Assembly (NCBI GenBank): GCA_000165425.1
Contig: CT868096.1
Span: 62,001 to 126,000, forward strand
DNA length: 64,000 nt
Direction of reading: 5' to 3'
Source of the DNA: Paramecium tetraurelia
Taxonomy: Eukaryota
Of this stretch, positions 1-64,000 are shown in pieces; position 1 is the stretch's first letter, and every line of letters starts with the position of its first letter. The translations under genes were made by a program, and so were the position numbers. The notes below the pieces were generated by a model. That model was not told where the DNA came from, made no database searches, and was given only the letters and a program-made list of their open reading frames with translations.

Positions 1-895
1 GTCTTTTCTTTAGGTATGACTATGTTAGAATTGATGACACTCAAAAGTAGTTTTGATTGCTATTCCTTCGATTCTAATCCCCCTTAATTACACGATCAAA
101 CCATAGAAGAACGCTTGTAAGAATCAATTATGAATGGTTATTCTGAAGATTTAATCAGATTAACCAAAAACATGCTCCACAGAGATATGAATTATCGAAT
201 TGGAATCAGAGATGTTTTAGTACATAATTATATTATATTCATAGAATTCTAAAGAACTAAACCAAAATTAACATAATCAAAGCGATCATTTTTTTCCTTT
301 GAAACCAACAATAAATATGAATCCAAGATAATAGAATGTTATTTAGCAAGAGTAAAAGCCCTTAATATAACCTTCTATTCCAGCAATAGTAGAATAACAG
401 ATTCCTCCCTAAAATCATACTGCTTGCTTCAATCCTCATCTTCAATAAGATAGTATTTCCCATTTTCAACAATCATACTCTTTTAGAGAGAAAACAGATG
501 AAGAATTGCTTTTAAGAGAATAATAAATAAATAGATAATTAGAATAATAATTAAAATAACAGCAAATATTATTATAATAATAATATTAATAACAATAAAA
601 ATAATAGTAAATCATTGAAGAATAGTAAAGACAAATATTTTCACTTTAATAGCAAATTAAATAGATTGCAAATCAGCTAGAAGAAAGTCAAATAAAACCT
701 ACTGAAATATTAAGTTCTTAAAATTAACAAGACAATCTCAATTATCAAATCAACTTGCTCCCAACTCCTCCAATTACTTATGCAAGCCCAATTAAGCACA
801 CCTTAAATGACTTTACCGAAAATATTGAGATTCAGAACAGAGTGAACTAAGTCTTAGCTCAATCAAGATAAGCATTAAGTAGATATTAAAATTGA
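1..895 (+). CDS. Protein kinase, 3' part (5'-truncated by window edge) with low-complexity Q/N-rich tail
   Basis: Frame 1 reads VFSLGMTMLELMTL...DLIRLTKNMLHRDMNYRIGIRDVL (kinase subdomains IX-XI) in code 6; GT..AG intron at ~219-244; TGA at 893-895. Confidence 0.75.
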
Positions 896-2120
896 TTAAT
901 TATAAAATAATTGAACAAATTTACTAGTGTATGATTATGGGTAATAATCAAACTCTTATTCTTGAACATTCAACATCTCAAATTCTTAGGCTTAGATAGA
1001 ATAAGAAAAAGTTTAATATTTTCATACATACTAAATATTTTTATAAAAGTATGAACCTTATATTAATAATACACTAGTGAAAATAATTCATTTTATAAAA
1101 TTCATTAAAAATGATCTTAGAATCTAAAATTATTGCTATTCCCATAAGACTGCAATTAAATAAAAAAATTCCCTATTATTATTATCAAATAATTTTTGTT
1201 GAAGTAGTAGTTTCAAATACTATTATAAGTGGGTTAAGTATTATATTATCATTTAGATTTGAAATTTATTCATAAGTAGAAAAATATATAATTTTTCTAC
1301 ACTACTTGCTTACTTATTCAACTAATAGTTTTAATACATTATAAAATACATTTTATAGTACTGAAGATAATTATTCTGTATCCTATGAACAAGCAATAGC
1401 TATTTAATTCTTTGGAAAATTATCTCGATTAGTTATTAATCAGTTTTATATGGGAATATTTTTTATTTGATAATTGTTGTATTCACCCTACAATTGTCAT
1501 ATCATATCAGTATTTTTATTTTTGATAAACCCAAATGAATTGTGATAATAACAATACTCTATTCCTCTTAGTCCTATTTTATTGAAATGAATTTTTTATC
1601 ATATTATTTTTAATGCAACACTAATTAAGTTGTTATTTTTAATTTGAAAAAAGTAGAAACAAAATACTCACAATGCATTTAATAATTTGAACTTCTTCTT
1701 TTTTTATAGTAATTCGATAATAGATATGCATATAGATACCAGTTCTACATAATTTAGTAAATAAAAACACATATGTACAATTTTGAGTTTAAATGAAAGC
1801 ATTTTTATTGTATGATAAAATGTGAAGAAATTAATAAGAACTTTAAATATCATATGCAAACAAATTAAAACAGGTTAGATATCGAAAGCTAATTAAGATC
1901 GTAGACTAGGACAGTTAATATTATAAATTGAGATGAGTTGTTGATTAAGTAATAAGTACATTATTTTACATTATTTTATTAATAAATATTTTCGTATTAA
2001 TTTATTTTTGAAAAACGGAATTAGCAATTTAATAAATAATTAATTTCCTGGAAAAAAATTCGTTTTTCTAAAGTTTGTGGTTCAAATAGGGATTATTTTA
2101 ATAAAACAAAGTATTAATAA

Positions 2121-3251
2121 ATGAAATCTATAGTTCTTTTAGTGTTGGTCGCTACAGCATTTGCCACAAACTTGGCTGCTTTCGAAAAACTCGAATAATC
2201 CAAGCTCGGAAAGACATTGTTGAACACAATCGCTATCTAAATGCAAACAGGTGAGCCATTGGAAAGAATTTTCTCCACACTCTACGATTTGGAAGAGAGA
2301 TATCAAAATGACTAAAGAGAAGATGATGCCGAAAACAAGGCCTTCTAAGGAGTTTGTGATGCTGATCTTGCAGGTCTTAACCAAGAAATCGCTAACCTTG
2401 AATAAAGAGACACAGAATTATAAGCCAAACTCGACGAACTCCAACCAGTCCATGACTAAAAGGTCGGATAAAGAGTTGCCAAGTTGGCTGAAAAATAACT
2501 CCTCTAAAAGGTTATCGATGAAGCCTAAGCCAAGAGATAAGAATAAAACGACGAATTCGAAGCTTAAAGAGAAGAACTCTCATTCGTTTCAGGCGTTCTC
2601 GCTGAAGCCAGAAGACTCTTCACAGATAACTTATAAGCCCCAGCTTTCTTATAAAAGGGATAAAGTGAAGCCGTTCACTATACCCCATAAGTCTTTGCCT
2701 AAGTTGCCACTCACTTGAATGCTGCTGCTCACAAGGCTGGATAAATGAAACACATCAGAACTTTCGGAAAAGCCATCAAACTTATGGCTACATTGGCTGT
2801 CAAATCCTAATAATATGCCAACTAAGAATTAACCGGAAGAATCATCCAATTGATCGATGACTTATAAAACTAATTGAACTAAGCCTTCGATTTAGCCAGA
2901 AAGACTGAAGATTCCAGAAGATAAGCTTATGAAGCCTACAGTGCTCTCTTGAACAGAGACATGAACAAGCTTAACTCAGCAATTGCCAACTTAGAAGCTG
3001 AAATCTAATCATTGGCTGATTAACTTGCTGCCACTCACAGCTCATAAGATGACAACGCTGCCAGACTTGAAGCCAAGACCCAATAAAGAGATGACAGAAG
3101 AGCTGAATGCTAATAAGCTGCTTATGAATACTAATAAAGAAGAACCGCAAGAGATGGAGACAGATAAACTGTTTCTGACTTGATCGGACATTTGAACACC
3201 AACATGAGAGACTTGAAAGAATACATTGCCATAGAGAGTTGCTGCTGGTGA
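2121..3251 (+). CDS. Trichocyst matrix protein precursor, T2-family-like
   Basis: Intronless 376-aa ORF: signal peptide MKSIVLLVLVATAFA, then LGKTLLNTIAIQMQTGEPLERIFSTLYDLEERYQNDQREDDAEN and AEARRLFTDNL, matching my recollection of Paramecium T2 TMPs; GC-richer codon usage typical of a highly expressed gene. The true stop may be 3268-3270 (see findings). Confidence 0.9.
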
Positions 3252-3358
3252 TTAAAATTTAAGCTCATGATCTGATTGATTTATTCAAAAAATTTTAACC
3301 ATTTCACAAATTATAATTCTAACATATATATTTATTAGAATGTGTTTTTATCAAACAT

Positions 3359-4993
<1,635 letters not shown>

Positions 4994-5715
4994 TAATTAT
5001 TTATAATTATTAATGATTAACTTAAAACATAGAGGATAAGAAATCTTAGAATTTAATTAATATGTTTATATATATTGTGTAATTCAGATTAATATAATAT
5101 ATTGCTGTATGTTAGTTTATTTAATTTTTGAACATAAAATTTCTTTTGAGTATTCAATTAAATTTATAATTTAAGTTATACCTAGATACTTTTTCTAAAT
5201 CATTCCTATCATAATGTAGTGCTGAAAATGAAATCTATTTTTTGAATATGATTATCTTTGGTAAACTAGGCAAAATTATTAACTCACGCCATCTCAATCA
5301 TAGATTACGATATATCTAAGAACTTACTAAATATATATTGTCTTTTCAATAAATCTAAAGATGTTCCACAGTTAGTTTGAAAAAGGATTAATTTTCTGAG
5401 TTTTTTACAACTTTCAACTTTTTGGAGTGAAAACTTGTAAGCTTTTGATATAATATGAAATTGGTTTAAGTCAAATAAATTAATTAAAAAGTCACTTATC
5501 TTTAAGTACTTAATTTATATTAGTAAAAATTCTAATGGAATTTTGATTATCTATCCATCTTATTTAATAAAGATTAAAGCAGAAGAGGAATTCTAATAAT
5601 GAATAAAGAGTAACGCAATAATTGAATTGCCATTTATTTATTTAATTCTTAATTAGAGAATTTAGAATTTGTGTCTTTATAAATTTAATTATTCTAATTG
5701 AATAATTTTTATATA

Positions 5716-6248
5716 ATGTTAAACTAAGAGGTGATTAAATAAAATTGTAGTTTAATTCTTAAAGGAGAAACACAAGAGAAAGGGAATTTATACTTAGGTA
5801 AATATCTATTCTATTTTAGGAAATCTAAATTCAATCGAAGAAGAGAATCTAAAATCAAAGTCGATAAAAGCCGTAATCACTGCTGCAAGAGGGGTTAATA
5901 CAACAATCAAAAATGTAAATCATTATGTTATTGAAGCTGATGATGATGAAAATTTCTAAATAAGTAAAAATTCAAATAAACTATAGTTTAACACTTTTAA
6001 AAAGCAATCAAATTTATTGAATAGAATTTAAAATCAACAAATGTATTGGTTCATTGTTTTGCGGGAGTTTCTAGATCTGCAACAATAGTTTGTGCATATC
6101 TAATGAAAATTGAAAAGTGAAATTAATCATATATTCAAGAAAAGATAGTGATACCATACTAGAAAAAATGAAAGCAATACGTCATCAGGTGTATCCGAAT
6201 GAGGGATTTAGAAATTAACTTAAATTATTTGAGAAGAAAATATTGTGA
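5716..6248 (+). CDS. Dual-specificity protein phosphatase
   Basis: GNLYLGN, EADDDEN, catalytic VHCFAGVSRSAT, VYPNEGFRNQL; three tiny introns. Confidence 0.92.
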
Positions 6249-6422
6249 TAATCATACAATATTATATTCTTTAAGAAAGCTATTGAAATTATTTTAGCAT
6301 ATTCTTCATATTAGTTTAAGTAATGGTTCAAGGCTGTTTGATTTCGTATTTTATAAACATAATGAAGGAGTAATAGATATTGTTTTTAATTAGTTTTACA
6401 TTATTTTTTATAAGAATAAAGT

Positions 6423-7313
6423 ATGAATAAATATTATGAGTTTTCTAAATCTAAGGATGAATCAAGATTATCTATTGACTCTTAGGAACTACTTAGGTAA
6501 GTGGAAAATAAAATAAACTAAGAATAATCACCACCCTTTATCTCACCCTAAAAATACTAATAATTATAGAATGCTGATCACTTTGATTAAAAAGAGCAAT
6601 TCGATTATTTATCATTTAAGGAATAAGCAATTGTAAAGCGGTTGTTTAATTTGAGAGATGACTACAAACAATTCCTAAAAAACGTGTAATCTAATTAAGA
6701 ACAATTGATCTAATCTATTAGGGAGGTTATGAAAAAAGTTATAGAGAAAGGGAATCGGCATTTATAAGACCAAGAACAAGAATTAAGGTTACAATTGCAA
6801 GAAATTCAAAAAAATAAGGAGCTTATCAATTCATATTCTAACTGTCAAATTATATAATCACCTTTAAAATAAAAAAACCATTTCTTCTCAGAAATAACTA
6901 ATAAGATTTCTGAACTAAATAGTTAGATACTTGAATTTTTTGATCAAGATAACTCTATACAATCAAGTAGGTATTAGAAAAAACTAAATTTCTCAAATTA
7001 TAAAGAATTGAGTTCAAAAAAGAAGTAAAAGGGATCGCCTAGTCCATTCAAAGAGATTGATAGAATATTATAGTTGAAAACATCATCAAGCAAAACTTAA
7101 CTTTAAGGTAAAACCTCGCCTTAGGACCTAAATTAATTTATTGAAGTGCTTAAACTTAAAATTAATAATACCAAAAACTACAATTTCATATAGAGTAGAA
7201 CAAATATCTCAAGCAATTTTTTGTAAAGCAAATTAAATAGTAATTCAAAACGGATTTCAATTGAAGAATAGCTCTAATCTTAATACAAAACATTTTTTCA
7301 ATCTGTATTTTGA
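6423..7313 (+). CDS. Hypothetical coiled-coil protein
   Basis: ATG at 6423 is in frame with TGA at 7311-7313 under code 6; Q/E/K-rich helical composition. Confidence 0.7.
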
Positions 7314-7406
7314 AATTATAATTTTATACATACCATTAAAATAGACTTGCATAAACCTTCTTAATTTTGTTATAAATTAAAATAGAATGGTCCAAGTCTA
7401 ATAAGA

Positions 7407-7662
7407 ATGAGCAAGTGTGATTGCAACAGAATTGCTTGGTTTCATAACTAGAAGAGAAATCCTACAAGTTTCTACTTTCCACTTTAACAATATTATCAAT
7501 TCCAGTTTATTATTTTGTTTCAAGTATTAATATTCATAATCCAATATTAATTGTAAGTCCTCACAAGATGCAATCTATTATTGTTTTTCTGCTTGTAAAT
7601 TGAAAGATGATGAAAATACTAGCATTTTAATTGAAGTTGATACATAAGATTATTTAATTTGA
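7407..7662 (+). CDS. Possible small hypothetical protein
   Basis: MSKCDCNRIAWF... can be joined to ...DAIYYCFSACKLKDDENTSILIEVDTQDYLI* only through an assumed short intron near 7505. Confidence 0.3.
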
Positions 7663-7719
7663 TATCATCAAGTATTCTTAATGTAATATAGTTTATAAAA
7701 AAATTTCTGTATTCGCCAA

Positions 7720-10041
7720 ATGAGTCAATTCGAAACAAATTCTTAAACCTAAATTCCATTCCAAGAAAGAGGCAAACCTAATTCTAATCGTCAATTAGGA
7801 GTACCTAATTTCTCAAATGGTCAAAATCTAAAAACCTTTGATCAAAATGAGTAATTCCATTATATGTAACCTTAGGTTTATTCCGACAAGATAATCTCAA
7901 ACTAACAAGTAAGCTATTTTAAGGATCTAGTTATGGATAAAAATAGACTAGTCCTCAAGTTTTCCAATATCCACAATTCAGTTATCCAGCGATGGGATAA
8001 CAAACCATGAAAGAACAAGAGCATGAAGAATAGATACAAAGATTAATGAAAGAAAACGAAACATTAAGGTACGCTATATACAGTAATTAGATTTTAGTGG
8101 AGAACCTTGGAATAGGAAAACTAAAAGTTGAAAAACGATAAGTATAAAATTTTCGTATAGTAGTAATCAATTCAGTAATAGAGACAAGAGTATTAATTCA
8201 GAAATCCAAGGATTGCAGTATGATAAAATGAATATTTTAGGGATCAAATATAGCAATTAAAAACTGAAAATAAGAGATTAATGAATACTATTTAAGAAGA
8301 TCAATATTAGCTTTTAGATTTATAAAAATTAAAGAAGCAAGTAGAACTAAACAAAGGGCTTGAAAATGAGATATCCGATCTTGAATAACAGCTGTCAATA
8401 GCCAATAAACAACTCTAAGAACAAAAGCGATTAAATTCTTTTTCGGAAGGCGAGAAATAAACTTAAAAAGAAGCAATGGAAAAGCTGAAACAATAAGTCA
8501 AAGATTTAACCTAAAATAATGAGGGACAGAGTTCCAAGAATGAATCACTATTAAATGATAATAGAAAGATGAAATAAGCATTAGACATGATTAATAAGGA
8601 TTTGACAAATGAATAGGAATAAAACAAATTGCTAATCTAAAAAATCAATTAATTAAATTAGGGATCTAAAGATTAGATTAATAATCTATAAACAAATCTT
8701 ACCAATCTCAATTATTAGAATGAGCAATTAAAAAATTAAGTGGGCCTGCTCCAATAAAAAGAAAAAGAATTGTAAAATGCATAGAATTAAAATCTATAAA
8801 ATGAAGGGAAACTAAGACAGATGTAATAGTAAATTTCTGACTGTATATTATATTTAAATTTTAGAATAAAGATAAATTGAATAATTTACAATGACAGTAT
8901 AAGCAGGGAAGAATGAATATTCAAAACTAGCAACAAAATGTTAATCCTATGAACAAGATATCTGGAAAATGAAAGAGTAAATCAACTAATTAACTAACCA
9001 AAATCAAATGTTACAAAATAAGTGTTATCAACTTGAAAGAACTATTGATGATAGTTTATCAAAATCACAAATTTAATCTGCCGATTTGAAAGGAAGTCTT
9101 GAAAAATGGAAAAACTATGGGCTATAACTTGAATAAGAAATTAAGAAAAGAGAAATGGCTTTGGTACAATTAGAAAATCAATATGAACATATTCAGAGTC
9201 AATTAAAAGGTTCTCAAGATATTGAAGTTCAATTCAGAAATGAAAGAGTAGCTACAATATAAAAAATGAAAGAAATGCACGATGATCTACTTCTGTATGA
9301 AAAAAAATGTGACTAATTAGAGAGAGGTAAACATATTAATAATTTTAGAAATATAACTATTGCAAGAGTAAAATAAATGTAGCCAATAAAATCAAGATAA
9401 GTTAGAGCAAGACAAGTAATAGCTAAATTTTGAAGTGAAGAATTTGATGGAAGAATTACTCAGAACATAAAATTAAACTGATTTAAAATACAGAGATTTC
9501 GATAATTATTAAATGAAGCATGATTCTAGTAAAAATCTCAAAGATAGAGAATATTAGAATTTATAGTAATAACCTAATATGTTGTTCTAAGATAAAAATA
9601 ATTAATTTGGAAATGATTCACCTAGGAAGAAGGTATTTCTGTTGCATTACTTTTTAGGAACAATTATATCAGATGGAACCTAGATTGAGGAATTTAGAGA
9701 GTGATATTCCAAATCCCTAATTTAACTAAACTGTTAAACAACAATTTTAATGGAACTAAGAAGCACCTATCAATAATGGAAATTAGCTAGAATTTACTGA
9801 AAATAGCCAAATTTATTCAGGAATTAACCAACCTTATACTAATCATTCTGGATATTTGAGTCCTTAATAAAATAATTATGGCTTGCAACAAACCCAATAG
9901 CAAAAACCTACAGAAGTGTAAAATTCACCCTCTCCGGTTATTTAAAAACCAGAGCATAAACGTAATAATTCTTAGTAGCTCATTAAAAGTAAAAACTACG
10001 ATTTAAGGTTCTAAAATCAACCACAACAACAATAGTATTGA
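7720..10041 (+). CDS. Long coiled-coil protein with Q-rich termini
   Basis: MSQFETNS...; extended E/K/Q heptad-like stretches; about 7 tiny GT..AG introns; ends PQQQQY*. Confidence 0.75.
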
Positions 10042-10212
10042 AAAAATTATGATAGATTATTATTTATAAGAAATTTTAGTTTTTAATTTTTTTGAATATT
10101 CACTTATACGGCATTTAAAGATTGATTTTGAGAGAATCTGGAAACTGGCTCGGTCGACCTTGAAGATAATAATTTCAATTAAAATATTACTAAAGTAAAT
10201 AAATAAAATAAT

Positions 10213-11689
10213 ATGTTTAATTTATTGCTATTATTTTAAATTAGCTTTGGCTAAGAAATTATTCTAAGTAAAAAAACTTAAAAGAATGCCAATATTTCTG
10301 AAACAGTTTTAAGCTAAAGTTTGTTAAAATGCCCTTTAGAATTAGAAAATTAAGAATTTACGATTAATAATTCTAAGGTAATATGTGAATAATCGGATTT
10401 GCTTTACACCATGAAAATAAATTTGACGAAAGGGAATGAAAATTTTGAAATGTTTGTAAATTGAATCTTATGACGTAGATCGATTTAGTTAGTCCTTGGA
10501 GTTGGTATAAGTCTTCCGAATGCGAATTCTATGATTAGCCCTTGGTTAATTAAACAATATAGAAGAATAGTTGTTTTGACAAAAATTATATAAAGTCACA
10601 AAAACTTGAGCAAGAATCTTCAACAGAGAGTTAAATAATAGCACACAACTTCTCATTGAAAGGACTTTTGGTTGTATCTAATGTTTAGATAGATTCAAAA
10701 TAATTTGAATTACAAATGCTTTAAGTCGATAACATATTTGCCAAGAGAACCTATCTTTCAGACGGAGCAATTAGTTTGAGTCATTTTAAAGGTTCTGGAT
10801 AGTAAAATTTTATTTTGCAATATTCATCAAACAATAAATCGATATTATAATTCGATCTATACACTTAGAAATAAACATTTACTATACGAAATGATGTTCC
10901 ATTAAGGCCAAACTATCAATTATTTTGGATAAATAATTCTGACATAAATGCACCTCAATGGAAATTTAAAATAGATTAAATCTCTTTGTTGGATAAACCA
11001 CTTTCAGAGAAAGATCAATCCTATTATGCCATTTTAACATTGAATTCTTAATTTATATCACTTCCTCTAGGATTAAGCAATAAATTGATAGATGTATTGG
11101 CAAGTGTGAAAAATATCTCATGTGCATATGCAGATTCAGAACTATTTGTGATAGTATGTAAGAATATGAATCAAAGTCTAACCAAAACCTTAAGCGTTAC
11201 TTTGAACATATCTGACTTATAAATAAAACTAACTAACTTAGTGGAAAATTGCAAGAAGGACGAGGAGTAGAAGTATAAATGCTAATTGAAGATTAAATTA
11301 TCTTCCTCAAATACGATATTTTTGGGAGAACCCTTCTTTATTGATAAGAAAATTCTTCTCAATTATGAGACTGGATAGATTGGAGTTTACAAGGAAGTTT
11401 TAGATGAAAAATTTTAGAATAAAGATGCTTTGTCTTTTGAAAATTTAGGAATTTGGATTGTTATTTTAACTGTCATACTCGTTTTAATATTTTGTTTGAT
11501 GAATCTCAAGCATGCTCTAAAATGGTTCATGAGAGCAATTAAATACAGAAAAGTGATATTATTTATATATATTCGTTTTAGACTTAAAACTTTGATGATG
11601 AGTAATAGTTGAGAAGCAAGGAAATTGAGTTTAATGAGATGGAAAAAGCAGAATAAATGACTTAATCAATTGAGGAAAATAGTATTTGA
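10213..11689 (+). CDS. Membrane-anchored pepsin-like (A1) aspartic protease homolog, probably inactive
   Basis: Signal peptide MFNLLLLFQISFG; FEMFIDLVSPWSW, DGAISLS, QWKFKIDQI, AILTLNSQFISLP and IFLGEPFF..LLNYETGQIGV fall in A1 motif order; C-terminal TM helix IWIVILTVILVLIFCLM. Confidence 0.7.
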
Positions 11690-11734
11690 ATAGTTCAATG
11701 GTAATATTTGACATAAAATATATAAATTTTAATT

Positions 11735-13564
11735 ATGCCTAAAATATCATCAGACAAGAAGCTTTTCTTTAAGCTTTTGGGAAAAGAATTAAATGAGGAA
11801 GAATTGGAAGAGTTAGTTTTCAGATTCGGTATAGAAGTTGAAGAAAGAGAGGAGGAACCAGATCTTTTATATTTCGAAATTGCAGCCAATAGACCTGATT
11901 TGTTATGCATCGAAAATGTAGTGCATGCATTAAGAATATATATGGGATTGGAAAAAAAGAGAGTCTATACTTTTACTCCAGCAAAAGAAACAATATATGT
12001 TAAGGCAGCAGTAATAATATTATCAATGTTTCTTAGACACAATAAATTAGACCATTTGTTGTTGGAGCAATATTGAGAGATGTTACTCTAACAGAGGATA
12101 GTTTTAAATCCTTTTTGTCATTTCAAGATAAAATTCATCAAAATTATGCTAGAAAAAGAACTTTAGTTTCCATCGGAACTCATGATTTAGACAAAATAGA
12201 AGGACCTTTCTTTTACGATGCCAAAGCACCTTATGATATTGTATTCTAAGCACTCAAACAGACTGAACAGATGAATTGCATTGATTTGTTTAACAAATTA
12301 AGAGTAATTATAATCCTTATCTAAAATAGGAAGATTAATACTTAAAAGGGTATTTGAAGATAATTGAAAATTCTCCTGTGTATCCTGTCATTTATGATAA
12401 TTAAAAGAGGGTTTGCTCATTGCCACCAATTATTAATGGAGAGCATTCCAAAATGTCAGCAGAAACAAGAAATATATTAATTGAAGTCACAGCAATAGAT
12501 GAGTAAAGAGCTTTACACACTTTAAATTGTTTGATTAGTGGATTCGCTATTTACAATCAAAAATTAAATATTGAAAAAGTCAATATTGTTTATGAATTAA
12601 GTTAGAAACAAGTTGTTACACCTATTGTTGATGAAAGAACCTTAACAACCAATATTTAATATATTAATAAAATTTTGGGAATAAATATAAGTACTTAGAA
12701 TAATGATAATATTAGCAACTCAATAGGCATGTGATTTGTTGTTAACTATGGGAATAGATAGTGTAGCAAAAGATGAAAATATTTTGGATTGCTAAGTGCC
12801 CTTCTATAGAAGTGATATCCTTTAATAGTGCGACATTGCTGAAGAAATAGGAATTGCTTATGATTACAATAAAATAGAGTTTAAAGTACCTGAAACTGCA
12901 ACAACTGGATCAGAATATAGGTTAAATAAATTATCAGATATGGTGAGAGAAGAAGTTGCTCTATGTGGTTTTGTAGAATGTTTGAATTTCGTATTGATGT
13001 CAATTGATGAATAAACTAAGATGTTAAATAGACCAAATCTGTAAAATTATGTGTCTCTCAACAATTCTAAAACTCCATAATTTTAATCTGTGAGGTCAAC
13101 CCTCATTCCAGGAATATTGCACACTTTATAAGCAAATTCAGATAGCAAATTACCAATCAAGTTATTTGAGGTTTCAGATGTTTGTGTTAAAGGGTTGAAA
13201 TCAGAGAAGGATGGATTCTAAAAGGGAGAAGGATAGGTAGGAGCTCACAATTAAAGAAATTTAGTTGCCATCCATTCAAGCAGTAAGAAAACAGAGTTAG
13301 AGATCTTACATGGTTTGTTAGATTAATTAATGATAAAACTAAGAGTCAAAAAGACAGATTATCACTTGAAATAATCAAATGGTAAAATTTAGTTTGAATT
13401 TAGATCCTTTGTTCTTCCATTAATTGTAGGCCTAAATCATTTATAAAGATCAACCAATCGGAGGTTTGGGAGTAGTTCATCCAGAAGTACTAGAAAGATT
13501 TGATTGGAAATATCCTGTTACATTATTAGAAATGAACATTCAGGTGATTTTGAATGATTTCTGA
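11735..13564 (+). CDS. FARSB: Phenylalanyl-tRNA synthetase beta subunit (cytosolic)
   Basis: EIAANRPDLLCIE, QDKIHQNYARKRTLVSIGTHDLD, SLPPIINGEHSK, VPFYRSDILQQCDIAEEIGIAY, LPIKLFEVSDV, GVVHPEVL. Confidence 0.95.
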
Positions 13565-13599
13565 AATATTATGATAAATCCAATAAATTAGAAATAATA

Positions 13600-16500
13600 T
13601 CAGATACTTTCATCCATATTTTTGAATGAAGAATTACAGCACTTGTTGATAGATTTGTTCAATCTGATTGACCTAAGTTTTTCCTTAATATTTCTCCTTT
13701 TGTTTTCATTAAATTGATTGTGACAATGTTTCTTCAAATCTTCTAAAACAGCAATTACATTAAATTTTGGAAAGTATAACTCATAGTTTTTCATTTTATC
13801 AATGTCGATTTCTGGGGCATACAATATAGTTCCATTTGTTTACAATTATCCTTAGAATTGATTTTTATCATTCTCATTCTCTACATAATAATTGCCATTT
13901 GCAATTTTCACAGAAGGATGGTTATGCTATTATTAATGGTTACCCTTTAGAGGCATATTGGTATCTGTTCTTACTACCGAAGTTCTTAAATTATTTTGAG
14001 TGTAAGGACTTGATCCTTATTTTATTGTATTGTTGGTGAGATTGTATTAATTGAAAGTTGCATTAGACTAAGAATAATCTCGAGGATCAAATTCATTTTC
14101 AGTATTACGTTAATATGAAACATAAGGGTTCTGTAATGTTCCATTTGAATCATCATCTTAATTTTAATTTCTCAAAATATTAACATTTTAGCCTAACCCA
14201 GTTTTAAGCTTCTGATTCATAAAACTTGTTCTCATTTTCTCAAATTAAGAAGACACTTTTTTTGGGGCAATAGAATGAGTATCTGGTTAGTGAGAATCTT
14301 AAGACTAGCTATCCTAAGATTAGTTGGATTTTTCATGAAATACTTCCTAAATATCAAAACCTAGTTAAACGAGATATGATTCATTTAATTAGCTAAAATA
14401 TTTATGTAGATATTTACTCTTCATTTAAGTATCCAAAATTAATAATAAAATCAATGCCTTAATTTAAGATATTCTGATGATCAGACAAATTGGATTTTCT
14501 TTTAACTTATCTTAATCTATCATACTTAAGTCTTTGTTGATTTTGACTCGCATTTGCATTTCTAGCTATTTTATAAATATTGGTTTGATAAAATACAAAA
14601 GGACAATCCTTATATCTATGAGTCCATTTGCACACATCACAAGTTCTGCCATATGTTTTTTAGTATGTTAACTTTTCCCTTAATTAATGGAACAATTAGC
14701 GACAATCTTCATCTTCAGAAATAACTTGTAAAAAATCATTTCTTTCAATGTAAACAATAGATAAAAAGGTCTGGGATTTGAAATAAAATTGATAAGACGA
14801 ATTAATAATAAACTCTAATTCTCCTATGATATCTCCTCTTTAATAATTTCTTTGCATCATAGCAGAGTTGACCTCTTTCTCATTCTTTTAGAGAGCATCA
14901 AATCCTTTAGAAATGAAGTAACTGTTAACTTGGCCATCCAAAATAAATATTAATTTATTAGCTGGATCATAGACATTAACGATTTCATAGCCAGGAGCAA
15001 AAGTAGCCTATTTGATTCTTTGACATAAATTATTAATGAGGTTTTCTGGAACATTCTCCTTTAAGAATTTAGATTTCATTAAAATTGGTTTATAAATGTC
15101 AATTAATACTTCTTATTTTAGCGACCCACTCAATTTATTTAAAACAGAGTCGTCTTACTCTTGCAATTATTCATCTATTTGATGTTTAAACTCAAAGTAT
15201 TTTCTAACCTTCAAGGACAGTTATAAATTTAATTGCTTCTACTTAATATATTGATTGACTTTTTTCATCGATTTTTTCAATAAAGCCTTTTTCTCCCCTA
15301 AAGTTTTTAAGATTTCTCCAATCATGGAAATGATATAACCGAAAACACCACACAACACCATAGCCACCACAACTACATAAAGTCTTTCAATCGAAGTTTA
15401 AGGTACAATATCTCCATAACCAACAGTCAAAGTTGTTATAACGCTCCAATATAAGGATACTATGTATCTATCATACCATTCCTGATGATAATGGCCGTAA
15501 TAAATGAGCCAACTGTTTTCATCTTGATACACTTCATATTCGATTCTTCCCAATAGGTGCCAGCCACAACTACACATGTGAGCGACTAAAACCAAAAAAT
15601 ATACTAGTTTTCCTAATTCGATCACTGCCTGAACTTCTTCTTTAGCATTCAACAAATCTTCTACATTCTGTATCATTGATCTCACTCTTGCTATACGCAA
15701 TAGCAATATAAATTGAATGTAAGGGATGTTAAATTAGGCCAAAATAAAGGGTATTGCTATTAGCAGATCCCAAATAAAGTTGTTTGAAATGTAATGAAAA
15801 AATATATCGCTACGATTGGTGTGAATGATTCCTTGACTGTAAAAGGCAGTGTTAAAGTTGAGAAGAATTTCAACAATAAATATATAACTTGGAATGGTTT
15901 CGAATAATAGGGTTGAAATTTGGCTTGATTTATCCAGTTCAAAACTTAGACTCATCGGAATATAAAATATATTGATAACGATGAAACACACTACTACTGT
16001 GTCCCAAAAAATCTTAAATGTACTTTCAGGATATATTATCCCTATTTTATTTAAATATTGGCTGATAAAATTCCAGAATGAAAGAGTTTAGAAAATTATC
16101 TTATTAAATATTTGACATATTAAACCATTTAATATGTATTTTTGATTGCCTTATTTGAAATTTTCAAAATCACCGCTTTTATCGCCCAATTTAAGGAATA
16201 TCTCTTAATTCATCAACTTAATCTTTAGTTTATCTGCTTTAGTTTTGAGTTAATATATGAATCTAGCAACATATTTTATAATTTTCAATCCTCCCTTCTT
16301 CCAAGTTTTATTCAAACTCTCAATTAAAAAAAATACTTTACCTTTCATTGAAATGCATGCTGGATTACATATAAAACCCATCTTCGTTTTACAAAATCTA
16401 GTCATTCCTAGGAGATAGTACTTTAACGGTTGGAATCATAGAACTTCTAGATTAAATCAACTCAATAAAGTTTATATTTCTGCTGTTTTCATACAATGAA

Positions 16501-16658
16501 ATTAATTACTTTTCTTGGCTTAAATTATCACCTTAATCGGCTAGGGATTGCTGTTTATTTATCTTATGTAAATTCGATTCATTTTCAGAACCAAATATTT
16601 ATCTTTTAGTACTGATTAGAGTATAAGGGTCGCTTTCAAAATTTTAAGACGAAATCAT
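13600..16658 (-). CDS. Cyclic-nucleotide-binding-domain voltage-gated K+ channel (KCNH/CNG-like)
   Basis: Six TM segments; S4 LLLRIARVRS; pore YWSVITTLTVGYGDIVP; C-linker KVRKYFEF; CNBD-like FILDGQV...GDIIGELEF. Confidence 0.92.
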
Positions 16659-16738
16659 ATTGAGAATGAATGAGAATATAACAAGCAATAATTAATATTG
16701 AAAAATGAAATATAAAATTTAAATTATATTTAATAAAT

Positions 16739-18419
16739 ATGGAAATTGAAAAATGGAAAACCCAATGCAGGTACCTTTAGAATGAATTGGATTCAATGAA
16801 ATAACAACTATCAGATGCCAAAGACTTAATAAGATTAAATAAGGAATAATTGAAAATCTGTTATAATCCATAATCATTTGATTAGAGTAGCGAATGTAAG
16901 GCTGCATTGGTGTTGCTAAAATACGTCTAAGAAGAAAACGAAGTCTTATTGAAAAAGATTGATCAATTAAGTGATGAAAGAAACCTAGCATTCGATAAAG
17001 TAAAACCAGTATTTAATGCGCATCTAGGCCTTTATTTCTGACCAAATCAACGAATCGAATCAAAGAATGGAATCGTCGCTGATTACTAGTCTCAATAAAA
17101 CAATTACCGAATTAAAAAAGAAATTAAACGAATAGGTGTAGATGTCAAATGAAATGATGGGAACAATCTATTTAGAAAAACATGTACTTTCGAAAATTAT
17201 ATACTTTAGTTGACCCAACCAGATTAGTTGACTTTAAATTTTAATAATGTTATTTAATAAATGAATTCAATGCTATTAAAATAGAAATTACAAATGGAGG
17301 AGTTAGTTGAATAAAAAAACGATTTAGCATAACTTAATTTTAGTTTATCCAACGAAATTTTGAAAATTAGAACTCAAAGATTCACTCCCCGTAATCAAAC
17401 TAAAACATTCTGTATTTATTGAAAATATCTTTAATATAGTTAGCCAGCATGAAGATCCATCGAAATTCATTAATAATTTAGTACAATGTAAGAATTCATC
17501 CCTATTATTTAGTATAAAAGAGATTATTTTTTGATGATGATTCGCAAGATGAAAAAATGCACATGCAATAATCGGCTGTCTTTTCTCCTCTTTTCTCCCC
17601 GTCATTACCGCAAAAAGTAAAACGATAGTAAAAGTAACAAATACCAAAAGACTTCAAGCAAGAACCAGAAAAATACATACCAAAACTTGACTTAACTAAA
17701 GCTTAGCAAATCTAATAATTCAATATCAAAAGAATGCAGCTACTAGCTAATAAATTGGCAAATGAAGGCGTTGAATAGAAAATTTTTATGTAATTGTGCA
17801 AATCTATATGTCTAGGTTATAAGATGAATTGTTAAGAACTAAAAATAAGTATCATGCATAATTAGTGTTGAATTAACAGCTGGATTTATAATTGACGGAG
17901 TTGAACCTTTAAATTATGGAATTGTAAAATGTTAATGAAACATTGATCAAATCAAACCAAATATACGAAGAAAAATGGTCAAGCATCTTCTAATAGTTTT
18001 CATTCTATAAGGAGTTCTATCTAAAACACAAAGATTAGATTTAGCATAACTTATAATCATATGCTACTTCAGATGATCAACAATAGTTCAGTGTATTTGA
18101 GTTTGAAAAAGCATTGAACTCCTCTAAGATTTACAAAAAGAATACCACTCAAAAGAATCCCTCAAACAATAATCCTGCTCTTAGTATCATCAACTATTAG
18201 GATGATACTATTCAATAATCATCTTATAGGCTTCCGACTGACAGGTAAGAAGAAGCAAATAAATTCTTAACTTAATAGTATAAATGTTGTTTAATGATGA
18301 TGGCAAAAGAAGTTATCTCTTTGGATTGCCAACATGTTAAGCCTGTTTAGACTGAACACAATAAAGTGAAAATAAAAAGAAGCTACAGCAACACTATTGA
18401 GTATTTTCCTGTTTTCTGA
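16739..18419 (+). CDS. Hypothetical coiled-coil protein
   Basis: MEIEKWKTQC...; IPKLDLTKAQQIQ segment; several tiny introns (middle exons not fully resolved); TGA at 18417-18419. Confidence 0.65.
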
Positions 18420-18510
18420 TACCCCATAAGTTTATGTGTCTTATCATAGTTCTACCCAATTAATTCAAAAAGATATAAAATTAAAGTATTATTATTATTG
18501 CAATTTATTA

Positions 18511-19992
18511 ATGACCGATTAAGAGCCACACATACTATGCTTTAATATCAAGGCTACCAAAGAATAAGCGATTAGCATATCTGTTCTCTACACCATTACT
18601 TTGAGTTTATTTTTTGGATCACTATTTGTTTTTCTTTGGACTCAAAGAACTAACATTATACTGAAGGAGAGGAGCTGTTACATTCTAATTATACAAGCGA
18701 TCACTACATACGGATTTGTAGTTTTATATCCGATGGCTGTGCTATCTTCATAAAATTATGTATATGATGACATCAGCTTTTATACAATAATATTGTATTA
18801 TTTAAAATGTTATAAGTTTTATAGCTTAATTTAAATACATTCCAATTTTATGCTATTTGTTGAGGGCCTGCAGATTTTTTTATGCTTTTCAAAGGCCATG
18901 GAAACTATTTAAGCTTTAGGGACTTAATTTTATAATAGCAATGGCTATCTGTTGTATTTCAATAGGATTACTTGAAGCATACACACAATTCGACCAAAAC
19001 ATATTCCAATAGAATGACTCTGAATACAACATCTAAAGAATTATGCCGAGAATGGCATTTGTGTATATCTCACAACTCATCTTGATTCTTGCAATATTTT
19101 TCATGAGAAAAGTTAATGTAAGATATACAGAATTATATTTTAGAAATTTCAATAGTTCGATTATTGGATAGCATTTGCAATTGAACTAATTCAGTTCCTA
19201 ATTAAAATAGTGTTGAGGAATAAGTTTAACTTTATTGATTGCAGTCCATCTCACAAAATTCCATTGTATTACTACATTGATTGCTTCAAATTGTCTTTGA
19301 TGTTATTGTGTTCAACAATCCTACCTTTGTTCTTTTAACATAAATCAATAACAGAATTACCCTTTGAAATGGAATGCTCAACTTTTAGATTGTTTCTAGC
19401 CTAACCGTAATTTATAGAACTATTTTATGAATACTTATGTTATTTTGATAGAACAAAAACCTAAAAATTAATTATGGAAGAATCTCAACACACATAAACA
19501 AACCTCAGAATCAATAATAATTACACAAGTCTATTTGAAAACGAGACTTAATTTAACATCCTCAAATCCTCATTATCAAAATGCTTCATTTCCTATATAA
19601 ATTTTTCATTGTGGCTTGAGAAGGAATAAAACGAGTCTAATGCTGATAATGATAATGAACATTTATTGAGTTCTGAATTTCAATTTATTTAAGACCTCAT
19701 CTCTGAATAGAATGTACCCAAAATGCCCTCCACTTAAAAATACAATAAGTAACTTGCTAATTAAGGTATAAATGATTCAGGCAGATTGGATTTCACTCAA
19801 GATCAAATCAATATCAATAAAGTTGAAAAAATTTGGTTGTACAAAGAGATTCTTTATGAAATTTTAAAAGAAGTGTTTGAACAACATTTCAAATACACTA
19901 ATTCTTACTAGACATTGTATGAACATTGCGAAAGAAATAGAATAATATGGATCAGGCTAGGATAAATTGGATTGACTGGGAATAGTAATTGA
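18511..19992 (+). CDS. 7TM protein with C-terminal RGS-like domain (7TM-RGS-like)
   Basis: Seven hydrophobic segments with ILKERSCYILII and CYLLRACRFFYAF; cytosolic tail begins FRLFLAQPQFIELFYEYL and ends LYEILKEVFEQHFKYTNSYQTL; two introns. Confidence 0.65.
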
Positions 19993-20334
19993 GTTTCAAA
20001 GCTTGTTTGTCATTTTCATATATTATAATTGAAGTATTCGTAATATCATTTTCGTTTTTACATAAAACTCCTTGTGTGAGCTATCATATAAAACAATCTC
20101 CAATATTAATTAATATTAATTTTTGAATTTTCAGATTTTACTAAAAATTATTCTAATATATATGAATAGAGCTAGGCTTTTCCTCTTAACTTTAAAAACA
20201 AAATTGTTGTTCAATTTAGATTACCAAAGTTTCTAAACTGAAGAATTATTTTAGAATCCAAGCATTCCAATTATAAACAAAAAAAAAATTCAATTAAGAT
20301 TTCAATTTTAAGTTAAATTACTGTAAAATAAGAA

Positions 20335-21766
20335 TGCTTGAATAAACTGAGATAGATAAACAAAAAAAGTTTGAACACATAGGTAAGCTAATTTATTGTT
20401 GTTTTTTCTGTATGCTCTGTTATTCGTTTTAGATTGCAGGGAAGAACATAACATACAACATTTATAACTAAGTATGTGATTTTGAGAAAGAATTTTTTAG
20501 GCTAACTTAACTTTTATTTATCCAATGCAATTCGGAATCAGCCACTTTATCTCTCCATTTGCTCTACTTTTTGTGGATGCCATCATATCAAATTTCAGGA
20601 TGGGTTTTGTAATTTATTTAGGAACCTTTAATGCATTTACATATTTATTAGGTGCATTAATGGTTGCATCTTGCACTGAAGATGAGTTTTTTTTTTGCAA
20701 TGTACGACTTACGTATTAATTAGTCCTACACATTGACAATTACGATAGGAATTGAGACCTTTTTTGGAGGAATTGCCAATTGTATATTCTATGTTTCATA
20801 TGCAGTGTATGCAAACTCATTAACTAATTCCTATAATAAATAGTTATACTTAGGAATAGCATATTCTATACTGTCAACTTGTTAAGTCTTAGGGAATACA
20901 ATAGGTAATAGTTTTTTCATTTTAGGATTCTTTTTTTCTAGTAAGGTCTCCATTTTTCATTACTACTTGATTTTAGTTATAGCCATTCTGATTATCTAAG
21001 TCTTTTTGCTATTTGTAAAGGATATAAGACCGAAAAATGAACGAAAAAAAATAATATTTGGATAATTAATAAAGCAATAATTAAATTAACTCAGAATAGC
21101 ATTTTCTTATCCTAAATTTTAATCCTTAATCCCATACACACTATTTTCCTCAATGGTACATAATAGTTACATCATGTTAGCTCTAAGGCTGTTATTTCAA
21201 TGTACTTCCAGTGCTTTTAAAGGGAGTTTTGGGAAAAACGGATAACCAAAAATCATTTATTATGTTCTTCTTTGGAGGAGTAGGATCTCTATTAGGAGGC
21301 TTTGTAAGTGGAAGGATTGGACATTGGACTAGTTTATTTAATGTAGCATGGTTTCAAACATTCCTAGTTGGCCTATTTTGTGTTTAATCTTTCTTTTCTT
21401 ATGCTGATAAGATTTTAATCATGACCTATTCAAGTGGATTCAATTTAGGATTATCATATTCAGGATTGGAAGCATTGCATGCAATGATGATTGCAAAGTT
21501 AATAAATAAGGAAAACTACTATTATGTTGCCAATAGTGCTGTTAGTGTAGAATTATAAATATTATAATTAGAGTCTAGCATCGACTATCTTATCCCTTGT
21601 GTTTATTTTTTTAAGTAAAACCACATTTATGTATTTCCTGTACTTTATGTTATTGTTGATTTTCTTAAATGTAGCATTTCTGGTGATTTCATAAAGGCGG
21701 TTCTCAAACATCAAACAAGTAAGCCTTATCAATACAGAATAATCAGATTCATAAACTAAGGAATGA
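20335..21766 (+). CDS. Major facilitator superfamily-like (possibly UNC-93-like) multi-pass membrane transporter
   Basis: Many hydrophobic helices in two blocks; GSLLGGFVSGRIGHW resembles an MFS loop motif; multiple tiny introns; start approximate. Confidence 0.7.
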
Positions 21767-22043
21767 GTGTTATTTGTATTATTATTGTGTCAAATTGGTT
21801 ATAATTTGTAAATATATGAATTATAATTACTAAATTGTGAGATTCCATCTGATTATTTGTGAGTTTAAATGCCAAAACTAAAGTTCAGTATTATGAAAAA
21901 GAACGACTACTGATATTTTATTAAATTTAAAAGAACATTCCTTAATAAAGAGGAAAATTTTATTAGTTATCTAGTCAAAGATAAATAATTATTTATTTTA
22001 ATTTAGTTGAATCATTTATTCATAATTTATATTATATTAATAA

Positions 22044-25000
22044 TCATTAATCAATAGAAAAATGTTAATTAGTTTAGAATCTGCTAGAATTCTAATTAGT
22101 ATTTGATTGATTCGCAAATTTTTGTTTTGTTTCATACAATGGATTAAAAGGCTTCAATATTGAAAGGGAGGTTTTCAATAACTAAAATATACTTTTATTA
22201 ATACCTTTCGTTTGGAAAACAAGGAACAAGTAAACCCTAACTTCATTATAAATCTTTATAAGTGACTACATACAATATTAAAACCACATTGTTTATGAGC
22301 AGCAAACACCTTTTGGTAGAACCCTTTAAACTCCTGGAAAGTGATTTAATCTTTCGGATTCTTTTTGTAGAATCGTTTTAACATATCTTAAACTGCAGCA
22401 GCTCCTTTAGTTTTTTAATTATTCATGCTATTGTGGAGTTTTTTCATAAAATTGTCTGATTAGAGATCATTTTATTTGAATTATTCTAAAGATTAACCTC
22501 CATTCTCATTGGCCATTATTTATTTTGCTAATTCTTCATATCCTAAATCTTCTTCTTCAGGTTTGATTAATCCCTCCATCTTTAACGCCTATTCTTACTA
22601 TAATAACAGCTATTTTTCTAGTTCTCCCTTGGATTTCATTAAAATTGAACTTTTTTCTGAGTTTCCCTGATCATGTATATCTAGAGAATTCCTTTGAGTT
22701 AATTAACCAACTTTACTATCTAAACTTGTTTTTGTCTAAGGAGGTTCAAATTAATTAAATTCTTATGGGCCATTTATCTTTTATTTTCCTTAAGAATCAA
22801 GTGATCTTTAATTTCTAAGTTGTTGTTATCTAAAAGATTCTTATGATAGTCGAGAACTCCTTGGGGAAGCGACCTCGAACTACCTAAAATACTCTGAACC
22901 TTCATTTGCAGTCTAATATATAACTTAACTTTGATTCAAAGCTATTGCAACTGCTGTTTCCAATTTTTTAGGTAACTATTGAGCTATTGTTTATTTGATG
23001 TTCAAAGGAAGATCTAATTGAGTAATTGTGGTTTATAGTAATTACATTAATAGGTAGTTTTCAGTTTAGGTCTCCTAATCAATGTGTCCTAAATATAATT
23101 TAATAATATTTACTTTAATGCCAATAAGTAGTGAATTATTGTTAATCTTCATCATTCAATTTGATAATCATTTAGAGTTATTACGGTACGGATGTACTTG
23201 ACCTTTTGATAGCAGAACTACCATTAAATTTTAGTTATTCCTTTTTGTGCTTAAATTATTCATCTGCATCTTCAATGCTGTTCGATTATTTTAAGGTAAA
23301 TTTATCTAAGCTTTATTAAGATGTTCGATTTGAAGGAATCTCCTCAACAGTTTCAATTACCTAAGCATCTACAGTCTTTTTTAGAGCCATATGTCTACTT
23401 TAAGATTTCTATTATCCTTTTTTTATATGTTCTTTTTAAGTGGTGCTTCTTGAAAACTTCACTTTAGCATTGCCATTCTCTGATTGACTATCTTCACTCT
23501 CTTAATAATATTCCTAACCTTCAGTTTGAATTCTCCTTCCAGTGGCATTCATTTTTTTATCCACTGATTTAATTCTCTTAGACTAATTCATGGGTTGTCC
23601 AGATGATGTCCTTTGTGTTTCAAGATTAGTGCCTGCTTATGTATCATCTTAATCCTTAATTGAATTTTAATTCTTAAAAAAATCTTTGGATGCAACTTCT
23701 AAAGTAGTTTATCTTCTTGTGACTTTATTAGAGAAGGCCTGCTTTTTAATTTTTTATTTTTTCAATTCAGCAGATTAATTTAGGGTAGAATCCTCTTCTT
23801 CTATTTTAAGAATGGATTTCTATTTTTTTTTCTTTGGATTGAAATTCGTTTAACTCAATTGTAGTGATAATTTAACTGACCTTTCTGAATTAGACTTGGG
23901 ACTATCTGTTTGTCTAGTTTCCAATAAGGTTTGATTTTTAGATTTAACTTTTTAATTTGCTTTGACAGTATTTGAATGAGTTGGAGATCTCTCGAATCCC
24001 ATGTCATCCAATCTTTCTCTATTTGAAATTTCACTAGTTTTATACATCTATTATGAAGAATCCAATCTCTAATCAATAGAATAGCCATCTTCATTAAATT
24101 AATTGTCAAATTCATAGACAGATTTATATCTACTGGTTAGTCTAGGTGAACCATTTTGTGAGTTTTGAATGTTTTAATCATCACTTTTATCTTGAAACTC
24201 TGTATTTTAGTATTTTAATTCTCTCCCTGAATTTGGAGTTATTTTATTTAATTCACCTTTGAGTTGATACACTTTTTATTAGAATTGCTGATTATCTTTT
24301 TATAATTTTGAAATTAAATTTTGCTATCCAATATCAGAACATTGTGTAGTTTAATCTTGAAAGCTCTTGGAATTCAAAGAAGATAATTGCTTTTCTAATT
24401 TCTTAAATTCATAATTTAATTGTGCTTTATCCTATTCTGACTTACTAACATTTAACTTCATTGACTCTAGTTCTAAGGCTGTTTAAATGTACTAATTTTC
24501 TGTTTGTCTAACCTTATTCTATAATTCAAATATTTCTTAAATCTTCTTGTCCACTTCCATTTTCTTTTCAATCAATTCCTATCTAATTTTTTCACTTACC
24601 TGAGATTCATCCGCCGAACTTTAATTACCTCTCTTAGATGAACTTAATTTATCTTTTTTATGTTGAGGCTACTAAACTTATAATGTTCTGCTTTTCAATA
24701 ATTCATCCTATTTTTATTTCTGTTACACTTATTAAAACAATTTAGCAACAATCTTAAACGTTTCCGATTATATGTCCTTATAATTATGGGTAACATGATG
24801 AATGAATTCCTCCAACACATCCCTTGCCCCTTAAGGTTCCTACTTAGAAGCCTCAACCATCAATTAATCCATTTCTGTTGACTTAGTGTAAATAGTCTTA
24901 TAGATCTATTTTAATTTTTCAGTTGCTGATGATTCACCCATTTGAGTAAACTCGTGTTTCTCTTGCATCACTTTCTGTATCTCCTCTATGTTCTTTTAGT

Positions 25001-25703
25001 TGTCCTTGATTATTTCTGATAATTTAATCTCTAGGTAATCCTTATTGAATCCTCTTATTGCTTCTTGAATATCCAAATTAGTATCTGTCCCTTCACTTAA
25101 CATTATTGTTATTTTTGGATCGTAACGTTTCATTACTATTTGCATATTCAGTTTATTGCTCTATTTTAAGACTTCCTATAAAATGTCTCTTTAATTATCA
25201 TCAATCTCATAGTTCATTTTATGCTTGTATTCAGTTTAAGGTTATCCAGAAATAGAAGGCAATCCTGTCTGTTAACTACTCATCTATCTCATCATGTTTT
25301 TATTCTAAGGAGTCTGGTAACTTGATACTCGCACACCTCCAAATTACCCTATTTCTCCAATGCCATCCTTCATTTATTTTTTGGTCTACGATATTAACTC
25401 TGCCTTTTATTGATAGTCACTTGGCTCATTGTCAAACTCATTAACCATTTTACTATTATAAACAGCCTTGTATAATTCTTTCCATACTGATGATAACTTA
25501 TTCACGATATGACTAAATTCATTCAAATCTCTTGATTACAATTGAAACCCTATTTCATTAGCTGCAGCATCCAAATTATTCGCCACTGTTTACAAATTCG
25601 CTAAAGTGCCCTACTTAACTATTGATTTATTCAACCCTTATAAATATTACTGCAGTTTCTGTAAACTCTAATGCTCTGCTTAACTCTATTGAATTGATAA
25701 CAT
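22044..25703 (-). CDS. Large coiled-coil / low-complexity protein with C-terminal H-x2-C-x4-C-x-H motif
   Basis: MLSIQQSQ...; about 1,200 codons open in code 6 with few introns; C-terminal AHKQCGFNIVCSHLQRF. Confidence 0.75.
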
Positions 25704-26186
25704 TTTGGTGTTAAATGTATTGTTTAATATATAAAATACAAAAATAATAATTAACTCAAAGTAATTAGTAACAATTATTTATAATATTTCTTAAAAATGC
25801 TGGATTTATAATTAATTAATTTTATTAAATGCAAAAGTTTATCTTAATTTAATCTATAATTTATTCAGAAGTTTTACAACAAGCAATTATAAAATAAATA
25901 TAGTGATGCAGTTGATATTTGATTCATATATATATTTTATTATTTGGGATTTCTTAATTTTTCATATTATGAATTGTTAAGTTTCAATTTTCATATGTTT
26001 TTTCTATTTTTAATATAAATTTGACTCTAAAATATTCAATCATTAAATCATTATATCAAAGATATATATCTCTAACTTAAGTGGATATCTATGATTTGTC
26101 ACAAGTTAAGTATTTAAGAAATAACATTTGATTTATAATAAAATAATAAATTCTAAATAATTTGTGCAAAGAAATTGATATTGTAA

Positions 26187-29100
26187 TCATTATGCAATAA
26201 TAATTATAAGGTATACTATTGATAGAATGGGACTAAAGAACTATTCGATTGTGATGTCAACACTAAGATCTGGGATTTGTTTTTTTCCTTTTTTGCATTA
26301 GCCAATTAATGATTCGTAATAGCATTCATCAATTCTGCTGTTGCACTCATCTGCTTCAATGATTTTGACACATTCCTTAACACAACCCTCTAAGGTTTCA
26401 TTGTTTTCTTTGATTTAAGTACTCCAATAGCAACGATCTGAGGCTTAAGAGCATTATTCCTTAGATAAAAATGAAGAACAAGGAATGGACTAACACCTTC
26501 CATTAATGAAAGTGCAAACATTGGTTTATTTATTGCAGAAGCATCTCTCAGTTATCTATTCGCATTGTCTACAAATTAATTCACTAGTCAAAACACAAGA
26601 ATAGCCATTCATTTCATTACCTTGACATATGGTGGTTGAGGGTCCATATAACCTAGAATATAATAATAATTAAAAATTACTCGCATGGTTAATTTGTACA
26701 AATTTCTGTTTCATCTAATAGTGCGAACTTCTACCAATTACATTTGAATCCATTGAATGTCAACTTGTTACAAATACTTAAAGCTTAATCTCCAAAATCC
26801 TTTTGGGAAATGTGTGAACATGATTACAATTATTAACATTGCTTATTGATATCTAAATAGCATCCCTCTGTTTATTAGCATTCATCAGCCTTGATATCTG
26901 TACAGACCTTCTTTCTGCAAATTCCAAACTCATAAAAGCAGTTCGAATTGGAACAATCTGAATAAGGACAGAACAATTCAAAGTTATTAGAGGATATACA
27001 TTATTCATGTCCTTAAATACAAGGAACTTAATTGATAAATATTGATTAACAAGGTTGACTTGCATCGATGATATCTTCACATATTTTAGCAGGAGAACAT
27101 CCATTAGAATCATTTAAATAGCAAGTCTTGTCATCTAATGTGCCTTTGCATTGTTCCTTATTTAAATGATAACACTGTTTCTTAATACATTAATTTTTGG
27201 AATAAACACAATTAGGATTATTAGCACAATCCTTTGGGCTCTCTATTTAACAATATTCTTTTTCTTGATCAGTTTTGCATTTACAATCTAGGTTATCAGA
27301 GTTCCATTGACATAAATTATTCTCAATGCAGATATTTTTATTTATTCCTTCTACATTGCATAAATCTACACTAAGTAAAGGACTTTGACATTTTTTGTTG
27401 ATAGCATCATACATACAATTCTGATCTTACAAGGATGCACAAGTCTTAGCATTGACTTGTGAAATAGTCATACAAGGAGAGGTCGTGTCTGTAAATAGCT
27501 AACATTTATTTTCCTTAAAAATGCATGGTTCAGTTAAGACTTCTGTGCATCCTAATAAATTTAACCCAACTGTATCACATTTCAAAGTATAAGGATTAAA
27601 TTTACTTGTACATTAATTAGTTTTGATGTTATAAATACAGGCCTTGTCATTGATACTTTAACAAGCAAGAGAATTTACTTATAATGTTTAATCACAGTTA
27701 ATATTAGATGTCAATTCCTCACATGTGGTCTCATTCCAAAAAGTATTCATTTCAGTATTTCTCAGACATGCCAATTTGGAAATCCCAGTTTCTAAACTAT
27801 TTGCAGTTGAATCTTTGCAACTGCTGGTGGTGGAATCGTAAGTGCAAGCAAATAGAGTTTGAATTTGACAAACAAAAGGAGAGACTTCATTAAAATCAGA
27901 GCATTTCCTCTGATTAGCAATTTAGTATTCACTACAGGAATTAGAGGTTGAATTCCAATAACATCCTTGATTTGGAATAGAGAGACAAGTTTTTTTACTG
28001 ATGCCTTATGATAAACAACCAATAGTGTCTAAACTCACACCAACACAGGAATTCTACAAATAAATACTATTGACACTGTTTTATATGCAAACGTTGATGT
28101 TCACATTAGTCATCAATTAGTAATCAGATTTCCAAATCATACATTTGCCTTACCAAATACAATATTAATTTGGAGTCCTGATACCTAAACAACCCCAGAC
28201 ATTCAGAGTGTTTGTACACAATTAGCTATCAAAAGAAGTGAGTGTCTAACAACTACTAATCCAAATACATGCTTAATCCTATTTGCGAGAGTTTATGCAA
28301 TCTTCCTTCGTTTACAAATTTTCACATACGCTTGTAAGGAGAGGCGATTGATATTCCTAAGTTTATTTTTTGATTAGATTAGATATCAATTCATAATCTG
28401 CCAATTGATCCTTGATTCCTTAAGATGGGGAGCACTTCCCAAATTAACTATTATAATAGCAGGGATCTTTGGCATTAGTATAACAAGCTGGAGAATTAAT
28501 ATCTGAAGGCAAATCTTTGCAAAACAGTTTATCTACTATTTGCTTAAAGTCTTAGCATGAATTATTAAGCCATTAGCAACTAATTTCATTACTCTACAGA
28601 CAAGCAGATTTGTTGAGAAACCTGGTGCATTCAATTTACACTTTATTTACACACGTATTTTTATCCCATGAGCAAATAGATTAGGATAACTCACAAGCTT
28701 TCTTATTATAATAATTTTCACATGTTGTTGGTGTTACTTCCAATTTGGTACAAGTTTATGTAAGGTCATTAAAAAAACATGGTTCTGCTTCTACAGCCTT
28801 GCATCCCAAATTGCCATTAAGATGGCTTGCAGAACTGCAATTTGTAAGTGATACATTAGAACAAGTTTTAGTAGTTGAATTCCAAGAACAAAATTGATTC
28901 ATTGTCTTAACCTATTAACAAGCATAAGAGTTTAGTATATCTGAACAAGTAACCAAATATAAATTTGCATTCTCACAATATCCTCCTCCACTTGGATTTA
29001 CTTACCAAACACATGGGATTGTTGTTAAGTTGATGCAGGAATTTTTATTGAGTCCATATTAATTACAGCTGCTTAATTCTACTATGTTTGATATTTCTGC

Positions 29101-32100
29101 ACATCCATTTTTATTCTAGTTTAAACTACAGGTTTTACTGGTTTGTCCTGAACACAAACTTAATGATGCTAAATCGTATCCACTTGTTATAGAACAATCA
29201 GCTGAAGCCAATGTTACTGGCTTACATGATTTACTAGTAGTATCCCATTTGCATTGTAAATTTGATAATCTAATGTCCCTACAGGCTCTTTTATTTAAGT
29301 CATCACATAATGTCGTTTATTTATTTTCAAATTCAAGAACATGAGAACATTTTAAGTTACTCCATTTGCAATGAAGTTCCTTAGTCACATCACTCAAACA
29401 TGCCTCCTTAGATAGGTTTGAACAACTTATCTGATAATCAGTACTCACTAATTATTGGCAAGTATTAATGTTGTATTTCCATAATCCTGATTATTAGGTA
29501 CATCCATACTTATTAAGTGAGCTACCTGATGCTAAACATGATGTTCCATCAAAGTAACATGTCTATTTAACCTTGTTGCATTCCTTTAATGTTGTACCTT
29601 GACAAACAGTTCCCTGATATTCAGCTGTAAATTTGCATTTATGATCAGAATGAGAATACATGCATTCATTGTTGCTAATTCCTAGACATGCATTATAATT
29701 TAATTAAAATGTTATTAATTATGAACATTAAGTTATAGTATTATCTACAGAAATACATTATCCATCCCAATAGCATTTCAGATTAGAATTTAAATGACTT
29801 AGATTTTCAGTACAAAGAAATTCTGGCAATTTCTCACAAGTGAGACTGGAAAAATTGGAATCCAAATAACAAAATCCTCGACCACTCTTTGTATATCCAT
29901 GGGTACAATTTTTATAGTTGTAGCAAACTTGATAAGAGTGATATCCATCTAACGAGGGGCAAAGAGAACCTCCAGAATTCATATCGAAACAAATGTTATT
30001 ATCTGAATCATATGAGCATTTGTGCTATTTATTTTAAGCTGTACATAGTTGTATTGTTGATAAATCTGAGCAACTGTTTACACTATATGGCTGCATTATT
30101 GATTGGCAATTTGAATTAAAATAAATACATTATGGGTATTGCAAACAAAATAGATAGTTTGTTTTTTCAAAACTATCACACTAATAGGAAGTATTTGGCA
30201 AAGAAAAGCATGAGCCATTTTTTAAAACACATTTTTAATTGTTTGAGTTATTACTTTCACAGTTTAATGGAGTATCTTGGCAGAGAATATCAGAAGAAAA
30301 TTAACATTTGTTGTTAAAATACTAACAAAATTAAGTAGGTAAGTTTAAACAGCCAAAGCCATTTAATCCATCGGAGTCACATGAATATAAATCATATTAG
30401 GTGACATCATCTATTTTCTAACAGATAGATCCTTGCTTGATGTAGAAATTTTGTTCTAAAATAGCAGAACAATATAGACTATTAAGAGTAGTTGGTAGAT
30501 TATTAGGTTAAATTTCTTCACATACTGAATCTGCATTTAAGTTACAATGATGTGTCGATCGACAACTAAAACTATTTAGTAATGAACAATTTGATGTTGA
30601 TGTAATTTGATATTCAGGTATGTACTAACATTTATAATTGATGAATGCACATCTTCGATTGAGAGTCTAAAATATACAAGATTTAAGTGATAAGCCATTA
30701 GTATCGCACTCTTAATTGGTATCTGGAGGAGCCTAACAACCACTTGATGAATTAAACAAACAATTATCAATTGCAAAAGCACATATATTTGGATTGGTTC
30801 CAGCCATACTTTTCAAAGTAGCACAATCTGATTATAAAGAAACTGTTGAGCACTTCTTGTTAATAATAATATTTGATGAATCTGTAGTATTTATTACTTA
30901 ACAAAATTATCCAGGAGTAGTTACTTTAGTACAAGCTGCTAAATTGGCTTACTTACATTGTATAGTATTCAATAAGATGTTTGTATCCATTTTTGATTGT
31001 GTCAAAGTTCTACATACTTAATTGATGAATGCACACATCGTAACTGGGTTGTTTGATGAATCTATACCAGTCATTCCACCGCATCTATGGATGTTCATTT
31101 ACTCCGATTCACCACAATCACTCAAAGTGGTCGTCAGAATTGAACAAGTATTGCTTGTATAGGTGCAATAATTTTCTTTCATGAATTGTCTACTCATATT
31201 TGCTATCAAAGCTTTGCACACTCGACTTGGTGCAGTCGCATATTCATCACAATTATTAAAGTTTTCAGAATAGTTCCTACATCTGTTTAGATTTGAATCC
31301 CAAAAGCAATTTTATCCTTTTGTTGTAATGCTTACACAAGCCAATTGGCTTACAAAATTTGATTCACATTCTAGAGTTGAAAGCAATAAGCTATCAGTTT
31401 ATAAAAATTATACGCATTGATTAAATTTCACATCAAAATACGTATAGGCAGTCTAAATGGCTTAACAAGCATATCTATTGATGTTCTAATCAAATGCATA
31501 TGAATTTTAGAAAGTGGGAGAGAAACAAGAGTGAGTGACAATATCGTAAATGCATAGGACTTGATAAATGGATTGCATTTTGCATACTTGATTATTAACC
31601 TTTTGAAGTGAGGTACAACGAATTGAATTGATTTACTCAACTGAAATTAATCTACACAATCCTGCTGAATATTAACAATACTCTCCATTCACACTCTTCT
31701 AAACGCATGCATCTTCAGATAACCCATTTCCAGAACATTCAATTTAACTCACTTGAACTGAACTCTTCTCAATGCAGGAATTAGTATCTTGATTGTAAAC
31801 ACATGTGAGAGTTGGGACAGATAATTTGGCTTTTTAACACAGCTTTTCATTTACATCTACCAAATCTAAGCAATTCTTTAACTTAACTTCTGATTCTGAG
31901 AAGCAATTGCAAATCTATAAATATTAATCCCAAGCACAATATCCAGATATATTTTTAATGCAATGGTATTTATTAATCTATTATAAATCGTTTGAGAAGT
32001 TGTCCTTTAAAAATGAACAAGTTCTTTGTTACTGATTATACTCAGTAGCAATTGCATTATGTTTGCATAAATTAATATTACACAAGGTCTTTGAATCTCC

Positions 32101-33636
32101 ATCTATGAAAATGTCATGAGTAATTAGTAACGGTTAATCTAAGATATTAATGCATTTTCCTATGTCTTGTTACCAATAACATAATTAATCACTCAAACTT
32201 ACCTTTGTACAAACAAACAAGTTAAATGCATCTTCGCATTTCATAATTAATATCTCATTACTTGTTAAAGTATAACATCTATTCAAATCTTTATTCCAAT
32301 TGCATTCAATCTTTAACATCATACAAGTTGACTTACTTAAACCTATCTAATCGCATAAACTTGGTGGACCACAAACAATTTGTGATGAAATTGCCTTCTC
32401 CCCTAAATCTTTACAACTAGTTGGACAAGCAGTATTATTGTCAATCGCTAGACATGTATTAATACATTAATTTGACGATGTATCAATATAATAATTCAAT
32501 TTATCCTAGCATTATGAACTTGTAAAAGCATCTGCTACTTATTAGCCAGGATATTCATCTATATTCACGCATGGATATTCATAATCTTTTCCTCTTAATT
32601 TACATTTCTGTTTTAAAGAATTAAAGTAAACACATTATGTGTAATTTATCGAGTGGCAATCTAATACATAAGCATCAATCTTATTTTAGTCATATAACTC
32701 CTTTTATTCATAGATTTAGCAACTTCCCTTCGAAAATACATATTGGTCAGTAATCGAAGGATTGTTATTCAAATATTTACAATATACATGATTCACTCCC
32801 CGCACCTCACCTGTTAGACTGAAAATGGTTGTGAAATCACTATCACTTTCAATTTCCAGTGCTATGCATCCTTCTCTGTACCTGTCACTCTTTTACACTA
32901 TATTTTAAGTAAAAATAAGATACAATTAGATTGAGTTATTGATTTAGACTCTCTTATTGTATACCACTAAAATTTTCCATCACTCGTTTGATAATTATTT
33001 TACATAGACGTAGTGGCTGGATCATTATACGATTTGCTATTATCCACTTCAATACCCAATTCCATTTTATATAAATTATCAGCCTCGGTTAACAAATCTG
33101 GCGAATATGAGATTAAGTTCCAAAGAATTGTATGATGCATAACCAAGTAATTCTAAACATGTGGACAAGCAGATGCACTGTACAAAACTGATTCAAAGTC
33201 ATCTTAAATTTGATTCCATTAAGAAGCACGCAAACTTGTACACTCATCATCTTTCCAAATACATACGAACTCAGGATTTTAAACAGATAAACATCCGGAT
33301 TTCGATAAACTGTTGAAACACTTTTCAGTCTTTAAGTCTGGGATCTCCTCACAAACAGAAGTGAAACGACCTTTATTTAATGTTATTCTTACATTTTGCT
33401 AATTCCCCAAAAACATCACCAATCTATCTGAGACAGGCCTTCTTATTTAATAATTAGCTGCATCCCTGTAAATAATCATTGGTTTTATAGCAAAGATGTC
33501 TGATTGTATCCCACATACACTTATCAGAATCCCCACCTATGCATTATTGATAAGTTTGATATTGTTTGCATAAATCTAGTCCGAAACTTGCACTGAAAAA
33601 AGCTAAAATCAAAAATGAGATTTTCAAGGAAATCAT
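26187..33636 (-). CDS. Large Cys-rich, probably GPI-anchored surface protein (surface-antigen-like periodic Cys/Trp repeats)
   Basis: Signal peptide MISLKISFLILAFFSASFG; dozens of periods of the form LNxxACxx...C.W....C; hydrophobic C-terminus FFSPILSIVYLIIIAQ*; few introns (~32898-32923, ~26655-26680). Confidence 0.88.
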
Positions 33637-33814
33637 TGATATTAATATATTTTTTCATTTTCAATTATTTACCTATTTCTTACAAATTCGCAAATCATAA
33701 TTTAAATCTTTTTTTTTTAAGGAACATATAGCTTAGTAAATTTGAATTTGAAAAATGAATAAAAATTGGGTCTTAATTTTATATTTGATGATCAAATTCA
33801 AATGCAAATAATAT

Positions 33815-36800
33815 TCAATACTTTCTATTTTAAGAAATCCTCTAGTAAGAGAATCCCGACGTAGTTTCAACTGATTGAACTGTCTAAATGTTTGTAACTT
33901 CAGTATTTTATCTATACTAATTTACTAACTATTGTTGAACTTGCTTCTCGTTGTTACTTCTTAAGACATCCAATTCTGCTGACATCATTGCAACCAAACA
34001 CAATAAATCAGTAATTTTGTTAGACAAGTCCTCATTTGATTGGAACATTGAACTATTGTATTAAATGTTAATATTATTATTACTACCAAAATTACCTGAT
34101 TGCCCATTTTTATCCAGAATATTTGTTTTCGCTTTTAATCTCTAAATTTCAAGTGAAAGCATTGCTATCTTATTTTCATATTCAATTATCAATTTCTTCA
34201 ATCTCTCATACTCATCCAAATCTATTCCTAACGTTTTATTTTATAATTCAGTATATTTAACAGTCATTTCTTTTACTTGGGTGGTCAATTAATTGAATTT
34301 CTCTTACATTGGCTATAGAATCCCTGACAACCTTTCGTTTTCAGCTGCAATCAAAAGATACTAAAGCAAAATCTCATCTCCAGTGTCAGCTTTCTTTAAG
34401 GCATCTTAAACCTAGTTCATTAAAGTCTGTTGTTAGGACTCCAAGAGCTCGCATCTTTCAATAGTTTACAATAATTCAATATGTTTTGCTTCCAATAGTT
34501 TCTTTAATCTCTCTATTTCATTTATAAATTATTGATTCTTATTCACAGCGTCTCGATTAGTCTTCTCAATTTATCTATACTCCAAAAGAGCCAATTCTAT
34601 TCTAGAATGCTTCTATTTCCAATCTTCAGTTTCAGATGTTATTTGTTTCACCAAAGAATTTAATCTCTCTATTTCAGTCATTAACACTGCTATTCTATGA
34701 TCCGATTACTTAAGTCTCTCCTCCATATTCGAATATTCATTAAACTTTAATTCTAATTATCTGATCTTTTCCTTATAATCCTCAGCTATTCTCCTTAATT
34801 TAGTCAATTCTTCCTGATTTCCATTAGTTACTGCTTATTATTCTTGCAATGTTTATTACAGATTATTATTCTAATCCTACAATTAATTATTAGATTCCTC
34901 TAAATTTTAAACTTCTCTAACCAACTAAGAGATCTCATTTTCTTTCTAAGCTAATTCATCTTATTATTATGCAATAACAGAATTTGCTCTATCTAATTCT
35001 GATTTAGCTTATGCAAGTTCATCTTACAAATCTCTCATTTGATCAAGATTGTTTTTCAGTTTTCCTAATTCCTTTTGTTATTAATCATATTAGTTTTTCA
35101 TTTGATCTAACAACCCTCTTAATCTTTCTAATTCTCTATCAGCCAATTGCTTTTATCCAGCTTCTCTATTTAATTGTTGATTGTCTTTCTCAAACTTTTA
35201 CAAATCGTCTTCCAAAGTGTCAATATAGTGATCCATTTCCAACAACTTAGCCTCCAAATCCTTTACTCTTTTTAAGGCATCTTCTAATTCCTTTTACTTT
35301 TAATCGAATAATCTCTGCTTTTCCTTTAGATTATTTTATAAATCTGAAACCTTGTCATTTAATTAATTTTTCTCATCTTGTAATTCATTGAGCTAATCTT
35401 TTATTTCATCTAGTTATCCTAAATTTTAAGTTTAATTTTCTAAATCTTATTATAAGTTATTATTTTCCTATGCTAATTCTTGATTCTACCTCCTTAAATC
35501 GTCTGATTGTTATTTCAAATTTTGATTTTCTTATTAAGATCTAGATAAATCAGTTTAAGCTTTTCTTAAGTCTCCTTACGCTTTCTACAGATCTCCTTAT
35601 GCTCTCTAAAGATCTCCTTATGCTCTTTATAGATCATTCTTTGATCTTTGCAATTCATTATTCATTTATGCAAGTCTTGTTTCACTGTCTCTAAACAACA
35701 ACTATAATTTATTAAGTTCATCATCTTTTGCCTTTAATAGCATTTTATATCTAGATAACTCTTAAGCCAAACCAACTACCTTTTCTTCTAATTCATCTAT
35801 CTTTTGTTACAAGAGTCTGATTTAATCATCATATGAACCTTAATTCTATTGCAGTTCAGATAGAAGTCTCTATAACAGTAATATATTATATAAACCTTTA
35901 AATCTCCAATTTCTCTATCTTTTGATTACAATTATTTTTTATTTTCATCAAGGCTCTTCAATAATTAATCAGGATTTTAGTTATTCAATTGAGTTTTCAA
36001 TTTATCCAATTCTGCAGCCTTTTTTTTTAATTAATCAAGTTCTTTTTGAATGTCAGCTATTAATGAATAGTATATATTATTTTACATGGATTTGAGAATT
36101 GTTTGCTGATTTCATCAAATTTATCAGCTTTTTATCTCAATTTTTCTAATTCCTTTTCTAAATCTGAAAAATTCTTGCCATTCAACTTTTTATTAATATC
36201 ATCAAATTATTATGCTTTTTTTTTCAAATTTTCTAATTCTTTTAATAATTCATCTAAAATTTCACTCAATTAAGATACCTGGACCTTTGGCTCCTATTTT
36301 CTTCTGCAAATCATCTAAAATCTTTGCTTTTTTTCTTAGCTCTTCTAATTCTTTTGAAATTTCTTCAGGCGCCTTCCCTCCAAAGAGTTTATTTTATAAT
36401 TGTAATTGCAATTCTAAATCTCTTTATGATTTTCTCCAATTTGGATCATAATCCTTTAATTGCTCTTCCAGTCTTCTAATTTCATCTTCCAACTCTCTGA
36501 TTATTATCACAAGTCTTTCACGCTCCTCAGAATAGCTATTTACTTCACTAAAATATTATGATTTTTCAAATATTACAATGTTTGATTTTTCAATTTTTCC
36601 ATTAAATCCCTTATTTACATCTCATAATTGACTCGATCTAATCCTGAGTCTATAAAATTTTGAATCTCCTATTTCAATTATGTATTTTCTCGAACAAGTC
36701 TTTCTACCTCGACTGCCATTAAAAAGCATGCAATATCTAATTCCTGATTTTATCGTTTTCCCAAATCATTTCTTAAGTAATAAACTTCAATACTTATATC

Positions 36801-36906
36801 TCACTCTTGTTTCATATCCTGGAACGTTCAACTCCTTTTAGATTGAATCTGACGCAAATCTTTAAGACGTATACGAACTTTAATAAGTTCTTTAGTATCC
36901 AGACAT
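33815..36906 (-). CDS. Long coiled-coil (cortical/cytoskeletal-type) protein
   Basis: MSGYQRTYQSS...; continuous heptads; recurring motif MAVEVERL / MTEIERL / AAENERL; several tiny introns; S/T-rich tail ending QNRKY*. Confidence 0.8.
35571..35648 (-). repeat. Imperfect 21-nt tandem repeat encoding heptad units of type DLQRAQG
   Basis: The + strand shows agatctccttatgctct-like units repeated 3-4 times. Confidence 0.75.
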
Positions 36907-37685
36907 TATGATAAATTATATATTCCGTTTTTATTTAAAACCACAGTTATTCCATAAACATGAAAAATACCAAATACTCTTAAAGAGAAAGGGTTCAATA
37001 ATTGATACTAAATAACTATTTTATTATTGTTAATATAAAGATACAAGAAATAAGGTACTTGAAATTAAATCAACTTAAATCAAGATTTGGATTATAAACA
37101 GACATTTAATCTTCATAATGATGAAAACTTATCATAATGATATTTTAAAATTTAGAACAAATTCTATTTATTCATTTTTGAAGATTATAAAATTCCTTTT
37201 ATCATTGAAGAATATTAGAATTATTCTTCATTTTACAACCTTATGTTTTTTGGGATTGATGAGATTATCTGATTTTCATTATAGTTTCAATCAACATAAA
37301 GGAAAAATTATTGCTAGGGAGTTTGTATTATTTGAAATATTTAAAAGACAAAATCTAGTTCACCTTAACATTCGTGAATTTTGAGATGTAGGAATTCAGA
37401 TTTATAGAATTCATAGCAATCCTTCATCTACAAAGAAAAATTGAATAATTAAAATAATGTCATAGATTATTTGATTATCAAATTAGACAAGCTTTTTAGA
37501 GTGAGAAAAAATTCATCTTGAACTAAATTAACTTATTAAAGTTCTGAAGCAGCATTTAAATCTAAAAAATCTATAATTTGAAAGAAACATAAAAAATTAA
37601 CCATCTTAAGAATATAGGAAAAAATATATATTCTCCTTTTTTTATATTCATAATATATATTTGATTTATTATCAATAATATTTTT

Positions 37686-38231
37686 ATGGAAAACTTATCA
37701 TTGTCTTAATTTATAATGGGTTCAATAATCCTAGTAGCCATTTATGTGGTCTATTAGATTTTTGACTATAGAAGCAGTATTAAAAGAGCAGAAGAAAACA
37801 CATAGCAAGGATAAACTGAAGAAAAGTCTTTAAGTCCTCCTAATCCAGAAAAATTAGGTATGTAATTTAACTATAAAAAAAGAGATCGCTTCGTTAAAGG
37901 TGATGACATTAAAAGATGTTTAACACAACAATGGGTTATGTGGCAAGAGAGTATTTGTAGCAATAAAAAATTTTGTATTTGATGTAACGAACTCAGGTAA
38001 TCATATATATTTAATTTAGATGCATATAAGCCTGATGGTCCATATGGAGTATTTGCAGGACATGACATATCAATATCATTAGGAAAAATGAATATATCAG
38101 AAGAATTCTTAGATATGTATGGCACTGTCACATAGCCAGAAGATGAAATAGCAAATATGAATAGTTGGTTTAGTTATTTCTATACAAAATATCCTGTAAT
38201 TGGAAGATTAGATGATAAAAAATAGGATTGA
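37686..38231 (+). CDS. Membrane-associated progesterone receptor (MAPR/PGRMC)-like cytochrome b5 heme/steroid-binding protein
   Basis: N-terminal TM helix; VFVAIKNFVFDVT, YKPDGPYGVFAGHDIS, WFSYFYTKYPVIG; two introns. Confidence 0.9.
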
Positions 38232-38351
38232 ATAATTAATAATATTATAAAATAGCTATTTATAAATAGATTCTTACACAAGTCCATTTTGAAATTGAAA
38301 CGATAAACCTTTTAAAATTTATAAACTTAGTAAACAAAGTAAATTAGTTCA

Positions 38352-39855
38352 TCAACTAGAGTGAAAATTTCCTAATTTATTGTTCTAATTTTCTTTTGAA
38401 AGTGCATGAACCTTGAGCCATTTCAAATAGAGTTCCATTTTCTTTTTCAATGATGACTCAACTGATAATTTCACCCAATCTTTGATAAAGTTGATTTCTT
38501 TCTCTAGGTTGATTTAATTTAGTAATAATTTTGATTTTTGATTTAATAAAATAGTAAATAAAGTATGATATCCTTTTTTTAACGCTTCAATGCTGAGTGT
38601 ATTTATAAATTCAATAATCTAAAATAGATTTTATGTTTTTCTTTTGGAATTAGATTTATTTATTTAAAGTTTTAAACAATCCTAAAAAGTATTTAATTAA
38701 ACTTTTGTCAAAATTTGAGCAAAAGAAACATTATGTTTTCTTATTATTAAGGTTGAGTTTTAATTTTATTTTAAATCTTCAAATTTAGATTGTGTTCTAC
38801 GGATATTTTGTAAGTTTTGTTTTTTCAAAGTTGTTTGTGAAGGCTCTCTTCTTTTAGTTTAGGATATTGGTTGATTTTCTATAGAATCACTTGATTTAGG
38901 ATAGTGAAATTTGCTGGAGTTAGTTCTCTCCCTAAAGGTTTTATTGAAATAGTAAAATCTTTGTGTTTTATTATCAAAACTTTGATTATTTTCATTAAAG
39001 GAATTAAATTATATTTGTAAATTTTCTTTTGAAGCAAAAAAATCAAAGATGGCAGACCAGTTGAATCTATTTTTCTCCTATTTCTCTAAACAACCTTATA
39101 AAAATTTAGTGGATTTTAAACTAATTTTTGGTTGCTTTGGTATTATTAGGGATTGATTTTATAATTTATCTAATAGGTCGATAATATCGTTCGTCATCCA
39201 AGGCAACTTCCCAAACAATAGCTCAAAGAAAACAACTCCTAGAGACCAAATATCGCATTTAGAAGTGTATTCTTATTTAAATAGAATTTAAGGAGCCATG
39301 TACATTGGAGTTCCTACAATAGAAGTCATAGTATTATTGATTCTTCTAGAGAATCCAAAGTCAGCTATTTTCAACTAGTCATTGTCAAATAAAATATTGG
39401 CAGGTTTAATGTCTCTATGAATGAAATTGTTTTAGATGATGCATTTCAATCCTTTAATTATACTTTTGATTAGTTTAAGGGCAGATTCTTCACTTAATGG
39501 ATTATGTTGATTGAGATAAGTCTTCAAGTCAGTTCCATTACAGTATTCAGTAATGATGTACAAATTGTTGACAGATATAACAAAATCAATTAGCTAAACA
39601 ATGTTTGGGTGATTTAATTGTTTCATTATGGATATTTCTTAGCTTTGAATATCAAAATCAACATTTCTTCGATCAATAACTTTGATGGCTACTAATTTTT
39701 CTATGAATAAATTAAATTTAATTACAAGTAGTCTCATGTTTTCCTAAATAAACAGTTCCATACGATCCTTTCCCGATGATAGCTTTGAGACTGAAAATGT
39801 AGGAAGAAATTCTCTTATCAGGTGGGTAATTGATAATTTCTTGTTTTTTATTCAT
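38352..39855 (-). CDS. Ser/Thr protein kinase (ULK/CAMK-like ciliate family)
   Basis: IGKGSYGTVY, VAIKVID, IHRDIKPANIL, IADFGFS, VGTPMYMAPQ, DIWSLGV; 3' end approximate. Confidence 0.9.
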
Positions 39856-39890
39856 ATTATTTTACTATATTTATACACTAAATTTATAGC

Positions 39891-42800
39891 TCACTCTTTT
39901 GTTGCTTTGGCATCTTTAGTTGTTTTACCATCTTTTGTAGTTTTGCCATCTTCTTCTTTATTTTTGTCTGCTATACCATCTGTTTCTATCTGGGAAAACT
40001 TACTTTTGCCACCTCTTACTAGAACACCTCTCTTTTTCTTGTTATTTAAATTATTCTAAATTTAATTATGTTAAAATTACTTCCCTTGTCAGATCTTGAA
40101 TATGTAAAGGATTTGGACCTTTATTACCAAGATCATAGTTCTTTTCCTCTTCTTTTTTGTTTTATTTTTATTTTCCATCTTTTCTTCTATGGTTTTCCTC
40201 CTTAAAAAGTATATCAATGATTCCTTTTATAGTTTCTTTGACACTATCTACTTCAGCGAAATTCATCATCTTATAAAACAAGAACTTATGGGATGGAATG
40301 CATTTATATCTAATTTCTAGTAAGAATTTCATGAAGTTCTAATAACTTGTAAATTCTTTCAATCTCTTATAAGTATGTGTAACTTCAAATATTAAATCGT
40401 GATCTAAAGCAATTTTCTTCTCAAAAATATAAATTCGAATGACATCCTAAAATAGGGCCTTAGTATCATCTGATTCATGTGCTGTTTCTTATTATTATAA
40501 TAAATTTAAAAAGGCTTTAAACATTGTAATATCATAAACATCTGGAAACTTGACACCATAATCAGCCCAAATTTTTAATGCATCTTCAAAATAGTTGACA
40601 TGAGATAAGAGCCAAAGTCTATAATCAAATATTTCATATTAATATCTGAATCTCTTAGCATCATTGATAACTAATCTTGCATCGTCGGGTAATTTGGAAT
40701 CCAATAATAATTAGGAAAACTTTCTTACGAACTCCTTAAGTTGGTCTTTCTATTATTATTTGTACTCAGTCATAATTTTATTGACTTCGACTGGATCTTA
40801 AGTGGGAATTTATCTAAGCTTTCTTCCCATTAATTAATCTTTCAAAGATTCATACAAAGACATATATCTATCTCTCTTATTCTAATTAATTAATCTCTAA
40901 AATATTGGCTATAATTCTTCAAACTTTAATTACCATTGATAAGCAAAATAGAATCCAATAATCAATTACTCAGCTTCTGCTTCAAAATGTTTAAATTAAT
41001 ATAATAGATGAACAATTTTTCTCATCTAAGTAAAATTGATAGTTATTTTAGTTGATAAAAATGCATAGAAGAACTCAGCACAAGTTTAAGGAATCTTATT
41101 ATTTTTTGTAATTTATGTAATCTTTTCAAATGTTGAATCATAGAGTACAGTCTCATAAAGACAATAATGAGCCAATATTCTCTTATATAACAATCTGTTG
41201 TAATTTCCTTCTTACAAAATAAAATCCAATAAATAATTGTATCCTTTTGACCCAATTGAGAATTGTGTACATGTCTAATTAATGTATTTACCATAATTCT
41301 TCTCAATATCTCCATATTAAGTTGTATATTTCACTCTAATCTTCTCATTCACTTCAATCTTATTCTTGACTTGACAAATGATTTATGCAAAGATTATTTT
41401 GGATTCTAAAGGTCTTTTAGCTTCCAAAGCTGAAATAAGTTCAGAGATCAAATAAAAATTATATCCATCTTGACTCTATTTGATTCCACTTAAAAATGTT
41501 TAGACATCTTCAACTAATTATTATCTTGTCTGATCTTCTTTGAATAGTTATGAAATCTAAAAATGAGCTTTAGCTCTTAAATCTGTATTGTACAATTAAT
41601 TATCAATTACATATTGCTCTTGTAATTAAGGTATAATTGGTTTCTCTTTTTCAAATTTTTCAAAGTTAAATTTATGGACTACTTCATTTGTATCGCTAAC
41701 TTTAGTTCTTCTAAATATCTATGGTTATTCCACTTTTTGGAACATATCAGATTACTTTTTCTATTCTTATCTGATTCTGATCAAACTATTAATTTATAAA
41801 TATGAATTATTACTTCTCACTATCTTCTGAAAATATTGATTTAAGTTATTATGCCTCTCCTCTCTCTAAAAAGATCTTTCCATGCTTTCTTGACTAATAA
41901 TTTTTTTTTTATTATAATTCCTCTTACTATTTAACTTCTAAGTCAATTGATTCAACAGATTTTAAATAATTCATGAAACCTGTTCCTTCATCTCTTGGGA
42001 ATTCCTCATACTTCTAAGTACAAAAGTGAGATCTTGGTTTTTGAACAAATTATTTCTGTCTATACTCTTTAATCAAAGGACGATTCTCAATAATTAAATT
42101 GTGTATCATTTTTGAGATTTTTGTGAAGGTCTTAACCCTTGCTAGTCTTAATTAATTATATTATCTTTTCTCCTCTGAGAAAGAAAAGATTTCTTCTTCC
42201 AAAGTCTTTTCTTAAGGTTATTCTTCACTTGCTGCTTCTTATGACTCTTATGGTTATTCTTAACCTCCTTCTGCAGGTGCTTTTTCTGTTTAGGTTTAAA
42301 CTGGACAAATAGTTTATAAAAGTGGTTGTATTTTCTAATTTTTTCTCAATTCTGTGTAAAGATCTAATAATTCTTTTGGTATATCTTATCTAGGTCTATA
42401 TTTTCTCAATTTTCTCTTTCTATAAATGAATTGTTTTGTTAGGTTATATTTTAGAAAGTTTTTAGTTTAGAGCTATTTCCTGTAAACTTATCTATGTGCA
42501 ACATCGACTATATTAGGTTTATAATCTTTATAGTTAAAAAGAGATGAGAGTTCTTTCTCTAATAATAATGGGGAGTTTTATAAAACAGCCTCCTTAATCG
42601 CATTTTATTTGAAATCATATGCGACTGTTTGATTTGAGTATATCAAATTGGTTGAACTTGGATTATAGCGAACTTAGAATTGTGAAACTTCAATGCATTT
42701 GCCTTTTAGGAATATCCCATCAAGATTTGTGTAATTTTATATAGTCATGGATTTTTCTTTGATTTAATAAAATTTATACGTGATTTTTATTGTTGATATT

Positions 42801-44199
42801 CAATAAGTCCCTTTTAGTACTACGAGTAATAGGTTTTTACATTTAAGTTTTAAAGGATCTAAGGTAATTCGTTTTCTAGATAAAATGTATATCTTTCCTC
42901 TCCCATAGTCTGTTTAAAACATTCTAAAATGTCTTTGATTGGGAAAGCATGTGCCAATCTTTATAACAACAAATATTATAAAGCAATACAAACGACTGCT
43001 TTGTCAAATGTTTCAGACCCAAAAAATAAATCTGCTAAATACAATTATAATTCTCTATTCAAATTAATCTTAAATTTGACATTAAGTAATGTAGCAAGTT
43101 GTTATTTCAAGGTTTCCTAATTTACTTAACCACCCCATTAGATATTTAAAATGCCCTTGAGAAAAGATTCATAGTTAAGCAACTTAGTGCTATTTTCATT
43201 AAAAAAGAAATATTGTATCAGTAATTGATCCTATTCAGGAACTTTCTTAAGGAATTTATCAAAATTTTCTTGGTTTTCAAAATATTATCCTTTGCTCTTT
43301 AATTCACAAAATCTGAGAATTGGTAAAAATTTATTGTTATTGTATTCTATCTCTTAGATAATTTGAGTAATATGCTCTGACTTTAAATACTTCTAATAGT
43401 GAAGGTAGAATTATTCAGGTAATTTATTAAGGTAAATCTAAAATTATGGTCTGCTAAAGATTAAAGTACTATTAATAACTATTAATAAATTACTTAAATT
43501 ATTCTTCCTTCATAAATGCATAAAGTCCGCTAGTAAAATGAGATTTCATATGCTCATAAACATTCGATGCTTAAAAGCTATCATGTGTCATAATGAGGTC
43601 TGTTAAAATGTAATTTTCAGAATCTCTTTATCTACGCTTTACTTTATCAAATAAATTTGGATTGTTGATGTATTTTTGCCCAGCAAGTTCTCTCCTAATT
43701 TATTATTCGATATTTTCTTTAGTTGGCTTGTATGGTCTTATTTTATTGGTAAAAATGTAATCCCTTTTGTATTTGAAGATCTTCTTTTCATGCAAAAATT
43801 CCCTAAAGATCTTCTATTTACTAGTCCTGCTAATACGAGAAAATTTAACAATTGGTTTCTGACCTTCTTATCCTTCTTCCCCTTCCTAAGTCTCAGGGAT
43901 TGCTTCTTCAACCTTTTACTTTTTAGGATTAATATATTAATTAATTTTCTTTATCATCTCTGCTCTGTTTGGTTTATACCTATAATAGTTAAATAGAACC
44001 CTTCTTAATAAAAAGTTGCCTTAATAGGAATGATAGTATTACTTTATTTTTCTCTATTGACTTCTTATTATTCTTCATAAGTATATCTAAGTCTTGTCTT
44101 CTTTTTTTCTGTATCTTAGTCCTCTGAAAACTCGTAAAAGCACCCTGTTGTGGGTAAATACCTCTAAAGGAGGGCCCGCTTTACATAGGTTTTAATCAT
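39891..44199 (-). CDS. Large (~1,400 aa) hypothetical protein, possibly mitochondrial
   Basis: N-terminus MIKTYVKRALLQRYLPTTGCF is basic with no acidic residues; long open frame with tiny introns; K/D/T-rich tail ending AKATKE*. Confidence 0.7.
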
Positions 44200-44298
44200 A
44201 AATAAATTAAAATTATTTATTAAAATGAATTTGATTTTTTATAGAGGATATATGTTTGAATATTGCTTTTTTTATTTTATACATATTCTTATTTATCA

Positions 44299-46105
44299 TC
44301 AATTATAATAATTCCAGATCTTCAATAAGAAATCGGCATCAGTGACTTTAATCTCCCCAACTGCATCAACCAATTTTTAGGTATCTTGTTTCATTTTAGA
44401 ATACTCTTATGGAACGTCTAAATTATTAAGGATATGTTTGTAAGTTTGGGCAGTGATTGTGGTGTTGAATTTTTAAACATCTGGGTTAAGAAGGATATTC
44501 TATTCTCCTTATTTTCTAAGACTGTAAATAGCTTTCTAAGGGGAATAAATAAGATGATATTACTAATTCATAATAATGATTTTCGATATCTTCAACATTT
44601 TTGAAATCAAGATAAGGAGTCTTGGTTTCGTCATTGAGAACTTCAGAAGGGAACAGTTATTCCAAATCTACTCCTTCGAAAACTGATCTAGCATCAGGAA
44701 CATTAGGAGCATTTAGATTGTCATTATAAAATACTTTTTGATGAGGATTCTTTCTGTAGTTAGATTCGAATTCAAGGTTGGAATCCTTGGCTTTTGCTTC
44801 AGCTTTAGCAAATAATTCTTCAACTAATTTAGAAAACTCTTTGTCCTTATCCTTGATTCTTTCAGTATCAAAGTTATATGATTTTGTGGTTCTGCCACCA
44901 TAAATGTCTTTGGTTTCCTTCTTTTTCTATAGATTTTCCAAATCAATATCTTCACTGTCTGTATGTGTTTCATCAGCACTGATATATTTATCGTCTTTTT
45001 CTTCCTTGCTTTTAATCTCCTTGCCATTGAACTTCTCAATGAGACTATTGTCAGAGGTGACCATATAATCTTTTCCACCTTCTGTTTCAAATAAATTAAT
45101 TTAGGCTTTGGCTGCTTACATAATTTATTGAGCAGTTGAGTTATCCATTTTAACTATGGTGATGTATTTATCCCATAATTCAAGGAGATTGTATAATCTT
45201 ATAAGTTATTTATTCATTTCTTCTAATCGTTTGACTGGGTTTTATTCAAGTTCTTCTATCTTTTATGCAATGACAGTTTAAAATGCACCATTGACTTTAT
45301 CTAATTGTTCAGCCATTTCTTTTTCGCTTAATTTTTTGTCAGTCAAAATGATTGCTTAACATGTATCCCATTCAAATTTTAAATTTCCTAAGACATTATC
45401 TTATTTTAAGAATTTGATTAAGGTCACAATTCTTTGATATAATGGCATACCAAGTCTATTCTTCCATTCTAACTAGATATTTGGATCATTCAATCTAATT
45501 AATTAAACGTATTGATTACTTATCAATTTCTTCATATTAAGCAGTTTCAAAAAGAATTGCTTTCTCTTACAAATCATGATAATATGATATTTCATCTAGA
45601 ACAGTATCAGGAATTAATAGATTTCCTACAAACTTTTCATATGAGTTTTTATCTGAAATCCAATTTTTGGATTCTTCATTTAATACTCTGATTATTTATT
45701 GCCTATTCATTTTTTTAATGTCTTATTCAACAAGATATTTCTTGACTCTTTCATTCCTGACTCTTCTGATGTCTTGTAACTTATTGAATTATTATGTTGC
45801 ATTAAATGTTTAGATTACTGTCTGATTTCTTCTATAAATATCAAGTCTCTCTTATTTCGCTTTTTCTTTTGCCAAATAGTCGTCGATATATTGATTTTCA
45901 ATTTTGGTTTATTCTTCCCAAAAGTCCTTGACGATTCTTGACCTATACTTTGATATCACCAATTTCCTACCTAATTCATTAAATGCTTATATTCAATCCT
46001 TTCCTTGTCATATTCTGACATCTTCGGGGCGGGCCTTCTTAATTTATAATTAAACGAAGGAACACACACTAACTGTCTCTTTCCTACCCTAATTAATTGT
46101 AGCAT
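44299..46105 (-). CDS. Putative mitochondrial protein, mS26-like N-terminal region
   Basis: Presequence-like MLQLIRVGKRQLVCVPSFNYKLRR; long charged helix ending LNEESKNWISDKN, reminiscent of the mitoribosomal mS26 'E.KNFIT.EN' motif; needs a 23-nt intron at ~45948-45970. Confidence 0.6.
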
Positions 46106-46132
46106 ATTAAATATTTTAATTTTATTTTAATA

Positions 46133-47556
46133 TCAGGATTTAAATATATCATAAAATTATACAATTAAATTGTATATTCCAATTCCCATTATCAAAGCAT
46201 AGAATGCAATTCTAGCAAACATAGGAATCGAATTCTTATCTTTATGATTCACGCACTTTACCTGAGTATCAAATTCATCCTCCTCATCCCCTATCAAAGT
46301 AACCTTATTCTGAGTTTAATAACATTTCAGATGTAAACTGATTGGAACTATGTAGACCAATAAGAATCCACAAACTGCTCCATCAAAGGAGATCACAAGT
46401 CCAACTGGAATGTTCAACAGTTGGATTGTTAAACACAGCACCATAAACAAAATGCTGAATCCCCAATAAACAACTTTAGGTGGTTCCCTCTTATGATATA
46501 GCACTTCCAAAATCTAGTACTTGCTGATGTTATTAAATATCGGAAAAGCCGTGACCAAATGTACCAAAAATAAACTCTCTATAATGATTATTTCCACATC
46601 TGATTTCTTAAAACAGTTCAGGATAGTCTAGGCTTCACCTATGTTTTCCAAACCCTAAATAAATTTGATGTATTACCAGAATCCCAATGGAACCAAAGAT
46701 TCCCACTATCCCATAGATTATCCCTGCAATCATGTAAGCTATAGCCAAATCTCTAGAATTGTTGTCTCTCTTTTCATTATTTTTCATTAATTATCCTACT
46801 GCATTGTGAATCATAAAGGCCAAAGCAAATTATCCAGCTGGCTAACTGAAATCCCAAGACCACAATGTTATTTAATCAAATTTTTATGAAATATCTTCGC
46901 TTGTCAGATTGACTATAAAAATATAAATAATAAAAATTCCATATGCAAATAATGCAATTACTCCATAATGAGCTATTTTAACGATCGTTGTAATATCCTT
47001 AATTAACAGTAATGTTGATAGTGGAAGAAAGACTATCAAAGCCTACCATTAAATTGAATACCTTTGTGGTTATAAGTTATAAATACATGTTAAATACAAA
47101 TTTTTCACTTGCATCTGCAAACTCAATATTGTTGTAGCTTAAAATATATGTTATGATTGGGTATAAAGTTAGATTAATTAATTAAAAGTAAATTATACCA
47201 ACAATGAACAATAGAGTTCCAGAACAAAATCTAAAAGCCTGCATCCACGGCTTCCCCAAAATTCTCTTGATCATATGTTCAGTATCTATTTCATCATCCT
47301 TGAGATGAAGTATAAGAAGAGAACAAGTATTGTATTGAACAAATCCCAATATAATCATTATCACAGTGCAAGATATCACTCCATAATTCAAAAATACCAA
47401 AGGCAATACTAAACACAACGATCCAACCATTGAATTTACTATCCCAACAACTGTCTATAGACTTGATTAAGTTTTGTCAGGTCTTTGGATTGCTAACATT
47501 GAGAGAACACTCGAGCTTTTTGAAGCATTCCGGTGCTTGATTGAAGTTTCTTCCAT
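46133..47556 (-). CDS. Amino acid transporter, SLC38A9-like (Aa_trans family)
   Basis: QSSLQTVVGIVNSMVGSLCLVLP, LAFMIHNAV, NSRDLAIAY, GAVCGFLLVYIVP, C-terminal NLIVQF as recalled for SLC38A9. Confidence 0.85.
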
Positions 47557-48269
47557 TTAAATATAATTTATAATTAACAATTGCCAAAATAAAATCTTTT
47601 TATAATGGTACTCGTGATGTAAACATTGGTTTATAATGATGAAGTCTTCATAAGTTGTAATAATAATTTAAGGATTAATTAATATATTCATTAATTTAAA
47701 CGCATCATTATAATAAATATTATATATACACCATTAAGATATTTTGAGGCAGTATAATTTACAATGAACAATTAAGAAATCGTCATTTTCTACATAAATT
47801 CACTTTATATTAATAAATTTATTCAACACAAATAAGCCTCAAACTCCAATTTCTAATCTTCCTTATCATAGCAATCTGTAGGCCTTGAATAAGTTATATA
47901 TTTTGATAAATAAAAAAATCACAAAAAAGTCAAATTTACATAAAAATTATACTAACGAATTTTCTTATTTTAATTAATTTTTTTGAGCATCTATATATGT
48001 CTTATTTTATAGTATAAATACATTTAAACTTACAGATTCATATTTGTGAATTATTTAACCCTTTAAATTAAATATATTCACAAATTTTCTGTTGTTCATA
48101 GTTTTTAAAATACTAACCACCTTCACTATTTTATAGATTGAAAGTATAATAATATAACGAATATATGGTAGAAACCAATTGCTCGTTATCTCCAAAAAAT
48201 AAATAAATCGTAAAAGTGATATTTATGATAGAACTAAACATTATAAATAATAATATTAATTTGTTGTAA

Positions 48270-49933
48270 ATGCTTATTAATTCAACGAGTTAACGAAAAC
48301 TAAAACAAAACAGCCTTTCCCAATTTAGAAGCCCAATAATTATTCCGACTAGTTAACGCATTTCTCCAGTTACTTCTGGATTAAATAGTTTGAAAAACTT
48401 ACATAGTCATAAGGGATCTTAGATTGATATCAATAACCTAACTCGAATAGTCAAACCTACAAAATTAAGCGAAGTATTTGATTATAATATGTTAGTCAGT
48501 GAATAATTTATAAATTTAAGTTTGGCTTGCCAAAGCTAAGGAGAATATAAAAGTAACAGCTGATACTAAATTACAATTACCTAAAAAACATATTAAATTT
48601 CCAAGTTAATAGTTTATGAACTTTAAAGAGATTGTTCATACATCAATTAGCCCTAAACTGAATAGAGAAATTTTGTTTAGCAAAAGTGCTTTTAATTTTG
48701 AGTTCGTCATTGGAATAGGTGGTTTTGGAAAAGTCTGGAAAGTTCAACATAAAAAGACAAGCTTGACATTTGCAATGAAGGAGATGTCTAAGGCATTGTA
48801 TTATATTGATTAAATGTAGAATTGTTACAAAGAAAAGTGTACATTCTGTAATGAATGAAAGACAATTATTAAGTTAGTTAAAGAATTCTTTTATAGTTAA
48901 CATGAACTATGCTTATCAAGATAGAGAAAATCTTTATTTAGTAATGGATTACATGAAAGGCGGAGACTTAAGATACCACATCGGGAAGATGAGAAGATTT
49001 AATGAACAATCCACAAGTATCTTCAAAATCAATAAATAGAATTTTTCATTGCTTGTATTTTATTGGGATTAGAGTACATTCATTCGAATAAGATTATTCA
49101 TAGAGATATTAAACCAGAAAACTTGGTTCTTGATGAAAAAGGCTATGTTCATATCACAGATTTTGGAATTGCCAGAATTGCAAAGACTGAAAATAATACT
49201 GACACAAGTGGAACACCAGGCTATATGGGTATTTCAATCGTAATATAATACATTAGCTCCTGAAGTAATGTGTAGATAAAATCACACCTATGCCGTTGAT
49301 TACTTTGCCTTAGGAGTTATTGCTTATGAATTCATGCTAGGAAGAGTAGAATATATTTTGTATTTTAGAGACCTTATTTGGGAAGATCTAGATAAGAAAT
49401 TAGAGATTAAATCCTAGCTAAGTAGGTCTAGATAAGGAAAAGTGAAGTACCAGACGATTGGTCTTTGGATGCAGTTGATTTTATAAATTAGGTATGCAAT
49501 AATTATTATTTAGCTTTTATAACGAAAACCTCAAAATCGTTTAGGATATTCAGGTAGCCAAGAAATCAAAGATCATCCTTGGTTTGCTTAATTCCCTTGG
49601 GATAAATTGTAAAATAAGACTTTAACTCCTCCTTTTATTCCTAATGTATTATAACACAATTCAATTTAGGCAACTGAAGATAACTTTGATCAAAAGCAAA
49701 TTATATTGGAAGATGAAGAGAACAATGAATTGATTTAATCAAATATTGTCTTATTAAGAGATTAAAGCATACAAGGTAAAAAAATAAATAGGTTTTTAGA
49801 TCAATTCTAAGGATATGAATTTTATTATCATGCTAATTCCTCATCAACAGAATAATCATCTGGTTCTTCTACCAAACACAGTCGCAATCTGAGTGAAAGG
49901 ATATAGTTTGCTGATAAAAGGAAAATAATATGA
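48270..49933 (+). CDS. AGC-group Ser/Thr protein kinase
   Basis: [56 protein letters not shown]...PPFIP AGC tail; about 8 tiny introns. Confidence 0.93.
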
Positions 49934-50099
49934 TCAAATTTTAGTTTAAATACTGCAAATTTTGCATAATTCTATATTTATTTGAAATCTTAATCTCTCA
50001 AATATATTTATATAATCAATAAATCCCTTTGATCAAATTAAATATATTATTTATAATAAATAACAAATATTTCTATTGCCATATAATAACTAACTATCT

Positions 50100-51650
50100 T
50101 AAATCATTAAAATTTTAGAAATTTCACTAATCTACCTAAAAACTGGAGATTTAAATTAGGATATCACCACTCATTTTCTATTTGTTGATGTATAATTACT
50201 CAATTTAAATCCTATTCTAAATGTTCATCCTGGTGAATAAAACTTGTTCTCTCTATTAATATTATAAATTTTAGGTGAAATCTCTGAAAGATTTGTCTTA
50301 CTATCTTAAAATTAAATCTGCCTTCTTAGCTTCATTTTAATATATCAATAATAAAAATTTGAATTATCTTGAAAGGAAAGAGTAATATATTGGAAAAGGA
50401 TTTATTTATTGGAACATCCTAGAATAGTTTAGGTGATAAATCAGTTATATTTAGGAGAATGGATCAAAGAGTACTTTTTTGATATTTTTAATCATTTAAA
50501 CGTATATATTGAAATAATAATTATTTGTTTATGTGTTACATTTTAGTTAAATGTTTAAGAAATTAAAATTGATCTAAATTAAGTTTGCTGTATTGTCAAT
50601 ATAATTATTTTGAAGTAGATTAACTGAAAGTCTATGGATTAACTTAACTTGATAAGTTTAGCATTAACTACTAAAAAATTGATAAATGAAGTTTAGATTA
50701 TTCTTTTCATCAATAAGGGAAGCAATAAAATATCACTATAGAAACCATCAAAAATGTGACAAGATTTAAATTTTTTCTATTCTCATTCTAGTCCTTAATA
50801 TTTTATGTATATATTATCATAGTAAGGGCAAAATAGGATATGCAGCTTTTCTCTAACATAGGTGATCCATCAAATAACTCGCTATTAATGATAATTTAAG
50901 AATATCTAATTTTTTATATAAATTAATCTTCTTAATATTGAAAAACCCACCCATATTTTAAGAAATACAATCATAATTCTTAATTTTGATTTAATATCAT
51001 AATTCAATAGATCATACTAAATCAGTTCCAAATGAATTCATTCTTGAAAGAATAAGTTTCTAATTCTTGGCTCTTTTTTATTAAATTCAAAATATAAATC
51101 TTTAACATTTATTAAAAATTAAATGCCGCAATTATTAAGTATTATTATTTATAGTAAAAAGAATTGTTTTGGCTTGAATAGAATAATAGTTAACTAAGAA
51201 TTCATAAACAAAAGTACAAAATTTAAAAAGAAATCCTAATCTAGCCTCATCTTTTGATATTGAAAATTCATAAATTTAAATATTTGATTAAGGAAGATGC
51301 AAAAGGTAATCCAAATTTAATTATTTTACCAGGTTCAATCATTATTGATATACAATTTTTAAGAATTCCTACAAAAAAAGTCAAATTAAAAAATTTTTTC
51401 TATTTAATTAGAGCCCATAAGCATGACTCCTACTGCAGCTATAAATTAAAAAGAACTGTCAAATAAAACTCAACGATAATACTCCTGCCTAATTAAGAAG
51501 ATAGATTCAATGAAGAATTCGATCATAATCTATCAATCATTGAAAATGAATTAATAATCAATATCTAAATTTAAAATCTTATTCACTATCAGTTTAGTAA
51601 ATTTTGAACCAAATGGAATAGTTGGAGGATTTTGTCACACAATTATATTA
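50100..51650 (+). pseudogene. Probable decayed gene remnant(s)
   Basis: Coding-like patches (VDVQLLNLNPILNVHPGEQ; FFSSIREAIKYHYRNH...IFSILILVLNILCIL) are repeatedly broken by TGA and frame changes; the stretch is far longer than neighbouring intergenic spacers. Confidence 0.35.
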
Positions 51651-51746
51651 TAATTAATATTATTATTACGCACTAATTAAATCAAATGATTTACCTTATA
51701 ATATAAATATCATTAAAGGGTGTTTTTGAATTTCATTAAATAAATT

Positions 51747-52340
51747 ATGAATTTTAGTGATAAACTAAAACAACCAGATCCTTAAACGTGGGAGTTGCTT
51801 TAATTATACTATAAATTGTTTAATTATTTAGAGTAATGTCCTGACTCACCTAAAAGAAATCAAGAAAGAACAAATTAGGAAAATTAAAGTAATTTATAAA
51901 ATACACCTTCTATGTTATTTCTCTCACCCTCTGAAGATTAACTTTCTAATCCTACACAAAAATAGAAACATCAATGGAGTAAAAAAGTGGAAGGTAAAGG
52001 AACTAAAAAAGGTAATGTTATTATTGAAGATTCAAATCAAGGAACCCGTGTCTATGTATGTGGTATGTGCGGAGAAGAATTTGAAAAATCTTAATAATTA
52101 GGTAAACATTATTAAGATATGAATAAACTTCTAAAAATTAAAGATTAAAATATTTCAAACATTCATAAAATCAAACATGATAAAATGTGTCTAACTGAAG
52201 AGTTTGATATTTAAAACTCTTGTTACAGCTAAGATGAAGGAACTATTCAAAGGGATATTTAAAACTTTTGTAACAGCTAAGATGAAGGAATTTATCAAAG
52301 GGAAGACCAATCTATGTTCCTTAACCTTCAAGATTAATGA
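51747..52340 (+). CDS. Small protein with a single degenerate C2H2-like zinc finger
   Basis: Intronless 197-aa ORF containing YVCGMCGEEFEKSQQLGKH. Confidence 0.75.
52206..52301 (+). repeat. 48-nt in-frame tandem duplication
   Basis: gatatttaaaactcttgttacagctaagatgaaggaactattcaaagg is followed by gatatttaaaacttttgtaacagctaagatgaaggaatttatcaaagg. Confidence 0.9.
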
Positions 52341-53686
52341 AAGCATATTCATTGACATTATTATAAATTTAAAATTTTAATCCATAACTTCTATGTTTTA
52401 AACTTAATTTTTCTTCTAACTTATAAATTATTTTTTAATTTATAATTATTCTAATTAAACCCTATTAAATATTAAAGAAAGAATTTCATTCTTTAGGTTG
52501 TTTAAAATGAAAGAAATATTGATTAAAGTCTTTTGATGATTTAAATTTAAGACATAAGTATTTTATAAATTAACTTTGTTACTAATATCATTGAATTTAT
52601 GTAAATGTTAGTTTATTAGATTTCAATTAAACTCTATTTTTCAATTTGGTTATTATTTTAAAGACAGAACCAAGATTTATGATAATTTTTTTTGGATAAT
52701 AGATATTTGATTGAAATTAAGATATTATTCTATAATTTTATTGTTTTTTCTATTACATTCTTTAAATTCAAATTTGTAATTTATTAAATCAGAATATTTT
52801 TTGATAATTATTAATGACTACAATGATTCTTTAAAATAAATATCAATTAAGTTGTAAAATAAATGCCTTCTATTGAAAATGAATTGTATTATATACAATA
52901 ATTTATATCTAAAGTAACTTTAACAATTTTCATGTGTACAACCAAAATAGCATCTTAATTGTTATCAAATTCAAGAGTTGACTACAAAGGATGTCTAATT
53001 CTTCAGAAAAAATAGTCATATTCATTTTTTAGATTGCTCAATCCTATTTTAAAAATATAATTTTTTTATTAACAGCGAGGATATCCAAAAGTACTAAGCG
53101 ATTGCATGTTTCGGATGCATTTATTGAATACTTCACAATTTAATCATAGCTAAGGCTCTCAGAACTTAGGTATTTAGAAAAATGTTTGAGTTGGGCAAAA
53201 TAATGAAGGAATTCATATAAGAGCCCTGCGAATTTCAAATCGAATACTCTATATTTTAAGTGTTGGATTAGCAATAGGATCTGATATAATAAAATTAGGG
53301 AACTTGATAATAGTTTTATTATTTTAAGTAAAATAAAATATAAATTTTCAAAAAGATAAAGATAAAGATCACTTTACTTTTAAAGATTATTGATTTGAAT
53401 TTAGAGATCAAAAATATGAGTACACTATGGTGACTTTATTTATTATCAAAGTTTCTTTTTTAAAATAAAAAGTTCACTAATAATATGAATATGAATTAAA
53501 TAAACTCATTTAATTTTGAGTTCTTCAACAATTAACTTTTTGTCTCTCTCTTTATTTAATTTAGTGATCAATTCTTCAGTTTAATTAACCAATATAGAAT
53601 TAATGAAATATAAATGAATACCTTATTATTCTATTTTTCATTTTATTTATAGGTATTATATAGAACAAATATAGATCACACATTTT

Positions 53687-53998
53687 TCAAAAGAGATTGG
53701 ATTAAACTTTTGGAGAATTTTTTAAAATAGATTTAAAATTGCTTTTTAGACGTGAATCAAGGGTTGGATTAATCCAATACACATTTGAATGTCCTTTAAG
53801 TTTTTCAATAGTTTTAGTTATTTCAATTACAGTTTGCCATGGTTTGTAATTACAAACAATTAATTTTTCATTAAATGAGATTTTAGTTTGGTCGCATTCT
53901 ATTATGTCAATATTAGGTTCTTCTTCTATTAATACTTTCTAGTGTTGGCTTAAGGGAGCCATATATTCTATTTTAAACTTTGGGGAACGATCAATCAT
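53687..53998 (-). CDS. Small hypothetical protein with KISF and KSILK motifs
   Basis: Clean 103-aa ORF: MIDRSPKFKIEYMAPL...TKISFNEKLIVCNYKPW...NFKSILKNSPKVQSNLF*. Confidence 0.7.
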
Positions 53999-55408
53999 AA
54001 ATTTAAATATAATTTTTAGATCACTCCTATTGAAGCTTTTTTAATGATAATACGTAATATTTATGATATTACACATTTAGTCTAGTTAATATAATTTATT
54101 AAATGAGATAGCTAATTAAAAAAGTATTAATTACATTAAAAATTAAGAAATTCGCTTTTTTATATATAAATTGATTAAATTATATTCTTCTTATTCGATG
54201 ATGCAACTAAAGTAGTGATCCAGATATTTAGATTAGCAACTTAGTGCATTTAAAAAAAGCATGTTAGTTGAAATGAAACTCTAGAAATTTAGACAGATTA
54301 TATTGTCTAAAAAGATAATTGAAATTGAATATAGACGATCTACTAGATAGATAATCAAAATTATAATATTCTAAATTATAGAACTACTATTAATTATTTT
54401 TTACCATCCTAGATGTCTCATTAAGTTTGGATGTTAAATTATGAAAATTTAAAATTTAAACAGAACAATTTGGTTCAATAATGCCTAAAAAAATATTTCA
54501 AATCTTGAACAAACCTCAACGATAGTTGATTTGAATCTTCAGATATAATATTTTAGTCAATCAGATGCCTGAATATTATATATTATAATTTATTAATTAT
54601 AAATAGTTTCAATTTCAATTTTTTAACTATGCCATTAATTTTTATCAACTAAACATGAATTAAAGAAAATATAATTATAATTATTGTTTAAATGGCTTCT
54701 AAGCATAAGAAAGCACTAATATTGTAAAGAATTTATGATGACTAATTTTATTTGAACATAATGTTTTTGCTTTTTGTTACCCATTAAGAATTTTTTATAA
54801 AGAATATTATTAATATAAAAATATCAAAACTTGCTAGATATCATAGTGGATCAAAGTTAAATTTTACTAAAAATGCAATATCACTTATATTTGTAATAGT
54901 TTCTTTTGAATTTATCATCAATATGATTCCTTATTTAATTTTAAGTTTAATTTCAAGCATAATTAGAGTGTTATTCTCTTAATTATTTAAACTAATAAAA
55001 TAATGGCTTACAGTTTTTTTTACAATAATCATTTATTTTTCAGTATATATTTTACTCTCTGCATTTGTATTTAATTTATATATTCAACAATAATTACTTT
55101 TAATCTTTTCTTTTTTCTATGTTTTAAAAAATGAACACCCTCTCATATTCACATATACAGCAACTCTTTATTATAAATAATTAAACTCATTTTTTTTATT
55201 ATAATTTCAATTTTCTTATAAAGTCTTAAGTAGAAAATGAACTACATATTAGCTATCATTTCATATGAGAATTATTTTCTCAATTTCTCTAATAAAAAAT
55301 TGATCACAATACAGAATTTCAAATAAATAAGTAAAAAAGATATTTATATGAATTCCTAAAAAATACCATAATTTTGATAAATTTATTGTTTTATGTATTA
55401 ATGCCTAA

Positions 55409-55786
55409 TCAATGATGATGATGTCCGTGAGCTTTAGGTGCAGGATTTCCAGTTTTAACATAGCCCAAAACTTGAGCTGCCTTCAAATAAGGTGCACCTG
55501 AACATTTCTTATCCAAACAGAATTGTACATAATCCTTCTCTTAAATTTTGAAACATGTTCTATAACATAATTCTAAATGCATAATAAATTGTTTGATACT
55601 CTCTTCCCAATTGTTATCATGAAGGTATTAATGTCTAAGCTTATCCTATATTGTTTATTATTAAACAGGGTAGTCTGGTTGATCTTCCAGACCATGGAAT
55701 GATGACAATAAATCAAAGAAATGGATGTGTCCTTTGTGGAAGATTTCAGGATTTTTAGGTGTATAAGCTGTTGAATTCGATCTCAT
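55409..55786 (-). CDS. Small Cys-motif protein with His-rich C-terminus (possible mitochondrial intermembrane-space protein)
   Basis: Clean 125-aa ORF; CYRTC-x11-CLDKKC; ends AHGHHHH*. Confidence 0.75.
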
Positions 55787-55964
55787 AAATAATTATTTAA
55801 TTTAATATTTTAAAATCGGGCTCATTTTCCTACTCCATCGGAATAGTAATACTAAAATCCTTGAAATATGTTACCATGATGATATGAGATTGTCTCTAAT
55901 TTTGCATAACTCTTAATATATTGAGTTATTATTTTATAAGAATTAAATATAATTTTATATTTAC

Positions 55965-57929
55965 ATGAAAACTAAGATAGTGTCTTTATTTCTGAAGAGA
56001 GAACATCTAATATTACTATCGAAAATGCTACAGATAACAGACAATACAACTGATCAAGACACACAAATTTAAAAAATAGATTCGCAGAACCAAAAATCTG
56101 AAAATAGAATTCTAAAAACAGAAAGGTGGCCACAATAAGATTTGGACTACTTTCAGAATAGTTTTCTGTAAATAGCAAACTTAACATTTTCCTTTTTCAA
56201 ATTTCACTTTCCAGCAAATTCAGCTCTATAAATAAAAGAACATATAAAATTTATTCATGTTGTCAAGCAAATCAATTTTGGTGGAGTCACAATTGAGGAA
56301 GTCTTTAAATAGCAAAGAGTAAACTATTATTTTGTAAAGTAGACTCGTCTCAATTTAGAAGTAGCCAAAATTACTAAATCTGTAAAACTTATAGATGAAC
56401 CGATCATGCCAAAACTTATGAATTCTAAAATAGATCTAGCTTATATTTAAACCATTTAGGATAAATATTTCTTTCCCAAAAACAATGATTTTATGACACC
56501 CTACTTAATCCTGAATTTAAAACCTCACATTCCAAAAACAACTGTAAGATATTAAAACAAAGAACTTTAATAAAGCATTACAAGTTTAGAGGACATTCCA
56601 CCATTTCAATTTATGAATACCAATCTCATCTAACCAATCCTAAACTATGAATCTTTAAAGAATGGCTTCGAATATAAATTCAATAAACTTCTATAAAGGA
56701 ACTCATTCGTCTAATGTACAATTAAAAGATATTCACATAAAATCAAATAATTTGAAATTAAATCTGAAGATGCTCACATTGAAGATTCCCTCAGAGAAAT
56801 TAAAAAATTGTTTTATTCCTAAATTAAATAATTATGCGATAATAAAGCGACATCAACTTTATTAGATTCTAATCTTAAATTTCTACAACATAAAAATTGT
56901 GAAGATTCTTCTTGTAAATTTACCCCTATTTAAACTATTAAAGATTTTGAGTCTCTTTTATTCAATCAAATTAAAGAAGAAGAAGAATCTCAAGAAATTG
57001 TTCCTCATTCTAATTTTAACGAATAACCATCCGACAGAAAACCTCTAGATTTTAGATAAACTCCAAAGCTATTATCATTAAACATATCGCAAAAATTCCT
57101 TTAAGATTCCACCATGAAATAATTTGAATCATAACAGCAATCTGAAAATGAATCAATAAATAGGTTAGAGATAAGATTAATCAAACCATCCCTGAAATCA
57201 TTGGATCTCAAGTAGTCTGAAATTTTAAATTAAAGCACTAATAGGCACCAAAGAAAATTGCACAATTCAAAGCTTCAAGAACAAAATGATAAATCATAAT
57301 CCAATTATAAATTTTTCAATATACCCCTTTAAACTATTGAACCTCCGAATCCATCGACTGAATCATAAGTCACTGAAATTTCTAAATCCATATTTACGAA
57401 TAGAAACCTTTAATAAAAATCCTTGGATAGAATTACTTTAAAACCGATAGCTTATCAAACAGAAAGAATGAAAGAAATTAGAGATTCTAATAAAGATAAG
57501 AAGGAGACATCCTTTCCATATATCAAAGAGTCACTTCCTATTATAGGTTTAAGTGTGAATGAATCTGAATAATAAAGATTAAAAGAATATGAATCCAAAT
57601 TTTCACTACAAGGTAATTTATAAAAGAGGATTTAAACTAATGAAAAAGAAGAAAACTCGGTAAAAGAGATATTATTATTCTAAAAAAAAAATTGTAATCT
57701 GAAAAATCAATTGTAACATTAATTGATTTTGCTTACTCGTTCTGAGTAAATATTAACCACTTTGATGTCAAATGGATAAATTAGAGGAACAGAACTCTAT
57801 CAATAATTATTATAGCCTATTAAAGTTAATTCTAGTGCTAAATTCTTAACTCCAAAAAGTAATAATCTAATATCAAGAACGAAATTTAAAAAAATACAAC
57901 AAGAAACCAAAATGTTCAGCCTTAAATGA
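55965..57929 (+). CDS. Hypothetical protein (654 aa), low-complexity C-terminal half
   Basis: ATG at 55965 is in frame with TGA at 57927-57929; no intron needed. Confidence 0.7.
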
Positions 57930-58811
57930 AATATTAAATTTTATCTTATTTCATCATCTATTAATAATTTTAATCATTTCAAACCAGTAAAATCAAATTA
58001 ATTTAATCTGAATTATAATTCACTACATTTATTAGATTAATCTAATTCAACAAATGTAGGTATATTAAATAATCAAATCAATGGATATTAGTTTCAATAA
58101 TCATAAGGATTTATGATTGTTTTTGATAAGTCAATTCTTTATTCATACTATCTTAAATTATAATATATAAAAAGAGTTAAAAATGATATTTACATTTTTT
58201 GCTTCTTAATTTAGATTTGATTGATGAGTAAAAGTAAATTATAAAAATAATTTGGTTGCCGAATTAAATTCAATATACTAAGAAATTTTTAATTCAATAA
58301 AGATACTTAATGTATCATAATTTATCAAAATTTTTTATCGTGAAACTAAAATATATTTTTTTATAATTATATCTAAAGTCAAATTTATTGGATAAACAGA
58401 ATTTATCTATACTTTAACTAAACTTATTTTAAATTCTAAGGAACTTTATTTTGAGAGAACTTAAATTTTGAGTCTGTGAGTACTTTTTAGATTAAATTGT
58501 AAATCTCTCACTTAATAAGTTTTAAATTATTTACATAATAAAAGTTATAAAGATTAGAATTCTAGATTTATAGAATAAATCTTATGATAACATTCAATAA
58601 TTACTTATAATATGTTGATATCTTTGTACAATACTTTTGTAACACTAAAATTCATAAATTATTTGTATAGATATTTTTACATATGATTCAGACTAGATAA
58701 AATTTGAATTTATTTGAGATAGCATAGATGTTGATATGACTAAAAAATGAAAATAACTATATAAATAAATTATATTATTATGTAACATCCTCTCTCTCAT
58801 AAATCAAAATA

Positions 58812-61800
58812 TCACTATTATTTTTAATTTTTATTTAATATCTCCTAGGTCTAAACTTTANNNNNNNNNNNNNNNNNNNNNNNNNNNNNNNNNNNNNNNN
58901 NNNNNNNNNNNNNNNNNNNNNNNNNNNNNNNNNNNNNNNNNNNNNNNNNNNNNNNNNNNNNNNNNNNNNNNNNNNNNNNNNNNNNNNNNNNNNNNNNNNN
59001 NNNNNNNNNNNNNNNNNNNNNNNNNNNNNNNNNNNNNNNNNNNNNNNNNNNNNNNNNNNNNNNNNNNNNNNNNNNNNNNNNNNNNNNNNNNNNNNNNNNN
59101 NNNNNNNNNNNNNNNNNNNNNNNNNNNNNNNNNNNNNNNNNNNNNNNNNNNNNNNNNNNNNNNAGGATATTTATAAATTAGGATACTTTAAATTAGTTCG
59201 TAAATTGATATTCTCCAAAAAACCATTTTGGGATAGTACAGAAGGTGTTGCCGCTTTATTTGTAAATCCTATAAGCTTTAAGAATCTTTTTTGTTTATGT
59301 TTTTAACACTTCATATTATGCTTATAATTTAATCTAATAATTTGATTCTTTTTCAAGCAATTTCAGATCTGTTTATTTTTCAACCTCTATAAAAATTAGC
59401 TCATCATTTTTTATTTTAAAGAACTTAGAGATGTTTTCATTTTTCAATAAAAATTCAGATCTCATTTATTGAGGCTAATTCATTACATTAATTAATTTAT
59501 CATATAATTCTTTATCAAATTTTGTATCTTTCATTTAGAAAATTTTACAATTTATCAATTTTATCATTTCTTAAGAAATCTCATCTAAATTTATAAGCAA
59601 AATATATATTAACTATTATATTTTCTTTTAATTAAAAGTAGGGTTGGTTTTACTTATATTGATTAATTGATCTAAAATCTTGGCAAGATTTTCTTACTTC
59701 TAAACAGGAAGAAAGGCTATTTATTGATAATAATTGTTTCCCTTTTTTTCATTTATTTTATTGAAATAAATAACATATGAACTTGGGATATTGATAAGAC
59801 ATCTATCTTTGAAGTTTAGATTTTATCCGACTATATTATAAAGAAATAAAAAAACTAAATTATAAATTAATTCTTCTACTGTAATCTCATCCTTTGCTGT
59901 TTTCAAATAATTAAAAAAGCATAAAGTTGCTTTATCTATCATGTTCCATGATTTATACAAAGTAAAATTAAAAAAGTCAAGATATTTTGCATATTAATTT
60001 TGATATCCTTAAAGAATTTTATTATTTAAAAAAAGATAAGTAAAATGATTGCAATTTGAATAATTTAATAGGATTATAGATTTTATCATTTAGCAATGTA
60101 AGTCCAATGAGTTTTGATATTAATTTGTAAATGATTATAAACCTTCATAATTAATATAAAATGATTAATCTTTCGAATTGCATTTTACATATGGATTTTT
60201 TAATAACAATTTTAATATTCCTGATCTTTTATGAAATTCTTTGATTGTTGAATTCTTAAATAATTATTGTTGATGTTTTTAAGTTCTATCAGAAATCATA
60301 TCATATTTTTTCGTTAATTATTGTTAAGTATTTTAATCATAAATGTCTTTCTAATAATAATTATGAATTGCAAAATTATAATGATCCCTAACGATTTCAA
60401 AATTATCTATAAAATAATTGTAATATTTTAAATTAAACTTATCCACACATTTTTTTCTAGCATCATTTAAATTTGAAATTATTTAATGTAATTTTTTTGT
60501 AATAATTTATATGATGAGTACTCTAGGTGCAAGAACAAAGTTTAAATCAATATCAGCCAAAAATACATTGTTTTCTGATTCTTTTTATTGAATTATATCT
60601 TCAAGAATAATTGATGATCTATGAACAATTAATGAGTTCATAAATGGATAGAGTAAGTTATTATTATCTGGCTTTCTAACTTTAAAATAACTCAAAATAC
60701 TCCTCTATATTATTTAGCGATGCTTCTACATATTATCCTAGTTAGAATTAAAGACTCTAAATATTGAATTTAAAGATTCTATTAAATTACCGTATTAATT
60801 GCAATTTAAATTCTCTATCGTATTGATTTATTAATAAGGTTTATTATGTAAAATTTATTCACAATAAAACAAGATCAAATAAACTTATTAAAATAGTTAT
60901 ATATAATCAGCAATTGGATTTTGAAATTCTATACTTTAAATCAATTAATTGATAATTTAATTATTTAGTTTTGTTTCATTTAGAACACTCCTAAATATTT
61001 CTTCACTCAATTAATATATAAAAATTTGATGCTTTGTATGATTTATTTCATTTTTTTCAATTGAATCTAACTTTAAAGTAGATTTTCTAAAATACAACCA
61101 TTATGGAATTTTATAATTAACAGTTAATTAAGTTATTTATTCATCATAATATTGTTCCAAGTGAATAAAACAATATTACATATCTAAATAATTTAAAGGT
61201 TAGTCAAAATTTAATTCTTCAAATAATACGCTGTTTTTTTTGAGACAAAAGTTTAAATTCTATTTTGCTTATTATAATTTAATTAAAAATGAATTAGATA
61301 ATTAGGGATCTCTGATATTATTTGATTATATTGTATTGTTAAGTGATTCGATAATGTTCATCCAATAGATACTTTTCCAACTTCTAAAGTCCATAAATAA
61401 TGAGCAAATTGATAAAGAATGTTGAAAATCTAATTAATAAATTACTTTTTTCCAAAATCCAAGCAAAATTAATAAGGTATAAAAGTCATTACCTAAATAT
61501 TTGGAAGGAATTAAACCTTTTTCTTAGCTAATTTGTTAAATTAAGAACTTAGAATCGATCATTTGAAATATCTAATGAAGTGTAAGTGATGCTGCTTTCC
61601 CTTTCTTTACTTATTATTCGGTAATTTCTAATTTATTTTGGTTTAATCCAGGTTATTATTATAATAAAGGAGATAAGGAAATCGCAATTTTGGATAAATA
61701 TTTAATTAAATGATCTTATAAGCTATATCTATTGCAAATTATAATGCATAATTTATAATTTTGGAATTGATTTAATACATCTAACACATAAAGTATCTAC

Positions 61801-64000
61801 GATTGATCTATTGAATCAAGATTTATTAATTAATCATCTGATTAATCTAATTACTCAATTTAAATTTAATATGTTGATTATTATTCTGTTTAATAATTAG
61901 TATTCTTCAATAAAGACTTCTAAAATTCATTTGAAAACATTGCTATGTATTTAAATAATTTTGTTATTGCCGAATCTTAAACTTTTATGTCTTACAAATT
62001 AGAATTTATGCATTGAATATTTGATTTGATTGCACATTGTCTTTAAGGATTGATTATAGAATAATCTCTAAAGTCTATGTCTTCAGTCTCATTTTCATTT
62101 TGACACTCTTTAAATTTATTTAAATTAAATTAGAAGTCTAAAATTGAATCCTCTTCAAAATTAAATTATTATTAAAAGCTTTCAAATTATTTTTTTGATT
62201 CCATAATATTATCATTTAGATATCTATGTTCTTCTATATTTTTTAAAGACAGAATAAATTTTCTAGCTAAATCTTCTACTGTATTTTACTAACAATAGTA
62301 TTATTATTTATTTTCGAATTCAATTGTCAATTTTTTTAAAAAGATTGGAAAGTATTTATTTATAAATGCTGTTCTAATAGCATCATTAATTTTATCCTTT
62401 TATTAATAAAGCACTTATAGGATCTATTCAAATTCATTTGCCTTTTCATATGAGTCTATTGTTTTTGTAATATCTTTGCATTTTAAAAAGAATTTTGCTG
62501 CCTCTATATATTTTTCTGATTTATAGGCTGCGTCACCTGCTTCTTAAAATAGTTCAAGGCTAGCGTATATTTAGAATGCTTAATCATATTACTCACAAAA
62601 GTAAAAACATTATGCAGCTTATCTAAAATTGAGTGTATCTTAAAACAAATATGCAGCTTCTTATAATCTAACTTAATACTGTTACTTTAATTCACTTATC
62701 TTTTGATTTTTATCCTTTAACTTAAGATATTGTTATGATTACTATTAAAAAGATAAAATGAGTTAACAACCTTCTGTGGCTAATCTAAAACCCTTGGCTC
62801 TTTTACACATAATATCCTCGTCTGAAAATTGAAAACATTTTTCAGCTTATTCATATAATTGTTTCTGAAACATAATTTTGCCTTATTCCTTCCATTAGAA
62901 TTTAGATTTAATCTAAAGATTGGGTTATAAATTTTAATGATCAAAGTTTATTTATTCAAATATTTCAACTAATAGCAGACTTTTCCAAATCTGTTCTATC
63001 CATCTCCTTTATTAGGGCTGTTCATCAAAAATATATAAGCACTACCTCGATCTCGTTGTTGCAATATAGAGTTGTTTAAGTTCATTGCACAAGCCACTGT
63101 TATTATAAGAAAACTCATCATAATATTTTATATATGGTATCATTCGTTTGATTAAGATATTCCCATTTTTATCATCATACCCAGTAAAATATGAGGTATA
63201 ATAATCAATTGTTGATTTTCTAGTTAAACTAGTTAAATATGCTTATTTATTCATTTCCTCATCTATAACCTCACATGTTTACAATAATTTCCATTCAAAT
63301 TCCTTAATAATACTATCCGTAAAAAAATTATAAAGAATAACATTCTCAAACTCCAAGCCCTTCACTTCTTCAATAGATAAAACCTAGATATGTTATAAAA
63401 GTTTAGGTATATTCTTTTTTTATTCTTTGTTTTTCACAATAATGACAGATCTAAATCCTAACTCTATAGGCTGTTTTTATATTTCCTCATTAATTAATGT
63501 ACTATCTAGTCCTTCAAATAAATAAAATAATAAATCTAAACTTCCATTCACAATAATAGGCTTTATACCATTAAAATTTGATGATTCCTTTATAAAATCA
63601 TCAATAGTTTTTGGAAAATACATCTGAATTAAGGAAACAATTGAGTTGGCTAACTTCAAGATCTAAGAATTTGATCTAAAATTTTAATTCAAGGTTTTAA
63701 GAAATTATTCTGATTAGTAATATTGATATTCATCCTTCTAATCAATCCTTTTTGATAACTCTTATATCGTTAAAAATCTAAAGCCCACTCCTTTAGATAT
63801 ATTCTAAGCTGTATCACCACTGTATATTGTTCCAAATAGTGCTATTTTTTCAAATAACAATATCATAGCCTCTGGCAAATCCTAAATTTCATCAATAATT
63901 AAATAATGAATCTGCGGCATACATATTTCATCTTATTTAAATTATACTAAGATATGATTAACCACATCTAATAAATCATAATATCCTTTTTCTGCTCTCC
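58812..64000 (-). CDS. TRANK1-like UvrD/SF1 helicase with TPR-like repeats (5'-truncated at window edge, spans the N gap)
   Basis: HYLIIDEIQDLP, GDTAQNISKGVGFRF, LNQNFRSNSQILKLANSIV, VLSIEEVKGLEFENVILYNFF, NELKQLYIATTRSR, then WKEQGKIMFQKQLYEQAEKCF. The same frame was open wherever spot-checked down to the gap and reads KVQTQEILNKNQKQQ* after it. Confidence 0.88.
58861..59163. other. Assembly gap (303 N)
   Basis: Run of N in the sequence. Confidence 1.

Follow-up and report, generated by a model that had tools for sequence, protein, structure and literature searches.

How do the seven-helix receptors of Paramecium signal? The chemosensory behaviour of this ciliate is well studied, yet G-alpha and RGS proteins are absent from it in genome surveys (de Mendoza 2014). 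In Table S1 of that Pfam-based survey both P. tetraurelia and T. thermophila score zero for G-alpha, G-gamma, RGS and RGS-like proteins; G-beta is described there as the only heterotrimeric subunit of ciliophorans, and many bikonts as possessing 7TM-RGS proteins. Antibody and toxin hints of ciliate G proteins have been summarised (Lampert et al. 2011), and an annotated RGS-domain gene, SteCoe_31006, is reported from Stentor (PMC13291615), so that RGS is not absent from the phylum. Within the window, the 64,000-nucleotide stretch of DNA analysed here, an earlier note had described a gene at positions 18511–19992 as a 7TM-RGS-like receptor of a ciliate, a group in which, as far as its author knew, canonical G-alpha is not clearly identified. 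Applied to Paramecium, the latter statement agrees with the G-alpha count of zero in the survey table; the former raises the question of what this gene encodes, and whether the tail of its product is an RGS domain.

The gene lies on the + strand of the window, which is P. tetraurelia macronuclear DNA, and corresponds to GSPATT00000608001 (A0CJD0). Its product is named "transmembrane protein" in the database, and nothing more, and no mention of the GSPATT00000608001 identifier was found in the text-searchable literature. Under the ciliate code the span 18511–19992 fits the gene exactly, since 18511 is the first ATG, also the first within the transcribed region, and 19990–19992 is a TGA stop. 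The reading frame shifts twice between these positions, and the gene therefore has introns. All the strings quoted in the earlier note were recovered in the translation, including FRLFLAQPQFIELFYEYL and LYEILKEVFEQHFKYTNSYQTL from the tail, but the protein is not encoded in a single open frame and requires three exons separated by two tiny introns. The derived model has a spliced coding sequence of 1434 nt and encodes 477 amino acids with a single terminal stop. It is identical at 458 of 477 positions (96%) to the P. octaurelia protein P0010, also 477 residues long, with zero gaps in the alignment.

Exon 1 (18511–18794, + strand) carries the start codon, a putatively extracellular N-terminus with a conserved LCFN motif, TM1, a loop with the sequence K-E-R-S, TM2 and the beginning of TM3. 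Its translation is kept in P. octaurelia, P. pentaurelia, P. sonneborni and P. bursaria, as well as in a short protein fragment (P0007). Exon 2 (18817–19117, + strand) encodes the rest of TM3, which ends in YLLRACRF, followed by the basic loop 2, TM4, a loop with an FDxNIF motif, TM5 and the residues MRK. Intron 2 (19118–19143, + strand; 26 nt, GTAAGA..TTTTAG) has to be removed to maintain the frame, in accordance with all homologues. Exon 3 (19144–19992, + strand) translates into a sequence 100% identical to CAK70897, XP_001438294 and A0CJD0; its first part (19144–19332) encodes TM6, the third predicted extracellular loop and TM7 (PLYYYIDC...), and the remainder the tail. A third candidate intron (19917–19940, 24 nt, GTATGA..AATAG) was rejected: it is coding in all homologues and retained in the spanning transcript contig, in which there are only two gaps, of 56 nt in total.

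The gene is weakly expressed. Stranded oligo-dT RNA-seq reads from all three P. tetraurelia runs covered the region from about 18492 to 20027 at roughly 2–5x, and the first mate always mapped to the minus strand, as fits an mRNA transcribed from the + strand. One transcript contig, from the run designated X3, is 1626 nt long, matches positions 18300–19980 with zero mismatches and lacks the 26 nt of intron 2, as predicted.

At the junction between exons 1 and 2, two acceptors occur in tandem, 8 nt apart: a weak upstream AAG at 18816 and a strong downstream TAG at 18824. They define introns of 22 nt (18795–18816, + strand, GTA..AAG) and 30 nt (18795–18824, + strand, GTA..TAG), both within the 18–33 nt size range described for Paramecium introns, for which TAG is reported as the stronger acceptor (PMC8997360). 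Splicing of the 22-nt form, which is demanded by the conserved protein and was not seen in RNA, creates the junction TIIFFIAQFKY, the same as that of P0010 (YYTIIFFIAQFKY), and this junction is collinear without gaps with VVFFLAFTKF of P. bursaria. The X3 contig, the sole transcript contig that spans intron 1, lacks 30 nt and not 22 nt (depth 10/10). Splicing of the 30-nt form breaks the seven-helix frame and leaves two possible ORFs, one of 144 aa that begins at the first AUG and one of 392 aa that begins at the fourth, the latter with the same start as the P. sonneborni gene model P0005 (MTSAFIQ.SSQFKY).

These observations could mean that the P. tetraurelia gene no longer yields a seven-helix protein. 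Intron 1 would then normally be spliced at the strong TAG acceptor, as in the X3 contig, and the mRNA would encode a protein of 341–392 aa devoid of TM1 and TM2 or else only an N-terminal fragment of 144 aa, in which case nonsense-mediated decay would probably remove it. The longer of these products recalls the public P. tetraurelia model, 341 aa long, which begins with MAICCIS inside TM4 and misses exon 1 and most of exon 2 (TM1–3; 18511–18940). It also recalls P0005, whose start is that of the 30-nt form read from an internal AUG. Besides, four of the five other Paramecium gene models disagree at the intron 1 junction, which is solved differently in the P. pentaurelia model of 463 aa and in each of the P. 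sonneborni models of 452 and 388 aa. However, the translation of TM1 and TM2 is kept throughout the genus, P. bursaria and fragment P0007 included, which would be unexpected for untranslated sequence, and the 392-aa ORF begins only at the fourth AUG of the mRNA. The weight of the X3 contig is limited as well, since assembled contigs retain the commoner path and lose rarer variants, the depth of raw reads at the junction is 0–1, too low for an isoform ratio, and the cells behind the run may not have been wild-type. Moreover, weakly expressed Paramecium genes are those in which alternative splice sites are reported to be used most often (PMC5663052). Loss of the seven-helix product in P. tetraurelia thus appears improbable to us.

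We favour the 22-nt intron as the probable functional form, because the protein sequence encoded by exon 1 is maintained throughout the genus, because only the 22-nt junction equals that of P. octaurelia and aligns without gaps with that of P. bursaria, and because in the 30-nt form the frame opened by the first AUG runs into a premature stop. Since the 30-nt intron is the one used in the only contig spanning the junction, it is from conservation, and not from RNA, that we infer the synthesis of the 477-aa protein in P. tetraurelia. A combination of 30-nt splicing with a programmed +1 frameshift was also considered and discarded: the resulting junction would be 3 residues shorter than that of P. 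bursaria, whereas that of the 22-nt form is collinear with it without gaps. By comparison with the derived model, the public 341-aa model is evidently truncated at its N-terminus, and this correction, together with the conflict of the sister-species models at the same junction, is a by-product of the present analysis.

A census of the family, proposed in the earlier note, found it in Paramecium alone. When 1.84 billion representative proteins were searched with a profile, 5 matched at E<=0.001, namely the cluster of the aurelia complex, P. bursaria (E 1.6e-39) and three short fragments. In a set of 5.8 billion proteins the family was found only in P. tetraurelia, P. octaurelia, P. pentaurelia, P. 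sonneborni (two copies) and P. bursaria, and querying this set with alignments up to E<=10 revealed nothing beyond the same 5 Paramecium proteins. Similarly, none of the 171 pattern matches from a scan of metagenomes for relatives was confirmed by tblastn. P. tetraurelia has a single copy in the databases searched. The family therefore appears confined to the genus Paramecium, as far as HMMER can see.

Hydropathy analysis revealed seven hydrophobic segments in the window protein and, independently, in its P. bursaria orthologue P0006, which is only 29% identical, in line with the seven helices counted in the earlier note; the K-x-R-S after TM1, present as K-E-R-S, and the YLLRACRF at the end of TM3 were likewise where it had placed them. 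Lysines and arginines number 3, 5 and 3 in loops 1, 3 and 5, versus 0 and 1 in loops 2 and 4. According to the positive-inside rule, this distribution would place the N-terminus outside the cell and the 219-aa tail in the cytoplasm, and we thus infer an N-out/C-in topology for the 477-aa protein.

In a comparison of predicted structures, the shape of this half of the protein resembles that of a G protein-coupled receptor. The family is represented in the ESM Atlas by P0010, with a model of residues 1–262 (overall pLDDT 0.56). This model superposes on models of class-A GPCRs over 225–250 residues with TM scores of 0.59–0.64 by query, values that can arise between unrelated seven-helix bundles and may mean a shared seven-helix arrangement only. 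Nine of the ten structure rows listed are clusters of the 7tm_1 type or of related GPCRs. Among the matches by language-model features, the best score, 0.93, belongs to a fungal cluster, and ranks 2 and 3, also fungal (0.88–0.89), carry 7tm_3; by the tool's own statement, structure and language-model features count as one source of evidence. At the sequence level, no Pfam GPCR or 7TM family was matched at E<=10 by the three exon translations or by the six full-length or fragment proteins. The protein shares its seven helices and its predicted N-out/C-in topology with both class A and class C GPCRs (7tm_1, 7tm_3). In contrast to them it has no evident DRY or NPxxY motifs, and neither class has an equivalent of its long structured tail.

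The absence of a sequence match to GPCR families, the low expression and the lineage-specific distribution might also be expected of a membrane protein with seven helices but a function other than that of a receptor, for example in trafficking, scaffolding or transport at an internal membrane; its GPCR shape would then reflect a common helical arrangement of the kind that can bring TM scores near 0.6 between unrelated bundles. Set against this are the predominance of GPCR-type entries among the Atlas structure rows and the 7tm_3 annotation of the second and third feature matches. The basic R..R where TM3 meets the cytoplasm and the conserved N-terminus, putatively extracellular and containing Cys, are receptor-like features that count against it as well. 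We regard a non-receptor function as very unlikely.

The tail of 219 aa is predicted to be helical and its conservation is bipartite. Block A (residues 259–300; 19333–19458, + strand) contains LPFEM and the pattern F.LFL..PQFI..F..YL.Y.D and is 40% identical to its P. bursaria counterpart. Block D (residues 421–477 and the TGA stop; 19819–19992, + strand), which is also covered by fragment P0009, reads W..KEI..L+-VFE..F.KT.SY..L...C..N..IW.RL, with 37% identity to P. bursaria. Between the two blocks lies a variable, N/Q-rich middle (residues 301–420; 19459–19818, + strand), which contains CFISYINFSLWLE and SEFQFIQDLIS and shows 10–20% identity to P. bursaria. An AlphaFold model of the tail alone, built from six sequences, has seven helices at low confidence (pLDDT 44.3, pTM 0.40); the whole protein, modelled from four sequences, reached a pLDDT of 36.

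The RGS fold consists of nine helices, of which the first and the last pack together, and RGS domains contact G-alpha through the E/N of the ENLxFW region and the Asn of the alpha5–alpha6 loop. The earlier note had likened the two ends of the tail to the first and last RGS helices, a likeness to a consensus that was reproduced by none of the tools used; it had also noted, correctly, the lack of an evident EN-x-x-F motif and the presence of a long insertion. The profile of the RGS family, PF00615, matched none of the three exon translations, six full-length or fragment proteins and six tails at E<=10, although a remote RGS homology could escape, since most matches weaker than about E 0.1 are discarded by the HMMER filters. 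Neither the whole-protein profile nor the tail profile matched any PDB chain at E<=10. With the tail model as query, Foldseek returned a best E of 1.2, with no RGS among the 50 matches listed, and VIA-align against 48,161 chains returned generic helical bundles with a best Z of 7.5, below the tool's helical noise level, again with no RGS among the matches listed. As the pLDDT of the tail model is 44, RGS entries missing from these lists are no evidence of different folds. The ESM Atlas, queried with residues 262–477, gave no usable feature match, and its structure rows did not exceed a TM score of 0.34. The checks that the earlier note had proposed for the tail, PF00615 and Foldseek, thus gave no RGS signal in tests of low power: given the poor models and the HMMER filters, these negative results carry little weight. 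The 7TM half of the receptor proposed in the earlier note is upheld by the seven helices and the GPCR-like superposition, while its RGS half is without a signal in weak tests, and the RGS nature of the tail is unconfirmed.

One result of the Atlas bears on this point from the side of the 7TM half. A cluster named "RGS domain-containing protein", with 54 members, commonest in Ciliophora and annotated with PF00615 in 22% of cases, appears at rank 17 with a score of 0.81 and 167 shared features. Its likeness to the Paramecium protein is by language-model features only and below the tool's 0.9 bar, and HMMER does not link the two families; it is therefore a lead only.

A true but highly diverged 7TM-RGS protein, whose tail would be an RGS fold with two long insertions, is an unlikely reading of these data. 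The protein would be a remnant of a ciliate family whose G-alpha substrate was lost in the Paramecium/Tetrahymena lineage, and its tail would now bind another partner or be decaying in its middle, the part that binds G-alpha. Four collinear blocks of the tail (F..LFL......LF..YL, N..xW..E, F.F....IS and L..VFE..F..T.SY..L) resemble, by our own comparison, the RGS consensus, and follow its order and in part its spacing. The seven helices of the tail model are compatible with this reading, as are the conservation of the two ends of the tail only, the ciliate cluster of the Atlas, as a weak lead, and the RGS-domain gene annotated in Stentor. It is weakened by the middle of the tail, where the candidate counterpart of the RGS ENLxFW region, SYINFSLW, is only 20% identical in P. 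bursaria, its W being replaced by I, and where the ININK stretch is not conserved in P. bursaria either.

A more specific history of this kind would make the tail a relic: a 7TM-RGS receptor of ancestral ciliates would have persisted after G-alpha was lost, keeping blocks A and D as a packed pair while the G-alpha-binding middle dissolved into an N/Q-rich spacer, and would have been re-used with a different partner. We consider this scenario unlikely. The protein does share the outline of the plant-type 7TM-RGS receptors (Arabidopsis RGS1 and its protist counterparts), in which seven transmembrane helices precede a helical domain of about 200 residues on the cytoplasmic side. The Paramecium protein differs from them in that its tail has no RGS detectable with Pfam, PDB profiles or fold search, in that none of them was matched by sequence among the 1.84 billion representatives, and in that its host genome has no recognised G-alpha in Table S1 of de Mendoza (2014).

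Another comparison is that with the ciliate GPCR "bigrams" such as GPCR-PIPK, which, like the Paramecium protein, combine a 7TM region and a cytoplasmic domain on one chain, an arrangement reported to allow G-protein-free signalling by the effector domain (PMC5784254). The tail studied here is no kinase and shows no match to a known domain, and inspection of the sequence revealed no LRxGI motif, given for GPCR-PIPK in the same source. The published catalogue of ciliate GPCRs is described as selecting by known domains (Luo et al. 2023), and the present protein, having none, is probably outside it.

Taken together, these results describe a real, transcribed, orphan receptor-like gene, restricted to the genus and endowed with a conserved bipartite tail. 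We propose, with a confidence slightly above even, that its 477-aa product is a Paramecium-specific, GPCR-shaped seven-helix protein and most likely a G-protein-independent sensor or receptor that would signal by recruiting a partner to its tail. With a short N-terminus predicted outside the cell and the 219-aa alpha-helical tail in the cytoplasm, the heptahelical bundle would change conformation and pass the signal to the tail, where the block following TM7 and the C-terminal 57 residues may jointly form a surface that recruits a cytosolic partner, the N/Q-rich middle acting as a variable spacer. RGS homology is left out of this explanation because it is unsupported by any test.

A genus-specific receptor-shaped protein with its own conserved cytoplasmic module is a concrete candidate for G-protein-independent signalling. 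If the tail were a decayed RGS domain, the protein would show what happened to a 7TM-RGS receptor whose G protein was lost, and provide a natural example of what becomes of a GTPase-accelerating receptor once the GTPase is gone. At present it belongs to a large body of lineage-specific membrane proteins that are uncharacterised, and its importance is accordingly modest.

Two further ORFs flank the gene on the + strand, at 17808–18419 and 20334–21407, and neither matched a Pfam family at E<=0.01. The downstream one contains many hydrophobic stretches and probably introns, and no RNA reads were seen at 20092–20200. The upstream one encodes a Q-rich protein of 203 aa and ends about 90 nt before the ATG of the seven-helix gene; it is covered at about 18–31x, several times the level of the latter, and the X3 contig spans both genes. 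In its 3' part, a C>T change at 18352 occurs in 6 of 30 reads of the run X21 but in none of the 19 and 23 reads of the other two runs, and may be a polymorphism or an error.
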